A DNA stretch of 55,988 nucleotides, filler included, from Dirinaria sp. TL-2023a (GCA_051941275.1; 3 parts of 3 records of this genome joined end to end with filler, not necessarily neighbours in it), one strand, 5' to 3'. Positions 1 to 55,988 are shown, counted from the first letter of the whole stretch. Notes: a model not told the origin generated them from the sequence alone. Translations and numbers: made by a program.

Positions 1-447
1 CTAAGATTGTTGATTTGGAGGGGGCCATGATTTTAAATTCCATTTGCCGGATGCTTTTTCTACAATACTCTATCAACAACCTCGATGAAAGAAAAATGAT
101 AAGGGCAAAGCAAAGCTATGAAGCATGCAAATAAAACAAAAAAATGTACATACAATTTGTACAATAATGACTTCCACAAGCCCCCCCCCCTTTTTTTTTT
201 TTTTCCTACGATAGATCGAAAAAAAAAAAGGAACAAAGGCACGCCTATAATTCAGCATTCTCCACCGTGATAAGAAAAAAAAACATTCTTTATGTTTCTT
301 CGAATGCAAATCATGGTAAGAAGACGCAAGCTCGGTTGCAAGCGGGGGTATCTCAGATTCTTCTTTTCAAATATGCCGCCAAAAAAAGCGCTCTCTCGCA
401 AAAGAAAGACACATGATGCATGCATTGGACCCCAAAAACAAAGGTTA

Positions 448-1924
448 TTATACTCTCAAGGTCGAACGAACTTCGTCATCTTCGCTACTGCTGGCGCTGG
501 CGCTGGCGCTGGCGCTGGTGCTGCTGTTATCGTCGGGCATCTCGTCGAGGAGTCTCTCGACATCTGTTTCCGTCTTTAGCCTCTCCCTACCGAGGACGAT
601 GTCTGAGGGAGGCTTCGCGTGTGGCAGCTTATCCATGACGCCGATTTTTGGAACACGTTTGTCGAAGGCGACTTGGTTCCGCAACGGCGTCTTCTGCGCT
701 TGCAAGTTGTTAGGATGGTAGCCTGAGTTCTTCGGGCTGGACATGAACATCAATGTCTCCACGGCATCTTTCTCCATCGCTGCATTCTGGCTAGGGGTTC
801 GCGCCACAGGCCTATGCTGAGGTGAAGGAGTCGCTGGAACGCTGCTTGTGTGGCTCTTACCTTGCGTTCCCGAGTTGTCGGTCAGGAGGCGGGGTGGTTG
901 GGCATTGGGCACGTTCGAGCGTCGGGCGTTGCGAGGAGTAATGTCTGCCGGAGGAGCTAACAAAGGGCCTGCCGACAACCTGTGAGATGGGTGCTGTGGT
1001 GTGCCCTGCTCGGAGTGTTCTCGCCAGAAGGATTCGTATGTTCGCGTTGTGTTTGCAGAAGATGGGGATTGCGCGGAGCTCCTGGACTGGGAATAGGCAT
1101 AATCGTGGCCTGAACTGGCAGTATGACGGTGAGCAGCGGACGGGTAATAATCTGGTGTGGCTGTTGACCGCTCAGAGGACTGCGTGAAGCCAGCATGGTT
1201 TGGCTGGGTGCTGCTGGAGCCGGGGCGAGGCGACTCGTTGGCTCTTCTGAGAGTCGAGGCTGTGGAGATTGGAGAGTTCTGTTGCGAGGTCATGCTTTCG
1301 AGCTCGTCAATGCTTCGTGATTGCCATCCATTCTGCACTTTCACCATTGCGTAGGAAAGTCGTGTTTTAAGCCGATCCGACAGCTGCAAATATCAGCACT
1401 CTGTATATCGCGGGTAGTTGCAGGATATCCAATTCTGAGGCTGCACGTTGCCTATGCACGCTCTGTCCTAGCCTCCGGGAGAAAGAGGCCCAAGCACAAA
1501 GAAAACTTTCATGACGTACCTCGCCAATTTGGCTTCCCTTAGACGTCATGCTTGAGCTTCTCGAATGCTCCGTCGTTGCAACGGTGATTGGACTCGTAGG
1601 TAGACTCGACTTCTCCTTCACCCTGCCATCCGCTGTCCTTTTTGATGCCACGCTCAGATCGTCCTTTATGTGCACCATCGGAGCCACCGGGGCTGAGTCT
1701 TGACGCGTCTCCAGATTCAGTCGCCTTGTAGGCGATCGGGGTTTGTCCGCGATCTGTTCTTGGCTTGAAGGGTTCGAGAGGGATGTCGACGGTGTATTCT
1801 CGCGCTGCAGAACTTCGAGGCGTCGATCTGCACTCGATTGAGGGGGGCAAGATCCTTGACTATCAATGGTATCTCCCAGAGAAGAAGCTTGGGAGTTCGG
1901 AGCTGAATGGAGTTGGGTGGCCAT
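448..1924 (-). CDS. Whi5/Nrm1-like G1/S transcriptional repressor (2 exons: 1924-1520, 1383-448)
   Basis: Motif LSDRLKTRLSYAMVKVQNGWQSRSIDELE resembles the Whi5/Nrm1 GTB motif. The protein has many SP/TP sites. A GTACGT...TTGCAG intron at 1519-1384 joins the two ORFs in frame. Confidence 0.8.
489..520. repeat. (GCTGGC)n hexamer microsatellite encoding an SASASA tract
   Basis: About five tandem ctggcg units inside the 3' end of the Whi5-like CDS. Confidence 0.85.
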
Positions 1925-2847
1925 CGCGTAAGCAGTAGGAATAGTGAGTCAGATTGTACTGCTCGAAGTGTTGAGTCAGGGAACTTTCTTCTATAGAAGA
2001 GTATGAACCACAAGGTGCATTGAAGGTCTGTTGAGCGCGTACGTCTGGAAATGTGCCCTCGTCAGATTCAACGAAACGCTGAGTGGGGTGAGCGAACGCA
2101 AAACGCGCGGCACGCGGCTGGTCCTGTGAGCAATTACGAGATGCCTGGCAGTTGGATCGGGAAAATGGCTCCTCACAAGATATTTGGCGCAGAGATACAG
2201 GCACACGTGTACCGGCCTTCATACGAAGTATGTACAGAGAGAATGGAAGGTGATTGAAGTGGTTGATGGTGTCGTGGACGTTAAGTGGGGCAGAGTAGCT
2301 GCTTGCGCGGTCACGTGTGGTCCGTTGTCGGTTGCAACGTTTGATTACCAGTAAAGTAAGATGAGTAAGATACCTAGATGTTTGCACGGTATTGTCACCA
2401 TAGATCCCCTCCAGATCTTACCTAAGGTACTGTACTTAAAGTACTGTAGGTAGGTACCTTACTACGGTAACTGCTCGACCAATTACATGTTTCTCGCTTC
2501 GCATCAATTACAGCTCCGAGTCCATGGGCTCTCTGGCACGGCGGAACGAGCGTGTTCTCTCGGCTTCATTGTAAAGAGAATTCCATCATATTCCGTTCAT
2601 TCTATATGGTATCTAGCTAACAGCACTGTAAATGGCATTTGGTATTCTAAGTCCTCATTCGCAGATAGCATCAGACCGTGCCGGCATCTCCAGTGCTCCA
2701 CCCAAAACACAAAACTAAGGCAGGAGGAATGGAAGGAGAGGATCAAGAGCGCCAACGCTAGCCTTCCAAATACCGCATGCTTTTGAATCGCAGGCTATCA
2801 GGGGGTATTTCTTTCGTGTCAGAGCATAGATAACATAACGTACAATG

Positions 2848-5800
2848 TCAACGAGGTGGCCCAATCGGGGCCGGGTATCCAGTAGTAGAATGAGAGGTAC
2901 TTGGTCGTCCACTGTCGAACGAAGCTCGCGGGTCGTGCTTCGGGGTGGCGTCTCCAGCCACGGTGCCAAATGGAAATTTGTTCTCGAATCGCGTGGGACC
3001 GAGAGGCCAGCCGTTGTGGTATTCTTCTTCCGGCAGATTGACGCCGCTGTCATTCCACGGGTTGCGGTAGCCGCTGTCACGGGACTCCATCGAGACGAGC
3101 GAGGCCCGGGAAGCGTTGGATGACGCTTGCTTGAAGAAAGATCCAGGGGAGCTGGACTGATTCTTGCGACGATCCAGGAAGGAGGAAATGGAAGAAATGC
3201 TGCCTGGCTTGCGAAGCTTCTCGAACAGCGAACCGCGATCACTGGCGTCGTCGCCAAAGGTGGACCGTGTAGGCGAGTCTGTGCAAAGCGGCAGAGGTGC
3301 GTGTTGCAAGAGCTTCGAGTTGAAAAATGGTAGGGAGTCTTCGAATGAGTCAGATTTGGGCCGGGGTATGGCCCCTTTGACAGTCGCCGCATCCAAGCTG
3401 TGAGGGATAAGTCTTGAGACCAAGAAGTCGATGGCATCTTTCAATCCACCGGCATTATTGCGCGTATACGCGAGTACAAGACGCTCCTCGGTGGTCTCGC
3501 TGTCGTTGCTTGGCTTTGGATCGCTGTGGAGTAAAAGATCCACTTCGTACTGGTGTTTGAGCTTCTGTCGGACTTCCGTTTCAAAGTCCGGCGACTTGAA
3601 GAATTGCCGAAGCTCGGCCTGTGCGGGCAGAACAAGCTCGTGGCTCTCCGGAACCATACCCTGCGAAAAGGATGAGTCAAAAAGGATGAAAGGACAGTAT
3701 GGAATGCACGAACCAAGAACTCATCCACCGCTTGTGGTACTTGATATTCTGGGCCAGATATTGTTACGACATCACTTGCCATTTCGGTACTGGGGAAATC
3801 GATCTTGCAATTCCATTTCTTTTCAAGCTCCTCGATCTCGTGCATGCGAGCAATGAGTTCTCTATGGTACAAGCGATTGATGACGACGGTCTCAGAGACG
3901 AATTCGGCATCCTTTACAGCACAAACGCAAGTTAGAGGTCTGCAGGCTGGTAGTCGGATTCATCCGATTCGGATTCCGACATCGCTGAATCGTCAGGATC
4001 ATGACGTACCACTTTCTCAACCATGTCCATAATCTCCTGCTTGACAAGATCCAAGCTCTGCGCGTTGCGAGCAGGTGTGCGACAGATCACATTGTCAACC
4101 TTGATATCGTCCTCATCTTTACCGACGCCGCCACGATCCATGGCGTTGGAAAACTTGACGAATACTGAGTATTTCTTCATGATCCGTTGGATATGCTGGC
4201 CGCCAATACCGATAATGCGCTTATGGTATTGATCGGGCACGTGGAAGGAGATTGAAGCTGGCATCTCTTGCTCAACAAGATCGAGACCATTCTTTGTAGC
4301 ATCGTATTGCGCGCCACACACATCAATGTAGAAATTGTACTCGTTGAAGCCGTCGAAAATGATCTGAACATTGCCTGCATCCCAGATTAGGGGAAATAGG
4401 CGAACAACGACTTAAAAAAAGGACCTACTTTGGCCCATGATCTTATTGATCTTCCCATTCTTCTTCCCACTCACAAACTCTTTATGCTCATTTGCCAGCT
4501 CGATCTTGACACGAATTTGGTATTGTGCCCGCTTGACAAAGGGAATCTGGTGAATGACCATCATAGCAGCTTTGACGGCATCATCCGAACCATTCATGGA
4601 GAAAGCGAGCTTATCGAAACCAACATCAGCACCGGAATTGGTGCAGATATCCGATAGCATGGTCCGGATGTCGGCCGGCGAGGGTGCCCGCATAGCGCTT
4701 CCTTGCATCGACTCCGGCAGCATTAGCCACCAAGAGGCACCATAGAATTGACCAGCCTGAGGATTATCAGCTGCTGCTTCCAGCTGCGATAGCATGCCGA
4801 CTTACAAGAGCCATAATTTCTCGCACTGTACGTTCTACGTGCAAAATTTCCGTCCCTTGGACTCGGATCAAACCGCGTTGACTGCCGAGTTGGGGAAAGA
4901 GTACGTAGGAGCCATTGGCCTCCATGACCTTGCGAACTTTGTCGAGTCGATCGAGCAGTATTGCGTCGATCTTGTTTGCGGATACCATCACATCCTTCAC
5001 ATAGCATTTGGTGTTCATGACAAGCTCATGGAGCTTTTTCTTGGCCTGATTGATGTTCTCTTGGTTGCCGCCTGTGATGTAGACCTCATCTTCCCCTCTT
5101 CGATGGGCACCAGGCGGAGTGTACCCATAGACACGAGGGAAGGGTGGTGGGAAATATATCGCGGTATTCGAAGCCGATTCAATAAGCCGAATGTTCTTCC
5201 TAGTTCGGCCACAGATAATCGTGTGTAAAGACAACTCAAGCTTCATGACGTCGACCGTGCGCTTGAGCTGCATGACTAAGGATCAGCAGATGCCGCATAT
5301 AGCTCATCCGGCCGTGGACTTACGATTTGGTCTATCATAATCAGGACCCTGGTTTTTGCATGTTCCGAGCTCTCTGGATCACCATAGATAGAGATTCGTA
5401 ATCGTTGATCCAATCCTTGCTCGTATCCATTACCGTAGCTCGAATTCGAATCATGGTCACTTGGCTTGGGGTTCAGCAGGAAGATATCGGTGCCGGTGAA
5501 CTTAGCAAGGATATCGATGTGCTCGAGTACGTTGGCCCTGACCCCTTTCATTTCTTGATCGACGACTAGACTCGTGTCGATGTCGACAATCGCACATCTC
5601 TGTACCATAGTCAGCCATGGTCGTACCAATCTGCCGAAATAGCTTTACCAGAGCAATCGGCGTCTCGTTCAGGATCTTGGCCCTCATCTTGTGGGTAGTA
5701 TCTGCATCACCGGACACACAAACGTTCGTCACCAGACCTTTCAATGGCCGTCGTTGTAACGCCGCTGTTGGATTGGGCACGGACGAGGTGACAGTAGCCT

Positions 5801-6164
5801 CGACCCGTCCGACGCTCCCTTCGCTCAGTATGCGGCATAGCTTCCTCAATTGCTCCACGTTCTGAGCATGCACCGGCAGCTTGTGTATCGCCGTCCCTTC
5901 TTCGGTACCTTCGGGAAAAGTCCATCTCCGAAGCGCCTCCGGACTGGCATGTAGGACCTCTTCGGGATCTGGACCGGCGAGGTTGGAGGAGAAAGGGACA
6001 TTGAAGGATAAGTTGACCAAAGTGTCGGTTGGGGTCAGTGGGGACATGGGGGACCCGTTCGTGGGCCGCTTGATGGGCTGAGCAATATTGAGATCCATAT
6101 GCTGCCTCGACATGAAGGCATTGGGCGTCACCTTCTCCAGGCCGTGCCTTGCGAAACGTTGCAT
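2848..6164 (-). CDS. Multi-KH-domain RNA-binding protein (Mug60/YLL032C-like), 7 exons
   Basis: KH-like motifs HTIICGRTRKNI, HKEFVSGKKNGKINKI and HKRIIGIGGQHIQRI. GT-AG introns at about 5648-5600, 5323-5268, 4805-4757, 4428-4375, 4009-3912 and 3713-3661 join the ORF fragments. Start is ATG 6164 or 6113. Confidence 0.8.
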
Positions 6165-7398
6165 CTTGCACTGCTATCGACCACTCTCCCACAGTGCTAC
6201 AATCGTTTTGGTGGAACCGAGTTGGGATTCATCTGTTAAGGAGGTCCAGGATCGGGTGTCGTGTTACAGGCGGTGATAGTGATGAGCAAGGATCATTAAA
6301 GTCGAGCTGGGGTGTTGCTAAGGACGCGGAGGAATCAGGTTGTGATGCGGGCTAAGCTGCTTGACAAACGGCACAGAGGGAGCCGAGTCCGAGGTGGACA
6401 GCAAAAGACGCGAAAAAACGGTTTCTCCAGCTCCAGCTTCAGCTTCAGCTTCAAAATGACATGATTATTTTCCAAGAATTCTGCATGACCAACGATCCGC
6501 CTTCGAATAGCTGGCGTAATGTATACGGAATAGTGGGGGAATAGCTGAGTTGATGAGGTCAAGTAAGTACTGTTGGTAAGGTGAGATAGTAAGGTCGGCA
6601 GGTGAGAAGGCAAATCAAGCACTGTGCCTTAGGTAAGGTCAGGTAGGTAAGGTACGGATGACTATTCGTACGGACCACCTTACCTATCGACTTTACCCGT
6701 AGAGGTGCCGAACCTTTAGCTGGGTGTGCGGGCTTAGAGGTAGCGTAGGTACCTAGTAGGCAGGGCTCGGCAGGTAAGGGTTGCTCAGCCCTTTTGTTTT
6801 TCTTACGGAGCCTGAAGCTGTCCATCGAGCGCCAAGTTCTCGGGCTCGGCGGCTTTAGGTGGTGGGGCACGTGACCAGTCTTGCCATCGATTGGTGGTGG
6901 GTACTCGTACCTTGAGGTCCGACGGGGGCTGCATTGATGTTGGGGGTGGACAGCGGCAGACTGCATGAAGGATTGAAGAGCGGGGGCGAAAGGGGGGGTT
7001 GGACAGAACCATCCTACCTATCATCACTGATGTGACTGGCTGACGAAATGCAGGAAAACAACTCGCGGAATCTTTGGATGACAAGTGACTGCATGAAGTA
7101 CTGTATGATGATTGATGCGAAGGTAAGATATCTACTTAGTCACATGGAATCGGTCAATGCACAAACGTGATGATATCAGGGCAATCCGTTCATAGAAGCC
7201 ATGGAGCCATAGTCTCGACGCTTTGGTCAGCATTATGTACAGGAGGTATCGAATGTAAGCAAAGCTGGCAACGTCTCTCTTCGGCGACAACGCTCTCTTG
7301 TATTACCACTCCCACCACCTCATCCTCCTGCAACGGACCAACCCCGCCATAGCACGCAAAGGAATGGCAGAATCCCCTCAAAGACGGAGGCTGCTCTG

Positions 7399-9978
7399 TC
7401 ATGACACCACGCGTCTCATTGGATCCCTGGCTGATTCAAATACAACTCGCTCGTCGTACGCTCCGTCCGTGAAATACCGACGCTCCGTCTCAGGCGCATA
7501 CTGATACCTTGGCCGCTCCTCTGCCGGCCCTGGCTGTCTCATGTACATCTCCTCCGGGCGGACAGATACTTGTCGCACCGGCTGTGCCATGGCCTCTCGT
7601 CGACCGCTGAGGTCGATGATGCGCTCTCGTTCTGGCCGGACGCTCTGCACCCGCGTGATCGGCTCGCGAGGCATCTCGTAGTGGTTGCCCATGGGTCGAA
7701 CACTGGGCATCCGGGAGGCGGCTTCACTAGGACGGGCCACCTCCTCAAAGCGACCGATTTGATTTTCTGGATAGCGTACAATGCGGACGCCTTCGCTAGG
7801 CGGTGGGTATGCGCTTTCGCGGTAGCGGTCATTTTCCGGAACCATTGATCTGGTTCGAGCAGGTGGCGCGTATTCAATATACCGTGGTGAAGCCGGCGAA
7901 GGTGCCCTTTGAAGGTATCGCGTCTCTGGTGGGTGCTCAAAGGATGGGTTGCGGACGCTTGTCGCACGTATGGGCTCATAACGAGAATCATAATCATTAG
8001 AACGACCCAACGGCACGATTGACATCTGCCGTTCAGGCGGTACAGGTGCTTCAATGAACCGGTTGCCATATTGATCAACCACGATGCGGCGAGGTGGAGG
8101 TGCCATAACAACAGATCCATGCCTCGGTGGCGGAGACCTCTGCACATGAAGTAGTGCAGGGGAAGGAGAGCGATCTGGACCATACCTGGGTAAAAGCTGC
8201 GCAGAGGCACGATATTGCTGTGACGGATCTTGGCTTGCTCGAGGTAGGTATACCTGTGATACAGCCTGCATTGAGTAGGGATTGGCACCAGAGTATTTTT
8301 CGACTGGCGATGGAGGAGCTCTTACTTGCTTTGCACTGAGTACCGGCCGCATATCAGAATCCGGTGGAATTTCTATAATACGTCCACCGCCATGACCAGC
8401 CGGTGTCATTGGTCCTGCGGATCCAGGCAGATATGAGGGACCATGATCTTCATTCCGTCTCGCTGAAGTATTACTTTGTTCAACGGGACGTTGACGTGGT
8501 GTTGTGGTGTCGATATATACTGGCCGATGAACTTCCTCTTTCCTGGGAGGTCGCCATGCTTCAAGAGCTCCCGGTGGCTGTGGCGAAACTGGCTCGTCTT
8601 TGATACGTACTTCAGGTGAAACTTCTTTTCTCGCAGCTACATTCCGTCCTGTCTCTCCTGAATTTGTGCGCCTTCTCCGCTTTCTAGAGCTCAAAGGCTG
8701 GACAGGTTGGTTGGGACTGTGCCTACCTGCAGAATTGCCTATAGCGGGTTCGGATCGCTTGTTCTGCTGCCGGTTATTACGAATTTGGGATACTGCAGGC
8801 CCTTTTGCTACTGCAAGCGGTGAAACGCGGGCTGGCTGGGGTGCTAGTGGTGAGGTAATATGGTTCCTGACTATCCGCATATCACTTGTTGCCAGCTCCT
8901 CTGCCATATCGTTGCGCCGAGCGTACTCACGTGATTGAGACTCTAAGGCCTTCGAAGATCGTCGTGGAGCAGACCCAAGGGGCCGGGCACGATTCACGTC
9001 GTCAGCGCTTACATTGTTTGTGCCTGACACAAGGGATGAAGGGACGCGGACATCTGGCGGAGAGTATGGAGGCTCATCAAGTATTTCTGCTTCTCGAGTG
9101 ATTGGAGGCGTCACGGGACGTTGTGTAGGCTTCTCTGTTGATCTCAAGAGACGCAGTTCTTTTTCAAGTCGAGCAATCTGCTCGACGTGGGACTCGGGCG
9201 CCTTTGCAGTGACTGGCTCGATACGACCCTGAGAGCGTGAGCTTATCTGTTCATCAGCATCGTTGCCGCTATCAATGTCCATGGGCTGCGGCCCGCCTTC
9301 TTGTGCTTCAACGTGAGCCATATGGTTCGCGGGCGCATCTGTTTCCTCTGATGTAGTATTCATTTGACTCGAGTAAAACGTCTTCTCGTCAAAGGAATCA
9401 CTGGAAGAAGCAACACGATTAGCAGCATTACGAACTGTCAACCTAATAGGCTTTACGATGTTTTGCGCTTTTCGAAGTACTTCCATTACGTTGAACTCTG
9501 GCAACGCGTACTCCTCGAGAACGTTCTGTCTCGCAAAAGCTCGCTTTTGGCCAATCTGTTCGTCGAGACTACGTTCAAGACGTTGCCTTTTCTGCTGCAG
9601 CTCTGCTCTTACCAGCACGTCGGATTTGGTTAAGAATATGGGATCAATGCCAGAAGCAGGCCCAGAGCTGGTCGTGGGCGTTGTATCTGATGTTGCAGCA
9701 GTAGCCACGCCAGCTTGCGCCGACTTACCAGATACAACATTGTGGGCAGGCGCTTTAACTGTAGAGCTGAAGATACCGTCTTTTATGGCTGGGCCTGACA
9801 AGGAAGACACAGACACGGGGAGCTTCGTGGCTGGAGGGACTTGCTTAAGAGGTTTGAGCGTGGGGTGTCTGTCGGCAAAGACATCATCCCGTAGTTTCAA
9901 GATTCTCTCATATGCTGCATTGTGTGTGGAGGGTAGCTCGACCGGCTTGATGCTGTTACTGGCAAGCGTAGTCGACAT
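7399..9978 (-). CDS. Large Pro/Arg/Ser-rich, largely disordered hypothetical protein (single exon)
   Basis: ~860-codon open frame, probable ATG at 9978 (MSTTLASN). Short helical blocks (AAYERILKLRDDVF; IDPIFLTKSDVLVRAELQQKRQRLE) and a basic NLS-like SRKRRRR. Confidence 0.75.
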   Translation of the reverse strand: MSTTLASNSIKPVELPSTHNAAYERILKLRDDVFADRHPTLKPLKQVPPATKLPVSVSSLSGPAIKDGIFSSTVKAPAHNVVSGKSAQAGVATAATSDTTPTTSSGPASGIDPIFLTKSDVLVRAELQQKRQRLERSLDEQIGQKRAFARQNVLEEYALPEFNVMEVLRKAQNIVKPIRLTVRNAANRVASSSDSFDEKTFYSSQMNTTSEETDAPANHMAHVEAQEGGPQPMDIDSGNDADEQISSRSQGRIEPVTAKAPESHVEQIARLEKELRLLRSTEKPTQRPVTPPITREAEILDEPPYSPPDVRVPSSLVSGTNNVSADDVNRARPLGSAPRRSSKALESQSREYARRNDMAEELATSDMRIVRNHITSPLAPQPARVSPLAVAKGPAVSQIRNNRQQNKRSEPAIGNSAGRHSPNQPVQPLSSRKRRRRTNSGETGRNVAARKEVSPEVRIKDEPVSPQPPGALEAWRPPRKEEVHRPVYIDTTTPRQRPVEQSNTSARRNEDHGPSYLPGSAGPMTPAGHGGGRIIEIPPDSDMRPVLSAKQVRAPPSPVEKYSGANPYSMQAVSQVYLPRASQDPSQQYRASAQLLPRYGPDRSPSPALLHVQRSPPPRHGSVVMAPPPRRIVVDQYGNRFIEAPVPPERQMSIVPLGRSNDYDSRYEPIRATSVRNPSFEHPPETRYLQRAPSPASPRYIEYAPPARTRSMVPENDRYRESAYPPPSEGVRIVRYPENQIGRFEEVARPSEAASRMPSVRPMGNHYEMPREPITRVQSVRPERERIIDLSGRREAMAQPVRQVSVRPEEMYMRQPGPAEERPRYQYAPETERRYFTDGAYDERVVFESARDPMRRVVS

Positions 9979-10398
9979 GCCAGAGAGCACAGACAAAGCC
10001 CGATTCAACCAATACACACGGCAACGAAATTGCAACAGAGAGCAGTTGCAACAGCCCACTGGAGCTGCCTTGATAGGATTCTCAGTGAGCGGTGTTGTGG
10101 TTGAAGGAGTATGTGGTGTGTTGAAGTAAAGGTAAGCAAGTGATTGAGGAAAAGGGGACTCGGATGTATGGAAAAGGACGCTACTGGTAATACGATAACA
10201 CCTGCAAACCAGCCAAAGGTGCCAAGGCGGGATCAGGCACGCTGAGCCGTCACTGTTGGTGTCATTGGACTAAAGTGAAAGCTGCTTCGAGGCAATGATG
10301 AGAACACCGGGATCCTGAGATGGCTTTCTCTCAGGGCAATGCAGAACTGTTCAATCCCCTCTCGAATCCTACCTTGTCGCCTCTGAACAGAACTGATA

Positions 10399-11282
10399 AT
10401 GGCTAAACGGCCTGTATTTCAAGCCGAAACGGAGGTCCACTCATCCAGCGAGGATGCTCGTCCCCTGCTCTTTTTCGATATCGACAACTGTGTATAACTA
10501 CTTCGCAATGAATGCAGCCATTCACTGACCGGCGTACAGCTCTATCCTCGCAGCACAAATGTTCAGGAGTTGATGTATGGCCTGATCAGTAAGTGGATCA
10601 CTGTACCCAAACCGAACTCCGAGTCTCATGAGCAACAGCCGAATACTTCAAGAGACACCTATCACTTTCCGAGGAAGATGCCAATGTGCTGCACGAGCGT
10701 TACTATAAGGATTACGGTCTTGCGGTGTCCGGTCTGGCCAAACACCACCGAATAGACCCTCTAAATTTCAACCATGAAGTCGACGACGCTCTTCCGCTTG
10801 ACCAAATCATTAAACCTAATCCACAGCTTCGGAAGCTGTTGGAGGATATCGACAAGACAAAAGCGAAGCTATGGCTCTTCACCAATGCGCACATAACGCA
10901 TGCGCAGAGGGTGGTGAAGCTGCTTGGCGTGGAGGATATGTTCGAGGGACTTACATACTGCGACTATAGCAGATCGCCGCTACTGTGCAAGCCGCACGCA
11001 GAGATGTTCGAGAAAGCGGAGAAAGAGTCGGGTGCGACGTCAGCTAGGGAATGCTTCTTTGTCGATGACACTTATCTCAACTGCCAGCATGCTCAAATGA
11101 GGGGCTGGTCGACGGCGCATCTCATCGAGCACGGAGAGCCAGAGCCAGAAACGCGGGCTGCAAAATATCAGATACGTGATTTGGAAGAGCTTCGGAGCAT
11201 ATTCCCGCAGTTTTTTAGGTCTTCATCCTCTCCAAATGGAAATGTCGAACTGCTTGAGACAGCTACTCCGTCTCAGCTATAG
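10399..11282 (+). CDS. SDT1: Pyrimidine 5'-nucleotidase, HAD superfamily (3 exons)
   Basis: Spliced translation gives HAD motif I FFDIDNCLYP, then LFTNAHITHA, CKP and FFVDD. Introns at about 10492-10539 and 10589-10638. Confidence 0.9.
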
Positions 11283-12117
11283 ATAGAAATACTGGATATT
11301 TTATCGTTATAGATTGTGTTCAGAAATAGTACCTATGACAGAATGTTGTCCTTGAACTCGCAAAGGTTCTTCCACTGGTATTCCAATTATCACTCTACCA
11401 AGTTTGACCCCAATCAAGCCCGTTCGATCTCGGAAGATATAAATTTCGGAGTCCTTACTCAGTACTAACTCACCTTACTTTCAACATACAGTGTATGCTA
11501 CTTTTGAAACTCGCATTCGAATCAAGCGAAAACCTCTACCTGGGCCGATACCACAGCAACGCCTAAGTGAGATTTGAGGACGCACGAAAATTCCAACCAA
11601 ACCGATCACGAACCACTCCAATGAATAGGTCGCTTAACACCTTGTATCTCAGGCGGACGCTGTTGCATGAAGCCAAAGAAGCCAATTTCGAGCCGCAGAT
11701 CAACCAACCATATTTCCCATGTTACTTGACCCGCAGAACACTAATAGAAGATAGGGGAAATGACTAGGTAGTATAGGCAAGACCGAAAACGGAAGTAATA
11801 AATCAAGGAAGTGACTGGCACGAGGGCAGTGCGGTACCAGGGGTAGGTAGAGCCTAGTAGTGGATCAGGAGCTGAAAGACAACAATGATGGCCATCGAGA
11901 TTGAAGAGATTGAGAGTGGATTTGAGGATAGCGATATAAAGTAAGGTACAGTAAGTAGCTATAGTAATTGTGACTTCAAATAATCTTCTCCTACTCAAAG
12001 GATACAAGTAATACATACATACAGGAACGTGATCGCGAAGTAAAAATAGAAAGGAAGGAAAAGAGAAGAAGAAAGAGAGAGGGAAAGGAAAAAGAAAAAA
12101 AAAGAAAAGAAAAAAAA

Positions 12118-12402
12118 ATTGTACATGCCCTATCCCACATCTTCAGTCCGACTCCCCGCCGGGGTAGGAAGGTGGGGTCAGAGTCGCTACATTAGCCATT
12201 GCCTTTGAAAGTAAAGGAAGAGGGCCCGAAGGACGAATGACCCACCGCGACCTAGATACGTTGCAGGCCCACAGGGGTAAACCCCGAAAGGTCCACCCCT
12301 ACGTGTGTGCCCAAGGGAACGGTGGAAAGCCGGGCCTCGGAATGTAGGCGAGCATGTGAGGCAGGATTTACAGCGGCCATGTTACCATTACGCCATCATA
12401 CC
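12118..12402 (-). ncRNA. Candidate structured non-coding RNA of unknown class, probably Pol III-transcribed
   Basis: TATA-rich element at 12421-12440, A-box-like TGGCGTAATGG at 12395-12385, two UUCG-capped hairpins, long-range 5'/3' pairing and an oligo-T run at the 3' end. It is a GC-rich island between A/T tracts. Confidence 0.6.
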
Positions 12403-12479
12403 TAAGATGCGAACCACGGCTTAATTTAAATATATAAATTCGATTTCGTCGAGAGTTCGAGCACCGGTAAGACCACGAA

Positions 12480-12511
<32 letters not shown>

Positions 12512-13235
12512 CTTGCACATACTCACCTTGACCTGGCTTTTCATGTTATGAATTTGTTCCCTTTGGTTCAATTATCTTCTAGATGCCTGTGCTGAAGGTC
12601 CATGGAGGTCCTGTCCTGTTCGAGTCTCCTGTTGTGGTCGGTATATGTTCGGGATCAAGACTAATCACGTGTTTGGACTACTAAAATGTCAGAGTTGAGT
12701 AGTATGTAACACCATTATTCTCCTATGTCATTCTCTGTGCAAACAGGTTCCAGCTTAGTTCAATCAATTTCGAGGGGAGCCATGATAGGAGGGTTCAGCA
12801 TAGTCTCAGGTGGTTTTCATACCAGATCACTATGATGCAACTATGTTTTTCATTTTTCCCTTGTCAATAGGATAATAGGTCTTACTGCTTGGTTCGACTC
12901 TCAGATAAAAGAGACAGCAGGCTAAGAGATAGATCATACTGTCACAGTTTGTATTTCTTGGAAGAAGCTACTTGCTTCTTGCCCTTTGATTCTTGTAACT
13001 CTATTCTCATAAGAGATTCTAATCTCCCCTTGGCGCTTGTTCAGGCAATGGGGCATAATGAATAATTGTACACAAAGAGACATTTGAGAGACCTACTAGA
13101 TGCTCGCAGACGCATCGTTTGTTGGATCTTTCCCAGCTCTTCTTGAACCATTAATAATACCACATTCGGTTGCCTTGGGTATAGGGCATAGGGACTATCC
13201 ACAAGCTTCTCAGGCCTAATTTCCTTCTCTGGTAT

Positions 13236-14705
13236 CTAAAGCCGATCCATGATTGCCTCCGTGTACTCGTGGGTCTTGGCTTTACCTCCCAAATCCCCAG
13301 TCAAAGTCTGCCAGTTGTCAGCTTCTATCTTAGTAGTCTTGGTTGATACTGACTGTTCCTTCTGCTAGTGTATCGAAGATTGCTTTCTGGATTTTGTCGG
13401 CATGATCATTAAGTCCCATATGCTGAAGCATCATAATACTACTCAGAAGCAGAGCTGTTGGATTAGCAAGACCTTTACCGGCGATGTCCGGAGCCGATCC
13501 GTGCACGGCTTCGAAAATAGAGCATTCATCGCCAATGTTGCCCGAGGGTGTAAGGCCAAGGCCTCCGATCAGACCAGCGCACATATCCGATAATATGTCC
13601 CCGTATAGGTTCGGCATGACAAGGACTTTGTCGCTGTACGGCAATGGATCGGTGACAATCTTCAAGCATGTATTATCGAGGAGTTCGGCGTCGAATTGGA
13701 CGTTGGGAAAGTCCTTGCTGACCTGTCGTGCAGTGTTGAGAAAGAGACCGTCGCTCATTTTCATGATGGTAGCTTTGTGCACCGCTCGAACTTTGCGCTT
13801 GCCAACGTCTTCCGCATATTGGAAGGCGAACCTTAGCACTCGTTCCGAGGCCTCTTTAGTGATTAGCTTTATAGATTGGACGACTCCGTCAATGACGATA
13901 TGTTCGATACCACTGTATTCTCCTTCGGTGTTCTCTCGGATGAGGACGGTGTCAACGTTGTCGTATGGGGTTTTATAACCGGCAATGGATTTGCAAGGAC
14001 GGACATTGGCAAAAAGATTGAATGTTCTGCGTAGGGTAAGGTTGAGAGAGACGTGGCCTTTGCCAATTGGTGTCTACCGAAGAGTCAGCATCTGCTGCAT
14101 ACCGAAGGGTTCGAAAACTCACGGCCAGAGGACCTTTGAGAGCGACATAGTTCGTCTTCACACTTTCTATTGCCTTATCTGGGATGACCGTCTTCCCGTC
14201 TTTCAATTGGGGCGTGACATCGACCGAGTCCCATTGTATCGGCGTCTGTCTCGAAGTTAATTTCCAGTCTCTTGTTGGATAACCTTCCTCAAACCTTGGC
14301 TGCGGCGAAGATGTCTTTGACAGACTGAGATATCTCTGGTCCAATACCATCTCCTTCTATGAGCGTTACTGTGTATTTTCCCTATGTTTGCGCCACAGTT
14401 AGCGAGCAAGCCAATGACTTCTATCCACGATTGGACTATCCGCTTTTTCAATTGACGCTTTGATTGTATCATACATTGGAACCTTTTGTCCCCTTAAATT
14501 GGGCAACCTTATCTTCCTGTGGTATGGCGTAGCATCGAGTTTGAGTCTAGATCGTGCAATTGAAGGGTCTTAGTCATGTCTTTTTACAAATCATTGATGG
14601 AGATTTGGAAAGTACCTGTGCATATGCAGAGACCAGGCCTGGAGGTCTATGCGCTCGTCTCAGGTATTGCCTCACTGGCGCAACCACAGAACGACACGCT
14701 AACAT
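13236..14705 (-). CDS. IDH2: NAD-dependent isocitrate dehydrogenase, mitochondrial catalytic subunit 2 (multi-exon)
   Basis: Arg-rich presequence, then [67 protein letters not shown] and [17 protein letters not shown] at 13236. Confidence 0.95.
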
Positions 14706-15110
14706 TGTGTGTTATACTTCTTCATGTGCTTACACATGGAATAATAGACAGCAGAAGGCGAAGGTAGTATCTGCAAAGGCTGGAGCTGTGGGAGCGGGCA
14801 ATCAAAGAAGCAATTCCTCGGTACGGAGTTACGCGCAGGCCCAAGCTCTGGAAATTGGCCCTGCATATCAAAAGCTTGGCACCAACCTCGGTATCTACAA
14901 AGCAAATAGTAGAAGGTAAGGTAACTCCGTACGAGAGACCCTTTATAGAGTGGTAGCTTCACTTTACATCTTTCTATTGGGCTACCAACGACCTTTTAGA
15001 CCTTCTTAGCTCAAGAATGCGCTGCTAATCCGGACTTACGGAGATGGATATTTATGAGACTTCAGTAACGAAGTTACATCGATTAGCCTTCACAGCATCT
15101 AAGGTTGAAC

Positions 15111-18100
15111 ATGGAGAACGAAGCTACAATCCTGAACCATTACAATCTCACCACCCTCTACCCCACATCATGGCCGACAGAAAAAGATGAGAGCGACATC
15201 TCGGATTCTGAGCTCTCACCCACCCCGAAAGAAGCTGCATCAAGACGCTCAAAATCAAGATATTCGGCTCTCGAGCGTGTGGGTAGCGATAGAAAGAGCC
15301 TTGTTCCCGGGTCGGAAAGAATGAGGAATGGAGTAGAAAACCTAGTTCAAAAAGATGAGCCAGATCCTCTAGGGGGCGCAGATAGCGTTGTAAGAGTCTT
15401 ACGCGAAAGAGGCATGAACGTCGAGGACGACTCCCGATTACGTATGGGCCTTGCTATGGAGGGCGCAAGTCAATGCTGACACGCCCAGGAAATCGTTTCC
15501 TCCTTTCTTCGACAACTTTCTCTCCCCAGCTCTACCTTTCCCAAGTCCATTCCAGCGCTTCTACACAGACCCTCCTCCAAGGCCTTGAAGTCCTCTCTCG
15601 CTCCATTGATCAGAAATCGGCTTCGTTGAAAGTTCTTGTCGAATCCAACTTTGAGCGCTTCGTCCGCGCTAAGACTACCATAGATAATGTCTATGCCGAG
15701 ATGCGAAATCAAGGTATCCAGTCGGAGTCTGAACGGCCGCCAGCTCATTCTCGAGTCACTAGTAAGGGCAGTAATCATTTCAGAAGTCTGAGTGGGACAG
15801 GGCCATTGAGTCCGGATAGGGGCAGGGATAAGCCATTGCCTAGCGATAAGAAAAAGCACGCGCTTACGAAAGAGAGTGAATACGGTGTCCAGGGTATCAA
15901 AGCGCCTTTAATTGAGGTCGCCGTGAAAGCAGAAGAGATTTGGGGACCTGCACTTGGTGGGCGGGAGCGAGAGGGTGCTTTGAAGCAGGCCCAGGACTCC
16001 GTGCAAACAAATCGCGAGGTGTTCGAGGTCAGCACATCGATCGCCGACTGTATCAAGCGTAAAGATTATGAGAAGCTAGTGGAGGCATATTTTCGAGCAA
16101 GGAGATATGTAGACGATGCCCGAAATACGGCCGAAAGCTCTTTAAGCAGCGGAGTGCCACTTACTGATGCTCAAATATATCAAATTGTTATTACTGGACG
16201 GATGTGGGCCGATGTCGAAGATCGCTTGAATACATTCAAACGCGAAGTTTGGCGGAAGTTGACAAATGGACAAAGCTATTCCGTTTCCGCAGCTGGCACC
16301 AATCCATATGATGAGCACATGGCCTTAATAAGTATTTTGCTCGAACTTGGCGTGGAAGATAATCCCATATGGGTCTGGCTCCTCAGCCGATACGATCACC
16401 TCAAGAATAAGATCAGCGCCACCTTTGAACGATCAAGAGTCGAGATAGAAGTCCTTCGGCGACGACTGGCTAACGACAAAGAGCCATCCGTAACCCAATC
16501 AGCCAGCCACTTGAAGAATCCAAGTCATCAAGGTCCAGATGAGAACGTTCTGAACATAGATACTCCCCAGGTTCTCGAACTCTGGGAGCTGATCCAAATC
16601 TCCATAACCAACCTTCTCTCCACCAAAGGCGGTGTTCTAGGTGAAGTCGCTGACTTCTGGGACAAAGCTCAATCTTTCATTGATGGGAAAGTCCAACGTA
16701 CACTGCCAAACGGTATAGACGGAGGTAGTCGAAAGCACCACCGGCTATCGACAGATGGTGTTCGCGATCTCCAAAATGGAGCAATGGAGTTGATTGATAT
16801 GTTACGGGAGAATGTTCACGCTTTCTTCGCGGAGCCTCCGATAGAAGACATATCAATGCTTTTTTCGCCATCGACGCCGCTTACTCCAAAAACACCTCAA
16901 TCTGCAGTGCTTTCGCCTTACTCGGCAGACACACGTTTCAAATTTGATGCCAACAACCCACCTCCGCCATCGCCAAAGACCGGAGAGCCGTGGGAAGAAT
17001 TCGCGTTTTGGCCACCACATGCCAACTCCCTCAGCGGTGTACATTACCTGGGGAAGATTCTCAGCCTGGTCGGTGCTGCGGCAAGCGAAATGAATGCTGT
17101 GAATCCTAGTCCTGGATCAGAAAAGCTGAAAGCCTTTGTTGCGAGCGCGAGAGAGCGTTCTGCACGCGCTGTGTGCGCTGCCTGGAACCAAGATGCTGGA
17201 ATGTGCAAATACATGGAAGACTGGACTCGAGCGGGCGACAAGCGTGATGTGACCAAACTTCCGTGTACATTCTCGGCATACGAGATGGCGGTATTATCAG
17301 GCCTGCAGAAGATCCTGTATGTTCTCGACGCCGCAACTTCGAGATCAGGTGCTAGCGGGATTGTAAGCCCGCCGCCTTCGAAGCTGCTCCAGACCGTGAG
17401 GAGCCAGTTTGTTGGAAGTTTGTACAAGGTGATGACGGGCATGGTTGACAATGCCGAAAAGGGCGACGAAACGCTCAAAACTGATAGCAACAGCCTCATT
17501 ACAGACAGCGACTCAACTACCACGCCCAGCCGTGTGAGTCCTCCCTCCTCCCTCCTCCTTTCCCTTTCTCTAACAGAAGAATACTCATTGACGTTCCCAG
17601 TCCAATCGCCTCCTCCTAACCCTGTCCTCTTTACGCCACCTCTCCACAAGCACCATCCCTGCTCTAAGAACGCACTTCGAGACCCTCTTCTCCATCACCC
17701 TCACAGACGAAAACCCCCAATTAACCTCGACTGTTACCAAACTCTCGGACCGTCTCTTCGCAGCCTACACCGCCCCACTCAGCGCCTCCCTGCACTCGCT
17801 GATCTTGAGTGGGATCGCAGCTCCGGACTGGATGCCCAGCACCTCGCACCCCACCTCCGTACGACCATACGTCTACGAAGCTTTACTCCGCATGGTGGAA
17901 ATCCACACTCAGCTGTCAACCACCACGCCCGCGCTTCTTTCCGCCGTACGTCCCCCCCCCCTCTATCCAATTCCACTCTCTGATCCAACCGCAACTAACA
18001 TCCCCCAGGTCCTAACATACCTCACAACAACGCTCTCGCGCTCATTCCTCACCGCGCTCAAACAGCGCTCCTTGTACCCGCTGCCGGCACTGATGCAGGC

Positions 18101-18329
18101 GACGCTGGACGTCGAGTTCGTCGCGCAGACGCTGAAGGAATACGTCAGCGAAGAGGCGTCGCGCGTGCAGGGCGAGATCTACGAGGAGCTGGATCGCCGC
18201 ACGGACGACGCTGCGCGGGGCCGGCTGCAGAAGGAATTACCGGAGATGCGGGCCAGTTTGAAGCGGTTGCGGGAGGGCATGAAAGGTGCTTTGGGGGTTT
18301 TGAGACGCGGTGGCAGCAGAGGGAGGTAG
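15111..18329 (+). CDS. SEC5: Exocyst complex component Sec5 (4 exons)
   Basis: FLLSSTTFSPQLYLSQVH...LKVLVESNFERFVRAKTTID, VRPYVYEALL and LMQATLDVEFVAQTL. Introns at about 15442-15488, 17534-17600 and 17946-18008. Confidence 0.92.
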
Positions 18330-18607
18330 GTAGGCAGGTGATGAAGCGTGGTGAAAAAACTCAAGGTAGGTTCCACCACCCCTGGCTGGCTGTGCAGGAT
18401 TTTTTCACACATTATGCACATATTCGTATGTACATCATCACATATGTATGTATGTACTGTATACATATATGTACGCAAGGAAAATTATTATAACTTTAAA
18501 CAAAATCCCGGCTTCTCCTCACTTTTCTTACAACCTACAGCAACCGACGAAAACTTCCGCACAGTCTCCCCCTCGAGTTCTAGTTCTGCATAGATTTCCC
18601 CTGTCTC

Positions 18608-18707
18608 NNNNNNNNNNNNNNNNNNNNNNNNNNNNNNNNNNNNNNNNNNNNTTAATTAATTAANNNNNNNNNNNNNNNNNNNNNNNNNNNNNNNNNNNNN
18701 NNNNNNN
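18608..18707. other. Artificial contig-joining spacer
   Basis: 44 N + TTAATTAATTAA (stops in all six frames) + 44 N. Confidence 0.97.
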
Positions 18708-18745
<38 letters not shown>

Positions 18746-18840
18746 CATCATCATCAGCATGGCAGCACGCGCTAATCTCAGATACGTTTCGATATGTGTT
18801 AAAAGAAAGAGATTGCGCCCGTTGTTCCGTTTCCACACCC

Positions 18841-20995
18841 CTAGCCACTCTTGACCACCCCTTCCTCTCCGCTCCCGCTCTCGCTTGCGATTGCTCTGTG
18901 GCCTTCTACTCCCTTGACGTCCAGCCCCTCCTCTCTGATAGCCACCTCCTGTTCCTCGGTCAATTCGCCTACCTCGATCGTGATCTTGGGGCCTGTGAAC
19001 CATTTCCTCGCATCGATGTAGTAGTAGGCCAGAGCGCCGAACCAGACGGCGCTGTTGATCACCACGGTGTAGTTCATCGACTGCGCTAGATTTGTATATG
19101 ATCAGATCAATTTAAGTATCAGTTGGAGATAAAGTGCCAGACTTACGCGTGGGATCCGGCCCGCCAACCGGGAACATGGAGAGTAGGATGCCGAATACCA
19201 GGAAGACAATTGCCGCCCACGCGATCGGCGTGCTGAACTTGTCGCCCGTATAGAAAGGTCCCGGCTTGAATTTCCTTTGCCCCCAGACGATTCTCGCGAA
19301 AATGGGAACTCCCCAAGCGACGTTGTTCCCCGCAACGGCCAAACTGAACAGTGCCTGCGCAGCAGCGGGCGCTATCAATGACAGCAAGCCCAGAACTGCG
19401 GCAAGGAAAGCGCAGCCCCAGATGGTGCGTAGAGGAATGTATCCGAATGTTTGGGAGATGGGGCGGAAGAAGCGGGAGAAAGGCAGTGCGCCGTCGCGGG
19501 AAAATGCCCATGCTTGACGTGAAGCTGCGACAATGATTGAAAGTCCCATGAGAAACTGGACTATGAAGAGCAGTGACATTAATCCTAGCGTGCCGTGTTT
19601 ACCGATCGCGTCGTAGTATATCTAAAGCTGGTGAACAAAAAGCCTCCCGTTGGGTTGGGTGTCCTACTTGTGCCATAGGTTGGCCGAAGCTTGAGCCCAG
19701 TACTGACTCCAAGTCCGGATTGATGCACGCGGCGAGTACGATAACTATGATGAAACCAAAGAACCAGCATGATCCGATAGACATCAGAATCCCGAAAGGA
19801 ACTGCTTTGGTTGCATTGGTGGCTTCTTCGCTCATATGCACCTTAAGGTTGAGCAGATCAGTTTGCCTTTTCCAAACCAAACCAAGATACTAAGTGAAAG
19901 AATTCAAGAGCATGGGTTCCGAAACAATTTTTGCGGCTTTTTGCGACAGCTAAAGAAAAAGTAATTATTGCAGAGAGAAATTCACTTACACAGCTATCGA
20001 AGGCTCCAATGGTCCAAATTGGCGAGAGCCAGCTGAGCATGAAAGCCCATCCTGTTGGCCACGTGGTAAGGTTCCCTGTTTCCGCAAAGATGAAGTGACC
20101 GTCATTGCGCCGAGACCTGGCGCCTATTGGAAGGGCAATGATGGTTGCTGCGATGAGGATGAAGTTCATGACCACGAAGACAGTTTGTAATTTTCCCATC
20201 ACTTTCGACATGACTGAAGCCAGGATGGCGTGGCAAAAGACGCAGGCGAGAAAGACGCCGTAGATAACCCCGTTAGATGGTGTCCAGTTTCCATCGCGGG
20301 CTACCACAATCACGGAGAGGAACATCAAAGAAAATCCATCTAAGAGAAGCAATGGATTAAGAACCATCGAGAACCAGAAATACTGGAGGATACCCACAGT
20401 CTATGGAACAAAGGCCACCCACAAGACCCAAGGTGTTGCTATATCCGACCAGAAAACACAATGGATTTCTTGTCGAAGGTGAGGCAAAGAAATGTGTCCA
20501 CCAATACAGGCCACCCGAAGTAGGCATGGCAGAGCCGAGATCGGCCTATCTCGTTTTTAGCGCCATTATGTTGGTCCACGAAACTTGTGAGGACTACCAT
20601 AGCCAAGCCAACAACGAATATACATCCTGAAGCGAGGAACCATCCCTGTACAACGTTCAGTGACCTCGGGTTGTTGGCTTAGGCGGTCTCGCAATTAAGT
20701 ACGAACCCAGACCATCCCCACAGGTCCGGCAGGTATGGAGTACGCCAAGGTTGAGGCGATGGATGGAAGTAGGCCCATGATTGAGAACGCGATTCCGAAT
20801 ACCTCTATCATGGTGAAATTACGTCTCAATTCTTGTTTGTATCCTAGCTTGGCTGATACTTGAGATTAGCAAGCGTTCGTCGGGGGCTATTCTCAGTGCT
20901 TTCTCCCTACCGAGTGTCGCAGCATCGTCGTCACTTGCAAGACCGGGTACAGAGACTGACGCTTGCCGGGACGCCTCGGAATATGAGGGAGTCAT
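18841..20995 (-). CDS. UGA4: GABA/amino-acid permease, APC superfamily ACT family (multi-exon)
   Basis: Spliced translation LGYKQELRRNFTMIEVFGIAFSIMGLLPSI, PTSGGLYWWTH, HMSEEATNA, SRQAWAFSRDGALPFS and MNYTVVINSAVW...WFTGPK. The symbol is a family-level assignment. Confidence 0.85.
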
Positions 20996-21183
20996 TTTGC
21001 CCGCACAGCACTGGCAGAGAATGTATTGTACGGGAGAATTTCAGACAAGATAACGCAGTGAAGGAAGGGAAAAAGGAGAGAGAAGGTCGAAAGGCGCAAA
21101 TGGATGCGAGAAAGAAGTTAACTACAGCCTCTACCTACGACGATTGATAGAAGCCCACACACCGCATGGCCGTGCATAAGCCG

Positions 21184-21235
21184 GTTATCATCCCGTCGTG
21201 CAGACGATCGCAGATGACAGATAACGGCCGATAAG
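21184..21235. promoter_or_regulatory. Cluster of GATA motifs upstream of the permease (possible AreA/nitrogen control)
   Basis: GTTATC, GATAAC and GATAAG lie within 52 bp, about 200 bp upstream of the permease ATG. Function is inferred from the permease family. Confidence 0.3.
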
Positions 21236-22186
21236 CCGCATCACGGTCTCGGTGGTTTCGATCGCATCATCCTCACACACGCGGATTGAAGCGGGCACAT
21301 GTCTGCGGTATGAGGATTCGATCACAGTATTGTTACAAAAATTGTTGTGGGAATTGCGAAATGGGAAATGGGAAATGTTCAATTGCTCGAATGGAAGAAT
21401 TCGAATCGAGTCCGGCTCGGCGCGATTCCCATTTTCGGTGTGTGTACATGATTACCTAAGGTACCTTAGGTAGGTTCCCTTTCATCGCAAAGCTTGGCGT
21501 GCATTTATATGTGAGCAAATCAGCCCCACCTTGGAGCTCTTCTTTTTATGACCTGGTATACATAGGTATGTTAGTCGGATTTGGATCGTGTACTGTACAT
21601 GCAACTGCTCAACAATTGATGAATATTGAATACGCTGGGCTTGCAAAGTTCGGTCGATGTGTCAGAGTTTTAGTAGTGATAGATATGTCGTGACCGATCA
21701 TATCAAGGCTAGATTGACACTAGAATGTTTAGGGCATTTAGCGCTCGTTCTCAGGAATTGGCTGGGCTGCAAAAAATCGTCACATCATCTTTGTGACCGA
21801 GAAGACAAGAAACACCACTATGACTGTGAACCCAGACAAATGATAGAAACAGAAGAATCACACTGGATTTCCAGTTGTCTTCAACGATTAGCAACATTTG
21901 CGATGGGCGGTTGTATCGGTTTCCCCACAAACGCATGCCAAGATTACGGTTCGCAAAGACGGGACGAGGGGACGGGTATCACGCACACACGCACCCATTT
22001 CAGACTAGCGCAGATCTTCGCGGTCGTGACTTGGACACACGAAAGCTGCACTTGTCAATTCCCGTAATCCTACGATACCTTACTTCGAACATACCGGATA
22101 TGAGCGGCTTATCGTGCTAAGCGTTGAGAGATTTCAATGCCTGCAAAGTCACGGGTGCCTACTGACCGACAAATAACAAAGCCGTG

Positions 22187-22786
22187 ATGCAGCGGCGTAT
22201 GGTAAGCATCCGCAACAAGCCGCGGGCCCGGTCAATTGCGACAGACAGGCTGCTAACGAGCATTGATTTTATAGCTTTCGAAAGAAGAAGAAGCCGCAGT
22301 AGGCCAAGATGGGATAGAAGTGCGTCGAGAGGATCAAGACAAGATCAACACCTTCAGCCGGCTGCATCAGCGAGAGAAGGTGCTTGAAGAGGATCTGAAG
22401 CTCAAAGCCGTGTGCATCTGCCCCATCCGACGCCATCGACTACAGACATCTGACCTCGGCTAGAAAGACAAGGAAGACCTGGAAGAGATTTCCAACGAGC
22501 TGGAGCTCGTTGACGACGATGAGAAGGTTCCGTACGTTTAGCACACAGGACGTGGCATTCGTCGCCATTTGAGGGGCTGACAAAGATGTTTAGATATAAA
22601 ATTGGGGACGCCTTCGTCTCTTTACCGTCATTCCAAGTCCAGGAGCTGCTCTCTGCGTCGACGGGCAAGATTGAAGAGTCCGTTTCGGCAGTGGAGGAGA
22701 AATTGAGCAGCATACGTGGAGAGATGGAGCAATTGAAAGTAGAATTGTACGCCAAATTCGGGAAGAGCATCAATTTAGAGTCTTGA
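22187..22786 (+). CDS. GIM3: Prefoldin subunit 4 (4 exons)
   Basis: Spliced translation MQRRM-LSKEEE...EVRREDQDKINTFSRLHQR...LEEISNELELVDDDEKVPYKIGDAF...LKVELYAKFGKSINLES. Confidence 0.93.
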
Positions 22787-23434
22787 GCAGATCACCTCTC
22801 TAAGGAATTCAGTCATGATGTTCGTCTACCGTAGATATGTCCAGAGCACGTCGTAGGGTACCTTACTCGCCTCGGTACCTTGACTACTTGACTCCCTGAT
22901 CGACATTATTTCCGGCCCTCGATTTCGTATCGATAAGCCTGCGTTAGTGCGGAGATCCTCGGCAGATGATAGACATTAAAGTACCCTAAGCTCCATGTAG
23001 ACAGTCCCGTGGTGCACGTCACTTCCTATTTCGCGTATTTGACGGCGACTGACAGACGGCGTGATGACATTGATGCTCCACATTATTGATTGCAGCTATC
23101 ACACAGAGCATGAGGAGAGCAAATGGTTGGGTGTAACAGGCATCGATGGTAAAGAGCGAGTACGCCCATAAAGGTACGAGTTACCGACCGCGAACAAGCA
23201 GGCAGGATCAATATTGGGAACCCTGGTCCAAACAAAAGATTAGCGTCCCACTATGGGCAAAAAGACCCCGATTGTGCAAGACCCACCAGGTACAGGTAAT
23301 CAACGATCCGTCTTAACCGCGTATCGTCCGCTTGCCCAACGCACCCTACAAAATCTCATCATGGAGCCCTGCTTTCACCCTTTCATCCCTTCCTCTACAC
23401 CTTGGACAGCATTGCAGTCTACCATGTACATCAA

Positions 23435-25505
23435 ATGGCCAAGTTAGAGCGCACCGGGTGTCCGGAAGTCCATAAAGTCTTCCCTCAGGAGAACAATGGC
23501 TCTTCTGCACCTCTGCAATTGCACCGAGACGGTATGAGACAGGGTTATCGTATGTATGGGCCTCCTCGACGTTGAGCACTGTTGACTAGGTTCAGATCTC
23601 GAGTCCGCTCCAGATGTTGAAAGGCAGCCCAAAGCACAAGAGAAGGATCCAGCATTGCCAGACAACTATCCGGACAGGATGGCTATACTACACTTCAGTC
23701 CGAATGATCCTGAGAGCCCGTACAATTGGTCTTCTGTATGATCGATCAGTTGGCCACTTCGCGTAGATCTCTCTGACTTGAGTGCCAGAGAAAAAAGATT
23801 TTGATTGTTCTTATGGGCACTGTGGCAGTCGTGAACAGCACGTTGGGCTCATCATTGCCGAGTGGAACCATAGACTATCAAGGTCCTTATTTCCATGTCG
23901 CCAATCAGGCCCAACTCGTGCTACCCGTGTCTCTCTACTTAGTCGGATACACCCTTGGTCCATTATTTTTTGGTCCATTATCGGAAGCGTTTGGGCGCAG
24001 AATCATCATGGTATCGAGTTTCGCTGTATTTACGCTTTTCACGCTGGCTTGCGCTGTGGCCCCCAACTGGCCTTCTTTCTTAGTCTTTCGTCTGTTTTGC
24101 GGGATTACCGCATCAAGTGCAATTGCTGTCGTTGGTGGCCTTTTTGCTGATGTTTACGGTGACCCGGTCACTCGTGGACGTGCCATGGCGGTCTTCATGG
24201 CAGTGAGTATCCGTGACCCGCTTCTGCAATTGGCGCTTATCCCTGTAGGCTACGACTTGTGGGCCGCAGTTGGGCCCCGCGATCTCAGGCTTTGTGTCTG
24301 TTGTGAGCTGGAGATGGACATACTGGGTGGGTTTGATTGTCGCGGGAGTTTCGCTACTTGCCCTATTTTTCCTACCTGAAACATATGGGCCAACGCTCCT
24401 CAAGCGAAGGGCTCAGAAGTTGCGAACGGAAGGCGTGAACACCAACGTATACGCCCCCATCGAATTAGAGAAAAAGGGTGCCAAGCAGATGATTACCGTC
24501 ACGCTCATGAGGCCCTTGAACATGTTCTTGTTCGAAGCCATTGTCCTCTTTTCGTGTCTCTACCTGTCATTAGCTTACGCTATATTTTGTAGGCTTCGTC
24601 AACGCAGTAGCTCTGCAGAAGTGGCTGACAGTCTGTGCAGATCTTTTCTTCGAGGCATATCCACTAATCTTCCAAGGTCAGTACCTGTATTTGTGGAATC
24701 TGGTGTAAGGTAGTTATTGACATGCACAAGGAATATACAAAATGAATACAGGCGAGACAGGGCTTGCTTTTCTTCCAAGTCAGTATTCGCACCACTCGGA
24801 GGGTTTGAGACGAAACTGACGATCGTATTAAGTTCTCATTGGCGCTTTCATCACACTTCCTATTTTTTTCTACTGGGATGGCGTTCTACAGCGAGCTAAG
24901 AAGAAGGGTGCGCACTGGACCTCCGTCGAAGAGTACCGTCGTCTGCCACTTGCCTGTCTGGGAGGTCCCCTTTACATTATCTCCCTCTTCTGGCTCGGTT
25001 GGAGCGCTTCACCTGATGTTCACTGGATAGTGCCAATGCTGGCAGGAATTCCATTCGGCGTTGGCTTCCTGCTTATCTTCATGGCCCTCCTCAATTACAT
25101 CGCGGATGCCTACGAAATCTTCGCCAACAGCGGTAAGTGCCACGGCTGTACCCTGGCCCACGGAATGATGTGAAGGTGACTGTGTGAACAGCCATGTCAG
25201 CAAGCAGTTGCTGCCGAAGCATTTTCGGTGCTGTGCTCCCGATAGCTGCTCGACCGATGTATGCCAAATTAGGCATACCCTGGGCCAGCAGCCTCCTGGG
25301 CTTCCTGAGCCTGGGTATGACCATCATCCCGTTTGCTTTCATCAAGTACGGTGACCGAATACGCGCAAATAGCAAATTCTGCCAGGAGCTAAAAGCGAAG
25401 AAAGCTCAAATCGAGACAGAGAGGCGGCAAAAAGCTGGCATGGATCATGGATCGAATGGGTCGACTCCTGTTGGCGATGACAATTTTTCCAAGGAGGAAA
25501 TTTGA
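23435..25505 (+). CDS. MFS multidrug transporter, DHA1-like (multi-exon; start uncertain)
   Basis: DPESPYNWS, GPLFFGPLSEAFGRRI, FRLFCG, WRWTYW, PETYGPTLL, EEYRRLP and YGDRIRANSKF motifs, joined by several GT-AG introns. Confidence 0.88.
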
Positions 25506-25945
25506 TGACATGATTGCAGAGCACATTCATATCTCATCCGAGGGTAGTTGGTCCATGGCATGTGTATATCAGGTATCAGAACCGAGTCCTTTTATGGCGT
25601 GTAGAGTCTCACTGTTTGTTTCCTCAACTTGGCACAGCATAAGGTCTCAGCTCTTATAATTTTTACCACTATCAAAAGCTAAGGCAGGTAAAACCTGACA
25701 GGCTAAGACGAGTTAATCGGTGGCCCTCATTAAGGTGTATTAAGTAAGCGATGTACAATTCATGACGCAATCGGGGCTTCGCCACAATGACAAAGTAAGA
25801 GTACGAGGGGTAGTACTATACATTTGTGAAATCGAGCTCGAAACTGGCACAATATTTGGGAAATCACCCAGCATCTGGGCTTAGGTACACTCGCACTCTT
25901 TGCTAAGAGTTTCCTGTACGTCTGTGACCTCTAGCAAGCCTGGTC

Positions 25946-26328
25946 ATGGCTTCTCTCATCATCATGGCTGGTGCGCTAACTTATGAACGGTAATCCCTAG
26001 ATCTCGATTCCTTCTTACTCAATTCATCCTAACCCTCCATTGTAGCGTCAAGCAATCGAAGGCGAAGCACCGTGCTCGTAAAAATGCGGCACGGTACACA
26101 GAACTTGAGAAAGAACATAACGAAGCCATAGCGCAACGCGACGACAAAAATCGTGCATCACAAGATCCTCGTACACAAAGGTTGGAGCACGGTTTAGGTG
26201 ATTGGCAAGACGATAAAGCGCTGAAGCGGATTGTGTCCTCTGAATCTTTGGACAGAGTAAGGAGGACTAGTGAGGAAACAAAGAGGCCGTTGTCCAGAGA
26301 TCTTGATCTGGACGCACAAAGAAGATGA
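25946..26328 (+). CDS. Small 108-aa hypothetical protein (exons 25946-25989, 26046-26328)
   Basis: ATG plus a GTAATC...CCTAAC...TGTAG intron gives an uninterrupted frame MASLIIMAGALTYERVKQSKAKHRARKNAARYTELEKEH...DAQRR*. Confidence 0.7.
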
Positions 26329-27462
26329 TCATTACGATCATGTTGGTACACCTCAGCTCAGTCAAACGGGAAAGATCTGCAATCTTGGACTTCGACCACA
26401 TCGAGCGTCGGCGTTGGTAGGATGACTGTTTAAACCAGCGACACTGGGGTCTTCATACACTCGTACGAGCTCAAAGTACGGCTGAGCTGGGTATAGCGCG
26501 ATTTCACTTCCGGACTGGACTGCGTCTCAGCCAGATATTGCTTGCGCAGAAGTTCCAAAAACCGAGGTGACATCAACAATGGCATCACCGGATTCCAAAA
26601 CCTGGGTTTTCTTCCATTTGAGATAGATTACGACGTAGACGTTCCCAAACACTCTGCTCTTGACGACAGCTCCACGAGCGGGATCAAAGAATAGCTATCG
26701 CCTCCCAATACGACGAGTTGACGGTAAGCAAGCATTGATCAGTCGACTTAAAATGCCTCTTCAAAGATTTCGTTGCCGGTGTGGAGGAATGCACTAAAGC
26801 AGCGCCACATCTTGCGAAGACTAGGTACCTTTTTTTCCCCTTTCCCCTTTTTGGAGAATTTCCGAATTTATAAAGCATGTTATCTCTGAGTTGTGCGTCT
26901 TTTGGCAACTGGTACCTGACGGTATGCATTCGATTATTCCCACGAAGTCATACGCCAAGCCACCCCTCATCAAGCTGGTGTCAGGTGTACAGTACTATTG
27001 CCTGAACTTTCCTGTGCCATCTGCGGGGCTCATCTGCCCTCGGATACTCTTCTCCGCATTCCAATCCGTTCGCCAACCAGCTTCTTCATCCGCCGAGATT
27101 TGTCTGGAGCCCCGGTGCTGATTGTTGGACTCTGCTCTTGATGGGTTCAGTTAGCTCTCTGCACGAATGGAAGTCGCCACCGTGACTTGGTATTGTGACC
27201 CCAAACGGACGATGGCATCCTGCAAGGTTTGTGCATCCTGTACCCGTCAGGTCTCAGGTAACCGGGGCTTCTCGTTCAAATGCGCGTACTATCCTATGGC
27301 CCAGCTAAGTTTCCTACATCTCCACATCATCTCTGTCGCACTTATGCGCGTATTCGTCCCAGGATCAGAGACTTGCTGCTTCTTCCTTTTTCCTTCTCTT
27401 CATCTAAATAATTTCCCTCTTTGGTGCCTTTCATCTTGTCCTGTAAGGAGATCTTATCAAAT

Positions 27463-29334
27463 ATGAAGCTCGTTCGAATTTTATATCTCTATGTGCTTTT
27501 GGCTGTGTCAGCTGCTGCTCAAAAGTGCCCTGACTATGCAGCCTATGCGAATACGACCCACCCACCCTTCTCGAATGGAGTTTATGAATTATCGTATCAG
27601 CGTCCTTCTGTTGAATGTCGAACTTTCATCTCCCCTGACCTGGAGAACGCCATTGCCCGTCTCAATTCATCCATCATGGACCCCGATCTTTTTCGACTGT
27701 TCGAAAATGCCTTTCCAAACACACTCGATACAGCCATCAAGTGGAAAGGATATGCTGCCAATAATAGCGACGAGGAGTTGACGTTCATAATAACTGGAGA
27801 TATGTAAGCGTCTGAACAGCTTTTTATGGCAAGCGTATTGACGAGGCGCAGAAATGCAATGTGGCTGCGCGACTCGAGCAATCAAATGCAATCATATCTT
27901 CCTCTTCTTAATAACTCTGCTGCCAATGACTCCATCGCTTCTTTATACCGAGGCGTCATCAATCTACAGGCTCGTTATCTACTTACTTCGCCATTCTGTA
28001 ATTCTTTCCAGCCACCAGTCGAATCCGGTATCCCCCCTGCCGATAATTCGGCAGCAAGCGATGATGTAGTAGTGCCGCCGTATAATAATGCATCGGTATT
28101 CGAATGCAAGTATGAGTTGGACTCATTGGCCGCTTTCTTAGAGATTTCCACAAATTACTATGCTGGTACGAACGACCTAGCCTTTTTCTCAAAATACCAG
28201 TGGGTACAGGCCGTCGAGGCCGTCTTATCTGTCGCGCGAGCAATGATGACTTCGACGTATGCAGCCAATGGCAGTGTCAACACAAGCCCATACTCATTCA
28301 CCAGGATGACTGATCGAGCATCGGAAACCCTGGAGAACGACGGGATTGGCAACCCTGTCCAAAGTGACACAGGTCTTGTCCGCTCTGCATTCCGTCCTTC
28401 GGATGATGCGACAATCTTTCAATTTCTCGTCCCAGCCAACATGATGTTTTCGCGGTACCTCAACTCGTCAGCGCAGATCATGAACGCAATACCCGGCCAA
28501 ACAGATCTCGCGAACGAAATGTCCGCTTTAGCATCATCACTCCATAGTTCCATTAGCGACCACGGCATTACTTCCAATTCCAGGTACGGGAATATTTATG
28601 CTTATGAGGTAGACGGCTATGGAAGTCAGAACCTAATGGACGACGCCAATATCCCCAGCTTGCTCAGCGCACCATTTCTTGGATATCTTGATGAGGATGA
28701 TGAAGTGTACCAGAATACTCGCAAGTTCATTTTGAGCGCCAGCGACCCCTACTATATGCAGGGTCCGGTCATCAATTCAGTCGGAGGTCCTCATGATGGG
28801 CCCGGCTATGCGTGGCCTATGGCGAGCATAGTGCGCATCTTCACAACCGACAATGACACAGAGATCACGAATGCGTTGCAGGAGATCTTGAGCAGTACAG
28901 ACAGACTGGGGTCAGTGAATAGGTTTCTCTTGAGAGATTTAGCACAAACGCTTTCTGGTAAACCAGAGCCTTCGACAGTGTGAAGCGTACCTTAGGCCAA
29001 GTGATGACGAATCGCTCCGTGCCGAATCGTCAGGTCGCTTGACGCGTTGCCGATCCAGCAACAAGCCGCACGCGCCAGGAAGAGATGATGCTGCGCCCGT
29101 TGCCAAGAGATATGGGCTAACATGTGTTCAATCATAGGCTTATTCATGAAAGCATCAATACGCGCAACCAGTCGGATTGGACGAGGCAATGGTGGGCTTC
29201 GAGTTCCTGGTGTCATTGCGGCTTAAGCTAACGCAGGGACGGATAGGTTTTCTTGGGCGAACGGGCTATTTGGCCAGATGGTTTTGGATCTAGAGAACAG
29301 AAAGCCACAGATCTTGAAGCAGAGCTTCCAGTAA
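27463..29334 (+). CDS. Secreted GH125 (DUF1237/Mug157-like) exo-alpha-1,6-mannosidase, 4 exons
   Basis: Signal peptide, then [60 protein letters not shown] and WFSWANGLF. Confidence 0.92.
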
Positions 29335-29783
29335 TCCAACGTCACCGGCGACTCGCCACCCGCAAGCGTGCCCAACGCTTTACGTTAAATTATTATTATG
29401 GTTATGAGGCTTTTTCGAAACGGCTATGAGACGATGACAGGCGAAAATAAAATCTCCTTGAAACGGGATAATCGTCAATGCTCCGGGTTGTCAGAGAATT
29501 CTAGGCGGCTTTTTCGGAGAGGGAGCAGCCAGCGGCGCTGAACAGCAGTAGAGGTTTTTTTTTTCTTTGCGGCGAGCGGCCCAAAGTAGCTTAGCGCAGC
29601 CCTACGGAGCATCGTGAAGCAACTTGTCCTAAACTCCAGTCCTTTTTATTCAGACACATTTTCCGAGCAATGACAATCCTCATGCACATGTAAAAAAAGT
29701 CATCATTCCGTTCACTCGTCCTTGGCCTCAATCGCTGGTGACAGTTCGTCTTTCGCTCCTTTATCACGGTCTATCCCCCCAAC

Positions 29784-32700
29784 ATGCCTCCACATGGCAG
29801 GCGGCGGGTGTCTGCCTTGACTAATGTTCTAATCTTCCTCTTCCTCTTCGCCTACACAGCTTCAGCAGCTTCTGCCGTTCTAGGCATTGATTTAGGAACC
29901 GAGTATATCAAAGCAGCGCTCGTGAAACCTGGTATACCCCTTGAAATAGTTCTGACAAAGGACTCGAAACGAAAAGAGACCGCCGCAGTCGCTTTCAAAG
30001 CCTCTAACATCAACTCTAAGAAGTCAGAGGCCGGCACATTTCCCGAAAGAATATACGGTGGTGATGCGCTAGCTGTTGCCCCAAGATTCCCAAGCGACGT
30101 CTATCCGAACCTCAAGCCTCTCCTCGGCCTGTCCTACAATTCCAACGACGTTGTGTCTACCTACAAGGAGCGATATCCCGGTTTAAGGACGACAGAATGG
30201 AAGGGTCGAGGCACCGTGGGCTTTCGAAGTCCAAGCTTCGAAGAGGCAGAAGAGCCATTTCTGGTCGAAGAACTACTGGCGATGGAGCTGAAAAACATCC
30301 GGGCGAACGCTGTGGCATTGGCAGGAAAGGGCTCGACTATACAAGATGCGGTGATTACTGTTCCTCCCTTTTATACCGCCGAAGAGAAAACGGCTGTCAC
30401 GCTGGCCGCGGAATTAGCTGGTCTGCGGGTTCTTTCCTTGATCAGTGACGGTCTCTCTATCGGTCTCAATTACGCCACCTCCAGGACATTTCCTACCATT
30501 AACGAAGGGGGGAAGCCGGAGATCCATCTCGTATATGATATGGGTGCTGGCTCAGCGACCGCCACAGTGCTTCGTTTCCAAGGGAGGACTGTGAAGGACG
30601 TTGGCCGGTTCAACAAGACGATCCAGGAAGTTCAGATCTTGGGAACTGGCTGGGATAAGACATTGGGTGGCGATGCGCTCAATCAACTCATCGTGAATGA
30701 TATGGTCAAGAAGTTCACAGATATGGATCAGGTGAAGGCTCTGGGTTCAGAGGCAAAACAAGTTAAAGAACATGGCCGAACAATGGCGAAGCTTTGGAAG
30801 GAAGCTGAGCGACTTAGGCAAGTTTTAAGCGCCAACACTGAGACATCCGCAAGCTTTGAGGGACTATTTCATGAGGACGTCAATTTCAAGTACAAGCTTA
30901 CCAGGGCCGAGTTCGAGAAGCTTGCATCCGACTACGCCGATCGAGTCGAGGCGCCACTCAGAAATGCTCTTGAATCTGCAAAGCTCGATTTTGCTGACGT
31001 CTCTTCTGTCATTCTTCACGGAGGGGCCGTTCGTACGCCGTTCGTCCAGAAGCAGCTTGAATCGATAGTTGGTAGCGCAGACAAGTTGCGGACGAACGTT
31101 AATTCTGACGAAGCGGCCGTATTCGGTGCTGCCTTTAAAGCTGCGGGGATTAGTCCAAGCTTTCGAGTGAAGGAGATCAGGACAAATGATATCGCTGGCT
31201 ATTCATACGGGCTCCGATGGGACAGAGGCGATATAGAGAAGCAGCAGATGCTTTTCGTACCAACATCCCAGACCGGTGCGGAAAAACAAGTACCTCTTAA
31301 GGCCACTGAAGACCTAAAATTGACACTGTTTGAAAGTAGTCCAAGTCGTCCAGTCATTGATGTTCAAACGCAAAATCTTACAGCTTCTGTGGATCAACTT
31401 GTTGACAAATTTGGTTGTGCGAAGAGTGACATAAGTACAAGCTTCGCAATCCGGCTAAGTCCAGTGGACGGCTTACCGGAGGTATTGCGAGGTTCAGTTA
31501 GTTGTGAGACGACAGGGCAGAAGCCTGGTGTGGTGGACGGCGTGAAAGACTTCTTTGGCTTTGGTTCCAAAAAAGGCGATCAAGAGCCCCTGAACGACGA
31601 GCAAGCTGATAGCTCTACAGCAGCGACACCAAAGGAAGACACATCGGCTACTTCTTCCGTGAAGGAGAGCAGTATGTCAGATGCGACAAGCACAGGAACT
31701 GCAAGTGCGGCTGAGAAGTCAAAAGAGCCCAAGAAACGCACGGAAATCATCCATATCGACTTCTCAATTGAACCTGCGGCGCTGCCTCCACCAAGTGCTG
31801 AGGGTTTACAACGCATCAAAGACCGGCTGACTGCATTCGATGCTTCAGATCGATCACGGCTGAAGCGTGAAGAGACGTTGAATACGTTGGAATCATTCAC
31901 GTACAAAGCCCGAGACCTCCTAGATGACGAAGGCTTTATCGCAGCTTCAACAGAGAAGCATCGAACCGAGGTCGAGGAGCAATTCAAGAGCGCAAGTGAT
32001 TGGCTTTACGGCGATGGAGCCGATGCGAGCCGAGAGGTATTGAAAGCACGACTCGACGCATTACATAGCCTGGTGGACCCTATTCAAAAACGTAAAGACG
32101 AGGCTGCGAAGAGACCCCAGCAAGTACAGTCGCTAAAGGAAGCTCTCAATCAAACGAAAACCATGGTTAGCGTCATTAAGCAGCAAATGGAGTACCAATC
32201 AGTAGCAGACAAGGCGTCTTCACTCGAGTCTTCATCATCCTCTGAGGCATCGTCCCCTTCGACCACGACGGCGCCAACTTCGACAGATGATTTCGCGGAC
32301 CTAGACGACGATACTTCTACCTCCATTTCTGCCACAGCCACTCCATCTGCGAAGGCACCTCCATTGTTTTCGTACAGCGAGGAGGATTTGCAAGCCATTA
32401 CTGACGCTCATGAGTCCGTAGAGAGCTGGCTAAACTCACGGTTAGCGGAGCAGCAGAAGCTGTCACCTACAGACGATCCCGTTATCCTCTCGACCGAATT
32501 GGCGGCAAAGTCGAAAGAACTCAATGATATGGTCATGAACCTCCTTACGAAGCAGATGAAAACGCCACCAAAGAGCAAAAAGTCAAAAGTGAAGTCCGCA
32601 ACTGCGAGGTCCAAATCGGAGAAGAAGGGCAAACCAACCATATCGCCGGACGATATTCTCGAGGAGATGCCAGGCGCGGAAAAGGTCACAGAAGAAGAAA

Positions 32701-32831
32701 GCTCGGAAGCTATCAAACAGCAAGGCTCGAAGGCGACCGAGTCAAAGACAAAGGGTCAGGGAAAGGCAACTGGAAAGAAAAATGGCAACGGAAAAGTTAA
32801 AGGGAAAACTGAAGCTCACGGAGAGTTATAG
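29784..32831 (+). CDS. LHS1: ER Hsp70-family nucleotide exchange factor Lhs1/ORP150
   Basis: Signal peptide, VLGIDLGTEYIK, YDMGAGS, LGGDALN, ILHGGAVRTPFVQ and NVNSDEAA, ending in HGEL. Confidence 0.95.
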   Translation: MPPHGRRRVSALTNVLIFLFLFAYTASAASAVLGIDLGTEYIKAALVKPGIPLEIVLTKDSKRKETAAVAFKASNINSKKSEAGTFPERIYGGDALAVAPRFPSDVYPNLKPLLGLSYNSNDVVSTYKERYPGLRTTEWKGRGTVGFRSPSFEEAEEPFLVEELLAMELKNIRANAVALAGKGSTIQDAVITVPPFYTAEEKTAVTLAAELAGLRVLSLISDGLSIGLNYATSRTFPTINEGGKPEIHLVYDMGAGSATATVLRFQGRTVKDVGRFNKTIQEVQILGTGWDKTLGGDALNQLIVNDMVKKFTDMDQVKALGSEAKQVKEHGRTMAKLWKEAERLRQVLSANTETSASFEGLFHEDVNFKYKLTRAEFEKLASDYADRVEAPLRNALESAKLDFADVSSVILHGGAVRTPFVQKQLESIVGSADKLRTNVNSDEAAVFGAAFKAAGISPSFRVKEIRTNDIAGYSYGLRWDRGDIEKQQMLFVPTSQTGAEKQVPLKATEDLKLTLFESSPSRPVIDVQTQNLTASVDQLVDKFGCAKSDISTSFAIRLSPVDGLPEVLRGSVSCETTGQKPGVVDGVKDFFGFGSKKGDQEPLNDEQADSSTAATPKEDTSATSSVKESSMSDATSTGTASAAEKSKEPKKRTEIIHIDFSIEPAALPPPSAEGLQRIKDRLTAFDASDRSRLKREETLNTLESFTYKARDLLDDEGFIAASTEKHRTEVEEQFKSASDWLYGDGADASREVLKARLDALHSLVDPIQKRKDEAAKRPQQVQSLKEALNQTKTMVSVIKQQMEYQSVADKASSLESSSSSEASSPSTTTAPTSTDDFADLDDDTSTSISATATPSAKAPPLFSYSEEDLQAITDAHESVESWLNSRLAEQQKLSPTDDPVILSTELAAKSKELNDMVMNLLTKQMKTPPKSKKSKVKSATARSKSEKKGKPTISPDDILEEMPGAEKVTEEESSEAIKQQGSKATESKTKGQGKATGKKNGNGKVKGKTEAHGEL

Positions 32832-33132
32832 CATATAGACATTTTGTATTTAGCATCGGAGTCACTGTACTGTATTTGATCGTCTACTAGCGTTGTTCGT
32901 CCTATTTGCACATAAGTGAATTGCTCTGGCGCTGAAGTGCGAAGCCATCCACTTGAGGAACTGGCTTCCATTTTCCACCCATGTATGTATGTATGTATCC
33001 ATTCCATCTCATGGAGCTTCCCAATTCGTCAACATTGCCAAGCCACCTTGAAGGCCGGCTACGCAGCGAGCCAGCGAGCCCAGCTGACCACCACACAGAC
33101 TCCTACCCTTTCGAGAGCTCAAAGGCCGAGCA

Positions 33133-35203
33133 ATGCATGAGATCCTCACGATCCAACTCGGCCATCGCGCCAATCACATAGCAACTCACTTTTGGAATGC
33201 TCAGGTACTTGAAGCTCGACTTCTCCAACCTTCCCTCACAAAATCCACCGGCTCTCACCCGCCTACAAGCCAGCCTTTAGACCACTGATAAAGGTCTCAG
33301 GAGTCCTACTTCACCTATTCAACCGACTCGCCTTCCCCCGTCGACCATGATATCCACTTCCGTGCCGGCCTCACATCTACGGGTGAGGAGACGTACACAC
33401 CCCGAGCACTAGTCTATGACCTCAAAGGCGGCTTCGGTAGCCTCAGAAGAAGCGGGGGACTCTACGAAGACCAGGATGCTAGCAGTCCGAGCAACGATGG
33501 AGACGTCTGGTATGTCATTTCCTTCGACCCTCCGACATCTAAGACGCCAACCGTACGTCTCCACGAGCCCACTAACAGCGCCCTTGGCAGAAAAGGACCC
33601 GTCAACCGGTGCTCCAGCAATCATCCCCTGTGCCGCAACACCCTTACCAGCAGTCCCTTAACACGGGTCTTTCTCCCCCAAAGTTGACGCCTGACACCGT
33701 CCGCTACTGGTCGGATTATGCAAGGGTTTTCTACCATCCACGCTCCATCGTCCAGATCAATGACTACGAGCTCGCCTCCTCGATACAGCCCTTTGAAAGG
33801 TGGGAGAGCGGAGAGGAGCTCTATGAAACATTGGACAAGGAGGAAGGGATCTTGGACCGGGATGTGAGGAGGTGGGTCGAGGAGTGCGATCTACTACAAG
33901 GAGTGCAGGTCGTAATGAGCGCAGATGACGCGTGGGGTGGATTTGGAAGCAGGATGGTGGAGGGACTGCGGGATGAGATGGACAAGGGAGCGATTTGGGC
34001 TTGGGCCATTGAGGAGGAAGCGGGAACCGGATCAAGGGTGAGTACCTCATCCAGTACGCCCCGGTTGGGGACTGTGCTTGTCGACGCACATGAAGCGGGT
34101 TAACAAGAGACTGGGACTTTGCGGAGTGGAGAGCGGGTCTTTCGTCCCAGTGCTGACACGGCATCTCGGGCAGGACAAGCAATTGCTGAGAACTGTCAAC
34201 ACAGCGAAAACAGTGTGCGAATTGTTTCCGCAGGCAACCATGTACATCCCACTCTCGATGCCGTGCACTCCGCTGCCCCACTACATCCACCTTGACCGGA
34301 GCTCACAATGGCATACTTCCGCGCTACTGTCAGCGGCGTGGGAAAGTGCAACTCTACCGTCGCGGCTTCGTCTGGACCACACTAAGCGGGGATTTCTGGA
34401 TGACATGGTGGCAGCTCTGAATGTCAATGGGGGGCAGCGCATGGCAGGCCTTCAATGTAGCCTACTCGATCCCAGCCAAGTAAATGGCAGCGACGCAGCG
34501 TTATCTCGAGCAAGCAACGATCAGAGGATGCCGGGATCGAATACGAGCAGCAGGGTTCTAGCTCAACACGACGCGCAGGAAGCTAATGCAAGCTTGGACG
34601 TGGATCTCTCCGGTGCAAAGACTAGCAGCGCGGGACTTGTTCCCACTCGCAAGACCGTTGAAGATCACATTTTCGGCAGTGTCGAAGTCGTTCGAGACGA
34701 AAAAGCCGGGCCGACCGATGAAGGCAATAACGAGCAAGACGAAATGATCACAAGAAAGCGGCGACGTTTGTCAGGAGCGCCGGTGGTTGAACGGTCAGTA
34801 CTTCTTCACTACTTATGGGGTCGAGTCCACACAGCGATCTGTTTACTTGTGGATTATTGCAGCTCCTCTCATGCAAAAGTGCAGCATGTCCTCAGGTACG
34901 TTGAGCATCAGGCAGCTAATAAGCAAGGTACTGCTCAGGTATCGATCGCGGCTACAATACCCGGTACTTGATAGCTTCCCCGACATATTCCCCCAGCCAT
35001 TCGTCGACGGGAAGACGATCGCGGTCCATGTTTCCCTGTCCACGAGTACCGGAATATCCTATAAAACGCATAGCTTGCAAAAGGTGGTTCTCCGGACGGC
35101 TGGCGTGGAGGAACGCGAGGCCCTAAGCTCCAGCCTTGGCGATATTAGCGAGGCCTACGAGGGAGGTTGGGACCATGGGTCCGATGACGACAGTGATGGT
35201 TGA
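33133..35203 (+). CDS. DML1: Misato/DML1 tubulin-like protein (multi-exon)
   Basis: [62 protein letters not shown] and EECDLLQG, with an acidic C-terminus. Confidence 0.93.
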
Positions 35204-35696
35204 GTGATAACGTACGGAGTACCTTACGAACGGTAAGGTGCCCTACCTTAGGTCAAGTACAGTACAGTACTTCTACAGCATAACTTCCATTATCCTCGTA
35301 TTGAGCAAGGAAAGATAACCGCACAGACTCACCAAAAGTAGAAGTTCTATACTTCATACAGTGACTCTAGGCTCGATACCGATGGATAAATACCTTAGGT
35401 AGGTCACAACAGAGAAGTACGACAGGAGTTCGTATACCAAACAGCCCATTCGAGAGAGCTCTTTACCAAGCTGAGCGATGACGTGCCAGAATCCAACAAA
35501 TTATTATTGTGATGGGCAGACAAGCAGCCTTTTCGGTGCATTATTGAGCACGGACGCATACAGCAGTCCTCGACTCGAGCAGCGTGGATGAGTGAATTCC
35601 ATTTGGGTATATGCTCCCCATTGGAGCTGACTACATTAGCCGCGGGAATCGGAGTATTAGGATTTGCATAATCCCGGATACTGGTAGTACAACGTA

Positions 35697-35732
35697 GGTA
35701 TCGATGGAGGTATCGATGGAGGTATCGATGGA
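35697..35732. repeat. 3 x 12-bp tandem repeat GGTATCGATGGA
   Basis: Read directly from the sequence. Confidence 0.9.
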
Positions 35733-37304
35733 TGCCCCTCCCTGCACGCCTCTCTCTGGCATCTCTGCCCTCCACAGTGGCTTCAGTGGCTTTTTCTCGA
35801 AGATCTACCAATATTCGGCCATGGAAGTACTAGTCTGTGCCGGCAGAGTACGAAGGTAAGAGACGTACCTGACTGCCCCTCCCCACCACACCACTGAAGT
35901 TCTGAACCCATCTTGGTGGGAGGGGTCGACTTCGTAACAACCCATGAACAAGCAGGAACTCCCGCCATCGGCTCCACTTCCAGAGCTGCAAGCATTTTCT
36001 CTTTGCGCTCGTTCTCTCATAGGCTCTTGAGACATCGTGCCTGAGTTGAGGGCTTGAGGCGCGCTCCGACAGACACGAGCTTCGTGTGCACCCCGCCCAC
36101 TGACGGTACCATGACCGCACAATGTGATAAGGCAGTGGCTGGAGCAGCCCAAACCCTACCTGGAGTCAGGTAGGGATCTCACTGCACCTTGACCATGTCA
36201 ACGGCACACAGTATTTTAAGGTAACGACGCTTTGACCAAGAGCTCTCCGGTCCAAAGTCAGGAAACATTGGATGCCACATCATCAATTGTCATTGGGCAA
36301 ACGGTTCACTGGTCCTTCGTATTCTTCAACTACCTTAGGTAAGGTATGGCCGGGATTCCTGTCCACTAACGATTTTTCAACTGCTAGTCTCAACGGTGCT
36401 TGGCTACGGAGTGCTAAGGTAGTAGTAGCCAAAAACGTTTCTCGAAATCTCGTGGGCGACTTGGCCAGCCTTAGCCTTCTTGGCGTTCTCGCTCACTTCC
36501 GACGTCGCTCGTTCGCGCGCAACTAGCGAGGCATGCTTTAGAGCCTGCATCTACCTTTTACCAATGTACTACGACTGCTGAGAAGCATCACAATCAACCT
36601 CTGGAAATGTTCGGGACCATTGTCCAATGGCCAGCTCGCTGGCTGCGGTGCAACAACACTTAGGACTGCCATGTTGTTGAACTCGTACGGAGCAAGTAAG
36701 GTAGCAACCAGGCAGTGTCCATAACGCCGCTCCACGCACTGGCAAAGCAAGTTATTTTAATGAGTGATGGCTCACGAGAGACCGGCCACAGCGGATTTTT
36801 AAATTCGCCGAACCATGTTTGCCTTTTCCCTCCCTTGAGTCAAGTCCTTGCCATGGCCCGTCCTCCGTACGTGGAAAGGGTCTAAGCATGCAAGATTTCG
36901 TGTTCGGCAGCAAGATAAAGTAAGTACCTTATGGGGGTTTCCCTTTGCACCGCTTGCTGAGAAGCTTGGGAGCTTGAGAGCTTGGGAGCTTGGCAAAAGA
37001 GAAAATACGAAAGGTCCTCCCCACTTTTTCTTCTTCTTCTTTCGTTGTTTTCTGCATGGTTTGTCATGGTCCCAACGCAGCTCTTGCATTAGCTTTTCCA
37101 ACTGTCTGCCGCAAGCTGGGATGAGTCAGCGGAGGGAGTGGATCACTGTACTCCGTAGTCCAACTGTCCAGAGAGAGAGAGCTTCTTACTTTTTACCGTA
37201 AGGTAATCTGCCAGCCACCGGGCCTGCATGCATCCTGCCCTGAGTGCCTTGAGTACTGTACTGTACTGTATGTATGTACTGTACCGTACCCTGGCTCGCT
37301 TACC

Positions 37305-37404
37305 NNNNNNNNNNNNNNNNNNNNNNNNNNNNNNNNNNNNNNNNNNNNTTAATTAATTAANNNNNNNNNNNNNNNNNNNNNNNNNNNNNNNNNNNNNNNN
37401 NNNN
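37305..37404. other. Artificial contig-joining spacer
   Basis: 44 N + TTAATTAATTAA + 44 N, identical in design to 18608-18707. Confidence 0.97.
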
Positions 37405-38760
37405 AGTCGATCAAAAGATATCAAAATTTGAGAAAAAGAAAATGAAGTTCAATTTCTGTCCAAAACTATCTAATATGCTATATGAACTAGTTACATCTGA
37501 AAAAAAGAGCAGTTATCAGAGACGAAAGTCCCGAGTTCATAAACCCTGATTCTATAAATATAGTCCTGATCCTATGACTATAGTTCTTAGTATTATAATA
37601 CCCATAATATCATAACAACTTAGTCGTGAGCGTTTCTGTTTGAATCGATTATCTGATATTTAGATTTGCATCGTATCAGCAAGATCTCATGCATGATTTG
37701 AATTAATGTCGTTATATCAGAATCGATGCGATCAAAAAATTTGACTTTATAGTTTTTCTACATAGCATATTGCGTTTGATTAAATTCGCAGACAATAATC
37801 ATCTCATTATATATGATCGACTCGTTATGACATATGATTGTTTTGAGACATCTTTGCAGCTCACATTGCTGTTTTCAGAATCTCACACAATAGTGAAGTC
37901 ATTTGTTAAATAACTGAACACGAAACGCAATATCTGATACGAGCAATATAAAAACTATGATAGACAATTTTACATTTTCGAAAACTACAATAAAGATGAC
38001 TCTATTTATGCTTTCAATAATGCTTCAAAATCGAAATAACAACATCGTCAGCAACAAAATCGCGTTTTATCTTCTGCGCAACATTCGCAACAAATATATA
38101 ATTCGTTTCGCGCACTGTTTTCTATATCGCAACAATAACAACGAATTTATTTTGCAAATCAGTGTTACGAGCATGCACCTGGTATACTACCTGAGGCAAC
38201 ACCTCCCAGGGTTCTCAGGGGTAATGCGCTAACTCGATCGGGATACGCGACACCCGCACGCGTATATATCTGAGACCCCCATTGTATCTAGCTTCTCTTC
38301 TTCTTCTTTCCTTCCTTAGTGATAATATCCTTAGTTAATCATACCTGCATTGACCAGAGCTCTGCACCGGTTCTAACAATCAGATAAACTATGACGATAA
38401 CGATGACGACGAAGATATTGAAGATCTCTTTAATTATTGAGATGAGAAAGATTTATCATCTAAATCAAGAGATTTTTCGTCATTTACACACACTTCGCGT
38501 CGCTTTGACAACGCACATGATAACGACAATAACATCGATGCTAACTGAGTTATTTACGATTACAATTGCAGTCACTCGAGCTGTTCTCATAGATATAATG
38601 ACTAGAAGGCAATAGCATCGAGAGCGATATCTTTTTTCGTTTTTGTGAGCATTGTTATGAATTTTCACATGCTGCTTTCTATGCTTCTGAGACTAGCATT
38701 TTGATACTAGCTTTTATCTTTTACTTCTATGACTTTACATTATGCATTTGACGCATTCCG
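37405..38760 (+). mobile_element. Heavily mutated LTR-retrotransposon relic (probably the gag region of a Ty3/Gypsy element)
   Basis: AT-rich, with a stop-interrupted Q/N/D-rich frame (...QRIYFANQINYDDNDDDEDIED...) that continues once the nested LTR is removed. An LTR-end-like ATAACA lies at 37612-37617. The family is inferred. Confidence 0.6.
38163..38378. mobile_element. Solo LTR, 216 bp
   Basis: TGTTA...TAACA inverted termini, a perfect 5-bp target-site duplication ATCAG (38158-38162 and 38379-38383), an internal TATATA and higher GC than the flanks. Confidence 0.9.
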
Positions 38761-39140
38761 CAACAATGTCGATTTCACATGCTTTCGAGCCTATGACGAA
38801 ACCCTCTGAGACAGATATGATCTATTTAGCAGGCGATTACATTCAGATTTCCCAGGGCATCTCTATTATTATTAGCTTATCCTGATCATATACCTTATAG
38901 GAAATATCATTATATTTGGCTCACCATTTGGTCCATAACATCAACTCTGAGCGCATTGCATTTGAGAGTTCGAAACGAAAATTAGCAGAAAAATTACTAC
39001 AATTGTTACATCATATCAACCACTAATTAAGGTATAGGAGTATACTATATATAAAGTAACAAAAAATCTCTGAATAATTCAACCAGCTCATCTCAAAACT
39101 CAACTCATTTCACAAATAACTCAACCCACGATGGGCCGAG

Positions 39141-40124
39141 TTATCGAGTCTGAAATCCAGGCCAACCGGGCCAACCCACCCCATACCGCCGAGGCCATTT
39201 ATCATAGGCCTTGTCCGACATTCTATGAGTAGACCAAATTTTCCGCATTCGCTCTTTCTGGTTCGGTGTGAACTCAGTACGACAATGATCTTTGGTATAA
39301 TCCATGAAGTTATGCACGCTGTCTAATCCAGGGCGATTTGGACAGCTGTCGTAGGTGACGTGAGGATCGCAATCATGATTCGGCTTCGATTGCACCGGAG
39401 TGTCAGGTATTTTATCTGGATCACCATCGCATGAGTTTCCATCACCGAAGACGTGTAGCAGCCCTAGCCAATGGCCAATCTCATGAGTCAATGTATGGCC
39501 TTGATTGTAGCCCCTGAGAGGATCGCCATGCTTGTGTTCAAGGGGATGACCACCAGGCATTGTGTTGACATCCACTTTGACTCCGTCGGTGAAGAAGAAG
39601 TCGGAGCCCATTGGAGTTGAGGGATCCCATTGTTGAGGGCCTTCCGTAGTAGTGCCCATTGTACCGACTTTACCAGACTCTTTGAAAAGACCGGAAAGAA
39701 AGTAAACGTTGAGAGTGCCATAATCGCCTTGGCGGAGTCTAGTCTTCCACTCAAGGTCATGCTTTTCGTGGCCCCTTGACCAGCCTTCGTTTTTCGTTTT
39801 ATGGACACCTTCAAGAACGAACTCGATGTTTGCTGAATCGTAATCGAGGTTGATTTGTTCCAATTGCTTCTTATGCCATTTGTGAAAATCCTCCACGGAA
39901 CGGTCCTTCGAGTAGATCAGATGGAAATGCGTCTTAATGACGATTTTCTGGTCCGAAGGAATTGAAGCTTCCCTGATCATCAAGTTTTGCTTGATTAGGT
40001 CTTCTTCTGTGGGGCCCCGGAATCCGCAGTAGAGGGGAGTAGGTCCATCGGTAACGCCACCGAGCACAGAGTAGGCCAAAGCGCCGCTGGCTGCAAATGC
40101 TGCGAAGAAAATAGAGAGACGCAT
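39141..40124 (-). CDS. Secreted M43 (pappalysin/ulilysin-like, MEP1-type) zinc metalloprotease
   Basis: Signal peptide MRLSIFFAAFAASGALA, LRQGDYGTLNVYF, zinc motif HEIGHWLGLLH, DTP and Met-turn HNFMDY. Intronless. Confidence 0.92.
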   Translation of the reverse strand: MRLSIFFAAFAASGALAYSVLGGVTDGPTPLYCGFRGPTEEDLIKQNLMIREASIPSDQKIVIKTHFHLIYSKDRSVEDFHKWHKKQLEQINLDYDSANIEFVLEGVHKTKNEGWSRGHEKHDLEWKTRLRQGDYGTLNVYFLSGLFKESGKVGTMGTTTEGPQQWDPSTPMGSDFFFTDGVKVDVNTMPGGHPLEHKHGDPLRGYNQGHTLTHEIGHWLGLLHVFGDGNSCDGDPDKIPDTPVQSKPNHDCDPHVTYDSCPNRPGLDSVHNFMDYTKDHCRTEFTPNQKERMRKIWSTHRMSDKAYDKWPRRYGVGWPGWPGFQTR

Positions 40125-40140
40125 CTTGAGTATCGAATCG

Positions 40141-40214
40141 TATCTCGAGATTTAAATGCTAGAGAGAATGTAGAAGAGAATAGTAGTAAAAGAATTATTA
40201 TCTCGAGATTTAAA
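40141..40214. repeat. 16-bp direct repeat TATCTCGAGATTTAAA upstream of the M43 gene
   Basis: Copies at 40141-40156 and 40199-40214. A minus-strand TATAAAAG lies at about 40325-40332. Confidence 0.8.
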
Positions 40215-42006
40215 GTTAAGAGATGATGTCGATAATGTGCATGTAGTGGAAGGATTGTGTCTCGAAGTCAACTTTTTTTAAGTTGGATGATAGTAGAGAA
40301 AAATTAGAAGTGTCGTACCCCACCCTTTTATAGATGCTATTCACTATCGGCGGAGGCAAAAAATAAAATGCTGCCTGAAACGATCTCTGCCTCGACTCGG
40401 TACCGAGGCCGCACAAGTTGAGAAATTTCTGCACGGGTTGAGGAATGGAAGCCAAGCAACGGTGGACTATGAAACCTGTAAAACCGCACCCTCAACACCC
40501 CCAACAACATTTCTTAGATAGGTTGACCAAAACGGTCTAGCTTCTAGACTAGTCACCTCAACACCACTAAGGGTAAATAGTGCCCACAAATGCTTTTCCA
40601 TAGACTTTAGACAATACATGCAACATACACATACATAGGTACAATTGACTTGTAGGCCTACTAAATCTGACAAAACCCTTTTTCGCTAGTACATGGAAGT
40701 ATCTCTTCTGATGCCATACTATGTGGTTTGATTAGGAAGCTTCGACTTTTTCGTAGCATAGTAAACTTTCGTTATTAAAATTCGATATTCTAAGAACAAT
40801 GGCTCCCAATAAACAGGGTCACTCGGATACTTCGAATAAAGAAAAGCCTTAAGATTGTGCTGGATTCGCGAGAGGTGATACATTTGTACTTATCTGAACT
40901 CATCCAGTGACGCATTGATCCATATTTGGGACTACTACTTTCGATACTCTTGCTATTACCCAAACAGCTTGTACGAGTTCCTGAATTGATGCAGGCTCTT
41001 CTTTGTTAGTCCATACCATGGTCGCCTTGTTCATTGATTTCTCGTGCTTCAGGGCATCCATATTCGATGTCGAGATGAGACTGACCCGCGCGAAACACCA
41101 AGATTGTAATGCGAGGAAGGCAACGACGGCGCATTTAAGGCTTAAAACTTTGTTCAAGTAAAAGACAAATCTTTTCTAGAGAAACTCGCTATAATTCGAT
41201 GAAAATAATCATAAATGAACAAATATGGCTCCGAAGAGAATCGTCTTGTAGATATGTCTTTGTCATGACCTATCAGGATTTCAACAGGATTATTACTCCT
41301 TATAACGCGGTTCTTCATAAAAAGATGGTTTACTGTATGCCACGTCCTGACAGAGTGCTTGGTCAAGAAGACATTCAAGGAATCCCCCAAACTATGACTT
41401 CCTGTACAACCATATCTTAGCAGAGACTCAGTGGGCCATTAGATGAAATTGGCACGGTATCTTAAGAACATCAGTATCTACGCTCTGTTAGTAGTGTCAA
41501 TACGGCGTCGATGATATACCAATACGACTAATCAGGTGAAGAGGTTGATGTTCTAGAGATACCGGGTTTACTTGGTTTCATGACCGAGTAAATTTCCGCT
41601 AAGATAGCAGGACATACCAACGAAATGACCATAGACCGTTCCACCGATGAAGACCCCTTGTCGAATAGACAGTTTGTGGAAGTTGACTAGGAATCATGTG
41701 GGAAACAGTAGTTCCAAAGCAGTAATAAATGTGTCAAGGAACGAAGATCTCTTGTTGCTGGGCAATGGGACAGTTGTGCGATAAGCTAGGCTCTCTGGGT
41801 TTTCATGTTCCGTAGAGATTCTGCTAAGGTGATGAAGATTGAGTACTGCGATGTTCGGAGAGCGAAACTCAGGATGAGATATACCTAGTAATGATTGACC
41901 TGAACCCCGTTCTAGAGCCGTTTCCAGGAGTAGTACCTTCAGTCCAATCTTCCAAGTATTGCATTTGCCGTTGGCTGCCCTCTACGATGCAAGACCTGCC
42001 TTCCCA

Positions 42007-42663
42007 TTACAAGATTTGACGGACCTTCCTCGTTGTGATACTAACCAGATACGTGCTCCAGCTGGGGTCCAGGAGAGTAAAAGCATATCCTAGAGGATAG
42101 TTCGAGCTCTGCAGAAGCTGTACATGGTAAATGACTTGCTTGCGACCTGTATTTTTGAGTATCGCAGCTGCCTCCTCTACGTTCATGAGTGCTTGAACCT
42201 GTGTCCACGCGACTTCGTGCAAAGCTGCAAGTTGTTTCGGGTCCATACCGAAAAAGTCCGGTCCTATCCACTGTGCTAGCTGCGACATGCTTCTTGAGTA
42301 TGTGAAGGCATTTGACTCTCCCTTTGGATGCGCTCCTCCAGCCTCGAAAAGCGGGGTGACGAATATGAAGTCGGCTATGTCGCTTGAGGGCTGCCTTGTC
42401 AAGGTATTGAACGATATCATCTTAAGTTTGGCCTGGTTCAAGGAAATTTCAGAAGTTAATCGCAAAGTTCGAAGAAGACCTGTGATCTCGCTTGAGTCGA
42501 ATTGGTTCGAACTATTAAGAGCAGAAGCGTTGAGAGGAAGGGACGGGCTCGACAGGTTTGGTGTGAGCGGAAGTGAGGATGGTACATTCAAAGAAGATGT
42601 TAGAAAGATGAAGGAATTTATGATGATAGTGACAGTAAAGAATAGCTTGTGATCATAATCCAT
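42007..42663 (-). CDS. Putative secreted protein of unknown function, 218 aa
   Basis: Single ORF with a hydrophobic N-terminus, an S/P/L/N-rich linker with NAS/NSS sequons and a globular C-terminal part. Confidence 0.65.
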   Translation of the reverse strand: MDYDHKLFFTVTIIINSFIFLTSSLNVPSSLPLTPNLSSPSLPLNASALNSSNQFDSSEITGLLRTLRLTSEISLNQAKLKMISFNTLTRQPSSDIADFIFVTPLFEAGGAHPKGESNAFTYSRSMSQLAQWIGPDFFGMDPKQLAALHEVAWTQVQALMNVEEAAAILKNTGRKQVIYHVQLLQSSNYPLGYAFTLLDPSWSTYLVSITTRKVRQIL

Positions 42664-44451
42664 TGCAATCTACTTCAGGGAAAGTCAACGAAGGAGATTC
42701 TAGAATTGTGGACATTCTGGTGCTAGTTAGAGTCATTGGGATAGATTGGATAAGAGCTGAGAACTTTATAGACCTACTGCCAAATTATTACTTGCATGTG
42801 AAGAGCAAGGATCCCATGGACTGTAGGACGTGCTGTTTCTTCACTCCGCTAGTGTAAGGATGTGCACGTCAACAAGATCTGCACGCATAACAGCGGCCGG
42901 AGGCATCTCCAATCTGTAAAGATCCGGAGCTGTCTCCGTTCTGCGAACGAGTCATAATTTGGTCATGGAAGCCTTTGGAGCGTTTGAACAGCTCGCCCTC
43001 TGGCCGTTTGACAGCCTGTCCCTTGGCGATACGCGCGAGAACACGCTTGATTCTCTGTCCTCGTATCAGTGATGTTCCATAGCAGCTGCTAATGTCAAAG
43101 CGCCAATCATGGCGTTGGGTCAAGTCTCAAGGCCGATACTGTGCCAAGCACAACTGATAAGGTTGTGTATGTGGAGCGGCTGCTCTGCGCTCTTGCGCAC
43201 CGAGCTCTGCCGGTCATCCCAGATCTGTTTCAAGTTCTGCTGCTTAGAAGGATAGCTCGGGTAGGTATCCCGTAAAATGGAGGCATCGGAGAAAAGCCTG
43301 TTTTTGGTGATCCGACGGCCGAATATCTATCGCGATGACAACGTGCCAGCGGAACATTTTTCTCTGAGCTCTGATCTTGCCGAAGCGCGGAATCACCGTT
43401 TCCGAAGCTCCTGAGACGCAGAGACGGCTTGCGACGGCCTTCCATCCAGGAAAGTCAACACACAATGGCAATTGCACACAGGAGATGACATCCGGGACGG
43501 GATAGCTGTGAAATATGTCAATGATATACGCACACGATGGCAATTATTGCACCGAAGGCGACGTCCAGGATGACAATGCCGTATGCACGCTCATATGCGC
43601 AGCAATACCTCAGCATCGATAACACACATAAAATGGCATGAATGACCCCGATGCCCGGGCTTAGACACTGCCCTCTAGCCAACCTAGGCAGCATCGGGAT
43701 CGCGAAATCATCATCAGAATACACGCGGTAAGAACGGGAATTTGGAGCTTCGCATAGGGGCTTTGATTCCATTGGGAAAGAACATCGTTGAGAAGTAGGA
43801 GTCTTTTGCTATCAAGGTAGTGAGTGATTCGCTGTGTTGTGAAAATTCGATTTTGCGATAGAAGATGTAGTATGTGTGAACGCAGGAGTTCTGGAACTAA
43901 AAAGGTCAGTAATAGATAAGTGGAGACAATAATACCACATCTTCGAATACTCTGCTTAAATTTTGACGCCCTCAAGTCCATCAGAGATCAGAGATATCGA
44001 CATTGGTAGCCAGCCCTGATTAAACCCTGAGGTCAGCACTGCCACTACCGCTGTCGGAATTAAGGTAACTGACCATAATTCCATCGACTACCTCACTACC
44101 TACATATGGTAGAAACGCGAACTCTTCTCAATGGCTCCAATAGTGCTGGCAAAAATGACTGGAGCGTCAAAAAAAAGTATACATGCAACCAACATTTCCT
44201 ACATCCGCCCGCCAAGGCATACGAGGTACGTATCCAAAGTAGGTGACGTTGGGCAAAGACATTCATCATAGCTTGATCATTGTTCGAACATTTTCAGGCG
44301 TATCTATCGATATCTATCGAAAGAAACTCATTCCTCCAGGGGCACTCCTTACTGAAGTCGGTACTATATGCTATGCATTGTCTGGAGCGGTCACTGATAC
44401 GCTTCGATTGACTTCCTTTAGGCCAGATTGTACATACCACTCCACGCATAA

Positions 44452-47424
44452 TTACACTAGAAATGCTTTACTACCCTCGACAAGGCCATCACCGATTTTG
44501 CTCACAGCCACCCAATTTGGTGCAAAATGCCTGATCTCGTCGAGGGCAGGGATGGCGCCGGTTTTGTTCTCATCACTCCACAGACAGACCACTCTCCCGT
44601 CCAGTCCGAGGCCCTTGCCTCCTTGAGGCTGCCACTTGACTCGAACGGTCCACTCTTTCTCCCAAGTCCGGCTCCACAATCGGACTTCTTTGCTCCCTGA
44701 CTCCGGGACTCGCTGGAAGCGCTGATCAGCGCCCGCACCCTCGACGTGGAAGTCGGAGATAGGCTGATTGAACTCGATCTTGCAAGCGCGAGAATCCCGA
44801 CCCCAGAGCCGGAAACGGGCCTCTGTCGAGTTAGGTGTGCGGAAAGTGTGGAATGTTAGCCAGTCCGAGTAGGCGAAATGCGGGGGGATCCCAGGACTGG
44901 GTTGCTTGACTACCGCTGGCGGAAGGCCTTCCCATGCACATTCTGTCAGACCTTTTCGCACTGAGCTAGGGGTACATTGGGGCTTCTGCCCCGCCACACT
45001 GGGGAGACTATTGATTGCTTCGGCTAGGTACGGATCACCGACGCCCGTTAACAAGACTTGATTCATGCCAGTATCTAGATTCACTTTCTGAATAAAGAAG
45101 AGCTTCAGACGGTTGTTGGTCGAGAATGGAAAGGCGACCAAATTGTAGATAAGCGTACCGATGAACACTAGGAGGAGGAATACTGGGATGTGGTAGGTGA
45201 AGCGGTGCAGATACGGTCCGATAGGCACAAGAATTAGGATTGAGAATACGGCGGTGGCTAGGTAGATAGGTAGAGGAGGATTGCCATCGGCCAAGGTCTG
45301 GTGAGTGCCAGTCACGACCAATAACCCAACCTGACCCACCAGTATGATGGGAATGACACTGAGAAGAAGAAACTGTAAAAGCCAGGTCCAAGTAGGTAGA
45401 GACCAGCTCCAGGCTTGTTCAGAGCCGTAGACTCTTTGCTGTTTCTCTTGGAGTGGATCATTGCCCCTCTCCTGGTTGTTGGTGTGTGGAGAGGCGTGAC
45501 GTGCGAATGTTGCCCGCTTTGAGCCATGCAGTAACGAGGTTGATTCATTGGCATTTTGGTCTTCTTCGTCAACTATGTCTGGCGCACTTTGCGACTGTTC
45601 GCCGACAGTGTTAGACGCGTTCTCACGAGTGCTTGAACTACTCCTTGGGCGTGAACCTGGAGTTTCGCCATATTCATGGATCGCGAAGTGGTCTGCATAT
45701 TCTGATCTGCGTTGAAGGCCGAAAAGCTCTAGAAATGACATTGATGTCGCCAGAAGGACTGCAGCGAAATAGACCATCAAGAAATAGTCGCCCGCGATCT
45801 TGAGCCGTTGCTCGTACACCGTGACGATCACTAGTACGACCCAAAGGGCAACAAACGTCCATAGGGTCGCGTAGGCTCGGTGCAGAGCAGTTGGTCTTGC
45901 AAAATCAACGGCTCTGCTGAGGACCCAAGCCACAAAGACCCAGGCGGAGAACATCATACTCCAGACTGCGTAGGCGCTACTATAGGTAATGTAGGGGTTC
46001 ACCCTTCGAACGACAAAGGCGAGTGCAATAGTCGCTGCAGAAGCGGCTATAAAGATAATGGGGTATCTAGCGATGCCTCGTAAGCCCTGTAATGGCACAG
46101 AATCATCGCCTTCTGGATGATGATGTTGTTTTGTAGAGCTGAACAGATAGAGTTTATCCACCCTTCCGAGGATTGCTCCTAGGAGTAGCAGCATTATTGG
46201 TCCAACAACCAATAAAGTGATCGACAACGCAAAAAGAGTACGAAGCTCAAAGACAGCAAACGTTTGCCCATATAAGTCAAACCAGACTCCTGTGCTCCCT
46301 TTTCCGCTGGGCACTTTGCCCTTGCCGGAGGACTTGCCATCGAAGAGCGAGCTTTGATCTGATGAGAGTGACTCCACGGTAGCTAGCGAAGCCGAAAGCA
46401 TATGCCATAGCGAGTTGAGCCCTGTGTGCCTCGTATCATCTTGGTCGGTGTGATAACGTGCTCTCGGATTGAAGAAAGCTACGTCAAGACCCCGCATACC
46501 CAAGAGCTCGTTAAACACAATGTAATCCGTTTGAGATCTGATAGCACCTCGCTTGAAAGCATCTCCGCTTCCACAATTGCCCAGAGGGTGCTTTGTCCCT
46601 TCGTATGCTTTGGTGACTTCAGTATCTGTACTCCGAAATAGAGCTGCTCGACCACCTGCTCCAGCACCTTCGAGGTTGAGGAAGGTGTGCGGAAGGCGGG
46701 ATATGGGATGCTGACTGAAAGCTCGAGCACCATTGAGATAGTCCTCTTCGCCGTTGTTTAGAAGTGCTACTATCCCGCGTTTTGGGGCTTTGCCCTTGGA
46801 GGTGAAATATTTGATCAATTGGAGCACTGTAACGACACCGACTCCATCGTCGGTGGCCCCGAACCCCGTAGATACACTGTCATAGTGCGCATTGACCAGC
46901 ACACCGCCTTTAGAGGGGGTTCTGTCCGTTAGCCACCAGTCGCCCCTTTCGTCCTCTGATCCACCACGGATATATACAATTATGTTAGTTCCCTCAAAGT
47001 ACACGCTCCAGCCCGGTTTCGAAGCGTCCGAGGGTAAGGAAAAGGTTACATTTGAAATAGTATCAGAGAATACAACGGTAGGTGGTTCTGCGGTGGCAGA
47101 CTCCACCCTATGTTCGCTTTCTGCACCAACAGTTGGCAACACACCGTTATTCTGTAGAATCGCCTCAATGCGACTCAGCAGCCAGTCTCGAACGCGGTCG
47201 TTCCGACGGCTGTTGTACGGATGATAGGATTGGCTCAATATGCGCAGGTCCAGCCATGCCTCGGTCAAATTGATCCCGTTCACAGGCGTTGGGCTCTTGG
47301 GTGCTGCGGGAACAGTCAAGTGTACAATCAGCGACGACACTACCAAAGCAATATACACGAAGGAAGTAATGGCTGTCACAGGGATCGGCCGAAAAGCGAG
47401 TGGGTTGCGAAGACGAAGCTTCAT
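44452..47424 (-). CDS. PFF1: Vacuolar membrane M28 metallopeptidase Pff1
   Basis: HPYNSRRND, LVNAHYDSVSTGFGATDDGVG, NNGEEDYLNGA, FLNLEGAGAGGRA and RARYHTDQD, followed by a multi-pass membrane region. First ATG at 47424. Confidence 0.93.
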   Translation of the reverse strand: MKLRLRNPLAFRPIPVTAITSFVYIALVVSSLIVHLTVPAAPKSPTPVNGINLTEAWLDLRILSQSYHPYNSRRNDRVRDWLLSRIEAILQNNGVLPTVGAESEHRVESATAEPPTVVFSDTISNVTFSLPSDASKPGWSVYFEGTNIIVYIRGGSEDERGDWWLTDRTPSKGGVLVNAHYDSVSTGFGATDDGVGVVTVLQLIKYFTSKGKAPKRGIVALLNNGEEDYLNGARAFSQHPISRLPHTFLNLEGAGAGGRAALFRSTDTEVTKAYEGTKHPLGNCGSGDAFKRGAIRSQTDYIVFNELLGMRGLDVAFFNPRARYHTDQDDTRHTGLNSLWHMLSASLATVESLSSDQSSLFDGKSSGKGKVPSGKGSTGVWFDLYGQTFAVFELRTLFALSITLLVVGPIMLLLLGAILGRVDKLYLFSSTKQHHHPEGDDSVPLQGLRGIARYPIIFIAASAATIALAFVVRRVNPYITYSSAYAVWSMMFSAWVFVAWVLSRAVDFARPTALHRAYATLWTFVALWVVLVIVTVYEQRLKIAGDYFLMVYFAAVLLATSMSFLELFGLQRRSEYADHFAIHEYGETPGSRPRSSSSTRENASNTVGEQSQSAPDIVDEEDQNANESTSLLHGSKRATFARHASPHTNNQERGNDPLQEKQQRVYGSEQAWSWSLPTWTWLLQFLLLSVIPIILVGQVGLLVVTGTHQTLADGNPPLPIYLATAVFSILILVPIGPYLHRFTYHIPVFLLLVFIGTLIYNLVAFPFSTNNRLKLFFIQKVNLDTGMNQVLLTGVGDPYLAEAINSLPSVAGQKPQCTPSSVRKGLTECAWEGLPPAVVKQPSPGIPPHFAYSDWLTFHTFRTPNSTEARFRLWGRDSRACKIEFNQPISDFHVEGAGADQRFQRVPESGSKEVRLWSRTWEKEWTVRVKWQPQGGKGLGLDGRVVCLWSDENKTGAIPALDEIRHFAPNWVAVSKIGDGLVEGSKAFLV

Positions 47425-47964
47425 CTTCAAAATAGACAACAGAAACAACAACGTTCGCTTGCACAGCCGCGACGATTTATTTAGAATTTGATCTCACGTG
47501 TAGCATCCATTATTGAATCTCAAAGTAGGGGAAATAGATAAATCCCTTACTATTCTGGCGAGAAGCTCAACGTCTGTCATGGCAGAGCAATAATAATGAC
47601 GAATCGTGCTTCGATCTCTGCAGCATTTAGTGAAAGCCGTCGGTAAGGCTTGCAGTCGGTAAGGCTTGCCGTTCATGCTGTAGTAGGTGGCTTGGCGCCT
47701 TGGCAGTTAATCAATCATCGTCCACCTCAGTCAAGGAGTATATTCCGATTGAATTTTTACATAAGATTGTTCCAGGAGGAAAAACTGCCTGCTTATACTG
47801 TCCGGTATTCGTACTGCTCGAAATATGCCGTGTCTCATTGCGCAAGGCCACAAGACTACGACGATATTTACTGCTACTGTGAAGTAGCAGCGCTCAGGAG
47901 GTATTGACTACCGTCTCGTTGTCTTGGAGCCGTGGATGCTATACTTCAACGATCGTCACCAGGC

Positions 47965-48531
47965 ATGGGAGTTTACGAGACCATGGAAACGAGCAGACTC
48001 CCAGCGCTTGCGGAACAACCTTTGCAACATCCTGGATGCTGTGCTACGCTAAGTACCACACTCATCGAGACTCTCTGCCGAATTTTGCCTTCAATTCCAT
48101 GTTTGACCTTATCAGTTGGCTGTGGCACAGGGTTGTTGGAAGCTTTGCTTCTTTCAAATCATGGCAAGAGGTTGAATTTGCAGGCGGTGGAAGTTCGTCA
48201 GGATCTAACCCGGTATTTGCCCAAAGAAAATATGCAAATAGTGAAGGGAACTTGGGATTTATGCGCTCTAGCTAAAGAAGCCTCCGCTTGGCTTTGGGTT
48301 TATCCTCGAGAAGCCGCACTTGTCCAAGTGTATGTGGATAGATATGGCTCCGATACCGTCACCCTTGTATTATGGCTTGGACCGAGGTCGGACCTGGCAG
48401 AGTACGAAGCCATTTTCGAGGGCGGCTGGGAAAAACAGATCTGTGAGCACTGCGGTATTAGGCCCTACGAAGCTCTGGTGTCATGGTATCGGCGCAACGT
48501 GACATCTTGTGAGGATCAGGCTACATGTTAG
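47965..48531 (+). CDS. Class I SAM-dependent methyltransferase-like protein
   Basis: Motif I LSVGCGTGLLEALL, acidic residue at the end of beta-2 (QAVEV), WVYPR and WLGPRSD. Confidence 0.7.
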   Translation: MGVYETMETSRLPALAEQPLQHPGCCATLSTTLIETLCRILPSIPCLTLSVGCGTGLLEALLLSNHGKRLNLQAVEVRQDLTRYLPKENMQIVKGTWDLCALAKEASAWLWVYPREAALVQVYVDRYGSDTVTLVLWLGPRSDLAEYEAIFEGGWEKQICEHCGIRPYEALVSWYRRNVTSCEDQATC

Positions 48532-48904
48532 CATGGATAGCTATCACTTGCTTAAAGTATCAACATGTGTTTGATGTAGGGAAGGGATTCGAAGGAAATT
48601 GGTAGGATGAGAAAGCGCTCTCTCTGTCTGAAGAGTACCACATCGTGAATATGAGATGAATACCTAAGTAAGGTACAGTAGCACGGAGGTAAGAGTCTTG
48701 GCGAAAGCTAGGTCCTCGGGTAAAACCCGGCCCACTTATTTGGCTAGCCTACTTTTAGCCGAAGGCCGCACAATTGAGGTGATCCAGTGGCCGAACACTC
48801 AAAGAGAAATTCCTCGCCAACATCATCAATTTAAACGCCTGGCCACAGTTGAACATTATCAGTCCTCGAAGGATTGCCTCCAGTACACGGAGGTATTCCC
48901 CACG

Positions 48905-49802
48905 ATGTCGAGCTTCGACCCTGTCGTAAGCTACCATGAACTCGCTGATGATAATAATCCCAAGGCACTGACATAAAGGCTCCTTCTCACAGGTCGTTAT
49001 CGATGGCAAAGGTCACCTTCTCGGACGCCTGGCTAGTATTGTAGCCAAACAACTTCTGAATGGTCAAAAGATTGTGGTTGTTCGCTGCGAAGCCCTCAAC
49101 ATCTCCGGAGAATTCTTTCGCGCAAAACGTACGTCTTATCTCCCTCGACAAAGCAATGGGTGGAGGCGCGAGGATGAGGCCGCTTTAGTTGCAACACCGC
49201 TAACATGGTCCGAATGACAGTAAAATACCTTGCCTACCTTCGCAAAATGACCCGCTACAATCCTACACGTGGAGGTGAGTCCCACACAAAGCTGATTACA
49301 ATAGGAGAAGCGGCAATGACAAATTCGCTTAGGACCATTTCATTTCCGTGCCCCTTCTCGCATTTTCTACAAGACTGTCCGTGGCATGATCCCGCACAAG
49401 ACTGCTCGTGGTGCCGCTGCAATGGAGCGTCTCAAGGTCTTCGAAGGTGTACCTCCACCCTACGACAAGAAGAAGCGGATGGTGGTGCCTCAAGCTCTTA
49501 GAGTACTGAGGCTGAAGCCGGGACGAAAGTACTGCACAGTTGGGAGACTGAGTCATGAGGTCGGCTGGAAGTATAAGGATGTGGTCGAGAGGTATGTGAA
49601 CCCAGATGCTGGAGACAGATACGTCAACTTGGCTTGGAGGAGATGCTGATGATCCTTACGCAGGCTGGAAGAGCGTAGGAAAGTGAAAGGAGCGGCCTAC
49701 TACGAACGGAAAAAGGCTATGAGGAGGCAATTATCAGAAGCACAGAAGAACGCCAGTGTGGATGAGAAACTCAAGCAACAGCTCGCCGAGTATGGTTACT
49801 AG
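48905..49802 (+). CDS. RPL16: 60S ribosomal protein L16 (uL13), multi-exon
   Basis: [57 protein letters not shown] and [28 protein letters not shown]. Confidence 0.97.
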
Positions 49803-50244
49803 GCTACCGGTCTATGATACTTTCTGAGCATGGATACGGGAACCTCTTTTCATTTGACCCGTGGCTAGCAGATTTGCTGGCAGGAATGCGATTGATGGTA
49901 GTGTCTAGCTCTTCACACAAAAACGACCAGCTCTTCCAATGCCCACGCTACCTTTTGGCCTGCTCTTCTTTACCGCCTGTTATCTGGCAAATAGCTTGAA
50001 TCCGCAATTAATGGGCCTCTGCTTGGCCGCGGTGGTGACGGCCCCCACGAATTCTGCCCTACGTACCTTAGCTCATGTATTAACCACGGGACCCGAGCCA
50101 CCTCACATACCGAACGATAATAGCTCGGCGATGTGTAGATACATATCTTGTCATACGTACAGTAGATTCTTGTTTCATCTACTGAATTGATGTTATTGTT
50201 GTTGTAGCGATTACTGGATCTTTTTCTACCCTGGGACGCCAACG

Positions 50245-52186
50245 ATGTCGGGGCCGCAGTCACGGCTGTCCAAGCTTGCGGCTCATTTGCTCCCATCAAC
50301 TGCAGTGCCAGACCATCAGCACCGCGTTAATTTCCACACCTTGTCCCCAACACTCTTTTTACCCCGCGCTGCCGCCATCGAGCCAGATGTTTGTGTACAA
50401 ACTCGGCGGCGGATCACACAATTACTGACTGGGAGAACAGGGTGAAGCAATCTATCATGTCACGGCCAACAACAAAATTTTACGGCGCTCGTACCAAGAG
50501 ACAGCGGACAGAGCTCGAGGATTGGCGTACTACCTCAGGAAACATGGCTACAAGAGAGTTGGCATATTGTGTCCCAATACACCAGCGTTCCTTGAGTCTA
50601 TCTTCGGAATCGCAGCTGCTGGAGCGGTCAATGTCGGTAGGACACGCTTCCATGATTGGCGCGTTGAATGCTGATGTCTAAGTAAGCGATCAACTACCGC
50701 CTCAAACATGAGGATATAGCCTACATCTTCGCTCATGCCGATGCCGATGTGATCATCGTAGATGCCGAGTTTCAGCCTCTTTTAGACGTTTACACTCAGG
50801 CAAATCCTAACGTCCCTTTGATAGTCGACACCGATACCGATGCTACGGAAGGCCAGCTGAGTGGTGAATTTGATGCAGCAGTCTTAGAAGGACTGAAATA
50901 CGATAAGGACAACGGAGGACATGGCTGGGAAGGGTTGCAGGTGCAAACGGATCAAGAGGAGGATACAATTGCTTTGGCTTATACGAGCGGCACGACAGCG
51001 AAACCCAAGGGAGTCGAGTATACACATCGCAGTTGCTATCTTGCGGCACTGGCCAACGTCATCGAATCGCAGCTCAACCATCCCTCTAGGCCGTGCAAGT
51101 ACCTCTGGACACTACCCATGTTTCACGCAATGGGTTGGACCTTTCCTTGGGCGGTCACGGCTGTCAGAGGCACGCACTATTGCTTGAGGAAGATCGACTT
51201 TCCCGAGATATGGAGGCTATTACGGGAGGAAGGGGTCACACATTACAATGCCGCACCAACTGTCAATACCTTACTTTGCACTGCTGAAGAAGCCGAACGC
51301 TTGGCAGAGCCTGTACGAGTTACCGTTGCAGCAAGTCCGCCTTCAGGACACCTTCTAGAGCAAATGACCAACCTGAACCTGCATCCAGTGCACGTATATG
51401 GCCTCACTGAAACATACGGGCCCATCACCAGAGGCTATCCAATGCCAGCTTGGAACTCCCTTCCAAAGGAAGCATTATACCAAAAGCTGGCCCGGCAAGG
51501 CCATGGCTTCATTACAAGCTTGCCCATCCGGGTTATCAAGACCGATCGGGATGACGGCGATATCGTGGACGTCAGAAAGGATGGCAAGGAGATAGGCGAG
51601 ATCGTGTGCATCGGAAACATCTGCGCTAAAGGCTACTACAAGGATGCGGCAGCAACAAAGAAACTTTTTGCGGGTGGTGTACTACACACTGGGGATCTAG
51701 TAGGTCGAGACGACTCCGGCATATTTTTATCTATTTTGAGAACTGATGCGAGTAGGCTGTCTGGCATGAAGATGGATCGGCACAGATTCTCGATAGGGCC
51801 AAGGATATCATCATCAGTGGTGAGCCAAGACTCTTTCTCGATATAGGCTTGGGCTAAGGCAAGACATAGGCGGGGAGAATATCTCATCGGTCGCTTTAGA
51901 GTCGATGCTGGCGACACATCCAGACATTCTCGAAGCAGCCGTAGTTGCTGTCTCCGACTCGCATTGGGGCGAACGACCCAAGGCCTTTATCACGGTCCAG
52001 GTGGGGAAGACGCTGAAAGGCGAGGATGTGATTGCATGGGCGAAGCATAAGAGCACCATCAGCAAATTCATGGTCCCACGCGAAGTCGAGGTGGTCGTGG
52101 AACTGCCCAAGACTAGCACGGGCAAACTCCGGAAGAACGTTCTCCGGGAGTGGGCAAAAGGGTCCGACCGGAGCATGGACAGGTAA
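50245..52186 (+). CDS. AMP-binding acyl-CoA synthetase, probably peroxisomal (multi-exon)
   Basis: YTSGTTAKPKG, YGLTETYGP, LHTGDL, DRAKDIIISGGENISS and ELPKTSTGK. N-terminal RLSKLAAHL fits PTS2. Confidence 0.92.
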
Positions 52187-53346
52187 AGTCAAAGATGGAT
52201 GTTGGAGTCCAGATGCTCTAGTGAGTACCTTACATTATGCTTTTGGGATGTAAGAAGTATGTCTCGAGATACGGTAGATGGATATGATCTGATATGATCT
52301 GGACGCGCGTCACATGAGTTTTTCCGTGGACGTATCAGGATGATCGTCAGCGATCTTCACCGGAGATAAGATGCCTTCGCTATAGATAGACGTGGGCGGC
52401 CCAAAGAGGCAATTGTGAGGCAGGTGAGGATGATGGAGTAGGAGTATTCAGGGTTAAGGTAGATGATTATTACTCAGCTTCCAACCTAGGTACCTAGAGG
52501 GACCTACCGTAGTAATTGACGAGGCCGGAATTGATGCCGCAACTCTACCAACCCTAAGTGCCGCTTCCAGGCTTCTGTCCGTAGGAGTACCTAAGGTCGT
52601 CCGTCCCCCGCCCGAACCGATCTCGGGCGGTTCACGAGACACCGAAAACGAACCACACTGACTAAACACAGCCTCACCAGCTCATCATCGCCTTACCTAC
52701 TTTACCTACCTTACCTTACATTAAACTACTGACCATCCAGACCGACTGAAACCTCTTCCCCTATTCTTCGCTGGATTCCGTGCTCAAGATACTACTGGAT
52801 CTGACCGATTTTTTATGACCACCTATGCGTCCCCTCAACACCATACGATGACCCTCCTGCGTTTGAAACAATAATGAACATTATTCTCGCCTCTTCGCTA
52901 GTTCTCAACCTAACCGCTTGCAAGCGCCGCAGTGTGATCACACCGCACTTCTCTGGCGGATCTCGGCTTTGACTGTAAACAGAACCTGAAAAGAAATCAA
53001 AAGGCATTCGGAAAGCGACGGCAAGTGGTGAGAAGTTCCACGGAACCAATTGCGTTGGAACCTAACTGTGAAGAAGGAACCTCCTCGGCCTTCACTGTGA
53101 ACGCCTGCCCGAGGCTTCTTGTTCATTCCCGTACCCTTAACCTCGCCCAAAGTCATACTTTCTGTTCCTTTTACTTCAAGCCACTCGGATTCTAGAGCAC
53201 TCTGCCATCGATTCCAGCACACGCGGCTTTGGAGCACGCGACAGCAACACGTCACCCAGACCAGCAACTCGACCTTGTCTTACTTCTTCGACATCCTACC
53301 TTCCAAAAGCTGTCCTCAGCTATACCAGCCGAAGGCGCTACCCACA

Positions 53347-55363
53347 ATGGAATCTCTGCTGGCTGCACAAGAAATGCCTCCTCAGACGGCCAGGCCTCAG
53401 CTCCCGCTACTCGAAGTTAGCGAGTCTACCTCAGCATCCTCTTCCGCCAGCTCGCCAGAACAAGCCGCATACGACGACGCCGACTTTTTCCTCGAACATC
53501 GCAATGACTCCCAATCCTCAATCGGTGCACTGTCCCTGCGAGATATGACCGTGTCCCCGTCGCAAGAACGGGAATATCGAATGTCCCCAATAAGCCGTCT
53601 CCCACCCGAGCTACTCATAGGTGTATTCGCAAAGCTGGGCTCCACCACCGATTTGAAAAATTGCATACTGGTCTCGAAGACATGGGCGAGGAACTGTGTG
53701 GACCTGCTTTGGCATAGGCCATTGTGCAACAACTGGAAGAACTTGGCCAATGTTGTCACATCAGTCGGGAAACCAGATAGCTACTTTCCATACCGCGATC
53801 TCGTGAGGCGGTTGAATCTTTCCAGTCTCACCGATTCTGTCAATGACGGGACCGTTACGCCCTTCCAATGGTGCAAGAGGATAGAGCGGTTGACTCTTAC
53901 CGGATGCAAGAAATTGACCGATCAAGGGGTAATGACACTGTTAGACGGCAGTAGGAGCCTTTTAGCGCTGGATGTTACGGGGCTGAATTCAATCACCGAC
54001 CACACCCTTCTAGCTGTTGCGCGCAACTGTGGCCGCCTCCAAGGACTCAATATCACGGAATGTTCTCGGGTCACTGATGAATCACTCGTAGCAGTAGCTG
54101 AGAATTGCCGATATCTGAAACGAGTGTGTACCCCGCCTAAAGCGCTACAGAGCTCTTGACTAACAACCTACAGCTGAAGCTCAACAATTGCTCCCTCATT
54201 ACAGACGAGTCTATCACAGCTGTCGCAAAATTCTGCCCAGCTATGCTTGAGATCGATCTCCACAACTGCAAACTAGTCACCAGCAAGTCCATTACCGATC
54301 TGCTAGCCCATGGTCGACAGCTCCGTGAACTACGTGTCAACCACTGCAGGCTTATCACGGATCAGGCATTCCTCGATCTCCCCAAAAGCCTATCCTTCGA
54401 AAGCCTTCGAATTCTCGATCTTACAGACTGTGACCAACTACATGATGAGGCCGTGGAAAAGATCATTGACACTTCTCCACGATTACGAAACCTAGTCCTG
54501 GCCAAGTGCAGAGAGGTTACCGATCGCTCCGTTATGGCTATCACCAAGCTGGGTAAAAACCTTCACTACATCCACTTGGGCCACTGTGGGAATATTACCG
54601 ACGAAGCAGTCATTCAGCTAGTGAAGCTATGTAATCGGATACGGTACATTGATCTTGCCTGCTGCCACCGGCTCACGGATGCCAGTGTTCAGCAACTGGC
54701 TCAACTCCCAAAGCTGAGGCGCATTGGACTTGTAAAATGCCATAACATCTCGGATCGGAGCATAATTGCCTTGGCGAAATCAGGGGTACGGAGACCCACC
54801 AAAGCTGTAGCGGAAAGTCTGCTTGAGAGAGTTCACTTGAGCTACTGCTTACACTTGACACTTGGGGTGGGTTGATCCGCATCATTTCAACGCCTTTGCG
54901 GCTAATGCTTCCATAGGGCATACACGCTCTTCTAAACCAGTGTCCCAAACTTACTCATCTAAGTTTGACGGGCGTAGCGGCCTTCTACATGCGGGAAGAC
55001 CTCCTCGAGTTTTGTCGAGAAGCACCTGTTGGTGAGTTCCAAAAAACTTTTGCCTCATGTTTCAATCAAGCTTTACTGACTCATCTATTCTCTCTAGAAT
55101 TTACAGCGCATCAGCGCACCGTCTTCTGCGTTTTCTCCGGCGACGGTGTCAATCGCCTGCGCAACTACCTCAACACAGACCCCCAGTCTATCTACGACAC
55201 CGAGGGAACGATGTACGACGATCGCGAAATCACAGATGGGGACAACGACCAACAAGTTGCCTCATTGATGAACATGGCTGGCATCAACGACGATGAAGAT
55301 GGCGAAGAAGATCCAGAGGCAGGAGAAGGAAGCCAATTCGGAGGGGAAGCGGAAGGAATATAA
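53347..55363 (+). CDS. GRR1: SCF F-box/LRR protein Grr1 (GrrA), 4 exons
   Basis: F-box ISRLPPELLIGVF...LLWHRP, FPYRDLVRRLNLS, LRRs, LERVHLSYC, LTHLSLTGV and EFTAHQRTVFCVFSG. Confidence 0.95.
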
Positions 55364-55988
55364 GATGCCTCTTGCTAGATCCTTGCAAATAGCAAGTCTG
55401 TTGATGCCGCACGCACTTCCCTCCGTCGCGGGGAGGGCTTGTCATCAAGCGACAAACGGGAAAAAAAAAAAAAAAAAAAAAATCTTTTGGAAGCATGCAG
55501 CCAGCCATCTTTTAAGCAAAACACAAGCGAGAGAGGGAGCACGTCGGAGAGGCGGTGTGGCAACAAGCAGAAGCAGGGGAGAAAACAAAACTCGTGTGTG
55601 TGTGTGTGGAAAAAACGTCAGTTACATAGGTAGACGGCAGATTTCCTCTTTTTAAGCGATACCCTCTTCCATAGTTATTAGCAATTCCGTGACGGCCGGA
55701 CGAACGAGAGAAGACTTTTCTACTTACCTACCTACCTGTATTAGCTACTTTTTCCTCACCTACGAGCTTTTCTTTTTTTACGCTGACTTGATTTCTTTGT
55801 GTGCAGGCATAGGCATAGGCATGGAACAGGTACTGTGACATTGATTCAATAATGACTAGCTGATAGCTACTTACTATTTACTACTTCTACTCCTGATACT
55901 GCTCTCTCCCTCTCCCTCTCTACTTCCCCAGCGTCATAGCAATCAGGTAGCATACTTATTATTCCTAATCGTTCCCAACCCATCAGGG

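Follow-up and report, generated by a model that had tools for sequence, protein, structure and literature searches.

On the minus strand of the window, by which we mean the whole stretch of 55,988 nt of lichen-fungus DNA that was analysed, we find what we read as a stand-alone, lineage-restricted Pol III transcription unit running from approximately 12402 to approximately 12115. It would encode a structured RNA of the scaffold type, transcribed from a promoter that may descend from the 5' part of a tRNA gene. To this reading, as drawn from the DNA sequence, we give a probability of about 0.4, and the RNA gene is presented as a candidate, not as an established finding. The observations behind it are promoter-like and terminator-like sequence signals, their geometry, a predicted stability that is specific to one strand, a lack of coding potential and the lack of an Rfam match. 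The geometry is that of a Pol III gene: TATATAT lies at -34..-28, an A-box-like element begins at +8, and nine consecutive T residues (T9) follow the last predicted helix at a distance of 5 nt.

The window consists of contigs joined by N100 spacers (18608-18707 and 37305-37404), with TTAATTAATTAA flanking each spacer. The candidate unit occupies 12110-12440 on the minus strand, mid-way in an 18.6-kb contig and away from assembly breaks, and its putative RNA would be 285 nt long with G12402 as the assumed start. It sits in a gap of approximately 2 kb that has two convergent genes on either side, one for an SDT1-like hydrolase and one for isocitrate dehydrogenase (IDH). The IDH stop codon lies approximately 830 nt upstream of the unit on the same strand, with an A15 run and AT-rich DNA between them. 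The candidate stretch has a GC content of 0.568, compared to 0.398 and 0.408 in its 500-nt flanks, and the edges of this GC island are sharp, coinciding exactly with the promoter-like and T-run signals. AT-rich blocks and long T or T/C tracts are present on both sides of the candidate region. Coordinates of all features are given in Table 1.

Table 1. Neighbouring genes and putative elements of the candidate unit, with window positions; RNA positions are counted from G12402.
Feature	Position	Strand	Basis
SDT1-like HAD hydrolase (HAD-type nucleotidase)	end 11282	+	Pfam PF00702/PF13419
Unpaired ACAA tail, then T9; candidate Pol III terminator	12110-12122, T9 = 12110-12118	-	direct reading
Predicted rod, 3' strand (RNA 242-280)	12123-12161	-	MFE
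Predicted distal arm B (RNA 157-232); irregular long hairpin, internal loops 6x6 and 5x4, apical loop ACUUUC	12171-12246	-	helix probabilities 0.65-0.98
Predicted distal arm A (RNA 91-138), with perfect 12-bp UUCG hairpin (RNA 103-130 = 12273-12300)	12265-12312	-	MFE, P = 0.96
Predicted rod, 5' strand (RNA 46-83)	12320-12357	-	pairs with RNA 242-280
5' head (RNA 1-43): A-box-like TGGCGTAATGG, GUAA-capped 3-bp hairpin, CUGUAAAUCC	12360-12402	-	sequence and predicted fold
B-box-like GGTTCGCATCT, just upstream of assumed start; significance doubtful	12405-12415	-	2 mismatches to consensus GGTTCGANNCC
A/T-only block, 20 nt, with TATATAT core; candidate TBP/TFIIIB site	12421-12440, core 12430-12436 (-34..-28 from G12402)	-	direct reading
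Isocitrate dehydrogenase (IDH)	stop ~13236 (read by eye)	-	Pfam PF00180

Read from 12402 on the minus strand, the unit begins GGTATGA-TGGCGTAATGG-TAACATGGCCG-CTGTAAA, and GGTATGATGGCGTAATGGTAACATGGCCGCTGTAAATCC starts at +1. An earlier annotation made without database searches, here called the sequence-only reading, had pointed to this series of motifs and to the TATA-rich element that precedes it, and all of them are present. It had also placed an A-box-like motif at +8; the 11-mer TGGCGTAATGG indeed occupies +8..+18 (12385-12395) and departs at one position from the A-box consensus TRGCNNAGTGG. Further into the head, CUGUAAAUCC (12364-12373) contains UGUAA, a sequence of the UGUNR type, at RNA 31-35 in a predicted bulge. 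Folding of the head by itself is on par with shuffled sequences (RNA 1-43, z = -0.44, 61 of 200 shuffles as stable), and the head re-pairs with upstream sequence once 100-nt flanks are added.

The second element of a tRNA-type promoter, the B-box (consensus GGTTCGANNCC), is a different matter. At up to two mismatches, the minus strand between 11700 and 12800 has no such word within the unit or beyond its 3' end, its sole match lying just upstream of the assumed start. Words of this quality number 145 on the two strands of the window, which makes the upstream match a weak signal.

Searches for a tRNA gave uniformly negative results. ARAGORN called no tRNA gene in the window and none starting at the head, even with introns allowed and thresholds lowered to 50-80%, and the Rfam tRNA model did not match the candidate at E ≤ 10. 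The sequence-only reading had noted that a T-arm and a 3' acceptor strand were missing, and the silence of both programs agrees with this; with no cloverleaf, T-arm or acceptor stem detected by ARAGORN or Rfam, we reject tRNA identity. Its description of the head as tRNA-like therefore holds in part: there is a resemblance to an A-box and D-arm, but the cloverleaf is absent and the head is not significantly structured. Much the same applies to its proposal of an RNA that is either derived from a tRNA or driven by a tRNA promoter, where the anatomy of a Pol III unit was recovered, whereas for descent from a tRNA the A-box/D-arm resemblance is the one line of evidence.

At the other end the unit reads ...GTACAA followed by T9 (12118-12110), so the ACAA and T run that had been likened to a Pol III terminator are there in the sequence. 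The 285 nt themselves contain no T4, and their T runs reach three at most. Runs of at least nine T occur four times on the plus strand of the window and five times on the minus strand. T9 also opens a T/C-rich tract of approximately 95 nt; tracts of this type are common in fungal intergenic DNA, and T9 need not be a dedicated terminator.

Predicted folding distinguishes the two strands. The minimum free energy (MFE) of the 285-nt minus-strand RNA was -113.3 kcal/mol (z = -2.28), a stability equalled by three of 200 shuffles, compared to z = 0.02 and 103 of 200 for the plus strand; the strand preference suggested by the sequence-only reading is thus borne out. Separate dinucleotide shuffles of the whole RNA gave z = -2.14 (5/200), with a mean shuffled energy of about -102. 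For the body taken by itself (RNA 44-285) the value was z = -3.13, and a single shuffle in 200 was equally stable. Ensemble diversity was 32 vs. a shuffle mean of 67, with nine of 200 shuffles as low.

The MFE structure comprises a 5' hairpin, an interrupted rod of approximately 27 bp, two distal arms, a weak hairpin at RNA 139-156 and an unpaired ACAAU tail. The rod is predicted to be built of helices 46-53/273-280, 55-62/262-269, 66-67/257-258, 70-79/246-255 and 81-83/242-244, with mean pair probabilities of 0.97-1.00 in the four main helices and 0.49 in the 2-bp helix (66-67/257-258). Adding 100-nt flanks left the fold of the body, rod included, unchanged. The rod starts directly behind the head and stops 5 nt short of the T run, and we regard this match between its limits and the head and T run as the strongest sign within the sequence that a single unit comprises promoter, fold and terminator. 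Less survives of the six helices that the sequence-only reading had named: all of the complementarities exist (with one C-A mismatch in its "closing helix"), but most lie outside the MFE structure, and the 12-bp UUCG hairpin at RNA 103-130 is the sole one found in it. When all six are enforced, the lowest energy reached is -86.6 kcal/mol, 27 kcal/mol above the optimum and less favourable than that of the average shuffle.

To place these values against background, we scored windows of 285 nt across the sequence (both strands, step 57, windows with N dropped), and the composition-corrected energy was as low in 14 of 1928. The candidate region is unusual, though not unique, in folding energy, and since 14 background windows are as extreme, energy alone would not single out the site. 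Single words are likewise common, with 23 A-box-like words at up to one mismatch on the two strands of the window. A composite descriptor was more selective; it requires an A-box (one mismatch allowed), TATA-like sequence within -42..-18 and at least six consecutive T within +60..+500. The candidate was its sole match in 153,365 bases searched on both strands (the window together with 14 fungal loci, described below), where the descriptor, having been written after the candidate was seen, shows rarity and is no blind test. It is the coincidence of signals, rather than energy, that sets the site apart, and it resembles a Pol III gene more closely than expected by chance.

The candidate stretch is non-coding. 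Every one of the six frames is interrupted by stops, Pfam gave no match to the two longest open frames, and two minus-strand frames have no protein relatives in large protein collections. One plus-strand frame did return a protein match, to a 770-aa tandem-repeat artefact derived from adapter sequence, which we discarded.

Known RNA families were searched with the 4227 models of Rfam, applied at gathering scores to the whole window and in E-value mode to queries of 701 nt and 306 nt. Gathering scores gave no match anywhere in the window, and E-value mode gave just RUF6-5 (E = 7.2) and TLS-PK6 (E = 9.4), both at chance level, so that among these families the candidate has no known counterpart. 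The sequence-only reading had found no motifs of SRP helix 8 or of RNase P/MRP, and our results agree: no Rfam family matched, and AGCA occurs nowhere in the RNA. It is no recognisable RNase P/MRP RNA, as Rfam was negative on both strands and the CR-I/CR-V (P4) words were not found by eye. The plus-strand word GGTGGAAAGCCGGGCC resembles bacterial RNase P CR-I, on a strand that is unstructured and has no Rfam match. H/ACA, C/D, U3, telomerase-template and 7SK/Y/vault RNAs were also set aside, their boxes being missing or the topology of the ends being wrong.

The search for relatives began from the head. A two-block, 24-base pattern (the A-box block plus the CTGTAAATCC block) had no match in metagenome contigs and none in viral contigs; its one match in prokaryotic genomes falls in an Enterococcus coding region without a tRNA and is ascribed to chance. 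Two close relatives of the neighbouring SDT1 protein are 84% (P0002) and 81% (P0003) identical, and 14 fungal metagenome loci encode SDT1 relatives at 43-67% identity. None of the 14 loci contained the candidate RNA (best blastn E = 0.27 over 14 nt; nothing by nhmmer at E ≤ 10), a tRNA (ARAGORN) or an IDH gene beside SDT1 (tblastn). Because no IDH gene adjoins SDT1 in these loci, synteny is already lost at 43-67% identity, and they say little about conservation of the RNA.

Published work bears on the range. A screen of 1371 ascomycete genomes reported 17 new structured RNAs, and in the available text of that study none is an intergenic RNA of approximately 285 nt of the candidate's kind (PMC8216456). 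If the RNA is real, its absence from that list points to a probably narrow range. The literature searched held no description of such an RNA, and the terms sought do not occur in the available portion of Joechl et al. (2008; PMC2377427).

From these observations we infer that the candidate is transcribed, where its RNA begins and ends, how it folds and what it might do, along the following lines. The TATATAT block at approximately -30 would place TFIIIB/TBP, assisted by the tRNA-type A-box at +8..+18 within a head that resembles a decayed tRNA 5' half. Pol III would then traverse the T4-free body and stop in T9, releasing an RNA of approximately 285-290 nt with a 3' oligo-U end. This RNA would fold into a small 5' hairpin, the interrupted rod of approximately 27 bp (46-83/242-280) and two distal arms, one of them capped by the 12-bp UUCG hairpin. 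Since its outline is of the SRP/7SL type, we expect it to serve as a stable scaffold that binds proteins, rather than as a guide or a tRNA. As to origin, its closest counterpart may be AfuSINE2, the low-copy Pol III units with a tRNA head in Aspergillus fumigatus.

Pol III transcriptomes have barely been charted in fungi beyond the model yeasts, and not at all in lichen fungi, which gives the candidate wider relevance. Should it prove conserved, a 7SL-like Pol III RNA of approximately 285 nt without an SRP54 site would represent either a new RNP scaffold or a remodelling of the SRP core in ascomycetes. Should it be a one-off unit like AfuSINE2, it would show dead tRNA promoters driving new small RNAs.

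Several other explanations need to be weighed against a Pol III gene. One that we judge rather unlikely, while giving it real weight, is that there is no working gene at all: the site would be a decayed relic, such as the dead 5' part of a tRNA beside GC-richer intergenic DNA, and the TATA-like block, the T/C tract and the foldability would be coincidental. Such a view gains from the sequence-only reading having picked the site out of 56 kb, from flanking AT-rich blocks and T or T/C tracts that make "promoter" and "terminator" words cheap, from the 14/1928 windows that fold equally well after composition correction, from a head that is neither tRNA-like to ARAGORN and Rfam nor structured, and from the lack of a homologue in the pattern scans of metagenome and viral contigs and in the 14 SDT1-linked loci. 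It has difficulty with independent features that coincide at the right spacing (one descriptor match in 153 kb, both strands), with GC-island edges that are sharp at exactly the signals, with a body that reaches z = -3.13 solely on the signal-bearing strand, and with a rod that stops 5 nt short of the T run. The last of these points, together with the A-box at +8, also bears on transcription by Pol II. The stretch might belong to a far-downstream IDH 3' UTR or read-through transcript, or be an independent Pol II ncRNA with the TATA serving Pol II; the shared strand, the IDH stop (~13236) some 830 nt upstream and a TATA at -30, equally a Pol II signal, would all suit this. Yet the distance of 830 nt is large for a 3' UTR in fungi, IDH and the candidate are separated by an A15 run and AT-rich DNA, and both an A-box at +8 and a T9 immediately following the fold are characteristic of Pol III, so we regard a Pol II origin as very improbable. 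Lowest of all we place a divergent RNase P/MRP or other known small RNA (snRNA, snoRNA or telomerase RNA) whose head is a cleaved promoter leader. Yeast RPR1 and SNR52 are Pol III genes with promoter leaders of this sort, the body (46-280) closes its own 5' and 3' ends as a P1 helix does, and an ACA triplet stands 2 nt before the T run. The idea nevertheless appears hardly credible given that RNaseP_nuc, RNase_MRP, snRNA and snoRNA models of Rfam match neither strand, that CR-I/CR-V words, a GARAR loop and a hinge H box were not seen by eye, and that neither a pseudouridylation pocket at a distance of 14-16 nt from the ACA nor a telomere-template repeat was seen on inspection.

Two further explanations accept Pol III signals and differ in what the unit is. 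It may be a retroposon copy of the SINE or SINE-like kind, derived from a tRNA; such a mobile or formerly mobile Pol III element we consider improbable. The layout of head, body and oligo-T resembles that of AfuSINE2, whose heads also lack a cloverleaf, and fungal SINEs of 140-900 bp are known from the available text of the same report (Kanhayuwa and Coutts, 2016; PMC5063351). Other findings speak against it. No word of at least 6 nt that could be a target-site duplication is common to the two flanks (123 nt upstream, 146 nt downstream; shared words of 4-5 nt are uninformative in such T/C-rich flanks), and no second copy exists in the 56-kb window. The unit has no B-box and no A-rich or LINE-like tail, retroposition would leave a TATA block at -30 behind, and the unit lies in the middle of its 18.6-kb contig rather than at an assembly break. 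The other explanation, for which we see a slim chance, is that this is the lineage's own SRP (7SL) RNA, with a UGUNR-containing 5' domain, a long helix 5 and an S domain altered past recognition by covariance models. The predicted outline (a 5' domain, a rod closing the 3' end and two distal hairpins) matches SRP RNA, and the 285-nt size and Pol III signals fit. UUCG is reportedly able to replace the helix-8 tetraloop functionally in fission yeast. There is also precedent for escape from detection, as basidiomycete SRP RNAs evaded computational searches owing to helix-8 changes while UGUNR was kept in Dikarya, but the same source, as far as its available text goes, saw alterations of helix 8 "not at all within Ascomycota" (Dumesic et al., 2015; PMC4605306). 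Against it, too, no SRP family, Fungi_SRP included, matched the 306-nt query at E ≤ 10; without AGCA or a GNAR hairpin outside the head, there is no position for the A-C/G loop of helix 8; neither distal hairpin has the loop adenosines that are conserved in helices 6 and 8; and the prior for a single SRP RNA gene falling in a given 56-kb window is small.

The stand-alone Pol III unit that we favour can be compared with three known systems. The yeast genes SNR6, RPR1, SNR52 and SCR1 combine a TATA element at approximately -30 with an early A-box and terminate in a T run, and this layout they have in common with the candidate. They also use a B-box, situated in the leader, inside the gene or downstream, whereas the candidate has none within or downstream of the unit.

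SRP RNA resembles the candidate in predicted shape. It is the product of a Pol III-type gene and measures about 250-300 nt, as the candidate does with its 285 nt and Pol III-type signals. The 43-nt 5' domain of the candidate contains UGUNR (UGUAA, in the predicted bulge), and, by single-sequence prediction, a long helix pairs the stretch behind this domain with the 3' end and bears two hairpins distally. According to the available text of Dumesic et al. (2015; PMC4605306), the SRP RNAs of Dikarya lack helices 3 and 4 and always keep UGUNR in a loop. The differences concern mainly the S domain. The candidate has no helix-8 symmetric loop with its invariant A-C pair and adjacent G, no GNAR-capped hairpin outside its head and no AGG/AGCA loop pair in arm B; its distal loops are UUCG and ACUUUC, without the conserved adenosines of helix 6 (position 3) and helix 8 (position 4); and no covariance model of SRP RNA matched it, Fungi_SRP (RF01502) and RF00017 included, at gathering scores or at E ≤ 10. 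Helix-8 registers tried by eye, among them U149-A-G-G/A215-G-C-G and a GGAG-capped CGG/UCG hairpin at 245-254, gave no A-C/G loop beside a short GNAR-capped stem. A bolder interpretation would be the SRP RNA of a lichen-forming ascomycete with helix 8 rebuilt beyond recognition, or a second 7SL-shaped Pol III RNA that has an Alu-like 5' domain and rod and a different cargo domain; we hold this to be a long shot. If true, the remodelling of SRP RNA, so far reported only in Basidiomycota, would extend to Ascomycota.

In organization, the nearest described kind, as judged by description, is AfuSINE2 of A. fumigatus. The available text of the report on these units gives them as 140-493 bp long and present in single to few copies, with five of eight transcribed; in each, a tRNA-related head that forms no cloverleaf and has degenerate A and B boxes precedes an unrelated body, an oligo-T tract follows, and target-site duplications measure 4-14 bp (Kanhayuwa and Coutts, 2016; PMC5063351). 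The candidate differs from them in having no target-site duplication and no internal B-box, in its TATA block at -30, and in a body that is rich in GC and for which a rod-and-arms fold with UUCG tetraloops is strongly predicted. It resembles them in a head that may be related to a tRNA 5' part, forms no cloverleaf and has a degenerate promoter box, an unrelated body ending at oligo-T, a length of a few hundred bases and a filamentous ascomycete as host. The sequence-only reading had suggested a possibly undescribed fungal RNA class, but the general kind, a low-copy, tRNA-headed Pol III unit with an unrelated body and an oligo-T end, has already been described in the available text of that report and is not new (PMC5063351).

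The sole apparent relative of any translated frame was P0121, a 770-aa entry in the protein collection that matched one plus-strand frame of the candidate structured RNA stretch. A single 64-aa unit, repeated 11 times, makes up the whole protein; it contains LSLIHIS, the translation product of a sequencing-adapter sequence. Because the unit carries this adapter-type motif, P0121 was rejected as a true protein relative and is a database artefact rather than biology. The window itself is three separate contigs, and its joints are six-frame-stop spacers: each of the two N100 blocks (18608–18707 and 37305–37404) has TTAATTAATTAA on both sides.

Upstream of the A/T-only TATA block of the predicted RNA unit, the stretch 12441–12505 holds two small hairpins, GUUCG...CGAAC and UCGA-CGAAA-UCGA, as well as T-loop-like words (e.g., GGTGCTCGAAC), all of them between an A15 run and the TATA block. 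ARAGORN, at thresholds of 50–60%, returned a “tRNA-???” call here that was judged meaningless. This stretch may be older tRNA gene debris, or it may be part of the promoter.

Coordinates of the run bordering the upstream hairpins
Feature	Position	Strand	Remark
A15 run (plus strand: T15)	12481–12495	minus	bounds hairpins on the side away from the TATA block

Among the 285-nt scan windows, over-stability was greatest at 6613–6897 (plus strand; composition-corrected z = -4.6), which contains a near-perfect long hairpin with components of the GGTAAGGT/ACCTTACC type. Similar palindromic words, of the TACCTAAGGTA type, occur again at 2404–2439, 21452–21477, and 36331–36356; together, hairpin and words may represent a small dispersed inverted-repeat element. 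At 41326–41724, clustered windows were over-stable on plus and minus strands alike, with z about -3.6; such two-strand stability is indicative of an inverted repeat that is long but imperfect. After correction for composition, the folding z was about -3 in each of two further minus-strand windows, 25024–25422 and 54208–54492; no more than 1.5 kb from them there are two frames free of stops, 200 and 352 codons in length.

Follow-up and report, generated by a model that had tools for sequence, protein, structure and literature searches.

A dead gene copy purged of CC and GG in Dirinaria sp. and the case for CpC-directed, RIP-like hypermutation

What kind of process could strip a stretch of fungal DNA of practically every CC and GG dinucleotide while leaving CA, TG and CG common? 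The question is raised by a locus in Dirinaria sp. TL-2023a (GCA_051941275.1), situated in a 55,988-bp stretch of gene-dense fungal DNA (hereinafter the window, i.e. the whole stretch that was analyzed), whose gene products include Sec5, an Hsp70-family protein, a PFF1-type vacuolar protease, GH125, an isocitrate/isopropylmalate dehydrogenase and a Whi5-like protein. A sequence-only reading of this locus had described it as the relic of a transposable element (TE) that was subject to hypermutation with a sequence specificity different from that of classical RIP. Below, we examine the extent of the dinucleotide loss, the nature of the affected gene, the direction and context of the changes, and the agents that might have caused them.

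Loss of CC and GG and its limits

The locus and its neighborhood comprise the following features:

37305..37404, no strand: assembly joint, a 100-bp linker of 44 N, TTAATTAATTAA and 44 N
37406..37603, no strand: left flank, AT-rich, 30.8% GC, with 9 CC and 0 GG
37604..38162, + strand: relic block A, with 0 CC/GG; 37626-38093 aligns to residues 181-338 of the protein P0001
38158..38162 (left) and 38379..38383 (right), no strand: identical copies of a 5-bp target-site duplication, ATCAG
38163..38378, no strand: solo-LTR-like insert of 216 bp with TG...CA ends (TGTTA...TAACA)
38379..38757, + strand: relic block B, with 1 GG and 0 CC; 38387-38599 aligns to residues 347-418 of P0001
38758..39140, no strand: right flank, AT-rich, 34.7% GC, with normal CC/GG
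39141..40124, - strand: neighbor gene, intact, for a secreted M43-type metalloprotease with the motif HEIGHWLGLLH

Block A (559 bp, 31.3% GC) contains neither CC nor GG against 17.2 + 10.6 = 27.8 expected from its base composition, and block B (379 bp, 34.3% GC) contains no CC and a single GG (38608-38609) against 11.8 + 10.5 = 22.3 expected, which bears out the counts given in the sequence-only reading. The Poisson probabilities of these deficits are 8.6e-13 and 4.7e-09 for blocks A and B respectively, and mononucleotide shuffles came as low as observed in 0/20,000 cases for each block. The longest CC/GG-free gaps of the entire window, 576 bp (37602-38178) and 239 bp (38369-38608), both fall here, the next-longest being 161 bp (an N gap) and 159 bp; among 5,586 overlapping windows of 120 bp, complete loss was limited to the relic and one 150-bp tract. 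The claim that CpA and CpG are kept and TC/GA enriched also stands: the symmetrized odds ratios over blocks A and B are 1.26 for CA/TG, 1.74 for CG, 1.32 for GA/TC and 0.87 for AG/CT, with TC/GA outnumbering CT/AG by 136 to 89, as against 7920 to 7383 in the whole window. Runs of AA and TT are intact in the relic.

The surrounding DNA presents a different picture. The left flank has 9 CC and GG combined where 9.5 are expected and is not depleted in CC, its GG count being 0 against 4.0 expected, while the 383-bp right flank has 12 CC and 8 GG against 21.4 expected, giving the hypermutated tract a sharp right limit at 38757/38758. The neighbor gene beyond the right flank (Peptidase_M43 in Pfam, E 3.6e-14) is separate from the relic and marks its unmutated surroundings; a search for relatives of this protease in metagenome contigs gave 41 pattern matches, 0 of which were confirmed. 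Scans of 37406-39200 and 36500-39500 recovered no tRNA and no Rfam family. On the left, the linker of 44 N, TTAATTAATTAA and 44 N recurs as a second 100-bp copy at 18608-18707, which indicates that the window consists of strung-together contigs. Hence, given the joint at 37305-37404, the contig bearing the relic starts at 37405, and the DNA to the left of the joint may not be adjacent to it in the genome. The CC/GG-free tract begins about 200 bp past this joint, near the contig start.

The two blocks are separated by the 216-bp insert, which has a GC content of 48% and 17 CC and 10 GG, the total of 27 being close to the ~26 expected. It displays the hallmarks of a solo LTR, namely TG...CA ends, a short terminal inverted repeat and a target-site duplication within the usual 4-6 bp, and is read as such, with a 5-bp duplication. 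Consistent with this, the reading frame of the relic is restored by deleting the insert together with one ATCAG (221 bp in all): 38094-38162 comprises 23 codons, and the next codon opens at 38384. There is no further copy of the insert in the window and no tRNA or Rfam family within it. The absence of CC/GG loss from the insert means that this loss belongs to the relic and not to the region. Assemblies often break within repeats, and both the presence of a solo-LTR-like insert inside the relic and the position of the latter at a contig start fit a repeat neighborhood.

The dead gene and its homologue

A phmmer search of 1.84 billion representative proteins with the frame of block B, TGA being read as Trp, recovered P0001 (E 2.8e-10) as the only real relative. 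P0001 is a 419-aa orphan metagenome protein, with one member, sourced from ENA and encoded on a 1,586-bp contig. A tblastn search of the window with P0001 gave E 1e-30 for block A, with 70/158 identical residues (44%), and E 1e-11 for block B. A further phmmer match, the 1,340-aa tandem-repeat protein P0002 (E 1.2e-07), was rejected as spurious on account of its matching a non-homologous tail of the query. The frame of the relic, whose first base in block A is 37605, follows the sequence of P0001 collinearly through 156 + 71 codons, broken by gaps of 2 codons and 1 codon. At its end, the GAC codon at 38600-38602 sits opposite the last residue of P0001, a Gly, and the TAG stop at 38603-38605 falls where P0001 terminates; beyond this stop, the 3' flank stays free of CC/GG for ~150 bp. 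No homology to residues 1-180 of P0001 was detected in 37406-37625. The aligned stretch is interrupted by 7 in-frame stops, which rules out that the relic is a coding sequence under selection. These include TGA codons at positions of Trp in P0001, at 37641 and 37935 in block A and at 38438 and 38546 in block B. Going by this alignment, blocks A and B evidently represent a single dead copy of a P0001-like gene, truncated at the 5' end, together with the ~150 bp of 3' flank; the copy spans the C-terminal ~240 codons in a fragment of ~940 bp.

When TAA/TAG stops were counted against shuffled sequences, their deficit in the true frame had P = 0.26 in block A and P = 0.13 in block B, with no frame standing out; the assignment of the frame hence rests on homology and not on open-frame statistics. 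Searches for additional members of the family had uniformly negative outcomes. With stops read through, all six frames of the relic returned 0 Pfam families at E up to 1. Word-index protein searches found no relatives for a frame of block A different from the P0001-matching one, and, with P0001 as query, only P0001 itself at near lengths and nothing at longer lengths. Within the window, neither a repeat search nor blastn, whether on the raw sequence or after simulated CC-to-TC/GG-to-GA saturation, uncovered a second copy of the relic. A transition-tolerant pattern derived from block A had 0 matches in metagenome contigs and 0 in viral contigs, P0001 likewise being without a viral relative.

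As to what this gene once was, the clusters nearest to P0001 in the ESM Atlas are retrotransposon gag/PNMA proteins (scores 0.88-0.91, with 122-138/256 features shared), which we treat as a lead only. In other searches with P0001, Pfam yielded no family, the best being a sub-threshold match to Tup_N (E 0.19), and the PDB sequence search recovered nothing relevant, only a chance match to an esterase (E 0.18). An AlphaFold model from the single sequence, with no alignment, had a mean pLDDT of 37.9 and was unusable. The designation as a TE relic has accordingly to be divided: its being a dead fragment of a protein-coding gene is borne out by the homology to P0001, and its transposon nature is a lead from the gag/PNMA language-model features. 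We consider a transposon-derived gene probable, and the P0001-like gene might possibly have coded for a retrotransposon gag.

Direction and sequence context of the changes

With the ancestral state assumed from P0001, we read the codons of the relic at the positions of Pro, Gly and Trp in this protein. Since P0001 is only 44% identical to the relic, single positions prove nothing and the argument rests on totals. A rule converting CC to TC and GG to GA predicts Ser (TCN) or Phe (TTC) at Pro positions, Asp/Glu at Gly positions and TGA at Trp positions, whereas under the mirror rule, CC to CT and GG to AG, one would expect Leu (CTN), Ser/Arg (AGN) and TAG. At the 20 Pro positions (CCN), the relic has TCN in 9, TTT in 4, TTC and TTA in 2 each, and CTC, CAA and GTT in 1 each, such that T comes first in 17/20. 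The 15 Gly positions (GGN) are occupied by GAN in 7 instances, AAT and CAT in 2 each, and AGC, TAC, ATC and GTT in 1 each. All 4 Trp positions (TGG) have TGA, and none (0) has TAG. The mirror rule explains at most the CTC and AGC codons. The replacement of Pro by Ser/Phe (15/20) and of Gly by Asp/Glu (7/15) exceeds the BLOSUM62-based replacement shares of 11.5% (P 7e-11) and 13.7% (P 2e-3), respectively. Two observations made prior to the identification of P0001, TGA where Trp is plausible and an excess of Asp, are thus matched by the homologue, with TGA at 4/4 of its Trp positions and Asp at 6/15 of its Gly positions, plus 1 Glu.

Grouped by context, the CpC class that is readable from the amino acid shows the change in 33/39 cases (T first at Pro 17/20, A second at Gly 12/15, TGA at Trp 4/4), and the comparable CpA class in 4/33 (Gln to TAA 1/14, His to TAT 1/10, Cys to TAY 0/2, Trp to TAG 0/4, Met to ATA 2/3). 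With respect to CpG, CGN is kept at 7/19 Arg positions, and all TCG codons at Pro positions (4/4) keep the C before the G. We further undid the transitions in one context at a time and counted the P0001 residues that were regained among the 127 mismatches, in comparison to 1000 residue permutations. Reversion with a 3' neighbor C restored 32/127 residues, as opposed to a permuted mean of 12.0 (sd 3.2, max 23), whereas the respective figures for the other 3' neighbors were 7/127 vs 6.2 for A, 6/127 vs 8.0 for G and 12/127 vs 7.4 for T. Among 3' neighbors, therefore, C alone beats chance, with CpA, CpG and CpT at chance. When the 5' neighbor was used instead, 11/127 were restored vs 7.8 for C (i.e. 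CC to CT), 15/127 vs 8.3 for T, 19/127 vs 9.0 for A and 25/127 vs 12.0 for G. With the 3' base as the determinant, the excess should indeed be spread over several 5'-neighbor classes; there may additionally be a secondary 5' preference beside the 3'-C rule.

Changes from C to T in the Pro codons and from G to A in the Gly and Trp codons are both found on the coding strand, in both blocks, which implies that both DNA strands were mutated. This comparison of codons supports the proposal that the 5' C of CpC was converted to T on both strands (CC to TC, GG to GA), with CpG spared and CpA and CpT affected weakly at most. The specificity is strong without being absolute: of the 17 Pro codons that begin with T, 8 have T in the middle as well (TTT 4, TTC 2, TTA 2), and 6 of them (TTT 4, TTA 2) need an extra C-to-T change in a CpT/CpA context. 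The original claim of a hypermutation with a distinct specificity thus survives in its direction, CpC to TpC with CpA and CpG largely spared. Modeling of composition, in which six + five conversion rules were applied to the rest of the window, found that CC to TC fits better than CC to CT and no better than CC to CA; moreover, the GpC odds ratio is 1.66 in the relic, and the pure CC-to-TC model gives 1.02.

Candidate agents and known mutational systems

The relic shares several features with the products of RIP in Neurospora crassa and other Pezizomycotina (RID and DIM-2/DIM-5 pathways): the changes are C:G-to-T:A transitions only, seen here as Pro to Ser/Phe, Gly to Asp/Glu and Trp to TGA; they are found on both strands; the 3' base sets the target; and the outcome is a gene-sized segment with sharp ends that holds a dead, AT-enriched copy with stop codons. 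It differs in that the preferred 3' base is C, the context which classical RIP uses least, the order of preference being CpA>CpT>CpG>CpC in Neurospora, with CpC ranked last in Trichoderma reesei as well (PMC5496416). It also lacks the preference for CpA that characterizes RIP and that raises TpA/ApT while lowering (CpA+TpG)/(ApC+GpT): these indices are 0.62 and 1.52 in the relic, with a composite of -0.89, compared to 0.73, 1.23 and -0.49 in the rest of the window, and the GC content is only down to 31-34%. The prediction that standard TpA/ApT indices would under-score such a relic was thus correct, as TpA/ApT and the composite are below the background of the window. The ratio (CpC+GpG)/(TpC+GpA), on the other hand, is 0.007 in the relic vs 0.82 in the rest of the window; it was published with RIPCAL for CC-to-TC conversion as one of four alternatives (equation 5, Table 1; PMC2621366), and the available part of that paper names no species in which the CpC form is dominant.

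A lineage-specific shift in the context of a repeat-associated C-to-T process is seen in the CpG/TCG-biased hypermutation of Aspergillus, Penicillium, Pucciniomycotina and Rhizoctonia, from which the relic is set apart by CpG being its best-preserved context (odds ratio 1.74). In Aspergillus and Penicillium, this takes the form of a CpG-biased RIP-like hypermutation. The bias is toward CpG in Rhizoctonia and toward TpCpG in Pucciniomycotina (PMC4014442). A survey from 2025 that covers 1,239 fungal genomes concludes that a CpA preference is common to RIP-like defenses, the available portion of its text leaving CpC unmentioned (PMC12543289). In the lichen fungi Cladonia rangiformis (PMC12542154) and Xanthoria (10.1101/2025.11.25.690456), RIP was reported by means of GC content/standard tools, without context analysis in the accessible parts of these studies, and a paper on Helitrons of lichenized fungi, as far as its accessible text goes, mentions RIP in passing only (PMC13535494).

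The explanation that we favor for the locus as a whole, with a probability of roughly 0.7, is that a dead P0001-like copy underwent saturating, CpC-directed mutation on both strands, presumably by an agent of the RIP type. On either strand of this copy, C was converted to T where its 3' neighbor was C, with every CC becoming TC, every CCC becoming TTC or CTC, and every GG becoming GA; the mutation went on until saturation, with abrupt limits at 37603/37604 and 38757/38758. Such limits at the ends of the relic are consistent with mutation confined to a repeat. The agent could be a repeat-triggered mutator of duplex DNA that is active in the sexual cycle, with an enzyme like the cytosine methyltransferases of the RID or DIM-2 kind; the 12 large ORFs scanned in the window included no methyltransferase gene. 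The LTR element might have arrived after the last round of mutation or have been too short or too rare for recognition. A repeat-directed defense may reasonably be inferred. More tentatively, and at somewhat less than even odds, we posit that this lineage runs true RIP, in which a cytosine-methyltransferase-like mutator would, as usual, select its target by the base following the C but would favor C instead of A at this +1 position, and saturation would make all copies converge on the same CC/GG-free sequence.

The main rival to this proposal remains slow decay, in which methylation in the CpC context (of the MIP or DIM-2 type) within silenced chromatin would be followed, over a long time, by deamination of 5-methylcytosine. 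Its end state would be the same, with transitions only, both strands affected, the +1 base decisive and the silenced segment alone altered, and the saturation along with the extra CpT/CpA changes would fit an old relic. Nevertheless, the limits are very sharp and the loss complete (0 of ~50 expected), the 216-bp insert within the tract is untouched, and CpG, the classical hotspot of deamination, is retained or even enriched at an odds ratio of 1.74; we regard this course of events as unlikely. A much smaller likelihood attaches to the editing of retroelement cDNA, or of DNA undergoing transcription or replication, by an AID/APOBEC-type cytidine deaminase that targets single-stranded DNA at a CC motif. 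Of such enzymes, APOBEC3G deaminates the 3' C of CC on one strand, resulting in GG-to-AG and TGG-to-TAG changes in retroviral cDNA. The target dinucleotide and the inactivation by Trp-to-stop changes are common to both, and the victim here may, if the lead from the ESM Atlas holds, be a retroelement gag. In the relic, however, it is the 5' C that is changed, with GG becoming GA and TGG becoming TGA in 4/4 instances, and the two strands are mutated about equally on one molecule (Pro C-to-T 17/20; G-to-A at Gly 12/15 and Trp 4/4), whereas cDNA editing marks one strand. Moreover, the deciding base is the 3' one, the rule of a 5'-neighbor C restoring 11/127 residues vs 7.8 by permutation, and AGN occurs at just 1/15 Gly positions and TAG at 0/4 Trp positions.

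There remains the reading that no mutational event took place, the tract owing its character to native composition, to selection against CC/GG, or to an artefact of sequencing or assembly by the gap, for which one might cite its location next to an N linker at the beginning of a contig. We accord it next to no probability: 156 + 71 codons of the frame match P0001 collinearly, Ser/Phe, Asp/Glu and TGA stand in the relic precisely at the Pro, Gly and Trp positions of P0001, 7 in-frame stops lie in the aligned stretch, and the intact AA/TT runs argue against collapse of homopolymers. As regards a sequencing or assembly artefact in particular, the collinear frame and the codon pattern exclude it.

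If CpC-directed mutation of the RIP type indeed operates in this lineage, it would be invisible to the TpA/ApT detectors of kingdom-wide surveys and would lower GC only to about a third. Surveys of RIP use CpA-based indices and AT-rich k-mers, and a CpC form would consequently be scored as devoid of RIP, just as the relic is with its composite of -0.89; the extent of repeat-directed mutation in fungi, including lichen-forming ones, may hence be underestimated. In the passages turned up by full-text searches, a scope outside which fall supplements and the 2011 survey by Clutterbuck (reportedly of 49 ascomycetes), we found no published report of CpC-dominant RIP. To our knowledge, there is as yet no explanation for the choice of dinucleotide by RIP, and a lineage whose preference is the opposite one, if confirmed, would offer a comparative handle on the enzyme, since a comparison of its RID/DIM-2 proteins with those of the CpA type may reveal the residues that set the target preference. 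In terms of annotation, CC/GG-free tracts would mark dead repeats that are overlooked by ordinary similarity searches and by Pfam, as was the case here in all six frames, and the origin of such relics could be recovered if Ser/Phe were taken for Pro, Asp/Glu for Gly and TGA for Trp.

Composition and codon usage of the relic

The relic, a dead gene copy with loss of CC and GG (block A, 37604-38162; block B, 38379-38757), displays features beyond this loss, one of which emerges in comparison with P0001, a 419-aa metagenome protein that is its only database relative. At 8 of the 15 positions where P0001 has Glu, the relic has Asp (aligned region 37626-38599), in every case encoded by GAT (GAT 8, GAC 0). 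No transition can explain such a change, and it may instead reflect ordinary Asp/Glu exchange together with AT drift. We also observed that GpC and CpG are similarly enriched across the two blocks (odds ratios of 1.66 and 1.74, respectively), whereas pure conversion of background DNA from CC to TC and GG to GA predicts a GpC ratio of ~1.0. This departure from the conversion model amounts to ~1.8 sd (41 GpC and 43 CpG in the blocks), and the GpC excess may be noise or the composition of the progenitor itself.

P0002, a metagenome protein of 1,340 aa with dozens of near-identical ~40-residue repeats (ITISSQHYRHVCVIHTGCVPSPLVANTTDTFVSYIQVVYHHHQQPTLQTRLCHTYRLCT), was recovered as the second phmmer match to the query made from the block B frame. 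Its match is confined to the non-homologous tail of the query; P0002 was set aside as spurious and has no connection with the finding.

A small tract at the start of the M43 protease gene

40090-40248: second, small CC/GG-free tract, 0 CC/GG versus 11.7 expected

Besides the relic, this is the sole fully depleted stretch among 5,586 windows scanned (Poisson 8.5e-06; 0 of 20,000 shuffles equal its CC/GG absence). It spans the opening 12 codons of the intact neighboring M43 protease gene (39141..40124, minus strand) together with that gene's upstream flank. The tract is rich in purines (G 40, C 16) and contains two copies of the direct repeat TATCTCGAGATTTAAA, 68 bp apart. It may represent a very small hypermutated patch or simply a GA-rich promoter.

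The left flank, joints and simple-sequence stretches

The segment immediately to the left of the relic (37406-37603, 31% GC) has 9 CC and no GG (4.0 GG expected); the pooled CC+GG count, 9 versus 9.5 expected, is not significant. The absence of GG could be due to chance or could mark the border of the mutated zone, with only one strand affected there.

18608-18707 and 37305-37404: identical 100-bp joints, each 44 N + TTAATTAATTAA + 44 N, a six-frame stop linker

As contigs are strung together in the window, sequences across a joint may not adjoin in the genome. A T run of >30 directly follows the first joint (18712-18745), and a GC-rich stretch at 18021-18230 (66% GC) has half the expected CC+GG (22 versus 46); both look like simple-sequence effects rather than hypermutation.
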